This document shows, in pieces, positions 1-64,000 of a stretch of DNA of 64,000 nucleotides (positions within the stretch are counted from its first letter, which is position 1; each line of letters opens with the position of its first letter). A program made the translations under genes and the position numbers. Below the pieces are notes generated by a model, which ran no database searches, was not told the origin of the DNA, and saw nothing but the letters and a program-made list of their open reading frames with translations. The stretch lies in the NCBI GenBank assembly GCA_965153285.1, contig OZ229112.1; one strand, 5' to 3'. This stretch comes from Podarcis tiliguerta. Its lineage: Eukaryota.

Positions 1-76
1 GGTTTTCCCCGGACATTTCACAAATTTCTGCCCGGACACTGCCGCCAACTGCAGTATTCCGGCTATGGCAACCCTA
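1..76. mobile_element. Terminal fragment of a non-autonomous hAT-like DNA transposon, cut by the window edge
   Basis: Ends in TGGCAACCCTA (TAGGGTTGCCA-type terminus); the same terminus recurs at ~44523-44533. Confidence 0.45.
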
Positions 77-367
77 CCAAACATGTTCATTCATGTCCTC
101 TGTATACTATGAGATGATGGTGATTAAATATCCGAAATCACAGCCTTAAAACACTAATCTGGAAGATGATTTGAAAGTGTCACTGAAGCCATATATTCTG
201 GGCAGAAACAGTATTGGGGAACCTTCTGCTGACTCTACCAACTTCCAGGTCATGTCTGAAAAATAGCACAATACATATATTCATTGAAGAGTACTACTCT
301 AAGATCAGGCCAATGCCTTGGATTTTAGAACAGGCTCAGGCTATTTATGGTTCTTTAACTTGAAACC

Positions 368-495
368 CCCCTTCATGGATCACTGCCTTGCCGTGGCGAA
401 GGGGCTTGAAGAACTCAGAGAAGCTATGAACTATGCCGAGCAGGGCACCCAAGATGAACAGGTCATAGTGGAGAGTTTTGACCAAACGTGATCCA
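368..495 (+). ncRNA. Candidate HDV-like ribozyme fold at the Bov-B 5' terminus
   Basis: Hand pairing: P1 CCCCTTC 368-374/GAAGGGG 398-404; P2 TGGATCAC 376-383/GTGATCCA 488-495; P3 GCC 385-387/GGC 395-397 around a 7-nt loop TTGCCGT; P4 410-416/473-479 and 424-429/463-468. Activity is untested. Confidence 0.4.
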
Positions 496-3400
496 CCTGG
501 AGTAGGAATCGGCAAGCCACTCCAGTATCCCTGCCAAGAAAACTCCATGGACAAAGACAACAGGTATATAAAAGTTATGACGCTGGAAGATGAGCCCCTC
601 AGGTCGGAAGGCGTCCAACATGCTACTGGGGAAGAGCGGAGGACAAGTACAAGTAGATCCAGAGCTGATGAAGCGGCTGGGCCAAAGCCGAAAGGACGCT
701 CAGTTGCGGATATGCATGGAAGCGAAAGGAAAGTCCAATGCTGTAAAGAAAAATATTGCATAGGAACCTGGAATGTAAGAACCATGAACCTGGGTAAGTT
801 GGATGTGGTCAAAAATGAGATGGCAAGAATAAACATTGACATCCTGGGCATCAGTGAACTAAAATGGACGGGAATGGGCGAATTCAGTTCGGATGACTAT
901 CATATCTACTACTGTGGGCAAGAAACCCGTAAAAGAAATGGAGTGGCCCTCATAGTCAACAAAAGAGTGGCAAAAGCTGTACTGGGATGCAATCTCAAAA
1001 ATGATAGAATGATCTCGATACGAATCCAAGGCAGACCTTTTAACATCACAGTAATCCAAGTTTATGCACCAACTACTGGTGCTGAAGAAACTGAAATTGA
1101 CCAATTCTATGAAGACTTACAACAGCTTATAGAAGTGACACCAAAGAAGGATGTTCTTCTCATTATAGGGGATTGGAATGCTAAAGTAGGGAATCAAGAG
1201 ATAAAAGGAACAACTGGCAAATTTGGTCTTGGAATTCAAAATGAAGCAGGGCAAAGGCTAATAGAGTTCTGTCAAGAGAACAAGCTGGTCATCACAAACA
1301 CTCTTTTCCAACAACACAAGAGACGACTCTACACATGGACATCACCAGATGGGCAGCATCGAAATCAGATTGATTATATTCTCTGCAGCCAAAGATGGAG
1401 AAGCTCTATACAGTCAGCAAAAACAAGACCTGGAGCTGACTGTGGCTCAGATCATCAGCTTCTTATAGCAAAATTCAAGCTTAAACTGAAGAAAGTAGGA
1501 AAAACCACTGGGCCGGTAAGATACAATCTAAACCAAATCCCCTATGAATACACAGTGGAAGTGAGGAACAGGTTTAAGGATTTAGAATTGCTGGACAGAG
1601 TGCCTGAAGAACTATGGATGGAGGCTCGAAACATTATACAGGAGGCAGCAACGAAAACCATCCCAATGAAAAGGAAATGCAAGAAAGCAAAGTGGTTGTC
1701 CAATGAGGCCTTACAAATAGCGGAGGAGAGAAGGCAAGCAAAATGCGAGGGAGATAGAGAAAGATACAGGAAATTGAATGCAGAATTCCAAAAAATAGCA
1801 AGGAGAGACAAGAAGGCCTTCTTAAATGAGCAATGCAAAGAAATAGAGGAAAACAACAGAATGGGAAGAACCAGAGATCTGTTCAAGAAAATTGGAGATA
1901 TGAAAGGAACATTTCGTTCAAAGATTACCATAATAAAGGACAAAAGTGGTAAGGACCTAACAGAAGCAGAAGACATCAAGAAGAGGTGGCAAGAATACAC
2001 AGAGGAATTATACCAGAAAGATATGGATGTCTCGTACACCCCAGGTAGTGTGGTTGCTGACCTTGAGCCAGACATCCTGGAGAGTGAAGTCAAATGGGCC
2101 TTAGAAAGCATTGCAAATAACAAGGCCAGTGGAAGTGATGGCATTCCAGCTGAACTATTTAAAATTTTAAAAGATGATGCTGTTAAGGTGCTACACTCAA
2201 TATGCCAGCAAGTTTGGAAAACTCAGCAGTGGCCAGAAGATTGGAGAAGGTCAGTCTACATCCCAATCCCAAAGAAGGGCAGTGCTAAAGAATGCTCCAA
2301 CTACCGCACAATTGCACTCATTTCACACGCTAGCAAGGTTATGCTTAAAATTCTTCAAGGAAGGCTCAAGCAGTATGTGGACCGAGAACTCCCAGAAGTG
2401 CAAGCTGGATTTAGAAGAGGCAGGGGAACCAGAGACCAAATTGCAAACATGCGCTGGATTATGGAGAAAGCTAGAGAGTTCCAGAAAGACATCTACTTCT
2501 GCTTCATTGACTATGCAAAAGCCTTTGACTGTGTCGATCACAGCAAACTATGGCAAGTTCTTAAAGAAATGGGAGTGCCTGATCACCTCATCTGTCTCCT
2601 GAGAAATCTCTATGTGGGACAAGAAGCTACAGTTAGAACTGGATATGGAACAACTGATTGGTTCAAAATTGGGAAAGGAGTACGACAAGGCTGTATTTTG
2701 TCTCCCTGCTTATTTAACTTATATGCAGAATTCATCATGCGAAAGGCTGGGCTGGATGAATCCCTAGCCGGAATTAAGATTGCTGGAAGAAATATCAACA
2801 ACCTCAGATATGCAGATGACACAACCTTGATGGCAGAAAGTGAGGAGGAATTAAAAAACCTTTTATTGAGGGTGAAAGAGGAGAGCGCAAAATATGGTCT
2901 GAAGCTCAACATCAAAAAAACGAAGATCATGGCCACTGGTTCCATCACCTCCTGGCAAATAGAAGGGGAGGAAATGGAAGCAGTGAGAGATTTTACTTTC
3001 TTGGGTTCCATGATCACTGCAGATGGTGACAGCAGCCACGAAATTAAGAGACGCCTGCTTCTTGGGAGGAAAGCAATGGCAAACCTAGATAGCATTCTAA
3101 AAAGTAGAGACATCACCTTGCCAACAAAGGTCCGTATAGTAAAAGCTATGGTTTTCCCAGTTGTGATGTATGGAAGTGAGAGCTGGACCATAAAGAAGGC
3201 TGATCGCCGAAGAATTGACGCTTTTGAATTATGGTGCTGGAGGAGACTCTTGAGAGTCCCATGGACTGCAAGAAGATCAAACGCATCCATTCTTAAGGAA
3301 ATCAGCCCTGAGTGCTCACTGGAAGGACAGATCGTGAAGCTGAGGCTCCAATACTTTGGCCACCTCATGAGAAGAGAAGACTCACTGGAAAAGACCCTGA

Positions 3401-3579
3401 TGTTGGGAAAGATGGAGGGCACAAGGAGAAGGGGACGACAGAGGATGAGATGGTTAGACAGCGTTCTCGAAGCTACAAACATGAATCTGACCAAACTGCG
3501 GGTGGCAGTGGAAGACAGAAGTGCCTGGCGTGCTCTGGTCCATGGGGTCACGAAGAGTCGGACACGACTGAACGACTAA
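478..3579 (+). CDS. Bov-B ORF: AP-like endonuclease plus reverse transcriptase, 1033 aa open frame (first ATG at 547)
   Basis: APE motifs GTWNVRT, ILGISE, QVYAPT, IGDWNAK, QIDYIL, GSDHQLL; RT motifs QAGFR, FIDYAKAFD, GVRQGCILSP, RYADD; no stop or frameshift. Confidence 0.96.
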   Translation: MTKRDPPGVGIGKPLQYPCQENSMDKDNRYIKVMTLEDEPLRSEGVQHATGEERRTSTSRSRADEAAGPKPKGRSVADMHGSERKVQCCKEKYCIGTWNVRTMNLGKLDVVKNEMARINIDILGISELKWTGMGEFSSDDYHIYYCGQETRKRNGVALIVNKRVAKAVLGCNLKNDRMISIRIQGRPFNITVIQVYAPTTGAEETEIDQFYEDLQQLIEVTPKKDVLLIIGDWNAKVGNQEIKGTTGKFGLGIQNEAGQRLIEFCQENKLVITNTLFQQHKRRLYTWTSPDGQHRNQIDYILCSQRWRSSIQSAKTRPGADCGSDHQLLIAKFKLKLKKVGKTTGPVRYNLNQIPYEYTVEVRNRFKDLELLDRVPEELWMEARNIIQEAATKTIPMKRKCKKAKWLSNEALQIAEERRQAKCEGDRERYRKLNAEFQKIARRDKKAFLNEQCKEIEENNRMGRTRDLFKKIGDMKGTFRSKITIIKDKSGKDLTEAEDIKKRWQEYTEELYQKDMDVSYTPGSVVADLEPDILESEVKWALESIANNKASGSDGIPAELFKILKDDAVKVLHSICQQVWKTQQWPEDWRRSVYIPIPKKGSAKECSNYRTIALISHASKVMLKILQGRLKQYVDRELPEVQAGFRRGRGTRDQIANMRWIMEKAREFQKDIYFCFIDYAKAFDCVDHSKLWQVLKEMGVPDHLICLLRNLYVGQEATVRTGYGTTDWFKIGKGVRQGCILSPCLFNLYAEFIMRKAGLDESLAGIKIAGRNINNLRYADDTTLMAESEEELKNLLLRVKEESAKYGLKLNIKKTKIMATGSITSWQIEGEEMEAVRDFTFLGSMITADGDSSHEIKRRLLLGRKAMANLDSILKSRDITLPTKVRIVKAMVFPVVMYGSESWTIKKADRRRIDAFELWCWRRLLRVPWTARRSNASILKEISPECSLEGQIVKLRLQYFGHLMRREDSLEKTLMLGKMEGTRRRGRQRMRWLDSVLEATNMNLTKLRVAVEDRSAWRALVHGVTKSRTRLND

Positions 3580-3828
3580 ACAACAACAAAACTTGAAACC
3601 AGACTTGGATTAGAAAGCCCTTCAAAGATAGGATTCACCTTTGACAATATATCAAATAAAAAAATCTCTCTGCTCCATTATTACAGATAGGGTGTGGGGA
3701 ATCTGAATCAGTTTGCATTTAAAAATGAACCTGGCTAATTTTTACTTTCCAAAACAACACACAGCTAGCCTTCAAAATTTGCAGTTTTCCAGATTTTGCA
3801 ATGAAATTCTCCAGCCAATGAATGCATA

Positions 3829-4482
3829 GGTAAAGGTAAAGGGACCCCTGACCATTAGGTCCAGTCGTGACCGACTCTGGGGTTGCGGCGCTCATCTCGC
3901 TTTATTGGCTGAGGGAGCCAGCGTACAGCTTCCGGGTCATGTGGCCAGCATGACTAAGCCGCTTCTGCCGAACCAGAGCAGTGCACGGAAACGCCGTTTA
4001 CCTTCCTGCTGGAAGTTCGTGTTGGTTTCTATTTCCCTCACTGAGCAGCAACTGCAGTCACAAGACATTGTTTTGCATTCCACAGTCCAAGTTACTGTTG
4101 GATTCCCACGGGAATGGGAGACTGGATGTGATGTACACTGGTTTCCTGGATTTCACTGTTTCTCTTGGTGTTCTTTGTGTCAAGAGGGAGTTGCTTCTCT
4201 GCTCTCACAGAGGCAAGATGCATGTTTGTATTCTCTCAGCATAGAGTGTAAATAAAGTTAAAGAATGTGGCACATACTGCTTATCCTTCTGCTGTGTGGA
4301 CTACTCTGCTTGGGCTCAAGATAAGACGAGCCTGTATCAGCTTCAGATGGGCCGAAGCTGGTCAAAAATCTCACAGTTCGTGCTTTCGAACTGCTAGGTT
4401 GGCAGGAGCAGGGACCAAGGAACGGGAGCTCACCCCGTTGCATGGATTCGAACCGCCGACCTTCTGATTGGCAAGCCCTAGA
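3829..4482 (-). mobile_element. Sauria SINE (Squam1), split by a solo LTR
   Basis: Reverse complement of the (ACCTTT)n tail at 3829; body matches the other copies; B box GGTTCGAATCC on the minus strand at ~4444-4454. Confidence 0.92.
4020..4375 (+). mobile_element. Solo LTR, 356 bp
   Basis: TG...CA termini; perfect 5-bp TSD GTTCG (4015-4019, 4376-4380); AATAAA at 4251; cleanly interrupts the SINE. Confidence 0.8.
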
Positions 4483-7400
4483 CTCTACAAAACTGCATAT
4501 ACTGCAGTAATATATAAATGAAAACACATGTATTAAAAATGCATTGCATTCAGGAAAATTGCTTTGTGAAAATGTGTCTATTAGGAGAAATTGCATACAA
4601 ACATGTGCATATTAGGAGGAATTTGCTGATGTATTTTCATGAGGCATTAAAAATAAACAAATCACAAACTGTTGTGGAAATGTGGAAAACTGAATTTAAG
4701 ATTGGAAAAATGAGACACCAAGAAACTGAAATGGGGTAGATTTGCCTGGGCCATCCCTAATGCAGGCATGGTGCTTTGCAGAGTTCTAACCGCCACAGCC
4801 AACCACTAGCAAAAAGGGATTTTAATACAGAAACATCTTTCAGCATAACAGTAAAACTGCTAAAGCTTCTGCTCACGTTATCTGCAGACCAACAAACACG
4901 CTGCTTATTCTGGAGTAACACTAGACAGAAGTGGAAAGGATACAGAATGAAAAATCCAAGAGTGGCGTCTTGCTCCAGCCTGTAATACTAAGAAATTCTA
5001 AATCTAAACCCCCTTAATAGACAGATTACTTGCTGTCTTTATTCCCAAAGATCCTACTAATACTTCTTCAGCTTCACGGATCAGTGCTGAATGAAGCTGC
5101 TGTGGCACATAAACTGGGTTTCATCCCTTTAAAAATCAAACAAGAGTTCATAAAAATATGGCTGCTTCGTTCAAATGGTTGAAACAGCATCCTGTATTCT
5201 GGAGCGGTATCAGGAACATTCATAACCAGATAAGGGTCTTTGGCTGGGGCCTGGAAAACAGCAAAAAACATAGCATAGGCAAATGGGAGAGAGAAAAGCT
5301 CATAGAGCTGCGGTGGGCTCACAGAAAGAGAAATTGACTGGAGACTGACGCCATGACGGTCCTCATTGCCACCAGCAGTCTAAAATTGAACTGGGTTTCC
5401 ATTTTAATTTCCACTGTAGTGCAAAGAAAGCAAGGCAAGAGATTTCTGGTTGGAGAAGATTTGGGGACTCTACTCTGCCCTCTGCTGCAAACATTCAACT
5501 TCCACAATCAGGGAAAAAGTGACATCAACAAAAATGGCCTCATAATGTTGAGAATGCCAGGAGAGATGAAACTGGCACCACATTTCCAATGTAAGTGTCA
5601 CCAGCTCAGTGTCAAAATATACAAACTAGGACCACAAACTACAGTGCTTAATCTTATTAGTTTCAGTGAGCTTAACCATGTTTAACTTTGTGTCAGACTG
5701 TGGCTGACATATCCATTGCACTGATGTGTCAGAGTCTCAACTACTTACTAGGGAGAGGTAGTTGAAAAATGGTGGCATCTCTCCCCGCCCTCATCTTCTG
5801 AATATCTGCTGACTCCCCTAAATCACTGGGCATTTCTTTATTTATCTCCAGATCGGCATAATCCTAAGGAAATCCCACATGCACCCATCCAAATAGCTGC
5901 TGTTCATCTGAGCATTGCTGTACCGCACAATTTTTAAGGGGTTGTCTTGGGATTCCAGATTCATGTGCCAAAAAATAAGCACATGGAACTGAGAGACAGG
6001 CAGGAATGTAGAAAGATGAAAGGTAATCACTGTCGGGAATTCTGACTTAAGGCGAGAAGACCCTCTATTCCTCCAGCTTTCAGAAATGATATCTTTTCAG
6101 CCTTTTCACGAAAACTTCCAAGGAAGAAGACCTACAGCCTACCAGGGCACCTTTCCCCCAACAATTACTTTCTTGTAATTTTAACTTGTAAACCACCTGT
6201 TTTGGAAACCCCTGTGTATAGGGGAAATTGACTATCATACCTTCCCCCAAAGAGCCACAAGAATGGTAATTTGATGAGCATCTGATCTGTTGAAGATCTT
6301 TGCCCCAGTTTCCCCTGGGAATAGGAATGCCTTTATAGGGAGAAAGTTCTTGCACAGGCCAAGCCGCTGGAAGAGAAGGGGTCTGTAGAAGATAGGGTGG
6401 GGATATTCTTGGAAGGCAAAAACAGTAACATTGTTCAGTGAACATGGGGGGGGGGGAGAAATCTCAATACAGATGTTTTCTTTAAAAAAATTGGGGAACA
6501 TCTGGCAATGGTAAACAAATATCTTGACAATATGTGCTCTCAAAAGAAAACAGCAGCCAAATGACCTAGGACCTTTACAGATGATTTAACAAACCAGATT
6601 TCTCTTTCGCCGCTCTCTTCTTGATAGACCAAATCCAGTACTAGTAGCTCAAAATCTCATATCTGTATATTAGAAGGAGGTGAGTAGCCTTATGGTGGGA
6701 TACAGCTGTGCTCATGTTCGCCATGTTCAGCATTTAAAAAGAGGGGTGACGTGTGCTCAAGTGCCAGAGATGGGGAGCACACAGTTATGAAAGATCCGCA
6801 GCTATAATTTCAAAAGATCCAGAAAATGTTGGGAAATAGCTGCAAGCAGAATAGTGGGGAAAGCTTGCTTGTGTTCTCTGCTTAAAATAATAGGACAAGA
6901 ACTTCTGTGTGTGTTACAGGAGAGCAACACTCATCCCCTATTGTTTTTTTTAAGGCACTCAAAAGCAGTCACTTTGCTTCTGCAATCCTTAGAGATTCTT
7001 TAAGCAAAAGAAACTTTCTTCTGTCTTCTTTGGGAATCACACTTTTTAAAAAACAAACAAACAAACAAACAAAAAACCCTCATCACTCTGTGCATGTTCC
7101 CTTACCTAGGTGTTTCACAGAGCTGCTTCCCTCCCTGCAACAAGACACCCATTTCTATCTGAGGAGACTTCCAAACTGTTGCTATTTTCGAGTGGGATTC
7201 TATTATGCACCAGCAAAGTCAAGTTGTTTGATAGGGAGGTCTTGTGCAATAAATCTGCTACCCTAAACAATAGGACTTTTTGCCATTAGGAAAGTGACTG
7301 GAAAATACGATGGAAAACATAGGATAACACTTGCTCTGATGCAGCATCATCTAACCTCCCTGTAAACAAACAGGAATGAATGCTCATTAAGTAGCCAACA

Positions 7401-7487
7401 TCTCCCTGCAAACAGATCAGGCTGAAGCGTCCCAGTCACTGATAGCAATATCAGTGCACAATGAGACCAGCAGTTAAGTGCATAAAC

Positions 7488-7743
7488 CATGGGTAGGCAA
7501 ACTAAGGCCTGGGGGCCAGATCTGGCCCAATCGCCTTCTCAATCTGGCCCGTGGACGGTCCAGGAATCAGCATGTTTTTACATGAGTAGAATGTGTCCTT
7601 TTATTTAAAATGCATCTCTGGGTTATTTGTGAGGCATAGGAATTTGTTCATCCCTCCCCCCCCAAAAAAAATACAGTCCAGCCCCCCACAAGGCCTGAGG
7701 GACAGTGGACTGGCCCCCTGCTGAAAAGGTTTGCTGGCCCCTG
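7488..7743. mobile_element. hAT-Charlie-type MITE (resembles OposCharlie1/OC1 derivatives)
   Basis: Imperfect TIRs CATGGGTAGGCAAAC / GTTTGCTGGCCCCTG; 8-bp TSD GCATAAAC/GCATAAGC (7/8 match). Confidence 0.8.
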
Positions 7744-8891
7744 GCATAAGCCCTTAGAGCTGACTCTGCAGCACACATCTGGCTGGCTGTGAGCTGCAGA
7801 GGGTCAAGACATCTGGCCCTCGTGAGATTTTCACTGTTTGTTAAGTCCAGAGGAGATCAGCCAAATTCAAATTGCAAATCTTAATATGCTCATAACAAAA
7901 TTAGCCGTATTTCCTGAAAGGGTTGAGCAGGTTAGTCATGCCTCTAATACTAAGGGGCATTTGGAAGGAAAATTTCAGTATGCAATTCTTTTACACAGGA
8001 TCAGCTAAACTGGTGCTCCTTTTGGTTAGCCATTGCAGGCTGCATGAAGAAAGGACAGTGTTGCTCATTTTTGGAAAGCTGATGAATGCATGGACGAGCG
8101 GCAGGGGAGGCTGGGGTCACACCTGCTGCTACCTCTCCTATCCTCTGCAGGTCCCAGTCCTGCTGAGCATGTGAATCTTCTGAACCAGAAGTGCTCAGCT
8201 GCAGGCAGAAAGCCTGCCATGTGCGAGACCTTTGCAAAAATAAAACTAAATGGCAATCTGTACATTGAGGCATGCTTCAGATAATGACATGCATCCCTGA
8301 AGCGGCCATGCCCTTTTGAAGAGGCTGTCCTTGTGGAGCACAAGTCAGAACTGGGTTGCCAGGTCTGATTCTGCCCTGTGGTTTGGGTAGTTATGATTGA
8401 AATCTGGGTGGATTTCTAAGGAGTTTTTCTTTATACAATTCTTTCCCGTGACTCTTCCCATCTCCAGTATGATTTACTAGTTTTCTTTTCCGCCCTGCTT
8501 CCCAGTACATTAATTAATCTTTTCAGTAAATAGAAACTGTCAACACATCTGGCAAAACGTACTTGCCCAGAAAAAGTGAAACCTTTGCTTCCTCTTAACA
8601 GCTGCTTTGCAAAAAGTTAAGATTGTACAGCACAATCCTATGCAGGTTTCCTCAGAAGTAAGCCCTGTGTTCCATGCAGCTTACTTCGTAGTAAGTGTGT
8701 TTAGGATTGCAGGATTAATTTCCCATTTAAGCACAAAATGTGGTTCTGGATTATTCTTTGAAGCATGTTCTCTTCTTGACAATGGGGCGGGGGAGGGGAG
8801 AGAAAGAGATAGAGAAGATATACGTAATAACTTGTTTCTTTTCAAAACTCCTACTTCTGAAAGATAATAAATTAAGCCATATTTGTCTGAA

Positions 8892-9111
8892 GGTTCATCC
8901 ACACTTCCAGTTGTTCCATGCTTAGAAAGAATGAGTCAGAGCAGTTTCCCTCTTGCCCTCTCCTTTCTCAGGGAAAACCTGCTCTTTAGCGATAAATTGG
9001 AACAAATGGCAATCCGCAAACAACCCAAATTGCTGTTTGCTCCAATTGAGCGCTAAAGAGCAATTTTCCCCAGAGATAAGCAACCAGACAAGAGGAAGTG
9101 TGGATAAGCCC
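8892..9111. mobile_element. Palindromic MITE, possibly PIF/Harbinger-type
   Basis: ATCCACACTTCC...GGAAGTGTGGAT inverted ends; inner inverted repeat GCTCTTTAGCG/CGCTAAAGAGC; related copy at 40335-40545. Confidence 0.65.
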
Positions 9112-10484
9112 TCAGACTCCATCAAACTGAAGACAGTTGGAAATAACATTCCCCGACACAGGGCTAGCCCTATTATTAAGTAGAGTGAGGCATCCTGCCA
9201 AACTCCACCACAATTGCTTCCTTTCAACCACCTTCCATAAACTCCAACTCACCACAGCAATGGTCAAATCAAGGGCTCTTGGGATTGCAATTGCAAAGGC
9301 TCATGGGATTGCTAGGCACTGTTTTTTGTGCATTTTCTGACCTGTTTGCGCTTTTTTAGGGCCATTTTTAAATGCAGTTCTGGGTTCAGCGTGATGCACG
9401 TAAGCCCAGTTGTGCACATATTGCATGTGCGTAAATGGCGGTGGTGTTGCCTGTATTCAGTGTTGCTTCAGGCAGACCCCTTCTTTCCTTAAAGCAATAT
9501 AAGTGAAAAAAGCCAAGATCCAAACAATTAGCAATAAAACACTCCATCCTATGCTCATGAGATCTATGACCATACTTGCATTGCTAAGCTTTAAAACAAG
9601 AGTTCAAAGTATGAGAAATATGAGGTCATTGTAGCACTAAAATCAAGCCACTGACGAAGAGATCAGTAGACTATTCAAAGGGAAAGTACAAAGGGCTATC
9701 TTTCTGTCATCTCCCACCAAGAAAGCTTGATGGTGGCTTACAGGAACTGTGAACATGACTCAATGATAACACTTGAAAAGGGATTCAGAACTTTGAACTA
9801 AAAAGGGTCTCTTCCCCACCTCCACCACTTTTTTTTGTATCTCTGGCAGACTTGCTCTCAATTATGGTTAGCTGAAATAGCAAGCAGGGCTTGGCTTTGA
9901 AAAGCCTCTTATCTTGTTCCAAAAAACACTGAAATGCCCAGCACAATCTCACTATCTCTCTTTCCTGTTTTGCGGCATGCTGGGCTGATACATGCATGAG
10001 GGGCAGTGGTGTGGGAAGTAGCTTCCACATGGCTTCTTCTCATGCTCCAACCTACGGTAAACTCTGGATCCCACATGGGCGGGACCAGTGATGTACTGCC
10101 ACTCAACCATGAAACAGAGAGCCAGGAGTTTCCAGTCAAGGGACATGTTATGTTAACCTTGTATTTGGTCATGGATTATGGTGATGAATAGAAGCCATAA
10201 AGGGAGAATCAAGAATGGGATCATGTTCTGGACAAAAATCCTTCCCCAAGCTGTGATTTGTGCGGTACTGCTGTTGTCACCAATACATCTCTCCCCACTC
10301 CCCAAATAGTAACATTGATGTGTGTATTTGTGACTTTCATCGGGAGAAAGCATGGGAATAAAAGCTGAAGGGAGGAATTCAACATTGTGCTCTTCTGATC
10401 ATTCTATCAGTGCAAACATTTCAGCTTGCCAAATGGAACGATTCCTCCTTTCCTCACCCTACACACTGTTCTAACGGTTGTCCT

Positions 10485-11076
10485 TGTGAGAGATTGCAGT
10501 CAAACATAACTATGCATGACTGTTAGTTGGTGCATGAAGGGGTTAAGGACCACAGAGCTGTGTTGCTAGATAGACTCAGTTAGGTCATGCCCACTCTCCT
10601 CCAGAGAGGAAGTGATGCCTTTCTACCCCCTTCTCTCTTGTAAGCCACGAGAAGGATGTGTCTTGGGCTTGGGCACAAGCACAGACCACATGCTTGAAGC
10701 TACTTTGCTGTATTTTCTACCCAGTACAATTTTGCCTGTATTATCCTTGCTGCTGTATGGAACAATGTATGACTGACACCTTGAAACTGTAAGTAAAGCA
10801 TTTTAAACTTACTTAACAGTGTGTGGCCTGCTCATGGCAAGAGAGGTAGAATGAGGTCAGCCAGTGGCGTAGCGTGGGGGGTGCAGGGGGGGCCGGCCGC
10901 ACCGGGCGCAACATCTGGGGGTTAGGGTTAGGGGGCGCAAATCCACGGGTTAGGGGGCGCAAATCCACGGGTTAGGGGGTGCAAATTACTTGCCTTGCCC
11001 CGGGTGCTGACAACCCACGCTACGCCACTGAGGTCAGCTGCTGTGTGCAGCTGAATGAAATAAAAAAGGTTTAACA
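10485..11076 (+). mobile_element. Probable solo LTR, interrupted by a hAT MITE
   Basis: TG...CA termini; flanks TCCT/ACCT (3/4 match); AGTAAA and AATAAA signals; ~415 bp once the MITE and one TSD copy are removed. Confidence 0.5.
10862..11030. mobile_element. Young 169-bp hAT MITE carrying TTAGGG-containing tandem units
   Basis: Perfect 17-bp TIR CAGTGGCGTAGCGTGGG; perfect 8-bp TSD AGGTCAGC (10854-10861, 11031-11038). Confidence 0.92.
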
Positions 11077-13591
11077 ACCTATATTCCTCATGCTATGCTC
11101 CTGCTCAACTTTTGTGAGTTTAATAGCCTCCTACTCAGGCTCTCTTCGTGCAAGCCCTGCATTTTGAATCCAAGCACCCTGCCATTTATTTTTGTTGTTT
11201 ACCCACACACGAGTCCAAAGGGATTCAGATCTGGAAGAGGAGCAGGGAGCACAGGGGAAGGAAAGGGGGGGAGACATGTACTAGCAGGAGCGCTTGCTAG
11301 TGCACTGAGTTAGTTAAATCCAAGCCTAGCAACCCACCAGCATAATGATCCCTATACTTATTGCCCCTGACAGAAGGCAAATTCATATATACATGTTCAC
11401 CACTCACTTGAGGCAGTGTTAAGTGGGAGCTGGCATGTCTGAAACAGCCAGTGCAGACCAAACCATATTCAGTGCATTCATATAATCTGAAAGGCAATGG
11501 TTTTCAGTGGTGACAGTAAATATGACAGTAAATATGTCCTGCTGCTGTCCTATAAGCACTTAAGCTGGAGGCTTGCTCCAGCAGGGGTTTTCTTATGCTC
11601 TTATCAAGCTGAATGACACATAGAATACTTTTAGATAGACTGTTTATTTATTTTCCCAAATGTGATCAAAAATTGTGATGGAAAGTGCGGGAGAGCTGGC
11701 AATGTTATATATAACCTCTGTGGAAACATATGAGGACGAATACTTCTTAAACAGGTGACATCAGCACAAGTTTCATTCGAACATAGTGTGAATAAACAGT
11801 CGTTCTGGAAGCTCCTATAGTCTATGTGATCATGACTCACATTTTCCTAAAACTCTGGATCACAGACCTTGAAATTTGGTTTAGGTGAAGGCTTGATGTG
11901 TCAGGAGAAAGCAAAATACCTCCAACAACACTGGACAAATCAGACAGTAATCAATCCTGAGAGGCAGGAGAGGAATCTGTGGAAGAAACTGGCTCATCGG
12001 TTAGAGTGTGTGATTTTATAATCATTGCTTAGTGTTGCCAGAGCCATATAGGTAGTTAAAAGTTTTAACATTAGCCAGGCCAGTTCATGTTCTAGCCAAA
12101 GATATCTATTTCTGTGAGTTTTTCATCCATTAGCTGCTCTGTGGTTTCTCTTCGGTCTCCAAATTAAAATAAAATGCTTTTTGGTCAAATATTTTTAAGG
12201 GACATCTCTTCTGCATTTCCCCCTACGGGGTCTGGAAAAGAAACAGAATTGCTGTTGTTTTTACATTTTTTCTTCAGCTCTTCTATGTAGTTGAACTGCC
12301 TATATGGCGCTGGCAATGATAAGAAATGATGATAAAATCACATGCTCTAATCAAATGAGCCAGTTTCTTCCACAGGATCCTGTCCTGCTCTCTGATGACT
12401 GCATGATTTGTTCAATGTGTCCCTGTAGCAGTGCTCCAAATGCTAATGCACACTCAGTTCACGTACCATAAACTCATCATCTGCTCCTTTCTCTTCCTAA
12501 CAATACAAGTAATTTGCTTGTGTTGAAAAAGCTACCAGAGACAGAGTCGATGTGGGATGAAGACAGGAAGCAACCAGGCTATCGTGAATCATTTCTGCTA
12601 CTCGGTGCAAAGCTTGGCCTTATAAATCCCTCTGCGTGAAAAGAAATGTAATAGTACTGAAGCACTTTTTAGAGACAATAACCATTTTAATTAGCATTTA
12701 GAGCTCCACCTATAATATCTCAGTAACATTTACATCTCCCTGAAATAGGTTAGCATTCTTATGTTCACTTTTAGCAGTGCTCAAACCAGCCCACTGACAT
12801 TTGCAGCAGTGGAGACAGGAAGAGTTCAGTGACGGTTATTACTGACATTCTTAGAAGGTTTGAGCCTGGAGGTTTAAAGGCGTGTGAATAGGAATCAGTG
12901 TTTGAATTTGAATAAAGGCCCAGTATGTTTCATGTTCCTGGTGTACCCTGCAACTAGATAGATAGATAGAGGAGATGATAGTTAGTTAGATAAACATGTC
13001 CAACTCTGTGACCATCTGCAGCCAGACAAGGCAAATAGATCTCTCCACCTTTTGCGTATCACCAGGCCTGCCAGTCATAGTTCACAATTATGTCTACTTT
13101 CTCTCGATTGAATTGCAGTAGCCTCATCCACGCAGAGTCTTTGTATCAGAGGAATCAGCTCCTGAGAGCTGATCCCTTTTCTGCCCCCTCAATATTTTTG
13201 GGGTAGAGGCCAGGCCCCCCAATGCCCCAAAGCACAGAGCCCAGTGAGGCATGGCTCCAGTGGCCTGCTCCTTCTCCTCCTCCTTCTGCCATGGAGGGAA
13301 AGGAGGGTTGAAGCAGCCTCCCACTGGTGGTGGCACCAGGAGGCAGAGGAGCCACTGGTCATTGAAGCTGCATGGCTGCTGTTTTCAGCTCTGCGCCTGA
13401 TTCCTCCTGATGTCCTGATATCATCTGCCAGTTGTCAGGTCATCCACTTGTGTGTGATGTCACGCATGCAACATTGGCCTCCTCCCACAATCACCCTTGC
13501 AAGCTGGCGCCTCTGCCTTGTTTGAATCATGGGCTTTGGCAGAAGCCTAGTCATGCCAACAGCTGATGCTAGCTCTGCCTAGTATTACTGG

Positions 13592-13782
13592 GGGGAAAGC
13601 CATTGGTCAGTGGAAGAGCATCTGCTTTGCATACATATGATTCCAGGTTCAATCCCCAGCACTCTAGGTGGAGCTGATAGTGGCTTCAGTCTGAAATCTT
13701 GGACAGGCCCTGTCAGTGCCAGTCAATACCAAAAAAGAGCTGGGATTAATGTCCCAATATAAAGCAGCTTCCTCTGTTCATA
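13592..13782 (+). mobile_element. Degraded tRNA-derived SINE with a CR1-like tail
   Basis: tRNA-like head GGTCAGTGGAAGAGCATCTGCTTTGCA...GGTTCAATCCC; tail GCAGCTTCCTCTGTTC; minus-strand fragments at ~18870-19000, 21910-21975, 23480-23550 and 26630-26720. Confidence 0.65.
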
Positions 13783-14879
13783 CACCTCTAATATGGTAAC
13801 ACCGGTAATAATTTCCAGCCCTTTTCTTGTCTCTTCCTTTGTCTTTTCTGTTTGCACCATTGATCATCACTGTGGCTTGCCAATTATAATCTGTATAACC
13901 ATTTTCTGGATCTTACTATATTTAACTTCATCTCTCTGGTGAGACGCATCCATTGGAACGTGATTTCATTGGCGACACTTAATTGAGAAGAGCTCACTGA
14001 AGAGTTCTCTGCAAACACTTTAACGTCTATAATACCCATCCAATAAATGTTCTTTTAAAAGAATGAGGCGTGTAGAAGTTTCTGCCCAAAATAAAAAGTT
14101 AATGTAGCATCTGCTCCACAGGACTCAAGATCAGAGAAAATGCAATAAATTGTGAGTAATAAGCATAATAGCAGGGCAAACAATCAGCATTCGACAGATG
14201 TGGCGAGCGTGTGATACATTCAGTGTGTTTTCCCCCAGCTGAAAACATTGATAAAGCCAATTAAGGAATTAGAGGCTTTTGATGTCACTACCCTAGAATA
14301 TTGCTATGAGTAATGTCAACATTATCCTTCTTGTTACGCTACTCTCTTGATTAGTAACATCACACTTCAGAACACCAAAAACACCAGAGCCATTAGCACC
14401 AAGAGGATTTATTATACAATTAATTTGCTTCTGCTGTATCCATATCATGTCGTCCCCTCACTATACTTGGATGGGGACTGAATACAAAACAACTGATCTG
14501 ACTGTAACTTGAAAAGCTACTATTGCTCTTCTGTCTTTCTATGAGGACTCCTAAGCTTTACTGAATTTTTATTAGTTGAACATGGCTCACAGAAGTCATT
14601 TCCCCCCTCCCAACCACCAACCAGCCCCTCCCCCCCTACATAGAGCTTCTCATGGAAGCAAAGGCATAAGTAGGGTTCTAGTCCTCACAGAGCTACCTTG
14701 GCTATCCCTTTATACACCAGGCTCTCTGTGAGAAGCTGCAATCACCTCACCCCTACCCCATCCCTCTGCCAATAGCTTTTTCTGCCCGCAGGACTCTTAA
14801 AAGAGCAAGTGGATAAGAAGATTTTTCTTTAGCAGAGGAACAACCATTGGTTCATCTAGCTCAGTATTGTTGGCATTCT

Positions 14880-14970
14880 CTTTCATTGGAAATTTTTAAG
14901 CAGAGGTTGGATGGCCATCTGTCATGGATGCTATAGTTGCGATTCCTGCATTGCAGGGGGTTGAACTAAG
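14880..14970 (+). mobile_element. CR1 LINE 3' fragment
   Basis: TTTAAGCAGAGGTTGGATGGCCATCTGTC (CR1 ORF2 end, KQRLDGHL) plus the start of the 3' UTR. Confidence 0.7.
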
Positions 14971-15421
14971 CCTCATTGAACACAGAATTATTTCTGACTA
15001 AACACATGTAAGATTGCACCATAAATATAGTTGTGGGGGTCTATTGTACATTTTGTTCCTTTTGAAGGCCTACAGCCTTCATAAGAGTACTAAGGTATAG
15101 GGAAAGGATGACTTTTGTCCCATTCCCATACGTCTTAAAAGTAATGATTTTACTGTCTGTTGCTTAGAGCACATGAGTGAAGGTGAGAAGAATGTGTTCT
15201 CAAAGAAGTGATAGTGCGTGTCAGGTTTTCCTAACTTTTAAAGGAGGAAATGTTATAGTCATTTTGAAATGGGTGAGTTGGCCACTGAGTATATATCTAT
15301 ATATATCAGGCAAGGTTAATGGAAACATGGCTTAAAAAGAGCAATGTAATTTTTCTGAAAAAGAAATTAAGATAGCTGCCACTGAATTTCTATATATGAA
15401 CTTTAACTTTAAGCAAAGACT

Positions 15422-15423
<2 letters not shown>

Positions 15424-15458
<35 letters not shown>
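15424..15458. repeat. (CT)n microsatellite
   Basis: Read directly. Confidence 0.95.
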
Positions 15459-15465
<7 letters not shown>

Positions 15466-16758
15466 ACCCACCAGAGATCTATCTGAGCTGTGTGCAGCTA
15501 TGAAGCACATTCTAAATGTATTCTTTCCCTCAAAGAATTACAGGCACTGTAGTTCACTCTTCACATAGTTATAGTTCCCAGCAACCCTGAACAAAGTATA
15601 TTGTCCAGAATTCTTTGAAGCAAATAATGTGTTTTGAATGTGATTTAAAAGTACAAAGTGTACACAGCCAAGAGAGAGAAGAAGAAGAGGAAGAAGTAGA
15701 GAACAAATCTGAATATCACTTTCTATGAAAAGAAGATGAATTAATTTTTTAGACTGCCTTTCATTCCATAGGATCCCAGGGCAGTGTATGAGCAATGACA
15801 CAGCATTAAATTAGTTCTTGTACAAATACAACAAATGTGTATTTGTTGAGCTGGATGTAATTGTAATTAAGCAGTACATAAATGGTTGAAATAAATGAAA
15901 AATAAAGTTAACTGCAAAATATAAAAATAATAAAAATGATTCAGCAGCAGATAGTCACATAATCACACCTAAACTTAACAGTAGCATGGGATGGTACTAA
16001 ATTTCTTTCAAAATCGAATGGATAAACAAAGGAGAATTCAGTCCTGGAAGTTCTCCTATCACAGTGCCACCCACCCCTGTGAGGTGCAAGCTTAGTGGGT
16101 GGAAGGAAAACTGGCTGGAAAGACTACAAGATCTTACTGCAGTGATGCAGTGTTGGTTGAGCCACAGGCCCCCCCTTTTTTGAAGGGGTGTCCCTGCTAC
16201 TACTATGAAAACAATATCAAGAAACCAGGAAAACTATGTTCCTATTTTAGATTTGCTTTGATTATATTTCAAATGTATGCTAAAGTTTAAAACAGTTCCA
16301 TATTTAAAAGCTTATCCCCACACTCTAAGGTTGAATACAATTTATTGTTACTCTCAGATTTCAAATTTGAATGTAAACACTTCTCCCTTATGTTGCTTGT
16401 AAAGAAGCTAGGTTCTTGCCAAGTGATCTGAGAAATCAAGCAACTCATGTTTAGCAAAGCTTGGTTCTAATGAGAAGAGATGAGGATTTGCAAATACAGT
16501 ACTACCTAGCAATGAAACTATCATATTTTGCTTGCATTGTATGCTCAGTAACAAATGGGGGTGAAGGGTTTACTAGAGCTCCACAATGGGCTTTTTACTG
16601 GCGTTACCACAGATGCAAGTCGACAAATCACCTTCGTTCTATCAGCTCAGGATTTTCAATGCTTATTTATTTGGCTTGGAAAAGGAGCAATATGGTTGAA
16701 TAATTTGCTTTGAGCTAGCAAGTCTGCTCTTACAAGGATTACCATGATTTGTTTAGAG

Positions 16759-16882
16759 CAGCCTTTCCCAATATGGCCTCTTCTTTGGACTACAACTCCC
16801 ATCAGCTCCAGCCCTCTTGGCCAATATTCAAGTTTGAAGGTATTTGTAGACAGCAGCATCTGGAGGTCTCCAGCCTCGGGAA
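16759..16882. mobile_element. hAT-type palindromic MITE (GGACTACAACTCCCATC family), degraded
   Basis: Matches the better-preserved copy at 40575-40710. Confidence 0.65.
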
Positions 16883-17916
16883 GAATGGTTTGGAGAAAAC
16901 CTCAATGAAAAATAAACATAGTAGCACATTGCATGAAGCAGACTACAACGAGAGACAAATATGGCTGCCAAGTGGCCAGATTTAAAAGTATACAGAAGAA
17001 TATGAGCCTTAAAATAGATAAGTCAACTACATATTCTAGACAGCAGAGCTGGCAGGTTTATTTTCGCATCTACTATGGACATATCTAGACTTAAGCTGAG
17101 TTAAGGGACTGTGAGGACAAGCGTCCTGTAGTCAGCTACTTGGGAATAAGCCACATTGAACTCAGTGGTTCTTACTTCTGAAGGATTTCTGACAGAAAGT
17201 TGGCATCTTTCCAAACTACAATTTCCACTGTTTTGGAGAAGATTCACCAACTATTCATTTTATTTTCTTTATAATTATTTGTTTATTGTTGATCATAAAA
17301 TGTATCACAGTGGTTTGCATCAGTATCATCAAGTGTTAAAATGCTGTCAAAGTGGCACAAAAAGGCTAATATAACATTTTCCCCTCATGACAAACCCCAT
17401 GAAAAACCCCATGACAATTGTAATATTCAAGGGAGATCAAGTCATTTATTTTAGTATATTTGCAGAAAATCTGAATCTATGTTTCTTGAGATATTTCCAA
17501 CCTGTTCCGGTCTCCATGGGCCAAAAGGCAGGATATAAATAAAAGAAATATCAGAGACTTACCACAGCTTCTTCTTTGTCTGACATTATGAGACTGAGCT
17601 GGGTCCCATATTAAAGGTCTCTTGAGAACAATATATCCTCTGTTCAGCAGGAAGTGGCGTTTCCTAAAGAAGACTCCTGTGATGAAATCATCAAGCAAAA
17701 TATTTAGCTGTTTTCCTTGCTGAGACCCCCAAGAGGCATTTCCTTTCAGGACAGCCAAAAGAATCCAGCCAAAAGATGAATGTACATATTATTAAAACAC
17801 AATCATCTAATAATATTCCTCATTTCCATTCCTTTAGGGCAACATTTATGTATGCTATACATGTAGGTCTATTTTCGTCCTCAGCTATGTAGGGTCTCTC
17901 ATGGTTTGTGCAGATA

Positions 17917-18158
17917 CAGTGGTACCTCGGGTTACAGACGCTTCAGTTTAGAGACGCTTCAGGTTTCAGACTTCGCTAACCTAGAAATAGTACCTCAGGT
18001 TAAGAACTTTGCTTCAGGATGAGAACAGAAATCACGCTGCAGCGGCGCAGTGGCAGCGGGAGGCCCCATTAGCTAAAGTGGTACCTCAGGTTAAGAACAG
18101 TTTCAGGTTAAGAACGGACCTCCAGAACGAATTAAGTTCTTAATCTGAGGTATCACGG
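17917..18158. mobile_element. Tc1/mariner (pogo/Tigger-like) MITE
   Basis: TIR CAGTGGTACCTC with an imperfect right copy; TA on both flanks; same family at 32785 and 38706. Confidence 0.88.
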
Positions 18159-20175
18159 TATCTTGAGAAGCACCTGAGCCCAGGAGTCTCCTCAGTGCTG
18201 CTTCTGAGAGTATGTCTGCACCACCTATTACTCCTGTGATATGTCCCTGAACAGAGGCTTGTACTAAATGATCCCTGAGATCCCTTCCAACTCTACAATT
18301 CCACAATATGCTAATTTAAATGCTTAGATGCAAATTATGGTCAATTTTCAGAGGGAAAATATTTGCTTCTTGCTGTTACGCTTACTCTGAGCTACCGGGC
18401 ACAAATAGCTTTGCTCCACAACTTCAAGTGCTAGGTGACTGGGGTCTCGCTAGCACCTTAGCAGTGCGTTCGACTGCCCTGTGAGCAACGTACGTTTAAA
18501 AAATAATTTACAGAAAAGCAGAGAGAAGGACAGAGATCTGAGGCCCAATGCAAAGGACCTAAGGCCCTGCCTAGCAAATAAAACTGGTGTAGATGTGCCA
18601 TGGGCTACAGAAGGAAAGTAGAAGGAATCTGTGTCAGGAGTGTCACTAGAGACAGTCTTGCAGGCCTAGATCTGACATCTTATTCAGCTCAGAGGGTCCT
18701 ACACTGCCTCCTTCAAATGATCCCAAAGTTACCCCAGTGGTGCCACAACAAGTGAGCAGCAGCAGCAAATAAGCAAGCAAATGGCTACATCGGCAGCTGG
18801 ACATCTAGCTTCGCACTGTTTTCGTTTAAGCAATCCTGGACCCAGAGCAAGAGTGGCAGTGAGCTCAGCCAATCAGTGTATTGTCTAAATGGACTGACAG
18901 TGGTTTGTCTGGGTTTCAGATGGGGGCTCATTCCTGGATATGTCAGGGATTGAACCTGGAATCTTCTGCCTGCAAAACAGATGCAGAAGGACCACAGCTC
19001 ACTGGTAGAGCAAGGGAAAAAATCTGTGACAGTCTGACCACTTTCTGGAGCTCTTCCAGTGAAAACAGTGGAGGAACCTGGCTGGCTGGCTGGCTGGGAA
19101 GGACCCAGGGGCTCCAATCCAGTGTTCCCAGGGTTGTTGCCAAGCCCTGGATCATGAAATGCGTTGGGCGAATAAAGCCAGAGAGAATTGTGTCTGATAG
19201 TCTTCCCCTCAAAGCAGAGCTTGCGAAGGACATTATAGAGGAAGAATGTCCATATGAGTGGGCGACTTAACTGTATTCTATACGTGGCCTCCGTCTCTCC
19301 ATCCTATCCCACCTCCAGCAGATGAGCCCATCTGCTCTGCATACGTCTGGCCATAAAGAGCATTTCCTTCCAGACTCACTGACATTCCATACTTCATGGG
19401 AAGAACAGATGACATAAAGAAAAGCCGTTTATCAGGAGGAATGCTAGGCTGCTCTTCTCAGGTGAACAAGTTGAGGAAAGGGGCATTCTTGACTTAATGA
19501 GCATCCTGGGGAACTGCCTCACTCTCATCAAGACAAGAAGCCGTTGCATCAGCAAAAGTCACATGGATTCTGCACTTTAAAAAGCTCACAACATTCATTT
19601 CAAAGACATTGTTCCTGGCACTGTTTTTATTTACTTACTTTCTAACCTCCCCTGTTCCTTGGGTACCTCAGGTCAGGTAACAGGGTAACATTTCACATCT
19701 TACAGTTCTCTCTCCTACATTTCACAATCTAAGTTAGATGCAGAACGAAGAAAGGGAGAAATGGATTCATAGCTATAGTCACAAGTCCTTGAAGGAAAGT
19801 TCTGAAATAAAATATGCAGGGGCCCTTCTAAGAGATTTCTGTGAAATTCGCTTGACAGGCTGTTCCCACCCATCTGTGTCTTAAGCCAATGAGTGAAGTC
19901 AGAGTTGTATTTGGTAAGTGAGCTGTTTAGACACCAGGCAAAAGGAATCTCTGGGGTCTTAAAGAACTGCACTTCTCCTGCTTCTGTCTTATTTTCTAGA
20001 CAGAAATTCAACAGGTTAAGCCTTTTCTCCTATAGAAATAAAATTCTGGGGGAAACTTCACAATCCTGGCTGTGAGTTCTGGAAGACCTGCTCCCTGCCT
20101 TGCAGGCTTTTTCCCACCTGGCGTGGGAGTGCAGGGCCCTGACTGACTATAAGCTGTTGCTGTTGTACACACTCT

Positions 20176-20179
<4 letters not shown>

Positions 20180-20225
<46 letters not shown>

Positions 20226-21126
20226 TTATTTGTACCCCGCCCATATGGCTGGGTTTCCCCAGCCACTCTGGGCGGCTTCCACAGAAACCAAAAATACACT
20301 AAAATCACACATTAAAAACTTCCCTGAACAGGGCTGCCTTAAGATGTCTTCTGAATGTCAGGTAATTGTTGATCGCTTTGACATCTGATGGGAGGGCGTT
20401 CCACAGGGTGGGCGCCACTACCGAGAAGGCCCTCTGCCTGGTTCCCTGTAGCTTTGCTTCTCGCAATGAGGGAACCGCCAGAAGGCCCTCGGCGCTGGAC
20501 CTCAGTGTACGGGCAGAATGATGGGTGGAGACGCTCCTTCAGGTATACTGGGCCGAGGCCGTGTAGGGCTTTAAAGGTCAGCACCAATACTTTGAATTGT
20601 GCTCGGAAACGTACTAGGAGCCAATGTAGCTCTTTTAAGACTGGTGTTATATGGTCTCGGCAGCTGCTCCCAGTCACCAGTCTAGCTGCCGCGTTCTGGA
20701 TTAGTTGTAGTTTCCGGGTCACCTTCAAAGGTAGCCCCACGTAGAGCGCATTGCAGTTGTCCAAGCGGGAGATAACCAGAGCATGCACCACTCTGGCGAG
20801 GCAGTCCGCAGGCAGATAGGGTCTCAGCCTGCATACCAGATGGAGCTGGTAAACAGCTGCCCTGGATACAGATTTGACCTGTGCCTCCATGGACAGCTGC
20901 GAGTCCAAAATGACTCCCAGGCTGCGCACCTGGTCCTTCAGGGGCACAGTTACCCCATTCAGGACCAGGGAATCCTCCACACCTGCCCGCCTCCTGTCCC
21001 CCAAGAACAGTACTTCAACCTCAATCTGTTAGCCGCCATCCAACCTCCAACCGCCTCCAGAAACTCACACAGGACCTTCACCGCCTTCACTGGTTCTGAT
21101 TTGAAAGAGAGGTAGAGCTGGGTATT
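20180..21126 (-). mobile_element. 5'-truncated L2-clade LINE with (TTA)n tail
   Basis: Minus-strand translation TQLY...RSLGVILDSQLSMEAQV...SRLDNCNALYVGLP...QNAAARL; frameshifts near 21018 and 20520; tail at 20180-20224. Confidence 0.92.
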
Positions 21127-23129
21127 GGACTGGGGTATTGTTTAGGGGTTTTTGTTGGGGCTTCTTGCTGCTTTTGTTGCTATCATTTTTTGTTTCTTTC
21201 TTTTTAGATTTTATTATGATCTATGTGTTTTATTAATTGTTTATGACTACTTTTGTAATGATGCAAATCTTTTCATGTTGTAAGCCACATTGAACATGGA
21301 AAAGCAGCATGCGCATAAACTGACGAAGATGATGTTTGCAGCCCCTATAATTTTGTGTTATGACATGCCTCCTTCTGACTGGCATCCTCAGAATTCTCTC
21401 TACATTCAACATGTGCCCCCAGTCAAAAAAGGCTGGCAGCCCCTGTTGTACATGCTGTGTACTTGTGGCACAATGGATTAGGCATGCTTTTCCAAATCTC
21501 ACGGCTATGATACAGGCCCATCACTTGATGAACGTGTTATCTCCATGCGATACCTTTCTGTGAAGTCAGTCTAGAGATTCAAATGTGAGACATTACGAAC
21601 TGGTTCAAGCATTTTTTTAATATCTCCATGTGGAGTGGCACCCAGACACACAGCTGTGTGGAGAATGTAATGATGCTTGGCGGCAGCTCATGCACATTTC
21701 TGAGCCACTGCTTCCTGGCAGCTGTTGCGTAGATGCAGTGATTGAACAATTGGGGCCATCTGCATCAAATGTTACATCTTCCATGTGGCAATACTTTGTC
21801 TTTTGCTCATGCTCATGATAAAGATAGCCATCAGCTTCTTGTAGTTTTGCATGATGGGTAGTCCAAAGAATAGTTCAAGGTTTTTTTTTGAGTAAACACC
21901 TGAGTATTTCAACATGGGAAGCTGCTGCACACCAAGTCAGACTACTTGTCAGTCTAGCTCAGTATTGTCTGTTTCAGCTTTCCTCAACCTGATGTTCTCC
22001 ACCAGACCCCGCCAATGATCAGAGCTGATGAGAGTTGCAATTCAGAACATCTGGAAGACACCAAGTTGGGGAAGGTTGGTCTAACTGCTAGTGTTACACA
22101 TGCTCCAATCTTTCAAGGGCTCCTGAGTGTTGGTTTCATGGAATGAAGATCGTGGGAGATTTTTGGCATTTCTGTGATACATGGTTTATTTACCTATCTT
22201 ATGCGTTACACATTTATTTTCCATCTTATGCTGCATAAGATGGACATTTCACAGCATCGACACTCCAAAGGATCTTGCTCTCCATCAAATTTCTAGGGGA
22301 GATGCCAAAGCCATAACTTTGGATTCTCACAGGCCAAGGAGCCTTCATGGGGTGGCCGTTTCCAGAGGAAGAATGGGCATTGTGTGTGTCTTTTAATGCC
22401 GCTCCAGATACTATTTAAAGTAGAAAAAACTAGAAAGGCAAGACTAAACAATTTATTATTACATTTATATCATACCATTTCTCCAGGGAGCGCAAAGCAG
22501 TGTGCAAGATTCTTCCACTACCCAAATTATTGTCAAAACCACCCTGTAAAGTAGGTAGGGATGAGTGAATCTGCCAATTTCAGTTTCTACTACTACATTG
22601 ACTGGTAGTGGTTCTGCAGGGTTTCAGATGCTCTTCCTATTGCAGATATTAATATTGCACAGCTTGAAACAGTAAGATGAATAAAAACTGATTCCTCTTG
22701 GAATAAAAATTATCCAGACCCAAAATATGTTTTCAAAGCTTTACCAACAGAACTTTCTTCAAACAGACACAAAAACAAATAATGATGCAACCAAATAGTT
22801 GTATAAAACAACGTGCTTGTCCAAACACAGGTTCCTCTTCTTAGAAATATCAGATTACTTCAAACATACTTGAAATCAAAGGTCTTTCTCTCCATACACA
22901 GACTCCATTCGCCTGCCTTCCAGCTTGAGGCTGTTTTCTCCAGGAGAGACTCATTTGCACACCTATGGTGGTTTGAGAACAAAGGCAACTCCCTCAAAAT
23001 GGATATTTGGAACTGAATACCTTACTCATGTGATCTAAGGGCCATCAGAGATATATTACTAGCTAATTATCAACTGTTAGGCTCCAGCTTAACTTCAATG
23101 GAATTTCCCCAATGTTCCCTTTAACAGTA

Positions 23130-23401
23130 AAGGTAAAGGACTCCTGACAGTTAAGTCCAGTCGTGAACGACTCTGGGGTTGCGGCGCTCATCTCGCTTTA
23201 CTGGCCAAGGAAGCCAATGTTTGTCCACAGACAGTTTTTCCATGTCGTGTGGCCAGCATGACTAAGCCGCTTCTGGCAAAACCAGAGCAGCGCATGGAAA
23301 CGCCATTTACCTTCCTGCTGGAGCAGTACCTATTTATCTACTTGCACTTTGACTTGCTTTTGAACTGCTAGGTTGGTAGGAGCTGGGACTGAGCAAAGGG
23401 A
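23130..23401 (-). mobile_element. Sauria SINE, 5'-truncated
   Basis: 13-bp TSD CCCTTTAACAGTA (23117-23129, 23402-23414); body matches other copies. Confidence 0.93.
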
Positions 23402-26014
23402 CCCTTTAACAGTACACTGAGTCATTTTCCATTTCAATGTACAATCAAACAACTCTACTTAACACTTCTTTCCCAGGCCTACTGCAGTATGTCAGGGGTT
23501 GAACATGGGCTCTTTTGCATGTAAAGCAGATGCTCTGCAATGGAGCTACATGGAGAACACAAAACCTATCACCTTAAACACAATGCTTTTTATTGCACTT
23601 TCTGTTTCGTCGACTACAGTAATGGCCTTGTACATGAGTTATCCCCAAAGCAACAGTAACTTTCTGTCATTAAGTAAACATATAAATCAAACCTTGAGCA
23701 CAGCTTTGAGGTCCTGAGATCTCTTTCCTGTGGCCAGAAATCTGCAACTGAAACAATGAGAAGTTTCCTCCCCTATAGGGAATGTAGAGTTTTGACTTGA
23801 AAGGAGTCTGTGCATTCCAGAAAATATGCTGGGCCTTGGTGAGATGGGGAAGTTATGTAAGGACGTTGGGGTCAAAAGCTTGCAGAAGGATGGTTAGAAA
23901 CAGCTGCTAGTGAAAAAGAGCCATTTTTACCAAATAGACAAGGAGCTTTTCTAGTGTAAATCTTCAGCACTATACAGTCATTGCAATAAGTGGTTCCTTG
24001 CGAAGGGGTTTACACAGTTTGTAAACACATACACAGACACTCCTGGTAACTAAGCTGCTTGGCTGCGTTCTTCCTTATGGCAGCTATTGAGCTTCAAGAT
24101 AATTGTTTATAACAGGACACAGCAGATTTGGCATGGTGTGCCTTCATCTGCATGTTAAAACACTTTGTCCCAGGGAGGACCATGGTTCTCTCCAAGTTGC
24201 AGAGCTGGGGAAATAAAAGCAGATGATTTTGATGGAAAAGCATACTAAATATGGTAGGATTGTAAGCGCAATGTTTAATATTTTGCTCATTCCGAAAAAC
24301 AAGGACATTCATTAGCTAGGCCACAACCTTTTGCATCCCTATTTGGAGAGAAAAAGGCCCACTGAGGTAAATGAAATCATTTCTCTGCAAAAATGCATTG
24401 GGTTGAGTTGTTAGCAAACATATATGAACATATGATCACATCAGATCCAAATGTATACCATCTTACCTGAAAGTCTACGAGCATCTTTATTCTCCAATAT
24501 TTCTTCAGTAAATAAATATCTGAATACATGGGGGTCCACAGGAACATTGAGAGGGCCTCAGCTTAGCCACTCCAATTTACGAAAACCTGTGTTGTATCCA
24601 GTATGCTGCACTCTCTACTTGTTCAAGCACTCTCTATTATTTTAAAATGCTTAAATATTAACAGATGTATCATGTACAACTGCATTAAAAAAATTGAAAC
24701 CAAAATGCAGTAGGTTACCAGGAAGGTCATGGAATTAAGTGATGTGGACATTACATCAATATCCTCCTTTAATGCAGGTCAAATGAGTTTGCCCATTTTA
24801 GGCTTGATTCAGGGCCAAAGTAGACCTGACATTAATTGCACAGTCGTGGTTGACCTTTCTACTTCTTCAATTTAAAAAGCAACTGTAGGGGGCAGAGATC
24901 AAGACTGGGACTGTAGTTTGACCCTTTCCCTTGTGCTATGGTCCTGATTAAAACCATCTCCCCAACCTGCTCTTATTTGCCTGAGTAGGAGAGCTTCAAT
25001 TATTGCCCAAGCAAACATCCTACCCAGGGCAAACAATAGCTTTCAGAGATGACATTAATCAGGACTTCATTGGAAGACAGGGTTAATCCCTTTCCTTATG
25101 TTGCATGGTCCCAATAATGATTGTGCTCAGCAGCAAAAAAATATAAAAATATATAAATGATTGGGTCGGGGCCACAGCTGTTATTAACATTTCAAATCTA
25201 AATAGGTTAATTGCAATCACGCAATTATAGTCACATTTAGTTTGGTTCTCCGGGCTGTCAAAAATGGCTTTTAAAAAACAATTCTCTCTTATTGGAGATA
25301 GCTGTTTAGCACATTGCCGACATCTATATTCCATAGCCAAGAATGCTCAGCTGAATTAATTGCCAAACCACAAGGAGTGTCTTGGAACCCCACAATGATC
25401 TTGATGGCTTTTTATCACATTTTAATGTACTGAAATTTTGAAAAATACTTATCAGCACCCTTAATTTTGTATGTCTTTTTAATCGTAACTTTAAGATGAT
25501 TAAACACATTTACCACATCTCCAAGACCCTTACTTGGCCATGACTACTTTGCTATGGCCTCAGGTGTGCATTTGCCAATAGGAATTTGTCAAAGGCATTA
25601 GAGGCAAGGCTTCAAAGGCTGTTCTCCATCCCAGCAGCAAAAGTCTATTTCCCTGGCTTGCAGATGGTGCACAGTCCTTCCCTCATCCAAATGCATGATG
25701 TAATTTTTCCAAAGGCAGCTGTAGGTTGCGTTGAGCCAAAAGTTCATGAAGCAGCCGATCCCATCACCAGCTGGTAGTTAAACTGAAAGTTGTCTATGTA
25801 CATTCCATTGTCCCAATTAGAATGCAAAACAGTGTCTTCCATCAACAGAGCTCAAACAAGTATTGGTTTTGGGGAGTGGGAAATACAACATGTATTTTCT
25901 CCTGGGGGGGGGGGGGGAGGCAAGAAAAGAAATTCTAATGACAAAAAATTGCATATGTACCTACAGTGGGGATGGGAGACCCGTGGCCTCCAGAAATTAT
26001 TGAGCTTCTATCTC

Positions 26015-26350
26015 TCTTCTTCTTTGGTGATCACTCATAGCTGAGTAAGATTGTCTTCCATAAACAAGGTTTTAACAATGAGTCCGTAAATGACTGTGGA
26101 GGCCAATTGTGGATACACATGTCCTTCCACAGTGGGGTCATTGGTTTCCGGGCGGGAGTTGGTAACAGTGTGGATTTGCCAAGCTTGCCTTCCTCTTTGC
26201 ACGTTTCTCGCTTGCATCCTGAGTTTGAGTGTCTTCAAAGCCCATGATGCCTTTGGTGAAGGCTGTTCTCCAACTGGAGCACTCGCAGGCCAGTGTTTCC
26301 CAGTTGTTGGTGTTTATACTACATTTTTAAACATTTGTCTTGAGACAGAT
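26015..26350 (-). mobile_element. 3' fragment of a second RTE-clade LINE family, with a C-terminal C2H2-like motif
   Basis: Minus-strand translation INTNNWETLACECSSWRTAFTKG...*PHCGRTCVSTIGLHSHLRTH; this motif is absent from the Bov-B ORF in this window. Confidence 0.8.
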
Positions 26351-26869
26351 AAGCTCTGGAAGGCCACAGGTTCCCCACCCCTGACCCCTGACTGCAATGT
26401 CCAATGCATAGCATCTTCCGCCTCCCATTTCCATAAAGTTCAATACTTTCCATGTGACATATTCAAAGCTGTAAACATATGGATGGCGGGGGAGCAGGAT
26501 CATGCCTGCTAGCCTTGCTCTATCCATGCATTTATCAGAACCTCTGAACAGACCCTACAGCCTTACCACATGTATGATTGTAGGCTCTCTTCATGCAGTT
26601 GGGTACCCTGTAAAAACGCAGGGAAAGGAAACCACCTCATACCGGGTCTGACTGCTTGTCTATCAAGCCCAGTATTGTCTGTTCTGACTGACAGAGGCTC
26701 TCTAGGATCTCAAACAGAGGTTTGAGACCACCACTGCCTATCCAGGCTAGTGTTTCCCCCCGCAGCTGGAGGTTGTTGCCCAAATGTGGAAAACAAAAAG
26801 GAACAGACTTTTGTACCAAAAAGAAAGAAAGCAGGGATGCAATTTTTTTAAAAAAAATATATTATTTTT

Positions 26870-27990
26870 TTGAAAAGCATATAACTAAGACCACCAAAGG
26901 AGGAAGCCAGTTAGAGAGGATGTTAGATGACAGGGGGGTTAAATGTGTGCTAAAGGATGACAAACAGCCTGCAGAAAAGCTGAATACATTTTTTTCACTA
27001 TGTAGGGCAAATACTGTACCTGAACTATCTTTCTCAGGAAGAACAGAGGCATATATTGGTGCCATGAGATGAAGTTCTAGATATTTTTGACAGATTAAAA
27101 ACTGAGAAGGTCTGGATAGGATCCACCCAAGAGTTTTTAAAGAATTCACATGTGGAATTGCTATCTTCTAACAAAAACATGTAACTTGTTTATAAGAGTA
27201 GCCTCTATATCTGAAGACTAGGAAGCAGTTGATGTTAACACCAATGTTTATAAAGTATTTAGGAAATCACAAATGGTTAGCTTAATGTCTGTTCTGGGTA
27301 AATTGGTGGAAGGAGTTACTGATGGGGAAATTATGAAGTATAGAGAACAACAAGACTTGCTGCAGGAGAATCAACATGCCTTCTGCTATGTGGAAAGTTT
27401 ACATTAGGGGCATCTTAAATTAGACAAAAGGGACGCGGGTGGCATTGTGGGTAAAACCTCAGCGCCTAGGACTTGGTGATCACATGGTCGGCGGTTTGAA
27501 TCCCCGCGGCGGGGTGAGCGCCCGTCGTTCGGTCCCAGCTCCTGCCCACCTAGCAGTTCGAAAGCACCCTTAAGTGCAAGTAGATAAATAGGTACCGCTT
27601 CATAGCAGGAAGGTAAACGGTGTTCTGTGTGCTGCTCTGGCGAACCGCCACCACGCTGGCCACGTGACCCGGAAGTGTCTGCGGACAGCGCTGGCTCCCG
27701 GCCTCTAGAGTGAGATGAGCGCACAACCCTAGAGTCTGTCAAGACTGGCCTGTACTTTACCTTTAAATTAGACAAAAAAGTTGAGTAAGAGGGGACATAA
27801 TGGAGGTTTCTAGAATTATGCGTGATATTCAGAAAGTAAATAGAGTGAAGTTTTCCTCCTTCTCTCATAATAGGAAACTCAGGTCATCTGAAAACTTTTG
27901 TTGGCTTCTCATAGGCATCTGGATAGCCACTTTGAGAAACACGATACTAAACTAGATATAGGCCTTGTCCTGATCCAGAAGGACTCATCA
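26870..27990 (+). mobile_element. Degraded CR1 LINE ORF2 fragments, interrupted by a Sauria SINE
   Basis: LKDDKQPAEKLNTFFS, IHPRV and ENQHAF remnants. Confidence 0.8.
27430..27762 (+). mobile_element. Sauria SINE, near full length
   Basis: GGGACGCGGGTGGC head with A/B-box-like motifs; TTTACCTTT tail; ~15-bp TSD TTAAATTAGACAAAA. Confidence 0.93.
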
Positions 27991-29851
27991 TGCAGCAGAG
28001 CTAATCTTATGTCCACTGCATCCCCCTGGCCAGAAATCCCTGAGGCTACCCCTTCCAAGCACACAAATATATACTACCTATTATTATAACAGGGATTTCA
28101 GTGGTCTTTTAGTAATCATGAGATGGCCAATTCACTTGAGCAATGAGTAATATACATTAATTCCAGCTTGCAGATTTATGCTGATAAAAAAAGTATAGAT
28201 AGCCACTGTAGCAGACATGTGGCTGCTATAGTCATATCCATTTGGATGCAAATATAACATTAATAACAAACTACATACAGCGTTGGCATGGCAACAAGAA
28301 CCTACTCACATAAGGCTTAATCCAAGGCCTGTGAAAATACTCCAACTGAGTACTGTACAATGAACTCTAAAGAAGACATGTAAATTTGGGGAAGGAGAGA
28401 AAAAGCAACTCCGTGGGGGCCTCTTCAGACATTAAAAAAAACTATTTCTTACATTAAAAAAACCAGCCTTTAATGAACTTCCCATTTCGCTCTTCTGAAT
28501 GCTCTGAGAGTTAATTATATTGCCCGTTAGCAAGTACAGTGAATCCCACACAGTGTGGCAAAAAGTTGCCAAGTAAGTTACTAATTCTATAAACAAAGCT
28601 AAAAACTCCTCTCTTTCACCTAGCCTGGTTGGTTTTCAAGCACATACCTCCTGGCCATCATTAGCTGTAGCTAAACTTTGTTTCTTTCTAAAATGGTTAA
28701 AGGTTTATATACCATACCACTCCCTCTGTTTTGAGGTAAGAAAAAAAAATCTGAAATATTTGCAGTTTCAGCTCCTTTTCTGGCATAAATAGACATAAAA
28801 GAAAAGAAAAGAAGAAGAAATCTGTCTAGGCCTGTTCACACATTTCAAGCAATGTCATATTCATGCAGTAATGGTAGTGCACGTGTCTTCTCCTTCAACA
28901 TGCAAACAGGATTGCAGAGGAACACAGGGAGCTGCTTTGTAGTATTATCTAGTTCAGTGTGAGTACCATGAGCATCATTAGCTTGTTTAGTGTACCCCCC
29001 CCCAAATCACTGGGAAGGTGTGTATTCTGCGCTGTCTTCCAGTGGCTGTTACCACTCAAACAAATCAGCTAACCCCACTCCTGAAGTATTCTGAATGTTT
29101 AAGAAACTTTTAAAAAGAACCCTACCTCTAATAACTTGAGGGATGCTTTATATATTTTCTGGGATTGATTTCCTTTTGTAACCTATTTGTATTCACCATG
29201 GGTTTTCCTCTGCAAGATGTTTAGGGACATTTTGTATTTTAGCAACACACTCTATAGATACAGTATAGTGCTTGTTTCCCAGAGATAATAAGTTGCAGAC
29301 TATTATGCTGTGGGGATGTTTATTCCCCTCCTCAAGCTTTTGAAGTCATTAAAATGATAATAAAAATAATCTTAGGGGTGGTGCTCTCTGGATGATAAAT
29401 GTATATTCCTTCATTTACTACAAATTGAAGTAAGCAATTTATTTGAGGGTCCTTCTGCTCATTCCGGGGGGGGGGGGGTCTGCCCTCAAGCCTTGCCCTG
29501 ACGACACCACAGATCATATCATATGATAAGATGCAAGTTCATGGTTTTTGGGTGTGTGCAGCTGTTTGGTTAGGAGACCACCAACTTTTGTTTTTGTTTT
29601 TTAATGAGGTGGGACTTCTGAGCATCACCAGTTTTTCTTCTATGTGAAAGGGTGTTTTGTGGCCCACAGGAGTTTCTTAGATTTCTGATGGTGCCCCGGG
29701 CTCAAAAAAGGTTGGGAACTCTAATCAGAGTGTTAGACCTTTGCACCTTCTCCAGCCTCAGTCCCCAAAGGCTTTGTCTTTTATTCAAAATAATGATTAA
29801 GAAAACTCCTCCCATATGTCTTCTGCTCACTGCAGATTCACATTTCATGCA

Positions 29852-29852
29852 T

Positions 29853-29896
<44 letters not shown>

Positions 29897-30007
29897 ATAA
29901 TATATTTATACCCTGCCCATCTGGCTGGGTTTCCCCAGCCACTCTGGGCGACTCCCAATAGAATATTAAAAACACGATAAAACATCAGACATTAAAAACT
30001 TCCCTAA
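29852..30007 (-). mobile_element. Short L2 3' end with an adjacent (AAC)n microsatellite
   Basis: CTGGGTTTCCCCAGCCACTCTGGGCG is shared with the L2 3' UTR at ~20248-20273. Confidence 0.85.
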
Positions 30008-31034
30008 ATGCACATTAACATCCTCCTTCAACATTTCCTTCTTTTACATATTCATACATAGAACATTCTATTTTACTTTGCCCCAATACTTTTTGCCACG
30101 GCTCTTAGCAATCTGGTGCTTTCACAGAAACTGGAAGAGAAATTAAATAATGAGGAACGCCTCATTCCTGTTATTCATTGGGGAGAAGCAAGAAAGACAG
30201 GATTTGTCTATTTAATACTTCTGTTGGACCATATTGGGAAGTTCGGTATGAGTCACAGGTGAAGCTATGTTGAAGGTCACCACTTAGCACCTTCTATTCA
30301 AATCTTTGCACCTCCTTTTTCTTTATATTCCTTGTACATTTAGTCAGTCCTTTCCTCTGCCTGAAGTCGGGCATTTCTCCTCTGATGAGAACTCTCTATG
30401 CAGATACATGACAGATTGATTACTGAACTACTGTGGGAACTGTCGTTCTGTGGGGGGGACAGGAGTCTCCCAGCAACTCTCAGCACCCTTGACAAACCAG
30501 TTTGTTAAAAACTGCAACACTTACCAAGTCAAAACTTTTATTCAGTTTAAATTATAAGTGTGGTTCTAATTTAAATTGATATTGATAGCAATGTAGCAAT
30601 ATGGTGGGGGTAATATAGTTTGCACCAAGCACATGTAAGGTTGCTTATGGCATGCTAGACTTGAATATCCTTTTTATTAGGCATTGTTGGCTAGTTCTGT
30701 TAGTCGTTTTAAATATGTTTTCTCATAAGAAAAGCAACTTTAAAAAAATGTACACAATAAATACAAATAAAATTCTACTGGTGGGTCTGAAATGCCATTT
30801 TCCCAAGGCATACTGACCCAAAGCCTGCTTTTTGCCAATATGTCTAGCTGTGCTTTATTTATGTTGGAGCTTCTATAACTGTACGCAGACTTTTTTTTCT
30901 GTGTTTGAAGTCTGCAGTGCATGTCCCCCTGGGACAGGCCTAATGGCTGTTCTAACCTCTTACAAAATACAAAATGGAGCATGGACATGTAATTTAATTC
31001 AGGAGCATGTGCTGTTGCAGTGGTGTTCACTGTA

Positions 31035-31374
31035 AAGGTAAAGGTACCCCTGACCATCAGGTCCAGTCGTGACCAACTCTGGGGTTGCGTGCTCATCTCG
31101 CTCAAGAGGCCGAGAGCTGGCGCTTGTCCACAGACAGCTTCCGGGTCACGTGGCTGGTGGAGCAGAGCAGCACACGGAAACGCCATTTACCTTCCCGCCA
31201 GAGTGGTACCTATTTTCTACTTGCACTTTGATGTGTTTTTGAACTGCTAGGTTGATAGGAGCTGGGACCGAACAACGGGAGCTCACCCCGTCGCGGGTAT
31301 TCAAACTGCCGACCTTCTGATCAGCAAGTCCTAGGCTCCATGGTTTAACCCACAGCACCACCCGTGGTCCCTTC
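31035..31374 (-). mobile_element. Sauria SINE, near full length
   Basis: 13-bp TSD GGTGTTCACTGTA (31022-31034, 31375-31387). Confidence 0.93.
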
Positions 31375-32514
31375 GGTGTTCACTGTACCTGCTGTAAAAT
31401 ACGTTTGCTCTGCTGTTTGGTTGATACTCTGCTGGCATGGGGGGGTGGAATGCCTTTGTGTGTTTTTGCGCCATCATACTGATGCTGTGATTTCACCTCA
31501 GTGATGCTTGCATCTCTTTTAATAAACATGTTATAAATTCTGGCTGAATTTTAAAAGAAGCTTTTGTCATCTCTGTTATTGATATCTCATATTCTGCTCA
31601 CTCCGCTCTTGAATAGTACAGATCTCTTTTCAAGGTGGGAAGAGTGAGATATAACATTTAACACAATATTACACAACAGCAGTTATTTCAACACGCTACC
31701 AAAGAGAGTGAAATAATGGCACTTTCTTCTCTGCTGAAAGACTAGCTCCATCAGGCTCTTCCCACAATGCTACAGGGACAGACAGTGGAAGAGAGTGTTG
31801 GGATACTGCCAGGGAGACAAAGTCCATCATGACTCCACGTCGTCTCCGGACGTCCATCGATCTCCCGTAGACACACAGTATCAGCAATTAGTGACACGAG
31901 CTCCAGAAATAACTTGCCACATTCCAGAGCCGTGCACGCTCTATCAGCAGATAAAGCACACAGCGAAAGATGCACTCAGGAGAGCATTATTTACAAGTTT
32001 ATTCAGCGTTGGTCAGAACAAAGAAAAACATGACTGCCTGCTTCAATGTCTCCAGCAGAGAGAGAGAAACGAAAGCAAAGACACAACATAAACATCCTGT
32101 GAAACAGGAAAATACGCAGGCTGTGACACAAACATCCTGCTCCCTTTTAAGGTGGAACGGAAATATCCCAACAGGGAGCAGCTATTTGGGTACTGCAGGG
32201 CCTCCCCCAGCACAAAGCATATGACTTTTGGCACTTGTCAATGAGAACTGAGTACTGTCCAGGATTCCCATGAATTTTCAAGGAATGGCATACTTCATCA
32301 TGGGGAAGCTTTTGTGGGCACATGCCAGTGGTGGCAGTGATCAGAGGCCCAAGTGGGCAGGACGATGAATGTGAATCTTACCTTTGCGCATACCTCTTTA
32401 TGCACAAAGCTAAGAGTCTTGGGGACCTGAGGTGTGCATTTTTAGAACCCACCCTGTTTTGTGACAATTTGTTTTAAATGTAACATTATTAATAATGCTA
32501 CATTATTAAGCAAC

Positions 32515-32705
32515 GAGAGCCAGTGTGATGTAGTGGTTGTGGAGGGTCGGACTAGAACCTGGGAGACCAGGGTTCAAATTCCCATTCAGCCATGAAGCTC
32601 CCTGGGTGTCCTTGGGCCAGTCAATCACTCTCTATCTAACAAGGTTGCAGTGAGGGTAAAATGGGGAGGAAAACTATGGACTTGGAGAAAAGGTTTAAAT
32701 AAATA
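32515..32705 (+). mobile_element. tRNA-derived SINE (Squam3/MIR-like)
   Basis: A-box-like GTGATGTAGTGG; B box GGTTCAAATTCC; GGGTGTCCTTGGGCCAGTC core. Confidence 0.7.
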
Positions 32706-32784
32706 CATTTTTAATTGTTGTAAACTGCCCTGGGACCTTAGGGTGTAGGGTGGTTTATGGCTGTTGCACCTGTTAAGAGGAATA

Positions 32785-33012
32785 CAGTGGTACCTCGGGT
32801 TACATACGCTTCAGGTTACATACGCTTCAGGTTACAGACTCCACTAACCCAGAAATAGTGCTTCAGGTTAAGAACTTTGCTTCAGGATGAGAACAGAAAT
32901 CGTGCTCCGGCGGCGTGGCAGCAGCAGGAGGCCCCATTAGCTAAAGTGGTGCTTCAGGTTAAGAACAGTTTCAGGTTAAGTACGGACCTTCGGAACGAAT
33001 TAAGTACCACTG
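32785..33012. mobile_element. Tc1/mariner (Tigger-like) MITE
   Basis: CAGTGGTAC.../...GTACCACTG with TA flanks. Confidence 0.9.
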
Positions 33013-35375
33013 TACACATCCCAGCCATGCAAAATCCAGAGGTTTTTACACACCCACCACATCTCTTCCTCCTCCCTCCTGGCAAGCAAGATGTGCCATC
33101 ACAGTTTCACATTTCAACCAGGCAACAGCACTTGTGGAAGGCTCAGAGCAGGGCTGGGGAGGCGTGTGGCCAGCAGAGAGTCCCAGACACTGGTGGGGTG
33201 GAGGGTTGAGAGCCCACCAGTAGGAGAAGTCAGAGCCAATGGCAAGCAGAGCCGATGCATTCTCATTTTGTCCCTTGTGAGTTCTATAAAGGCAACAATG
33301 AGACTAAGGAGGAGGAAGCTAGCAGGTAATGGTAATAGATAATGGGTGGACTGAGGTAGGTTTGCCCTAATGGACCAACCTCCACTGCTCCTGAGGAGTG
33401 GATAGAAAGGACTGGAGGATTTTCTTTGACCCAAGAGCTCAAGGCTCCCCACCCCCACCGTACACAAAACCAATATTCCCCCAGACTGTCCTGTGAAAAA
33501 ACAACAGGCAGTGGTGGAAAATCTCAAGTGTGGCAAAATATTTGCTCAGTCCTAATGAACTACCCTGAATAAAAAGTTGAGCATTGTGCTATTGGCTGAA
33601 ATTCACGTTAACAAAATGATTTTAAAAAACCTAACAAAACATAAACACAGGAGACACAGGGAGCCATGTACAACAAATAAATACATGAAAAACTTGAGAT
33701 CTTGGGCCTTCTGTTATCTATATACATCCTGTGAATACATCATAGTGTTCTCATTCCTGCCTACACACAGGCAGGTTTTTTTGCCAGGATAAAGACATAA
33801 ATCGTTATACCGTATTTACGCTAGATGCAAAAGAGAGAGTGCATCTGTTCTGTTTTAGATTAAGTCATCTTTTGTGTCTTGATGAAGCCCCATCCTTTTT
33901 GAAAAGCTCTCTCATCAAGCAGTAAGAGCAATGAGGTGTTTCTCTTGAAGAAGAAATCTACTTTCCATTCTCTAATTCTGATTTTGGATCAAGTTGCAGA
34001 TGTTTACATTGTTAGAGCAAAGAACAGGCAGAGACTTTGTGTTCTTCTCATCCATGTAATATGTCAGATGGAAACCTCCATAGGCTTTCTTAAAAGGGCT
34101 GGAGAGGGAGAGAAAATCAGTTGAATAGCCAATCCATATTTGAGGTTTGGACATAGCTAGAAATCTTGAACATGACAATGACACTTTCTATGCATGTCGA
34201 GGTGTCCCCAGACGAGCATCAAAATTTGTGCCAGGTTTTGACATCCTGAGAATTTAGATGTTCCTTCAGCATGCAGTCAACAGGTGTCTTTTGTTTGGTA
34301 TATACAGTGTGTCTTCCATGTGGAAATAGGTAGGGTTTTTAAGTTCTCTATGTGAGAATCACTTTCTTTTTAAATGTATTTTAAAAGGTATGTCTTGCAT
34401 TCTCAGCTCAACCTAATGGGTATACAATAACATATCCACAACTCATAGATAGGAATAGATGGCACCATTTTAATATTTCAAGTGGCAAACCACAGATCAT
34501 TTAAGATGGTATAAACTGCATTCAAGTAGGGTCATCATTCCTATTGCCTTTATTAAGATCAAACCAGCTGAAGCATGAAGACTCCATTTTACATGGTTTG
34601 TAGACCATAAGATATCTATCATCCAGTTTCTTTTGTTAACTTTAATTTCTAAAGGAAAGTGTCCAACTCTTACTAACTTGCACTTTTTTTTTGTATTCTT
34701 TGCCATCTGTGTCAATCTCTGAATTTCCTGGGAGGGAGAGAATGGTCAGATGGCTTGTTTCTGCCAAGGCACTTGGAAGCATTAGCCATAGAGGTGGTGA
34801 ACTTTCCACAAATATTTGACAACTGACCAGAAATTGTAGTTAGTTGCTTAAATGATTATGAGGAACATATCTAGGAGATTTCTCCACCGCTGGACATTTT
34901 CTTGGCATCTTCTTCCTTAGTCTGAATTCCAAATCTTCTTCTGCTAACAGAGATATTATTATTTCCTTATATAACACTGTAGCTGTGATAGAAACATAAT
35001 CACCTGCTGGTTTCCCAACGCCCAACTGTAGTTCAAGGCCCAGGGCGTGTTACAGAGGTCAACTGAAAAATCAGCAATCCTGTTGCGACTTGGCTGTACC
35101 CTTCCAGTAGGATCCAAATGGGCAAGAGAAAGGTCCAGCAATGAACTGCATGTATGGAGGGTGTACACTCTAGGACATGCCCCCAGAGGATTGGAGGCTG
35201 GTCTGTTAGGGCAAACAGGGCACTGCCCCACCATTCTCTGTCTGCCCCACATACCTGCCATCTTAATTGCAACCAGCCCAGCAGGTGGCTCCTGCTATCA
35301 GAATCATCATCCTTTGCTTAAGTTTTGCTCTTGGGGAAATAGACAGATGGGGACAAAACTAGAAATAGTTGGCTA

Positions 35376-35757
35376 CGGTGCTTTTTTTCCCTGGGGGGAT
35401 GCAGAGGTATGCATACCCCTAAACATTTTGTGAATCTAACGGGAGAAGAAACTAATTTTTTATTATAAAAAACGCTTCTTCTCTAGCACAGTGAATTGTC
35501 AGTTCCATTGAATAGCACGGTGAATCGTCAGTTCCGTTGCTACCCCCGATGGCAGCCTCATTTCCTGTCACAGTGTTTCCTGCATCTCAGATGGAAGCGA
35601 GCGTTTAATGTGTGAAGTAGGAGTTGGAATCTAGCACAGTGATTGGTCAGTTTTGTTGTTACCACCTCCGATGGCAACTTCATTTCCTTTCCCGGTAATT
35701 TTCTTGAGTCAAAATGAGAGTACCCCTAAACATTTATTTTAAAGAAAAAAAGCACTG
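35376..35757. mobile_element. hAT MITE with three internal direct repeats
   Basis: TIR C(G/A)GTGCTTTTTTT; TSD GTTGGCTA/GTTGGCTC; three TAGCAC(A/G)GTGA...GTCAGTT units. Confidence 0.82.
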
Positions 35758-37469
35758 GTTGGCTCCATCTATTATTGGATCTGATTCCACCATTTCTGGC
35801 CTCCCTGCCATCTGCCCTATTGCTCCCACTCTGGGAGAATCACATTGCTGCCACTGTAATCAGTGTCTCTGCTTCTATCACTCTTAAATCCAGCACTGAT
35901 AGCAAGCCCTGTTTGGGAGCTTCAATCACTGGAACCAATCCTAGTATTTGGTGCCAAATATAAAAGGAACTGACCCTTTTCTCTTTGGCCCTGATTCCCA
36001 AACAGCCATTGTTCCTTTAGAGCTACAGTTTTACCTCCCCCAACGTGATGTCATATGATGTGGTGGAAATTAGGCTCAGTCAAGAGGGAGAGGGAGGAAT
36101 GCATCCTATGTTTGCTCTTTACATACCTGTTTCCCAAGTGTTTGCCAGGATAACAGGGACACTGAAGCTGGGGTCCTTGCAGAGGAGGACTAATAAGTGT
36201 GTGTGGGGGGGGATATTTGGGAAAGAATTAATTGGACAAAAATGGTTACATCACTGGATCATTTGGCATCTCCAAATAAGGAATTGTGTCATTATTATAT
36301 TTCCTGTATGATGAATTTATTTGATTAAACTGGTTGCATTACTTGAATGTTTGGTATCACCAGATAAGGAATTGTAGCTTTAAAAAAAAAAGTAAAATAA
36401 AACATATCCTGGTTCCCCTGAGACCAAGTTGGAATTGCAACCATTCTAGAAGAAAGAGCACAATCTGGGAACATCGTAAGGGGGATTTCACCATAACTTC
36501 TCTCTGGTATAATTAGCCGCACTTTTAAAGCATCAGTAATATTATACAGTGGGGATTCCCACTGTACAGTCATGATTTGTTTTGTCTATTTTTACTGAAT
36601 GCGGACCGTACTGCTCCTCCTTTATTCTTCATTGGTACTGAAGGAAGTATGAGACCTGATTTAAATGTGATGCTCATTTATGGAAACCATGTTCATATTT
36701 AGCTGTTATTCATGATCAGTGTCAACAAAAATGTTCTTCCCAACCTATAAGCATCTGTGATATGCCAGAAATCTGTACCCTAGCTAGGTATACTCTTTTT
36801 TTTTTGCTAACACCGGACATGTGTACAAGTGATAAGCACTTTATAAATTTGATATCGGTTGCAAGCAACACATAATTGGGTAGATTATTTATATGTACCA
36901 CTGTCATGCAATCATCTTTCAAAACTGCTGATTCTTTTTTTACTCTGTAATTTGTTACAAAATTACTGTGGTTTGGGTGCATGTTAAGGGGTGGAATATA
37001 TTGGAGACAATGTTGAGTTGGAATGACATAAATTCAATTTTTGGTGAACAGGTAAGATGGCTTTGCTAAGCACGGAGTAGCTGGCTAGGCCCTGCAGGAA
37101 CCCTTGGGTTGACTGGCTGTTTTAACTGTATGTATGCTCATTAATCTGGAATTTGTGTGTGTGTGCTTGTTTTTACACATGGATCGACTCTGATGTGCAT
37201 CTGGTGATGAGTTGACTCCCAAGAATGTGAAGTAATTTCTGGCTTCCAACTGAAGACAGGCCCTCTTGCTCTTTAACTCCTTGCTCTTTTTGGCTATGTA
37301 GCATGACATAAAGAGACTTACATTAATAACTGGAAAAGCACTGGGAAGTTCACTGTCTGATCTGCTGTTTATTCTGAAAAGGTCAGTCTGGGACATGTGT
37401 CACTTGGAAACAGAATTGTTAGTTTTGGAAGCGGATTTCCATTATAAGAAATACAAGACCCTTGTACAT

Positions 37470-37600
37470 GAGAACTTGAGAACATAAGAAGAGTCTTTCT
37501 GGATCATACCATAGACCCATCTAGTCTAACATTTTGTTCCATTTGTGGCCAACCAGATGCTTATGGGAAGCCCACAAGCAGGAGATGAGTGCAATGTAAA
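37470..37600 (-). mobile_element. CR1 3' UTR fragment
   Basis: Reverse complement of the 3' part of 42860-43130. Confidence 0.65.
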
Positions 37601-37984
37601 GATGTGCACCTCACTCTGCCCTGATGTTCATTCACGCTTTTGTCTAATATTTTTTGTTCTGCTGCAACTGGTTTATTTTGAATGAGTTTGTGTTCCATTT
37701 TGGCATCTGCTGATGTGGAAATATACATTTTAAGATGTATTTTTTTTTTACATAGCATACAACAGCCATGCGTAACTCAGTTATCAATGGATATTTCCAA
37801 ATCACCTTGCACCTTCCCTTTTAAAGTTAATAATTTCCTATTCGCTTTTTACAGCAAAAAGAGCTTTGTGACACCTTAAAGACAAAGTCAATGAAGTGGC
37901 TAATGACCCATCACAAAGCCATATTTAGCTAAAATATGTCTAGTCAGATGTAAATATCACTGAATTCAGTGGGGCTTACTCCAA

Positions 37985-38312
37985 GACAGTTGGATGGCCT
38001 CTTATATGCATCCTTCCAGCAACTCCTGCAACCAAGCTGCCAAATGTTTTGCTCTTCTTTCCTTTGGACCACAACAGGGAGGCCAAGAGGGAGGGTCATG
38101 TTGTTTGGGCAGCCCAGGACCCCCATATATACTGCCCAGGTTTGCACCATGCAGAGGTCATTTTCGTGCTGCTAACACAGCAAAACAATGCTGGAGGCAG
38201 CAGTGTTGAGTTGCCAGTCTCTGCAGCCACCGCAGGCGCTGTGATCCCCCAGTGTTTTGCCTTCACCCCAGAAGCACACTCGATTGTCTCTTGAGACAGA
38301 CAGATGCCAACT
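37985..38312 (-). mobile_element. Short non-autonomous element resembling an RTE-type 5' UTR
   Basis: Second copy at 59140-59418; minus strand starts GTTGGCATCTGTCTGTCTC and contains GGTCCAAAGGAAA and GCAGGAGTTGC; the family assignment is from memory. Confidence 0.55.
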
Positions 38313-38478
38313 CCAAGGGAAGTGGGGTTAGGACTGCAGCTACTCTTGCTACTTTGATTTCACAGTGCAATATAAACTTGTCATCCACAGCACTACAGCA
38401 CTCTCAACTTCTGATCCCCAGCAATTGCTACCCTGAGGCATCTGATGCTCCTGGTAGGGACAATATAACCATCGTGAT

Positions 38479-38996
38479 CAGGCCCGGATTTAGGTTTGAT
38501 GAGACCCTAAGCTACTGTAGGTAATGGGGCCCTTTATATGTCCAGCTGTCCTTTGTCAACAACAAATTGTTGTTTTTTGTGTTGAATATATGCTATATGG
38601 TAATTTATGGACCTAATAGGTATCTAAAGCCATTTGCACATAACAAAATATATATTTTATCAAAGTAATTGTTGAACTGATATACAATTAAGAAGAAGTA
38701 TAGTACAGTGGTACCTCTGGTTATGAATGCTTCAGGTTACGAGTTCGGCTAACCTGGAAGTAGCTGCTCCTGGTTGTGAACTATGCCTCAGGATGCAAAT
38801 GGAAATCGCGCAGCGGGAGACCCCATTAGCAAAAGGGCACACCAGGATAAGAATGGTTTCAGCTTAAGAACGAACCTCCAGAACGAATTAAGTTCGTAAC
38901 CAGAGGTACCACTGTAATATTGAAATTTTTGCCCCCACCCCCGAGAGTGGGGCCCTAAGCTATAGCTTGTTTAGCTTATACATAAATCCAGCACTG
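38479..38996. mobile_element. hAT MITE
   Basis: TIRs CAGGCCCGGATTTA / TAAATCCAGCACTG; TSD ATCGTGAT/ATCATGAT. Confidence 0.82.
38706..38914. mobile_element. Tigger-like MITE nested in the hAT MITE
   Basis: TIR CAGTGGTACCTCTGGTTA with TA flanks. Confidence 0.9.
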
Positions 38997-40334
38997 ATCA
39001 TGATCAGTGGCCATGAATAGCTGTCTCCTCCATGAATTCACCCAATTCCTTTAATCACTATCATCTAAGTTTAAATGGACCATGTGGAATTTTAGAAACA
39101 TTGTTACCTGTACTTCATTCTCCAAGTGGTGAGAGATTTCAATGCTGCTGGCACACAGCTCAGGTTGGGCCTCCTCAGAGTGAAGATCACTGGAGGTGGT
39201 GGTCTGTTTGTGATACGTGATTTTATTTACAGATATATACAGGCTCAGCCATAGGTGGAAGGGCTCAGAGCACTAACACTCCATCAGTTCTTGCTCCCGC
39301 ATTAGGTTTCTAGCTCCCGGCTCCGAAGCCATAGCTTTGAATTAAGCACAGAGAGCAAGGCAAGCATCTTTCTTTTCACAGCCCAGTTCAGGATGAAATT
39401 GTTCCTGCTCTGTTGTTTTCTTACACTGACTAATAACATTGCCTCCAGCCATGGGAGTGGGTGGGAGGCCTGCTTCCATTAGCCCACCTTCTGGAAGCAC
39501 CTCTAGGTAGTAGTTTCTGTGGCTGCCAATCACCTGCACACTTTAGTCCTGCAAAGATATACTTGGTAGAGGTCGCCATAACTCCTGGTTTAACAAAGAG
39601 ACTGGTTTGATTACTTGAGCAGCCTTTTGTTCCAGATATAGAAACACCAACTTGGAACAGACCCTAAAGGTGGCATCCAAATTAACTACCAATCATATAG
39701 CAATATCATAATATCTCTGTGAGCTACTTCAGGTCAATGGTTTTTGCAGGTTCTCTTTTTCTGCAAGGATCTCTTAATCTCCAGAGTCTTGTTTTACTCA
39801 TAGCCTGCAATCACCACAGGTAAGTGAGGTGTTTGTCCCTCATTTTAATATCTGGGCCATCTCTGATACAGTCCATTTCTCATGTGCTTCCTATAGTGAT
39901 TCGTATTGCGTCCAGGTATGGACAACTTCAGCTATTCCATGGTATTCTAAAAGGAAAGCTTAAGACTCTGGAGCAATACAAAGCAGATCTAAAATAAGAA
40001 CACAGGTGACCACTGCCAATATATCTGCTTGTTTTGTGGATGCCAAAAGAATTGAAATCTGATGGAAAAGTGGTTTGGGCATCAGTTTCACATTCCAACA
40101 GTGTCTTTGGGGCTATGTTGTAAAACAAGCAGATGGGATGCTTTAGGCTTCACCAATATCATTAATAGCCAAGGGGAAAATGGGAGAGGCAGAATTATGA
40201 ATAAATGAAACTTTCAGGTATTGAAAAACAAGGGGCTAGATTCAGATTCCGTTTCACTTAGGTTCCACTGAAATCAATAAGGTAAGTTAGCTATGACTTA
40301 AGTTCATATTAAGTGCAACAATTTGTGTGGAATC

Positions 40335-40545
40335 GGCCACACTTCTGCTTGTCCTGTGCCTAAAAGGCATGGGTCCAAGTGGTTTCCCATTAGCCCCGCT
40401 GCTTTCCCCAGGAAAACATGTTCCTTACTGTTGAATCAGAATAAACGTCAATCCGTGGAAAAACTGATTGCTGGTAAACTTCAGTGGTAAACAGTGGGTT
40501 TCCCTGGGGGAAAGCGGTGGGACAAGCAGAAGTGTGGATAAGCCC
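40335..40545. mobile_element. Palindromic MITE, same family as 8892-9111
   Basis: CCACACTTCTGCTTGTCC / GGACAAGCAGAAGTGTGG inverted repeat. Confidence 0.7.
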
Positions 40546-40574
40546 TTACAGCATAAACACTGATTCCCCTAAAC

Positions 40575-40710
40575 CAGGGTTTCCCAAACTTGGGTCTCCA
40601 GCGGTTTTTGGACTACAATTCTCACCATCCCTGACCACTGGTCCTGCTAGCTAGGGATGATGGGAGTTGTAGTCCAACAACTGCTGGAGACCCAAGTTTG
40701 GGAAACCCTG
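40575..40710. mobile_element. hAT-Charlie-type palindromic MITE, 136 bp
   Basis: Long TIR CAGGGTTTCCCAAACTTGGGTCTCCAGC; flanks CCCTAAAC/CACTAAAG; degraded relatives at ~21975, 47985, 56655, 59828, 59998, 60640 and 63752. Confidence 0.88.
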
Positions 40711-42422
40711 CACTAAAGCAGCTTCTCTTGGTGAAGTGACCGCATCTGGATCCTGCACAGTAATTCAGTAAGTCGGCTCCCCCCTTTTTGGGTGTGGTGG
40801 CATTGCAGGATGGCGGAAGGCTCCTCCAAGGCCCCAGTGAGGGGGTAGCATCCACAGAGCCCCATAAACCCACACCACCTATCAGAGGCCGGATCCTAGC
40901 GTGCATCCCAGATTGTCAAATGGGGTTGCAGGCTAGGACCCGGGCTGGGACAGAGAGGGGAGGCTTCCCTTGGGTCCGCCCCATGGCCATTTAAGCAGCC
41001 CTCACCTGGGGCCCTACCTGCTTTTCCCTCCGTGCAAATGCACCACACTCCTTGCGCTGAAACCGTGTTGCCTGGAAAGGCCCGGGAATATCTTTTGGAA
41101 GGCCAGAAAAGGCAGCAAGATCTGCAGGGAACACATCTGAGGAGATTGGAATAGGGTTCTTGGATGTTCTTTTCTGAAGAGGATTGAAGGAGCGATATTA
41201 CCAGAGCAACCGGAGGCTCCTACAGGATGGGTTGCAGACTTGTTTTAAAGCGAGCCACATTGGCTAATTTATTAGCTGACATTTAACTGGAATTGATACC
41301 ACTGCCTTCGTGCATCTGGCTAATTCCAAGGGGTTCAAGAGTATCTCGGCAACAAACAACACATTATGCTCTTATGGACCCAGCCCAGTTTACAGTACAT
41401 TCCCAGGGCTGCTGCTGAACATTCCTTTGCTTTCCACTGAAACATGCTGCAGCCAGGTGAGTGTGTGGCTTGACTGGACTCGAAGGCACAAGGGAACATG
41501 GAGCATATTGAATTGTTCAGGGTTGCAGATATCTTGACAATAATCAGGAGCATTCATTTAAAACCAACCCAGCAGAAGGTCTGTGTGCTGGCAGGCCACA
41601 TTATCCCAGCTGACAGACGAGTTGTACTGGAGGAAGTGAAGCCTTTTTCAAAGTAAATGAAAAAACCAAAACAAAACAGCAGCCCAGCAGGGTTTTGCTA
41701 TTTCAAAAGGGTGCTTGAACTGGAATTAGAACTGCAGACAGCCATTCTCTGTTCAAGGCAAAGGGCAATTATAGGCTGGCATTGTAGCTAGTGTGCTGGC
41801 TTAGGTTCAGATCTGTGGTGTATCTGACAGTATGCTACCCTAGCGCATGCCAAAAAACCAGGGGGACAGAACTGAGAACAGCAGGAAGGAAGTGAAAACA
41901 GCCAGGGGCAGCAATGGGCAGAGTGACTTGTTAGGATATTGATGTTCCGTTCCACCTTAACAGACGTGTGGAATTGTTGTATGTCACATGTCTGTTTACA
42001 CTCCAGCACAGCCTGCTGGGAACTTCCATTTGTGTGTATAGCTATTGCTTATGCTGCTTGCTTGGACATGAAAGGGAGAAGACATGTTTTTCCTTTTGTC
42101 CTGATGTATGCTGAATAAAATGCTTGTAAATATGCTTTACACAGCCTCTCCCTGCCACTTCTGTTGTGCGTTTACTCTGCTGAGTTGCATGCCCAGCTTC
42201 TGAGGCTTCTGGAGCTCTGGGTTGCAGATTCATGCTGCACCAAGGACTGGAGTTTGACCAGCACATCGGCTGGTGGGCTGGAGCCAGCTGGGGGCTTGCC
42301 AATTGCCCCCGATTCCTTAGCAGCATCCAAGCATGACTAACCCTTTGCTTTGAAGTCCATACATTCAGATGTCTCTTGTAGGCCAGATTTAGGGAGTTTT
42401 AATGTGCAAATGTTTCAATGTG

Positions 42423-42613
42423 CTGATGTTGGGAAAGATTGAGGGCACAAGGAGAAGGGGACGACAGAGGATGAGATGGTTGGACAGTGTTCTCGGAGCT
42501 ACCAACATGAGTTTGACCAAACTGCGGGAGGCAGTGGAAGATAGGAGTGCCTGGCGTGCTCTGGTCCATGGGGTCACGAAGAGTCGGACACAACTAAACG
42601 ACTAAACAACAAA
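42423..42613 (+). mobile_element. 5'-truncated Bov-B, last ~190 bp
   Basis: Closely matches 3397-3589; 12-bp TSD AATGTGCAAATG (42401-42412, 42614-42625). Confidence 0.95.
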
Positions 42614-42859
42614 AATGTGCAAATGGACTTAGGTCTTGCAAGGAACCAGCAGCTCAGGATTAGCAAGGTTTATTGCTGTGCCATCTTCCAAAGAGTGATT
42701 TAGCAAATTCAGCTCTTAGGAACACCCTACCTTATGTTGCCATCGTTTTAAAATCTCCAAGAAGATGGCATTGACACGAGGTGGGAGGTTAGATGTCAAA
42801 ATGGGAAGCTTTGTCGTAATATGTGATGCATTCCTTTCAGTGTGAGAGAGCTGGGAGAG

Positions 42860-43130
42860 CTGTGCCACCAACCTAGATGGCTTTAAAAGAGGGTTAGATG
42901 AATGCATGGCGGAGATGGCTATCGCCAGCTCCTAGCCACGATGGCTCTGCTCTGTCTCCGCAGTTGGAGGCAGCAATGCTTCTGAATACTAGTTGCTGGA
43001 AACCACAGGAGGGGAAAGTGCACTGGTTCTGGGGTCCCGCTTGCGGGTTTTCCACAGGCATCTGCCTGGCCACTGTGAGAATAGGATGCTGGACGAGATG
43101 GGCCATTGGCTCTTCCTATGTCCTTATGCT
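42860..43130 (+). mobile_element. CR1 LINE 3' end
   Basis: GATGGCTTTAAAAGAGGGTTAGAT (DGFKRGLD) followed by a 3' UTR ending CTATGTCCTTATG. Confidence 0.8.
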
Positions 43131-44219
43131 CATTGCATAGCTGAAATTGTGTAATCTCCTTGCAAACAAATCACAGCGAATGCTCAAGAATGCTTCCAGG
43201 TGATCTGGAAGCCCTTGTGGCTGTACACTTTTGTCTCCCATCGGAAGTCAGGGTAGCCCCAGGAGTCCTCATCTGGAGCCGGCTGGGACAGCCATGATTG
43301 GGAAACTAGAGAGGGAGGGAGGGTGGGGGAAGAAATGCAGAAAGGATTTGAGGGTTATTTATTGGAGGTATTAATGTATAATCTTTTTAAGAGGGAGCCT
43401 GGCCTCATCTGCTATATCTAGTTGGAGAAAGCAACAAAAGAAAGAAGAAAAGAGATGCTTTAGCTCTTACTGCAGGCTTTCCAGACGGTGTGGTGTCAGC
43501 GACCACACCCCTGTTGCTATTCTGGAAACCTCTGGGGAGTGGAGTAGGGGGAGTTACGGAGCTATCCATTTTACATTAGTAACATCTGTGCAAATTTCAG
43601 AAGTTCATGTCACGAGGCTCCTACTTGTTCTCCAGTAAAAAACCACCCCGGGGGAAGTCATTTGAATCTGGGAAACTCATTGGTGGCTGGGCTTTAGCGT
43701 TGGTTCTGCAAAACAAAGGCTATCATTTAGAATTCTGCCTCCATAATAAATTCCTGCACAATCTTCAGAGATTTGGCAATGCTCCCCTAGGCCAAAGAAT
43801 AGAAAGAATCCCTATATACTTTTGCATTTAACCATCTGTCTTGCTAGATGCCATCTTTGCCAGTCAAGCAATTGTGATAGCTGTAAGGAAGACATACTGA
43901 GACATACTGAGAACGCAGCTTCAGTTTCATACATTGATGGGTTATGCACAGTCTGAAAGTGGGATAGGTGCGGTGGAGGGAAGCACCATCTGCCCCACTG
44001 GGCTAGAGCTTGATTGGCTGCTCACTTGGGTGCAATCTTACACCTTCGCAGGTGATTTGGCAAGCGGCCATTGACAAGCACGCAGCAACAGCTTCTCATC
44101 TCCCAGCAACTGGCAGTCTCATCTGCCAGAGAGATTTGCATCCTCTGCAGTTGGGTTATGCAGTTATAAGCATTGCATGCTACTGGACTTTATCCCACTT
44201 GACTCACCAGGTGCACAAG

Positions 44220-44220
<1 letters not shown>

Positions 44221-44260
<40 letters not shown>
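44221..44260. repeat. (TG)n microsatellite
   Basis: Read directly; similar tracts at 45530-45561, 46922-46956 and 50569-50601. Confidence 0.95.
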
Positions 44261-44262
<2 letters not shown>

Positions 44263-44722
44263 GACAATGTATGCAGTTTGCAATCTGGCAGGAGCCAGCT
44301 GCAAATTATTACATAGACTCTTCGGGTAGGGGCTGCTCTCTTCCCCTCTCCCAATTAACCTCTGTCTCCTGGGCTCAGTGGTGAGAAGAAGCATATTAGA
44401 AAAAATCACCAGGGCCTGCTCCCATGACGTCACCAGGGTCTACCACCCACAACATCACCAGGGGCCACCCCTAAGTCTCAGGTTTGAGCTCTGAAATCTC
44501 AGGGTCTGGGATGCTCCTGACCTGGCAACCCTAGTTGAGTGCCTCATGTTGCCACTGGGTGGGGCCAAAGTTACACGTGGGGGGAGCATCTTCTTTTCTC
44601 TCTTTTTTCAGCCATCCACCTTTCCTATGTTTCCCCCTCCCAAATAAGATAAGGCTAAGGGTTGCATGTGGCTCCAGGGCTGCAGCTTGCAACCCCTGTT
44701 CTACCAGGCGTACAAACTTTGT

Positions 44723-45107
44723 ATGGAATGTGGCTGGCGCTGTGGTCTAAACCACTGAGCCTCTTGGGCTTGCAACTCAGAAGGTCAGCAGTTCGAATCC
44801 TCACTATGGGGTGAGCTCCCTTTGCTCTGTCCCAGCTCCTGCCAACCTAGCAGTTTGAAAGCACACCAGTGCAAGTAGATAAATAGGTACTGCTGTGGCG
44901 GGAAGTTAAACAGCGTTTCCATGCGCTCTGGTTTCTGTCACAGTGTTCCTTTGTGCCAGAAGAGGTTTAGTTATGCTGGCCACGTGACCTGGAAAGCTGT
45001 CTGTGGACAAACACCAGCTTCCCTGGCCTGAAAGCGAGTTGAGCACTGCAGCCCATAGTCACCTTTGACTGGACTTAACCATCCAGGGGCCCTTTACCTT
45101 TTACTTT
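44723..45107 (+). mobile_element. Sauria SINE, full length
   Basis: A box TGGCGCTGTGG; B box AGTTCGAATCC; 12-bp TSD TACAAACTTTGT. Confidence 0.93.
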
Positions 45108-45527
45108 TACAAACTTTGTGTGTCGCCTTTTGAGTATGGCAAAGATGGAGCTCTTCAAGGAGCACTGAAGTAGATGGGGTAGATGGGGAAGTCTGCTCGC
45201 AAACTTTCTGTTTATGGAAGAAGATATAACTTCTTACCCAGGAGGCTGCAGTGTTTTGTCACAGTGTCTCGGAGCATGAAATTAAAACAAATGCCTGTAG
45301 CATAATGTATTTAAAGTTCCATGAGAACAAGATTACAAGGCACGTGTGTGTTATGTTTCATTTGATGAGCATCAGAGACTTGTTTAAGCATTTCTATTTA
45401 CAGCAGAGAACTTTTGATTACTTTGTGTGTGTGTTTTAAAAAAGATGCTTCTAGAAAAATGGATGCACAGGATTTCAAAGGGAGCCACACACAGACAGCT
45501 ATAAGGGAAAACATCCCCTCTGCCCCC

Positions 45528-45563
<36 letters not shown>

Positions 45564-46440
45564 AGCATAGTAGCTGAGAAAGTTTGGAATGCTTAGGAGC
45601 GAAAGGGTTTGAAAAACATTCCCATCATAGATATACGTGGCAGCAACATTCATTGCTGAGTAGCCATAAATAATTCCATGGGTTTTTAACTGTAGCTGGC
45701 AGGGCTAGCCAAAGTTCCTCTCAGTCCTGGATGCAATTTATTGGAACTGGCAATTGTAGCATGTTCTGCTCTGCAGTAAATGGTTGCAGGACACAGTCAA
45801 TCACCATGATGCGTTGCTTCTGCTGCAGTTTCACCGCATAATATCAAGAGGGTCAATAGGTTGGACGGCTATAGATTACAGCTCTAAACTTCACCTTTGC
45901 AACATCTCACAGGTCCTGAACGGAAAGCCCACAAAGGCAACTCACAGCCGATTCTTAGCAGAGTGTCAGTGAGTGATGGACCTAGAATAAAAGTAGACAG
46001 GAGCCAACACATGGGGGGAAAGGTACCAAGTAAGGCTCCAGAAAAGCTTCCAAAAGATCTCGACAGGATAGCAGAGGCCAACACAAATAGGCTAAAGGGG
46101 TGGGGAGGGCAAGATTCCTTGTCCACCCTTGCAAGGGAAAGAAGCAAGATTGTGGAGGGGTGGTAGAGGGGATGAGCATGGAGTAGTGATGAAGGACCCC
46201 AGGTTGGTCAGGCAAAACAACTGTCTTATTCAATATATGCAAGGGCTAGGGGTTGGTGAATCTGTTTCTCATTCATCCACTCTTCAGCTCTTGACATTTC
46301 CACACCATGTTATGAATTTCTTTGAAAGTAAGTCCTCTTGAAAATTCACGAACATTTTAGTGCAACCTTCTAATATACACAGTGTTGTGTTCACTTTTGC
46401 CGAATGCACACATTTTTGTAAAACATTATCATCACCATCA

Positions 46441-46805
46441 GGGACGCGGGTGGCGTTGTGGGTAAAACCTCAGTGCCTAGGACTTGCTGAATGTAAGGTC
46501 GGCGGTTCGAATCCCCGAGGTGGGGTGAGCTCCCGTCGTTCGGTCCCAGCTCCTGCCCACCTAGCAGTTCGAAAGCACCCCTAAGTGCAAGTAGATAAAT
46601 AGGTACTGCTTTATAGCGGGAACGTAAACGGCGTTTCCGTGTGCTGCGCTGGTGCCGGCTCGCCAGAGCAGCTTCGTCACGCTGGCCACGTGACCCGGAA
46701 GTGTCTTCGGACGGCGCCGGCTCCCGGCCTCTTGAGCGAGATGAGCGCTCAACCCTAGAGTCGGTCACGACTGGCCCGTACGGGCAGGGGTACCTTTAGC
46801 TTTAC
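46441..46805 (+). mobile_element. Sauria SINE, full length and CpG-rich
   Basis: A box TGGCGTTGTGG; B box GGTTCGAATCC; TSD TATCATCACCATCA(G). Confidence 0.95.
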
Positions 46806-46924
46806 TATCATCACCATCAGATTACCCTTCACCAAAAGGTCCAAGGGCAGGTTACAACAAAGCAAAATACATCATTAAAAACAGTTTAAAACAAATTATA
46901 ATCACAGCTAGAGTGGGTCCATGT

Positions 46925-46958
<34 letters not shown>

Positions 46959-47168
46959 TTATGTATACTCTGTCACACTTTACCCATTTTTGTCAGAGAA
47001 TTGCATCGCAAAATTCAGAGACCTGTGAATTTGTAAGAATGACTATGTTTCGATTAGTGTATCATTTTGGGCAGGGCAAATTAGATTTGTTCACCTTTAA
47101 AGTTTAGTATAGCGATTGAGGAGGTAGAAATAATCAAGAAAATGCACACACAGACATATATGCATATA

Positions 47169-47316
47169 CCGTATTTTTCCGTGTATAAGACTAGGTTTCC
47201 CACCTTAAAAATAATGTAAAAAATTGGGGGGGCGTCTTATACACAGATATACCTCCGCCATTTTCTTAAATCTGAGTCCTCAAAAATAGGGGCGTCTTAT
47301 AGATGGAAAAATACGG
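47169..47316. mobile_element. Tc1/mariner (Tc2-like) MITE
   Basis: TIR CCGTATTTTTCC / GGAAAAATACGG with TA flanks. Confidence 0.85.
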
Positions 47317-47908
47317 TAATTGTTTTTGACTGCTTAATATACTAAAAATCTCTATCACTTTACATAAAACAATAAAGATATAACAGTGACAGCCTGGGGG
47401 AGGGGGATCCTAAAAACTAGGATATAACTACTTGTTACAAAACCCAATAAATATTATTATTATTATTTTTGAAGAAGAAGAAGAAGAAGAAAGAAAATAG
47501 CAAAGATTGCCTTGGTCTGATGGGGGGGAGGCAGTTGGGTAGGTGTCTTGGATTTTACCCTGAGTTTTCTTGCCAAAATTCAAACTTATGCTTAAATCAG
47601 GCTAGTTTAAATTTTTGCTAGGAAATTCAAGGTAGAAGAATTTGCTTTGCAAGCATTATTATGGTTAAAGTTGGATTTAGATGGCAGGCAGGGGTTGGGG
47701 GGAGGGCAAGACAAGGTGCACAAGTATTAAATGTAAGATATTGATACCTGACATCTTACTTTAAGGTTCAGCACTGTGAGTAAAGACCTAAGTTTTTAAA
47801 TGTGTAATTCTAGTCAACATTTTGCAAAATGCATGGAATTGAAATAATAAACTGAGCACTGGTACAGAAGCCTGTGCATTGTCCTTTCACAATATTTAGA
47901 AAAAGAAG

Positions 47909-47948
<40 letters not shown>
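47909..47948. repeat. (AAT)n microsatellite
   Basis: Read directly. Confidence 0.95.
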
Positions 47949-48179
47949 TTTATTATTATTTTTACCCCACCCATCCTTTAGTGCAGGGGCAGCCAACATG
48001 GTGCCTTCAGCTTGATCACAACTCCAGCAGTCCTAGTTACCATGGTGGGAATTGTGAACATCTGGCAAGCACCAGGTTGGCTTTCTATGCTGGTGCCCAT
48101 CTGTAATATGCAGCTTTAAGGGAGAATTTCTAAAAAGATCTCTGTTAGGGCAGGCGGCACAAACAATCGCAACCTGAGT

Positions 48180-49190
48180 TCACAGATGCTATAGGGGTAA
48201 CCACAAAGCTATAAATATGTCTCCTTTTATTTCTTCCCAGGCTAGCTTACATTGCTGGATGAGCTTTTTGGCCAAAGCCATTTGCCAAATTCTATTGTAC
48301 TAGACAGACATGGAGAAATCCTCTTTACTTTAACCAAAATTGGGCAGTTTCCATATGGATAGGTACCAAAAGGGAGATAACAAGTTCCTCATGTAAGAAG
48401 TCCCCACGACACTCCTGAAACACAGAACGTTTGGCCAATGCAGACTCTAAACCAATCGGCTCTGGCGTTATCTCAGTGACAGTGCCAAAAACACAACCTG
48501 CCAGAACTCCTTGAGTGCTGGGTTCTTCCACCAAAGATGTATTAAGAACTCCCTGCTCCACAATGACGGCAATTTATGTGTTGTAGCTGGAGGGGAGGGT
48601 CCAATACCTCCTATGCTCTAGTTTAAGCTTTGCCTCTTGAGTGCTTGATGAGGTTGATCTAAAAGGTAACTTCCCCCACATGCTCAGCCAGCTCCTTCCC
48701 AAAATCTGAAATCCTACAACTGCTTCATGTGCCAATTTCAATCCAATAAGGTTCCAGTCATTAAGTTAAAACTTGCTGAGTCTATATCCTTTGCTCCTCT
48801 AATGCCTTCCAGACAGATATTTTTGCAATAGGTGAGTTATCTGGGGGTTCCATTTCTCAACAAATGAATGAACCTGAGCTTTCTGAAACCAGCCTATCCA
48901 TTTATCCTGGAATGTGCCATCAAAGTGGTCTGCATCTCTCCAAATAGTCCTGCGTCCTATATGGTTCCTGTTTCTCCCACCCCCTGAACTGTGAAATTCT
49001 AACCTCGTTTGCCAAGCCAGGATGATCAAACTATGCCTCAATATAAGCCGGTGGCCATATGAGCAGAGTTGCCTTCCAGTTCTGTGATCTTTTGTGGCTT
49101 TAAATTCAAAAGGTTTCATCTTCAAATTCCAAAGGATGGATAGAGTTTGCTTCTTGCTCCAGGAATAGATAGAGTTTACTTCTTGCTCCT
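48180..49190 (-). mobile_element. Degraded L1-clade ORF2 C-terminal fragment
   Basis: Across frameshifts: WFQKAQV, EAKLKLEHRRYW, CRHCGA, LIHLWWKNPALKEFWQVV, YNRIWQMAL, FIALWLP (L1 Cys-rich domain pattern). Confidence 0.8.
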
Positions 49191-50565
49191 CTACACTTTG
49201 AGCTGTGTAAATGAACAGGGCTTGACATTAAACGCTTCTGATTGTGCCCAGAAGAGGGCACTAATACCCGTCACAAACACTTGAGCAAACTCGTTAGAAT
49301 TAATTATGAAAATAACTTTTTCCTGTGGGCTGTCAGCTGCACCAATCCCTTGCTGGTTGCTGAATGCTTTACTGCTTGAGATTATGGCTATTGTTTTTAC
49401 TGTAACTATGTCATATGGCAGAGCAATGGAAATAAATTTGCTGAGATTGGCACTTTGTAGGGAAACACAAGCGAAAAGAGGCTTATGATGGGTGTCTAGC
49501 AACAAAGGCAACAAGATGCAGTTGATACCTGGTGCTTAATTCTTAACTGGCTAGCACTTAGAACACGTCATTTCTCGCATCAGGGGATATTGTTTGATAT
49601 TGCCTCATCTTTCCCCAGAAAGGCAGCCTTCTAACTTGACTACAAAGTTTGGCACAAGCCTTCTGAAAGAGACCATATCACATTCTGCTGGTTAGAAATG
49701 TCTTCTCGTGCATTTCTCTTCTAACTTAGACATATTTGTGTGCAATTTTGTCTAATATGTACATCCTTGCAAAGCAACATCTCCTATAAAATAATGTATT
49801 TTTGTATGCTATTGTCATTATATCCATTTCATCCTGGCATTTGCATTTTTGCACATTACTTGACCGGAAAAGCATACGGCATTGCAAAATTCAGAGACAT
49901 GAAAATTTCGAAAGGTTTGCACACTGTTTCTGAAAGTGCAAATCAGGTAGATTCATCTTTACTTGTGAACTGAATCACGTTTCTCCTCCATCTCTTTCTG
50001 GCCCCACTTACACAGGCAGTCATTCCCTCGGATGACTACCTTTGAATTCCATGATTGCTGGGCCCCCAACTCCATCTTGGCAGGCAGGAAAGGTCGGAAC
50101 AGAGGGAAATCTTCAGGCCAACCTAACACACAGGCCACTATTATTCTTTCTCCCTCTCTTAAACTAAGGAAGATAATACGAGGACTATTGTAGTCCTCCA
50201 TAGGCAGCTGGAAAAGGGTCAAGCCTCATTCCTGCTAGTGCTGCGGGTTTCGATTTTGAACCCAGTGCTCTCCCCACCAGCAACAGCTCTCACCTAGTTC
50301 TGCCTGTCCACATCACAGGGTTTAGAAGGAAACAGTGGTTGTTTTGCAAAATAATAATTAGATTTCCTGAAGTTTTGAGCTCTGTTCTGACAATGCTGCA
50401 AGCAGCCTCCCCACCCCCTCTGGTCTTTTAAAATCTTACATATCTGTGTAGTAAGCTTTAAAAGGCCAAGTTAGTGGTGCTTTAAAATCTTCACAACAAT
50501 CATTTGCCTGGAACGTATTGGCTTGAGGAAAAGGGAAGGCTTCTAAATCAGTTTATGGCAGTCAA

Positions 50566-50603
<38 letters not shown>

Positions 50604-53427
50604 AACAAAATATTTTTAGAAAGGGTAGCTAGGGAAGTTGAAATAGAATAATTCAACCTTGATCTCTTGCAGATTCCAGCAGCGGCCTACGCAAGGACAA
50701 AATCAGTGCTCCGCCCGTGTCTTGCCTTTTGTTGTGCTCAATTCATTATGCCATAGTTGTGATGCCCTGCAGCGCCCCCTAGGCTTGTTGCGTGGTGCGG
50801 TGGAACTGGTTGTGCTGCACTAAATCCGCTTCTGCTCATTTGATGTGTCCCTAGATGCAATAGTGGCCCGATCCTGGCAAGCAAGGCTGAGACTAATAAA
50901 ATGACATATCTTCCAATGTCCTCTCACCTTTGTCAGTTATTGCCTTATATAGCATGCAAACAGCTGTCTTTAAACCCTATGGAAAGAGCTCACTTGTGTA
51001 AAAGGATGAAGTGATACTCAAGGAAAGACCACACAATGTCAAGAGGCATAAATAAATATATAAGACTGCTCTCCATAATCAGGCCCTGTCCTCCCTTCTC
51101 AAGGGGAGTAATGTGATCTGAGCATCTAATGTGGGACAGATCCCTGGCAGTCGAGGGCAGGACTCCCTTAAATTTGCTTATATGATATAACCGAGCTGCA
51201 AGAAGCAAAACCATATTAGAATCCGCAAAAAGGAAGGCCTCCCAAGCCTCAGATTGGCCTCATCAGAGGCTTGGTAAACAAGAGGAGCACATTCTGGCTG
51301 TGCTTCTATAGCACAGCCTGCAAAGGCTGGTTGGACAAACTGGGGCAATCTGTAGGTTAATGCAGGGGAGGAGAAGCAAGACATGCGAGCAGGAATGAAG
51401 GATTCAAGGTCTCAGGCAAACTGAATTGGTTTGGCAAAGTTTATTTCTACGTTTGGCCACAACAGACAACAGTAACTACAGTGGATGGGTGTGGGGAGAG
51501 TCCACATCTGGAGAAACACAAACGGCATGTGACGGATGGAAGATTCGTCCCACTGCCAGCCTAATCTTGTGCAGATTTAGGGATTCTTCAGCCAGTGTGC
51601 AAATGCATGCCTACCTTTGCATAGTATCAAACCCCTTTTCATTGATTTCTTCCTCCATAGCTCTGAGAATGGAGAAAAAATATTTTGTGCATTTTAAACA
51701 AGACAAATGTCTGCTGTGTAGACCAGAAGATCTGTTATCTAATCATTTTGCAATGAGCAAGTGATTCCTTTTGCGCTTACGGCGTTCAAAATTAGGCATG
51801 TTTGTCTCAGCTAATGCTGGTCACTGATCTGAGGACTGGGGTTAAGCTGCTATGTTGTTCATATCTACCCCCCCCCCCCACACTTGAATAGCTTTCTTAT
51901 TTGCATTTGAAATTTATAACTCTGGCCACCATGCCGACATAAGCCAAACCTGAATTTTCTGCTTGAAATCTCTGCTGAATTTTGCCTTGTGTCGTCCTTT
52001 ATATAAAGGCTGGGGGAGAAATGTGATTCAGTTTGCAAACCTACACAATGGTGTCCTTTACGAAATAATGCACGAACTGAAAAACAGCCATCCTTCAACA
52101 GTTGTGCTTCTCTGAATTTTGCAATGCTGTTCTCTAGCCAATTTTTGCATGGTCGTGGTACGGGAAATTGTTGAAGTTATATAGCAGCAATCCAGTGAGT
52201 TCAGCTACTTTATACATTACCTCAGAGGTGGGGAACTTTTTCTTCTCCAAACACCATATTCCCTTGGGGGTGATATGTTGGGGGCCACACGGTGGGTGGG
52301 GCTGAAGCCAGCAGTGGGTGGAGCCAAATCTAAAAGTGGGGACTGCCAGCTTTTCACTTTATTTCTCTGTCCACCCCTGCATTGTGTCCATCATGTGAAG
52401 TAGCTGACAGGTTGTCTTTTTTCTAGTTCAATGTTTAAAATGGTGGGGTTAAGTTGTTTTTTTAGGCGGGGAGATACACAGTCCATTGGCAGGTGGTCCT
52501 AAATGTTTTGAGTGATACTGGGCTTCCAGTAAGATATACTTTAAAAACACTGACAGAGTCTGGCTCACATTACACCCTGAATATTGAAAAGAAAAGTTCA
52601 TGTGCTCAAGCAAGAAGAAAGAACGACCAATTTATATTTCCATCAGCAATATTGTAGTACCAAAAAGTAGCTTCCACATATCTGGAATGAAAGGTTAATG
52701 CTTGAGCTCTGGTGCTTCTCTTTTTAGAAATTAAGTAATGCCTGTTATCCACCCCCCAATCTTCAGAACAGAGCAGGAATTCCCAAAGGCAAGTGCTTAA
52801 ACCAAATCCTATAATCATAAGCACCTGCCTAGAGTTTTAAGTGGTGTTCTGAAAAAAAATTATGCTTTCTTCCACATGGGGGCTACACAGAATTCTCTTT
52901 TCAAAAAGTTCCTCAACCACCACAGCTCTCTGCTGGGTCCAGGGCAGCCCTTGCTTTGAAAAACTGCAAAGCTGGCCAAATTCCAGGATGTTTTGGGCCT
53001 TGGGCAATGGACCTGGAACAGTTCCCATCGCAGCCATACATGCTGGCGGGCATGTGGCCAAGGTCTGAGCAAAGTTGGCATGGCAGAAACGGCTCTGGCA
53101 GTTTGCTACAGCATGAAATTTCTTCCATCCCTTTTGTAGCCAGTATAAAGATTTATGAAAATGTAGCCAGGAGGGCTCTTCCACAAAGTGAATGGCAGTG
53201 CTGGGTTGCCTAAGTGTTGGGACCAATAGGATTAGCAAGAACAAACCTGGTGGGTCTGAGGTGGAGTGGGTCAGGGGGTGACCTGGAAGAATCTGGTAGA
53301 TCAGGAGTGTGTGGTTGTTGAGCTGCGACTACTAGATTCAGGCTCTGGGCTGGTGCAAGACAATCATTAAAAGGCTGAAAGCAAAACAAAAAACATGTTC
53401 TAATTGTTTGCGCCTAAGATAAACTCT

Positions 53428-53674
53428 TTCCAGCCAACCTAGCAGTTCGAAAGCACGTCAAAGTGCGAATAGATAAATAGGTACCGCTCCGGCGGGAAGG
53501 TAAACTGAGTTTCTGTGCACTGCTGTGGTTCGCCAGAAGCGGCTTAGGCATGCTGGCCACATGACCTGGAAGCTGTACGCCGGCTCCCTTGGCCAATAAA
53601 GCGAGATGAGCGCCGCAACCCCAGAGTCATCCACGACTGGACCTTACGGTCAGGGGTCCCTTTACCTTTACCTT
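53428..53674 (+). mobile_element. Sauria SINE, 5'-truncated
   Basis: 13-bp TSD TAAGATAAACTCT; (ACCTTT)n tail. Confidence 0.93.
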
Positions 53675-55058
53675 TAAGATAAACTCTAAATGGCTAAGGG
53701 GTGTTGGAGCTCACCTCTTCACTTAATTTTACCTTATTGCCAGTTTTGCTGGCAGATATTTGCTTGTTCTGGGCCTTTTGGAACACAAGTTGTCTCTTTG
53801 CCTTCTTTCTGAGAGAAGGGATTTATTTTTATTTCTTTTTGCTTTGAGCAGGTCCCTCCTTACTTTTATTAGTTATGCTGCCTGCTCTTGGCCATTTTTT
53901 CTGAGCCAGCCATTTTTTGGCCTGGCTACTTGACTCATGAACAGTTTTTAATAGATGCGGGTTTTTTAAATTCCCTAAGATCCCTTAAATTTATTAGAAT
54001 GATCTGTTTGTTCCCCTGTGAGGCTCAAACTTCACTCTTCTAATTTTAAACATTCTTTCTCTATTTTAACCTGAACTGAACAATAACAGATCAACAAGCA
54101 ACAGGTTTCACATTTACATTTAGGACCTAATGATGACTAAACAAAAATCTCTTTATGTCATTTTCTTTTGCAAAAAGAAGGCAAGTTGAGTTTTCTCCCT
54201 GCACTGGTTGTCCAATGTAAATTCCACAATGTGAATCACACACACCTGTCTCTGCTATTGTTCTTCCTTGTGGAGGAAAACCTTTCTGCTAAAAGAAAAG
54301 ATATCAGGCAATCCATGCACTTATCCCACACTATTTTGCTTAGCTCAGAGGATGAAGCCCTCAGATGATTATTACCTGCTTGGAAATTCACTTGAATTGG
54401 TTAATAGCTACTGTTTCATTTCAAGGGATGTAAACCAGATTTTTAAAAGAAACAAACAAACATGGGGGCTTACCAATGTTTATTCTAGTTCAGTTCAGGT
54501 TCAGGTTCAGCAGGTGGGGCATAATTCTGGTTTAATCACTGGTTCAGTTTTTAACAAACTGAATTGATTTAGCCCCTCCAGGTTCTGGTGGAAATGTAAT
54601 CTGTTTTAGAGACTGCAGCCTCCTCTGATGAACAGAGGACCTCTTTTAAAATGTGGTGCTGTTTTGTGCTTTCATTTTGAAGCAAGGGTTTTACCTGTCT
54701 GAATTCGTGTTTTAAATTTTCCCATCATCTGTCAACTGTAATTTGAAGCTAAATCGCTTTATGCATGCATTTATGTGGCTGCACTTAATTTCTCATGCAG
54801 AAATGCGCAGTGTTGGAACTTGTAAATTCAGTTCATCCAATCTAGGGAAAAGGCTAAAGTGGGGAATACAGGAAACAGCTAACTGAAAGATTTTGGAAAT
54901 CTAAAAAAATTGAGTAAGATCCCTGCAAGAAACAAAGTTTCTGCAGATAATTTGAGATGACAACACTCATATATCTTTGGAGAATTCAAGGCTTTAATAA
55001 CACCCAACTGAAAATGGTGAAATGTAATCTGTATCAGATCTGATTTGTGGATGTTCAG

Positions 55059-55194
55059 CAGGGCTTTCTTTCAGTCGCAACTCACCGGAACTCCGTTCCG
55101 GCACCTCTCAGGTGGGTGCTGTTGCCATTATAGGAGAACAAGGGAGGTGTTCATGGTGAGTTCCAGCACCTCTTTTTCTAGTAAAATAGCACTG
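55059..55194. mobile_element. hAT MITE, 136 bp
   Basis: CAGGGCT...AGCACTG termini; perfect 8-bp TSD ATGTTCAG. Confidence 0.85.
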
Positions 55195-56898
55195 ATGTTC
55201 AGGTTATTGCAATTAGGTTTTTTTAATTCCATGATTTCAACTCTTGAATATTTGTTTGTCTTTGTATTGTACCACATTTTGTTTTTAACTTTAAATAAAA
55301 GTTACAAAGCTTTAAACATAATTTTAGAACTTTAATACACATAAAAATAAGCAACTAAAGCACCAAGGAAAATTTACTTTAATCCAAGTATTGAAAGAAG
55401 CAATGATGTATCAGTAATGATTTAGTTGTGTCGCTAATGCAAAAGGAAGGGACCCAAAGAAGGTCTGATCCCCTAATTGTCCCTAATCCCTTAATTACAT
55501 CTGCAAAAATAAAAATCTAAATCCCATGAACACTGTGCCTTAAAGGTTGCAGCTAGGGATTGAAACGTATTATTCTGTTGTTGCCTGCAGTATGCACAGG
55601 TCAGGTCAATTTTCTTTCTTCCCTTTGGCTCAGCTTGTTATACATCCAGGATACATCTGTGGCCAAATGTAGCACTGAAGTTCCCTTGCAGTTGAGAACA
55701 TTACGCTCAGAATCAATTTGGCTCACTCCTTCAAGAACGAGGCAATGTGCATAATTACTCTTTCAAAAATTAACAAACCATCCCATTTCTTGTCAGTAGT
55801 AGGCTGACATTAGAGAGGTGAGGCCTGTTTTTGCCTCTAGGCTCTCAAAGCATAGCTTGATCGAAAATTGTGAGATGATTGAAGATGACATCAGCCTGTT
55901 GTAACTGGAAATGTGCCCCCCAGCAGTAGTAGCAGCTGTCATCGCTGCGTCCATATATGTGTTTATGTTTTCAATGGAAATCTGATGGGCCTTGTTTGGT
56001 ATTTGTAGAGACATCAGACTGTTGGGAGGAACTGTGGGAGACAAGAGTGAACATGTGAGCTCCTTGTCATCACAGCAATGGATCACTGTGGATTCCTAAT
56101 TGCCTCAGATATATATATGAAAAACCGTAGTGTGCAATATTGCGACTTGTGCTGTGCTGAAAGCCATCCTTCCGTCTCTTTCTTCTGTTTTCAAATAAAA
56201 AAAATTATTAGAAATTTTAAGAAACATAATACAAACAATTCAGTACATCCAAAGAAATCCAAGAAAAAAGATATAGGGGGTGAGGAACCAGTGAGAGGAA
56301 AGAGGAGCATGGAAACATATGCTACACAACAGTCCATTTTGGTTTTATGCCAGGATTGTAACATTTTCTATATTAACTCTCGTATACTTCAAAGCTGTAA
56401 AAACCAAACAGTGAAATGGAAATGTCAGATAATGGAAGAAGTCAGGAATTGTGAGGACCACAATCTTGCATAAGCTAACAGTGGAGACCTTCTGTGCTCC
56501 TTCCTGTTTGCATAATCAGTAATGCAATAATGAGAAATGGTTTGCAGAATCTGAATCATGACACAAGAATCTTGGCCAATTCAAAGGTAAGTTAAGAGCA
56601 ACAAAAACCCTACACCCGACTCATGAGAATTTCACAGAATTTCATGTCATGGAGCATGAAACTCTAGATGTTGTTGGAATCCACCCCATAGCATCCCTGG
56701 CCATTGGCCATGCTGACTGGGGCTGGTAGGAGGTATAGTTCAACAACATCTGGAGGGCCACAGATTCCCTGTACCATCCTGGGCATGACCCTTAATTCAC
56801 ATTAGAAAATTTATCGTGTGAGTTCAAATCTCTCTCAGGTTGTAGCAATTTGATTCTGTTCATAAAAGAAACAGAAGTGGGACCCAGAGCCCAACTAT

Positions 56899-58158
56899 GA
56901 CCACCGCCTTGCCGACGTGGGGATCCAGGGCACAGTCCTTCAATGGCTGCGCTCGTTTCTCTCCGGTCGGGGACAGAGGGTGGCGCTTGGGGGGGAATTG
57001 TCATCGCGCCACTCCTTGGTGTGTGGAGTGCCCCAGGGTGCGATACTCTCCCCGATGCTTTTTAACATCTTTATGCGCCCCCTCGCCCAGCTTGTCCGGA
57101 GTTTTGGGCTGGGCTGCCATCAGTATGCTGATGACACCCAACTCTATCTGTTGATGGATGGCCACCCTGACTCGGCCCCAGACACACTGACCAGATGCTT
57201 GGAAGCTGTGGCTGGATGGTTACGTGGGAGCCGGTTGAAGTTAAATCCTTCGAAGACAGAGGTCCTCTGGCTGGGACGGGACGATATGGGATTGAGGGGG
57301 CAACTCCCATCTCTAGCGGGGGTGCAATTAGTGCCAGCACCGTCCGTTAAGAGTTTGGGTGTAATCTTCGACACCTCCCTCTCCATGGAGGCGCAGATTG
57401 CAGCTATAACAAAGGCGGCATTTTTTCATCTCCGCCAAGCTAAGCAGTTGGCTCCTTACCTCTCTCGCCCTGACCTAGCCACTGTGATCCATGCGACGGT
57501 CACCTCCAGACTGGATTATTGTAACTCGCTCTACGTGGGGCTGCCCTTGAGACTGACCCAGAAACTCCAGAGGGTGCAGAATGCCGCAGCGAGACTCCTT
57601 ACAGGGTCTTCACTGCGAGATCACATTCATCCGGTGCTATACCAGCTGCACTGGCTCCCGGTGGAGTACAGGATCAGGTTTAAGGTGCTGGTTTTAACCT
57701 TTAAAGCCCTATACGGCCTAGGACCCTCGTACCTACGGCACCGCCTCTCCTGGTATGCCCCACAGAGAAACCTACGCTCGTCAAATAAAAACATCCTGAA
57801 GGTCCCAGGCCTCAGAGAGGTTAGGCTGGCCTCAACTAGAGCCAGGGCTTTCTCGGCTGCGGCTCCAATCTGGTGGAACGCTCTGTCACAAGAGACTAGG
57901 GCCCTGCGGGACCTGACATCTTTCCGCAGAGCCTGCAAGACAGAGTTGTTCCACCAGGCCTTTGGTCAGGTCCCAGCCTGACTCCCTCCTCTGGCAACCT
58001 GCACAGAATTTTGCTCAACGGTTGCCATTAATTTGACTTTAATTAATTTTTATAATGGAATGTTTTTAGAGTGTTTGATTATTTGATTGTTTGATTATTT
58101 AATTGTTGTTAGCCGCCCTGAGCCCAGCTTCGGCTGGGGAGGGCGGGATATAAATAAA

Positions 58159-58189
<31 letters not shown>
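56899..58189 (+). mobile_element. 5'-truncated young L2-clade LINE
   Basis: Open RT frame; 3' UTR hairpin CCCAGCTTCGGCTGGG; (TTA)n tail at 58160-58189. Confidence 0.93.
56917..57981 (+). CDS. L2 ORF2 C-terminal part (reverse transcriptase), 354 aa open frame, N-terminally truncated
   Basis: GVPQGAILSPMLFN, HQYADDTQLY, LKLNPSKTE, SRLDYCNSL, LHWLPV. Confidence 0.9.
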   Translation: MGIQGTVLQWLRSFLSGRGQRVALGGELSSRHSLVCGVPQGAILSPMLFNIFMRPLAQLVRSFGLGCHQYADDTQLYLLMDGHPDSAPDTLTRCLEAVAGWLRGSRLKLNPSKTEVLWLGRDDMGLRGQLPSLAGVQLVPAPSVKSLGVIFDTSLSMEAQIAAITKAAFFHLRQAKQLAPYLSRPDLATVIHATVTSRLDYCNSLYVGLPLRLTQKLQRVQNAAARLLTGSSLRDHIHPVLYQLHWLPVEYRIRFKVLVLTFKALYGLGPSYLRHRLSWYAPQRNLRSSNKNILKVPGLREVRLASTRARAFSAAAPIWWNALSQETRALRDLTSFRRACKTELFHQAFGQVPA

Positions 58190-59139
58190 GGGCTAGATTC
58201 AACTAACCCATTCTACTAGCAGAAGCCAGCATAAGGACTCCCACCAGTACAAGGGGGCTTTCTCCTGTCTTCTCTCCCATGCACCCTGTACTTCCTCCCT
58301 AATCTGCTCTGGAAGACCAGGAGAACCCCCAAAACAGTGCTCCCAGGGAGGAAATGGGAGATAGTTGCACTGATCAAGTGATCTCCTTGACGCTACAATG
58401 ATTTCCACCCATTGACTCCAACTATGGCATCTAAAGGGGCTCTGAACAGTATGCATTGCAAGATAAATAAAAAGGGCCTCTCAACACTTTATGTAAAGCT
58501 CAAGCGTTTTGGTTATCTTTTCTAAAAAGCCCGTTCCTAAAAAGGGAACTGTATTTGCTCAAGGGACCCAGATCATGTGACCAAGACAAATGGTATTCAG
58601 TAGGTGTGAACATGTTCTTTAAGCCAAAATTTTGAAAGAGCTGCCATGAACTTTGCTGCCCGTCACGCTGATATGAGCCTTGGGTGTAACAGGAATGAAG
58701 GAATGGCTTTATGCCATATCGATGTTGGATATGAGACATCACCTATGACCAGAAAACTGTGTGAACAGTGAGAACATCACGTTTTGCATCTGTGTATCCC
58801 AAGCCCCACCAAAGTGAAAAAAAAGTCTTACTGACATTTTTCTTCATAAGATAGCTAAAAGTACCTTAATGAGACATGGATTCCTTCTCTTAATTATGTA
58901 GACTCTAAAAAGGAGTCATTTTCAGGACCATAATGTTTGAAAACTATCTACTCAGTAATCTATTTCAGTTGACCTACACTAAGAATGCTGATATCTGTCA
59001 GATCTGACCATGTTTAGAAGTGTAGTCTCATTAGGTATTAAAATACTACTTCTTAAGAGGACTGAATAAACTGATTCTGATTTTGTCACCTGCATTTAAA
59101 ATCTTTTCTCAATTTATTTGACCATTATTTTATTATCTG

Positions 59140-59418
59140 GTTGTGGAGTCCCTAAGATGGCTGGATGGTGCTTTGTATGCCTCCTTCCAGCAACTCCTGC
59201 AGCCAAGCTGGTGCCAACCGTATTGCTCTGCTTTCCTTTGGACCACATCAGTGAGGCCGAGAGAGGGGTCTTGTCATCTGGGCAGCCCAGGACCTCCATA
59301 CACACTGCCCAGGCTTGTGCCCTGGGAAGGTCACTTTGATGCTGCTAACACAGCAGTCTGACTTCATCCCCAGAGGCACACTCCACTGTCTCTCTCTCTC
59401 TTGAGATGAATGCCAACA
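59140..59418 (-). mobile_element. Second copy of the RTE-5'UTR-like short element, shorter internally
   Basis: Aligns by eye to 37985-38312. Confidence 0.55.
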
Positions 59419-61499
59419 ACCCAACCCGTTTTTTTGCATGTAAAATTTTGAAAGAAGATTTTTTTTGTTTTTTTAAAAAAACTATAGATAAACTAAAATA
59501 GTGATTTCTCACATCTCACTTAAAAAATTAAAAGCAACAACTCTGATACCCAGCAATGTAGTTACACTAAAATCAATGGGATGTAAGTGAGTTGCAACTA
59601 ATACAACTAATTTCCACTGGATTGGAGCTCTCATATCTGGGTGCAGAAAGCAGAAGTTTTCCAAGGACGTGGCTTCCAAGCCAGCTTCTTGAAAGCAGGT
59701 ACTTCTCTTTGAAACAAACCTCTGCCTGCCTCATATTTTTTTGAGAAACAGTGCTTGGTCAAAATGGCAAACAATACAAATCTCTTTCTCAATGATATGC
59801 TTCTTTTTTATCTTTAGTACCTTGAAGCAGCCTTGACCAACCTGGTGCATTGCAATTCCTGTCCTGGTTGAAGATGATTGAAGCTGTAGTCCACCAAGTT
59901 GGTGAAGGCTGCCCTCAGAGTGTATGGCAAGGCTGAAAGCTAAGTGGTGAGCTATTTAGCTTGCAGCTTCAGGCCAATTTTGTGCATCACCAAGCACTGA
60001 GGTAAGAATGGGGGACCCATGGCCCTCCAGATTTTGCGTAACTACAACTCCCATCGGCCTCAGCCAGCATGGCCAATAGTCAGGGCTGATGGGAACTGCA
60101 GTCCAACAACATCTGGAAGGCCAATGTCACCCACCCCTGCACTAAGCCATGTTGAGGTTTTCCCTTGAAAAGGGTTCCTTGTTGGCAAAAACATCCAGCA
60201 TAACTTCTCCGAAAATATTTTGGGAATGAGATGTCGCCCATATTTAGTTTACATCCTTGCTCATGCTGTGTAAGGAGTTTAGGAAATTGGTCTGAAGGGC
60301 ATCTGTATGTACTGAGATGTCATAGTAATTGAAAGACTGGAAACCTAAATGCCGTGAAAGTGATGGCTTGATGTGCTGACAGGCTCTTTGCTACGTTTCC
60401 CACGCAGTTTTGCCAGCACATACCTTAAAGGCTGCTCTGTGAGATATTTGCTTTTCAAGCACTTGTTTTCCTTATAAACAATGAGTAGCAGTGCCAGATT
60501 TTTTTGGTGCCCTCAGGACCCTTCATGTTGTAACTCTTTCCTATTTCATTCATCTTCTCATTTATCACTGAGTGTGCGGTAGAGTACATACCTACATGTC
60601 CACGTTGTTTGAACTTGGCGCACAGCTGTGCTGAGCTATCCGCGTTCTTCAACCTTGGACCTCAGAAATTGTTGGATTACAACTCTCATCATACCTGACT
60701 ATTGTTTCAGCTGATGGAGTATGGTGGGAGGGGGAATTGTAGTCCAAGAATATCTGGGGACCCAATGTTGAAGGACACTGCTCTAGATTGATGTTCAGAT
60801 AGTGATTGAACAAAACACAGAAATATATATTTGCTTTTGCAAGGTGGATTTAGAACGAATGCACGCACACATATTTGCACATAGTCAAAATTGACTACAC
60901 CCTAATTTGTACGAGAAGAAATTCTGATGAGGGTATATACTGAAATACCCACCCAGAATACCTATAGCAACGTTCAATCATTTGGTACCCATGAGTATCT
61001 GTGAGTTTTCCTGGCAGACAGCGCTGGATATCACCTGTTGTTAAAAAGAAGATGATGACCATATGCTAGGTTAGACTTTATATAGCAGCTGAATTTACTG
61101 CCTGCTGACCTCAGTATCTGGCAAGCTCCATAATATCTAGAGGAGGAGTGCATTTCCATAAGTACATGAAAAGAGATGATGGACAGTCCTTTCAGACCGA
61201 GACAAAAAACAAAACAAACACAAATTCATTTACTGCATAAAGTGTAAATTGGCTCTGATACTTGCCTTTCATAGTCAGTAACAGACACTCTTAAACTAGT
61301 TTAAGAGTGCTCTCAGCATCAGAGAATTGTCAGCATCCATTTCAAACTACAGTTCCCAGGATTCTTTGGGTGAAGCCATGACAATGAAAATGGTATAAAG
61401 CCCATAGAAGATCGCAGCATAAGATACCTATCAAGAGTTTCCTGACATCCTTCTGCTTTTAAAAATTAGGAATATGACTTGACTTTTGCCACATGGACT

Positions 61500-62071
61500 T
61501 ATTATGTGAGGTCTTCAAAAGACTTTTGTGGCAGCCCAGCAGCCCAGCGTAAACAAAGGCAAAACTCTTTCTTGAAACCTTGCTGCAAAAACAACGGTTT
61601 ACTGTGAACTTATCATTCAGCTTTGAAAATAATTGCCAAGCATTCTGTCTTCAATAAAAGGCTGTTTCACTGCAATTCCCTCCATGAGATCATGTTCATA
61701 AATTTGAACCAAAATGTCAAAACATTCTTTGACCAAAAGGCTGGTTTTTGGGACACACGTAGAGAGCAGCTTGCAGGAGGTAGGCTTATAACTTGTGCTT
61801 TGGCACCAGAGCTTGCTCACGGAAAGGGGATTTTCCAAACTGGAATTGGCAAAGGGCTTCTATGGACTAATATACATCAAGTGCTTGTCATCTACCTAAG
61901 GGTCAGGTTCAAGCAGAGGTCTCAAGTCTGCCTGGATCAAACTCCTCTCTTGGTAGCCATCATTGAGCTGCATCACTTGAGCTCATAGTTCAGTCACGTC
62001 TTGTAGATACTGAAATACTCAAAAGAAACCACAGACATACTCATCTGGTATTAGAGAGGTCCAGGTAAGTC
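61500..62071 (-). pseudogene. Best-preserved pseudo-exon of the candidate dynein heavy chain
   Basis: Acceptor TTTTGTTAG|G at 62072; upstream donor CTAG|GTAAGT at 62156 (85-bp intron); one ~150-codon frame with stops at 62019, 61983, 61896, 61860 and 61617. Confidence 0.55.
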
Positions 62072-62959
62072 CTAACAAAAATCACAATGAATGAGAGGAC
62101 TGGAAAATCACAATTTTTCACTGAAAGGTTTATATTTCACTTAGTCAGGCACTTACCTAGATGGGCTCCATACTAAATCAAAATATGTTACTGTTCTAAA
62201 TATTTTAATTATGCTCCTGACATTGTTAAAAAGCAAGAGGATTTCTGATCTGGATTAAAATCTGACCCAGAGAACAATTTCTGGTTTAACTCCTCCTATC
62301 CTGGCTAATCCCCTCCAATCCATCCTGATCACCTCTCCCTCTTCCTTTTAAACTTCATCTGGGCTGGTTAGTGATGATTTCCCCCTCACTACCTAGATGC
62401 CCTGGTGTGTTGCATAGATGAAGATTCTGAAATCAGATAAGCCAAGCAATTGCCTCCCCCCCCCCCCGACATAACCTGGCTCAGGAGAAGTTACTAATCT
62501 CTAGTGAAACTGTTCAGATGTTGCTATGAGGGGTAGACCACAGAACATTGAGGGGAAAAGAACATCATCTCTGGATATAGAAATCACAGGTTTCTGAAGG
62601 CGACTCAACATTGGTGATGAATTTAGCACAAAGCATGGATGAAGGCACTGTTCATACTTCTCCTCTGCTTAAGCTTGCTGAAATCCAAAGGCAGTCAGCA
62701 GGGACTGGAAGTAGGCCAAAGATGTGATTCATTTGGTCCCACTCCCCCATACATGCCTCCAACACTTCATGGAAAGGAACTCTTTGCCATCCATATTCTA
62801 GATGACCAAAAGAATATTTTTTGAAGCAGCAACATTTAGCGAACATTAAAGCACTCTTTGGCTGCCATATGTGTGCCTGTGTAGTCACTGTATGAAAAAG
62901 CCTATTTGTTTCAGCTGTTTGTTTACTAAAGAGCCCCAGTTCTCAGCCTTGGGGCCAAA

Positions 62960-63035
62960 CTTGGTGTTGAACAGGTCTTACTGCCAGAAAGTTCTTCCTG
63001 ATGTTTAGTTGGAATGTCCTTTCTTGTAACTTGTA
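62960..63035 (-). mobile_element. CR1 ORF2 3' fragment
   Basis: Reverse complement CTAAACATCAGGAAGAACTTTCTG (LNIRKNFL). Confidence 0.6.
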
Positions 63036-64000
63036 GCGTCTACATTTTTCAGAGATTCAGAGACCTCTGTGAAGATCCCATGAGGCCATTGCTATTATAC
63101 AGCAGTAAGCAGTGTTGCTCACAATTTCCTTTAATCTGATCTTACTTTGAGAGAATGCCAGAGGACCACATGGTATCAGCTTCACTGCTTCTCCATTTGT
63201 GTTATGCAGGCATCATTTGGTTAAAGAAAGATGCTTTGCTTAGGGACACTGAAGAGAACAGAGGACCATTGCCTCCATCTCTCTAAACTTTCCCAATTTC
63301 CTAATTTTCTTAAAGTGATTTAAGTCAAATCTCACTGGAGTACTAGAAAAGCAGAACTAAGGAGACTACCCATAGATCAAATAGTTTCTAAGCTTCAGGG
63401 TCCTCCTTCCACAGTTCTTCTCATAACATATTTTCTCATAGCATTTGATCTTCGTCATCTTTCTCTGGCACTGCTAGGGCCTTTTTGTCCAACAGAATTA
63501 GCATACTCAAATTAGCTCTGAGCCCCAAAGGGCCAAGCAAGCAAGTAGATTTCATTGGGGTTTTCCTCCAAAAGGCTATCAGGCTTAGACTTTAGTCAAG
63601 TCTGTGCATAGAAGGAATGCAATAATTGGGGGTCAGCCGCTAAGAATGTAACTCTTTGTGCCTTTGCTGACTGAATCTGCTGGGTAGATGGTATTTTGAA
63701 GATAGTGCCCAGAGTGGTGGTTTGACAGGGCGGAAGGGAAGACATTCTCAAGCAGCTTTCCCAAACCTCCAGATGTTTTGGCTGCAATTCCCATGGGCCT
63801 CAGAGAGCATGGCCAATGGCCAGCAGTGATGGGAGTTGTAGTCCAAAATGTCTGAGATTGGGGAAGGCTATGGTAAGGTATGCCAGCATTAGCTGTTTGT
63901 ATGCAATCCTGTGCCTGGTTTCCAAGAACTTTGTTGTTCCCTAAACATTTTAAGAGTTTACAGAATCTGGAAGGCTTTATTTGGACCTTTCTGTTCTACT

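Follow-up and report, generated by a model that had tools for sequence, protein, structure and literature searches.

The 5' end of a squamate Bov-B family is probably set by a functional HDV-like ribozyme, which sequence comparison suggests was inherited from an RTE lineage shared with rotifers and was lost in ruminants. The copy on which this proposal is based lies in a stretch of 64,000 nucleotides from Podarcis tiliguerta (GCA_965153285.1, contig OZ229112.1; hereafter, the window). Bov-B is a textbook case of horizontal transfer among vertebrate retrotransposons, and the proposal bears on how its RNA gains a defined 5' end and expression in a new host. If the proposal is true, a copy in any transcribed region would yield a correct full-length template without a promoter of its own. 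It would also be an apparently undescribed HDV-like case in a vertebrate (lizard) LINE, with copies that look active, and ruminant Bov-B, with its core deleted and a long new 5' UTR, would be a natural experiment on a switch of expression strategy.

The Bov-B element and its 5' end

The window contains an intact full-length Bov-B/RTE element on the + strand, placed at 368-3589 because copies of a target-site duplication lie on both sides of it:

357-367, + strand: 5' target-site duplication (aacttgaaacc), identical to the 11-mer at 3590-3600
368-3589, + strand: Bov-B/RTE element, with the frame open from 478 to 3579 (ORF list and translation) and the first AUG at 547
3590-3600, + strand: 3' target-site duplication (11 bp, aacttgaaacc), the same as 357-367

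The 3' end of the element carries a ACAACAACAA tail. Its ORF product has 97% amino acid identity to a Podarcis muralis protein, and homologues of this protein bear endonuclease (AP) and reverse-transcriptase domains (Pfam). Just one Bov-B 5' end is present within the window. A second Bov-B piece, at approximately 42413-42614, is a 5'-truncated 3' fragment, 93% identical to 3397-3589, which sits between copies of its own duplication, aatgtgcaaatg.

An earlier note on this DNA, made from the letters of the window, had claimed that the first helix of an HDV-like fold (P1) begins exactly at the 5' end of Bov-B, with an ambiguity of about 2 nt left by a run of C. The ambiguity is agreed, and the element boundary 368-3589 holds with that margin. 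The position of the end is supported by the target-site duplication and by DNA contigs of two related species, mapped onto 250-760, in which contig depth rises sharply at 367-370. Where the upstream flanks differ (low-agreement consensus), contigs end at 368 (60 in X1), 367 (26) and 370 (34), so that approximately 120 such contigs in one species, as well as a smaller set in the second, place the 5' end at the start of P1. The ratio of stops at 367 to stops at 368 is about that expected for a chance match of one flank base. With 368 as the commonest stop of the flank-differing contigs, the modal 5' end of the family coincides with the first base of P1.

Predicted fold of positions 368-495

The elements of the fold, all on the + strand, are as follows:

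368-374, + strand: P1 5' strand (CCCCTTC), pairing with 398-404; predicted cleavage site immediately 5' of C368
376-383, + strand: P2 5' strand (TGGATCAC), 8 bp with 488-495, duplex -11 kcal/mol
385-387/395-397, + strand: P3 (GCC/GGC) enclosing L3 (TTGCCGT, 388-394), from direct reading and the Rfam alignment
390 and 405, + strand: candidate single-pair P1.1 (G390-C405), the only possible pair
398-404, + strand: P1 3' strand (GAAGGGG), adjoining P3 without a spacer (J3/1 = 0)
405-479, + strand: J1/4 and large P4 domain, with outer helix 410-416/473-479 and inner helix 431-435/464-468 in the constrained fold
480-487, + strand: J4/2 (GACCAAAC), with C482 (or C483) as candidate catalytic cytosine
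488-495, + strand: P2 3' strand (GTGATCCA), pairing with 376-383

The strand order P1-P2-P3-L3-P3'-P1'-P4-J4/2-P2', which the earlier note had recognised as that of HDV-type ribozymes, follows from coordinates read directly and was found by a descriptor scan. Direct reading likewise confirmed its 7-bp P1, its 8-bp crossing P2 helix, its GCC-(TTGCCGT)-GGC hairpin adjoining the P1 3' strand and its linker ahead of the P2 3' strand. The nested P4-like helices that it described were recovered in a fold constrained for P1 and P3, at 410-416/473-479 and about 423-429/463-469.

P1 has its 3' strand directly after P3/L3, and the predicted cut at its first nucleotide coincides with the 5' end of the element. 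A375 forms J1/2, which is 1-2 nt in the lizard, and T384 is unpaired; Agam-2-1 constructs with a 1-nt spacer had little activity (PMC4908430). P3 of 3 bp with a 7-nt L3 carrying the U...C-G core nucleotides, a mark of the class, is found in the lizard copy, where U388, C392 and G393 occupy sites conserved in HDV-like cores; the C and G of L3 are conserved sites in R2 ribozymes (PMC3774820). J4/2 has counterparts before P2' in two other RTE families, described below (L041 has GACGAAAC, the rotifer family GGCCAA). In the lizard it is 6 nt compared with 4, and its distance to P2' exceeds that of HDV by 1-2 nt and equals that of L041. At the positions equivalent to P1.1 (the third nucleotide of L3 and the first nucleotide past P1'), the rotifer family has U-A.

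By the energy estimates, the HDV-type fold is competitive with the best nested fold (-30.8 for the nested part and -11 for P2, versus -39 kcal/mol). The nested minimum-energy fold lacks P1 and P3 and the z-score is just -1.6; therefore, thermodynamics alone does not single out the HDV-type fold. An 8-bp helix at 384-391/440-447 (UGCCUUGC/GCAGGGCA), used by the nested minimum-energy fold, competes with P3/L3 and could represent an inactive alternative conformer. The rotifer family suggested a compact P2' near 453-459, which was rejected, as only 4-5 bp are possible there and they overlap with P1.

Chance expectation and similarity to Rfam families

The HDV topology by itself is weak evidence. 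A loose descriptor (7-bp P1; a 3-bp P3 that closes a 7-nt loop and lies no more than 2 nt from P1'; and, crossing downstream, a P2 of 6 bp or more) found 22 sites on one strand of the window and 24 on the other, versus 17 per strand in first-order Markov simulations of 64 kb. After the addition of core signatures of HDV-type ribozymes (U at position 1 and G at position 6 of L3; C-N-A-A within 2 nt of P2'), site 368 was the only one found, against 0.06 expected per 64-kb strand, and with a P2 of at least 8 bp the full descriptor had hits in 0/100 simulations. The descriptor was partly tuned after the sequences had been seen; therefore, these chance figures are supportive and do not constitute a formal test.

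RF02682 is the sole one of 4227 Rfam families matching 355-510 (14.9 bits, E = 1). Its model position 1 falls on 368, P1, P3 and L3 are in the same register, and the lizard L3 UUGCCGU aligns to the model consensus UCUaCGU; taken singly, this match is not significant. No Rfam family reached its gathering threshold (44 for RF02682) anywhere in the window, the other HDV-type models (RF00094 and RF00622, CPEB3 included) had no match to the lizard site at E<=10, and a 6-kb Rfam E-value scan gave no HDV match. Kinship with the mammalian CPEB3 ribozyme, considered for its similar L3, was rejected, as the CPEB3 model had no match at E<=10 in the lizard or the rotifer family. When a covariance model was trained on the rotifer 5' domains alone, four near-identical copies, site 368 was not among its matches in the window at E<=10; the model is too sequence-specific to be informative on this site.

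The E of 1 for the lizard and the partly after-the-fact descriptor are what a chance resemblance in a single copy has in its favor. This explanation is hardly credible, given that the window copy has the dominant family letters across the core in two species, that P2 covaries with ruminant copies and that the architecture is common to three lineages, as presented below. It is also quite improbable that position 368 is set by the start of an internal promoter, with an ordinary structured leader that merely resembles the HDV topology. The frequency of the loose topology by chance would suit such a leader, and in L1Tc the ribozyme cleavage site coincides with the promoter start, which makes the two hard to separate (PMC3185411). 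The restriction of the full descriptor to site 368 argues against it, as do two results of the comparison with other RTE families, namely, the same layout in different letters at the first base of two of them and the E-value of 5.5e-4 for RF02682 in the rotifer family.

Conservation among lizard copies and RNA-seq

Across 368-410 and 480-495, the window copy has the dominant family letters in the DNA contigs of the two related species. Among the variants listed for these two stretches, only C397T was found in DNA contigs (1-5%), and it retains a G.U pair. The interior of P4 varies among copies, with several variants at 30-80% in the DNA contigs; this contrast between the core and P4, drawn among the best-supported variants listed, is indicative and not complete.

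These data bear on a further explanation, namely, that the leader is ribozyme-derived and non-catalytic and is kept for 5' protection, recruitment of the element protein, or cap-independent or non-AUG translation, which is considered unlikely. The departures of the lizard core from the canon (a P1.1 of at best one pair, a longer J4/2 and an Rfam score of 14.9 bits) would agree with a loss of catalysis, although active ribozymes with the same deviations exist (PMC3185411). Against it, the core (the U, C and G of L3 and the candidate C-N-A-A) is intact, with none of the variants listed above approximately 5% in the DNA contigs.

RNA was represented by two 2026 RNA-seq runs of a related species, with reads over the 368 region and the junction not strand-resolved. 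No pile-up of molecule ends at 368 was found in either run; the lack of such a pile-up is in keeping with a non-catalytic leader. Reads that continue upstream of 368 into a single consensus flank number 59 in one run and 97 in the other. Their number matches that of the reads with T389G, a variant present in a single DNA contig, and T389G reads occur only where the first mate is on the + strand; in the other read orientation, depth near 368 is only 5-40. The crossing reads therefore point to one locus and, with the usual stranded protocol, to the antisense orientation, and they are probably antisense RNA mainly from one locus. With regard to cleavage, the RNA-seq is uninformative, neither for nor against. 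Most of the first-mate-minus reads over 498-720 in X23 and X24 come from one diverged 5'-truncated Bov-B copy with loose ends at 498/512 and 721 and approximately 30 linked variants, which is evidently embedded in a well-expressed host transcript.

Bov-B copies of ruminants

The ruminant (bovine-type) Bov-B copies (L001-L006, L016 and L039) have 76-78% amino acid identity to the lizard and are homologous to it from approximately 405 onward. They are without an 18-nt segment corresponding to 391-408, which includes the 3' part of L3, P3' and P1' (the gap edges are ambiguous by a few bases), and extend at least 250 nt further upstream in a repeat-rich leader. In L001-L003 and L039, GC-rich repeated units (GAGATACCCC.CG.CCAAGGTAAG...) take up at least 250 nt of this leader upstream of the equivalent of window position 376; these units are absent from the lizard element, and the ORF frame is open through much of the ruminant leader. 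The HDV descriptor had no match in the ruminant copies.

P2 is kept in ruminants (GGACCAC/GTGGTCC), with the lizard T380-A491 pair being C-G there. The inner P4 helix is kept as well and differs from that of the lizard by a single compensatory change, U-A to C-G; in the outer P4 helix, pairing is down to 65%. As P2 and the inner P4 are kept without P1' and P3', these helices may serve another purpose; they are either older than the deletion or have a second function. Their retention with compensatory changes, in the absence of P1' and P3', is a point in favor of the non-catalytic leader.

The earlier note had proposed the ribozyme as a trait of Bov-B and had held that full-length copies routinely running well upstream of P1 would speak against it. 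Such copies are present in ruminants (by at least 250 nt) and not in the lizard family. The proposal stands for the lizard family and its RTE relatives and fails for ruminants, which have neither P3' nor P1'. Because ruminants are without these strands and have a longer 5' UTR, the putative ribozyme is to be taken as a trait of this squamate lineage and RTE relatives, and not of all Bov-B.

Rotifer and distant RTE families

Comparators were obtained through contig scans with the Bov-B N-terminal protein and cover ruminant Bov-B, a rotifer RTE family and a more distant RTE family. The scan of viral contigs found nothing, and the matches in genome contigs were mostly bovine contamination. The rotifer RTE family has four copies (L008, L009, L012 and L015) and 60% amino acid identity to the lizard ORF; L008 shares 91% identity with a Rotaria socialis protein. 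All four can be aligned as far as CTCTCATGAAG, and their sequences part exactly upstream of CTCTCAT. From this first shared base, P1 (CTCTCAT/ATGAGAG) can be formed, with P1' following without a spacer. J1/2 is 9 nt, P2 (ACGTGCA/TGCGCGT) stacks directly on P3 (ACC/GGT), L3 is TCTACGT (TTTACGT and TCTGCGT in other copies), P4 is a 9-bp hairpin, and J4/2 is GCCAA (GCTAA in L012). RF02682 aligns with the rotifer copies end to end from the first base, with 29.3 bits (E 5.5e-4, 181-nt search), 32.3 bits and 26.3 bits, all of them below the gathering score of 44 and with P2 not scored by the model. L009 has a G-to-A change at the conserved G of L3, which suggests that it is probably a dead copy.

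The J1/2 segment AGTCGGA of the rotifer family can also pair with a distal TCGGACT (e.g., L015:101-107 with 216-222), and the position of this distal strand is homologous to that of the lizard P2'. The distal strand may have taken the place of a proximal P2' in the lizard lineage. In L008, several microRNA-precursor models match a near-perfect palindrome at 440-531 on both strands, with 36-50 bits; the palindrome belongs to the upstream flank of the rotifer element, to which it has no relation.

A distant RTE family (L036 and L041), with 42-44% identity, comes from a contaminated MAG. The two copies part just upstream of CTTCCTC, and from this first shared base they have P1 (CTTCCTC/GAGGAGG), as well as P2 (GTGCTGG/CCAGCAC) with its partner strand approximately 100 nt downstream. 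L041 has the above-mentioned J4/2 at the lizard spacing and L036 has GATGAAAC; the assignment of P3/L3 in this family is uncertain. L011 has a related GAAGTCGGAGTGTACACC motif and was left out of the comparison, being without a clean fold or a defined 5' end.

On 85 kb of comparator loci, the loose descriptor matched the first base in every family with a definable 5' end and only a few other sites, none of them in ruminant loci. Across the three lineages compared, whose 5' halves are not alignable by sequence, P1 is paired in 21/21 cells with 6/7 positions changed on both sides, and the first P1 pair, C-G, is common to the lizard, the rotifer family and L036/L041. A P3 pair goes from G-C to A-U to U.G, and the P2 strands are unrelated in sequence and still complementary. 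The HDV-like reading of the fold in the earlier note is thereby strengthened, with three RTE lineages sharing an architecture with compensatory changes and RF02682 aligning in register. Under a non-catalytic leader, it would be left unexplained why P1 sits at the very first base in all three.

Proposed mechanism and the leader before the first AUG

In the preferred reading, in which a functional ribozyme sets the 5' end, Bov-B would be transcribed inside a longer host or read-through RNA, where P1, P3/L3, P2 and the large P4 domain would fold. The J4/2 cytosine (C482 or C483), together with the L3 core, would then catalyse scission immediately 5' of C368, and the product RNA would begin at the first base of the element, with a 5'-OH and a compact protective fold. 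Because the element RNA would start at its first base, it is proposed that every full-length cDNA copy would carry the ribozyme. What the sequences show is the fold, its place at the 5' end of the family, its retention through compensatory changes among related RTE families and its loss from ruminant Bov-B. Catalysis, the identity of the catalytic cytosine and any role in translation or horizontal transfer are inferred; the link to the frequent horizontal transfer of Bov-B is speculation.

Downstream of P2', the leader includes the following:

497-546, + strand: rest of the 5' leader, with a hairpin at 497-503/519-525 and an in-frame conserved peptide-coding stretch before the first AUG
478-546, + strand: peptide-coding stretch, frame open, as in L015:195-276, L001:316-390 and L011:540-590

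The peptide G.G.GKPLQY..QEN.M, encoded upstream of the first AUG, is conserved in the lizard, ruminants, the rotifer family and L011, and many of the differences in its codons are synonymous (GGC/GGT, AAG/AAA, CTC/CTT and AAC/AAT). No in-frame upstream AUG is present in the lizard or the rotifer family; cattle have one at the P2' position. A conserved upstream peptide without an AUG indicates that translation may begin before AUG547 at a non-AUG codon, and the conservation of this stretch across lineages also counts in favor of a leader kept for reasons other than cleavage. The hairpin just past P2' (CTGGAGT/ACTCCAG) has one pair that covaries, being G-C in the lizard, G.U in cattle (CTGGAG/CTTCAG) and A-U in the rotifer family (CTGAAG/CTTCAG); in most of the family, a C at 503 cuts the hairpin to 6 bp.

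A broader version of the ribozyme hypothesis, possible and rather doubtful, makes the ribozyme ancestral to the whole Bov-B/RTE lineage, rotifers and squamates included, with promoter-free release and non-AUG translation, and has ruminants switching their expression strategy. In this version, the ribozyme would spare the need for a promoter and launch cap-independent non-AUG translation of the upstream peptide. After horizontal transfer, ruminants would have deleted P3' and P1' and gained the repeat-rich, promoter-type 5' UTR and the upstream AUG.

Comparison with known systems

Ruminski, Webb, Riccitelli and Luptak reportedly described in 2011 ribozyme-terminated RTE examples in arthropods, nematodes and chordates. 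The full-text literature search, whose scope did not take in the contents of that paper, found no paper joining Bov-B, BovB or RTE-BovB with an HDV-like ribozyme, in agreement with the earlier note. RTE elements were already known to carry HDV-like ribozymes at their 5' ends, and the Bov-B case is apparently undescribed.

The published rules of the HDV class fit the lizard fold. They include a cut at the first nucleotide of P1 and a P1 of 6-7 bp directly after P3/L3, a P2 of approximately 7 bp, a highly variable P4, and few invariant sites beyond the catalytic C and some of L3 (PMC3774820, PMC4908430). As in the lizard, the R2 ribozymes have a P1 of 6-7 bp right after P3/L3, with a P2 of at least 5 bp and a highly variable P4; apart from L3 nucleotides and the catalytic C, few of their positions are invariant, and extensive compensatory change in P1 is found between lineages (PMC3774820). 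R2 differs in being site-specific in 28S rDNA, where its ribozyme often cleaves upstream within the rRNA (PMC3774820), whereas Bov-B inserts at dispersed sites and its predicted cut is at the junction.

Of the Rfam models, RF02682 (the F. prausnitzii HDV ribozyme) alone aligns, and its consensus agrees with the rotifer L3 UCUACGU letter for letter. It is a bacterial family, against which the scores of the lizard (14.9 bits) and the rotifer family (26-32 bits) remain below the gathering value of 44, and the similarity is one of the common class core, not of family membership.

L1TcRz, formed by the first 77 nt of the T. cruzi L1Tc element, is an HDV-like ribozyme that cleaves before C1, has a single-pair P1.1 and leaves a 5'-OH product (PMC3185411). 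It shares with the lizard fold the C at +1 and the 3-bp P3, its single-pair P1.1 parallels the candidate G390-C405, and its host LINE is also non-site-specific. It differs in belonging to an L1-like clade (not RTE), in its compact fold and in having its cleavage shown, whereas the Bov-B fold is predicted from sequence. The earlier note had listed the C at +1 and the one-pair P1.1 as caveats. The experimentally active L1TcRz has both and is a precedent that answers these two main caveats.

The closest systems are those of the RTE clade itself, for which passages of two papers report HDV-like ribozymes that cut precisely at the 5' junction; the same is reported for R2, R4, L1Tc and baggins (PMC3774820, PMC6765202). 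Like lizard Bov-B, these RTE elements have the cleavage site at their first base, and the function described in those passages, release from co-transcripts of elements said to be promoterless, is the role proposed here. The lizard fold differs in that P2' follows P1' at a distance of 84 nt, after a P4 domain of 75 nt. The lizard element combines an RTE-type ORF with a ribozyme-like fold at its 5' terminus, in an architecture that is kept in the rotifer family and in L036/L041.
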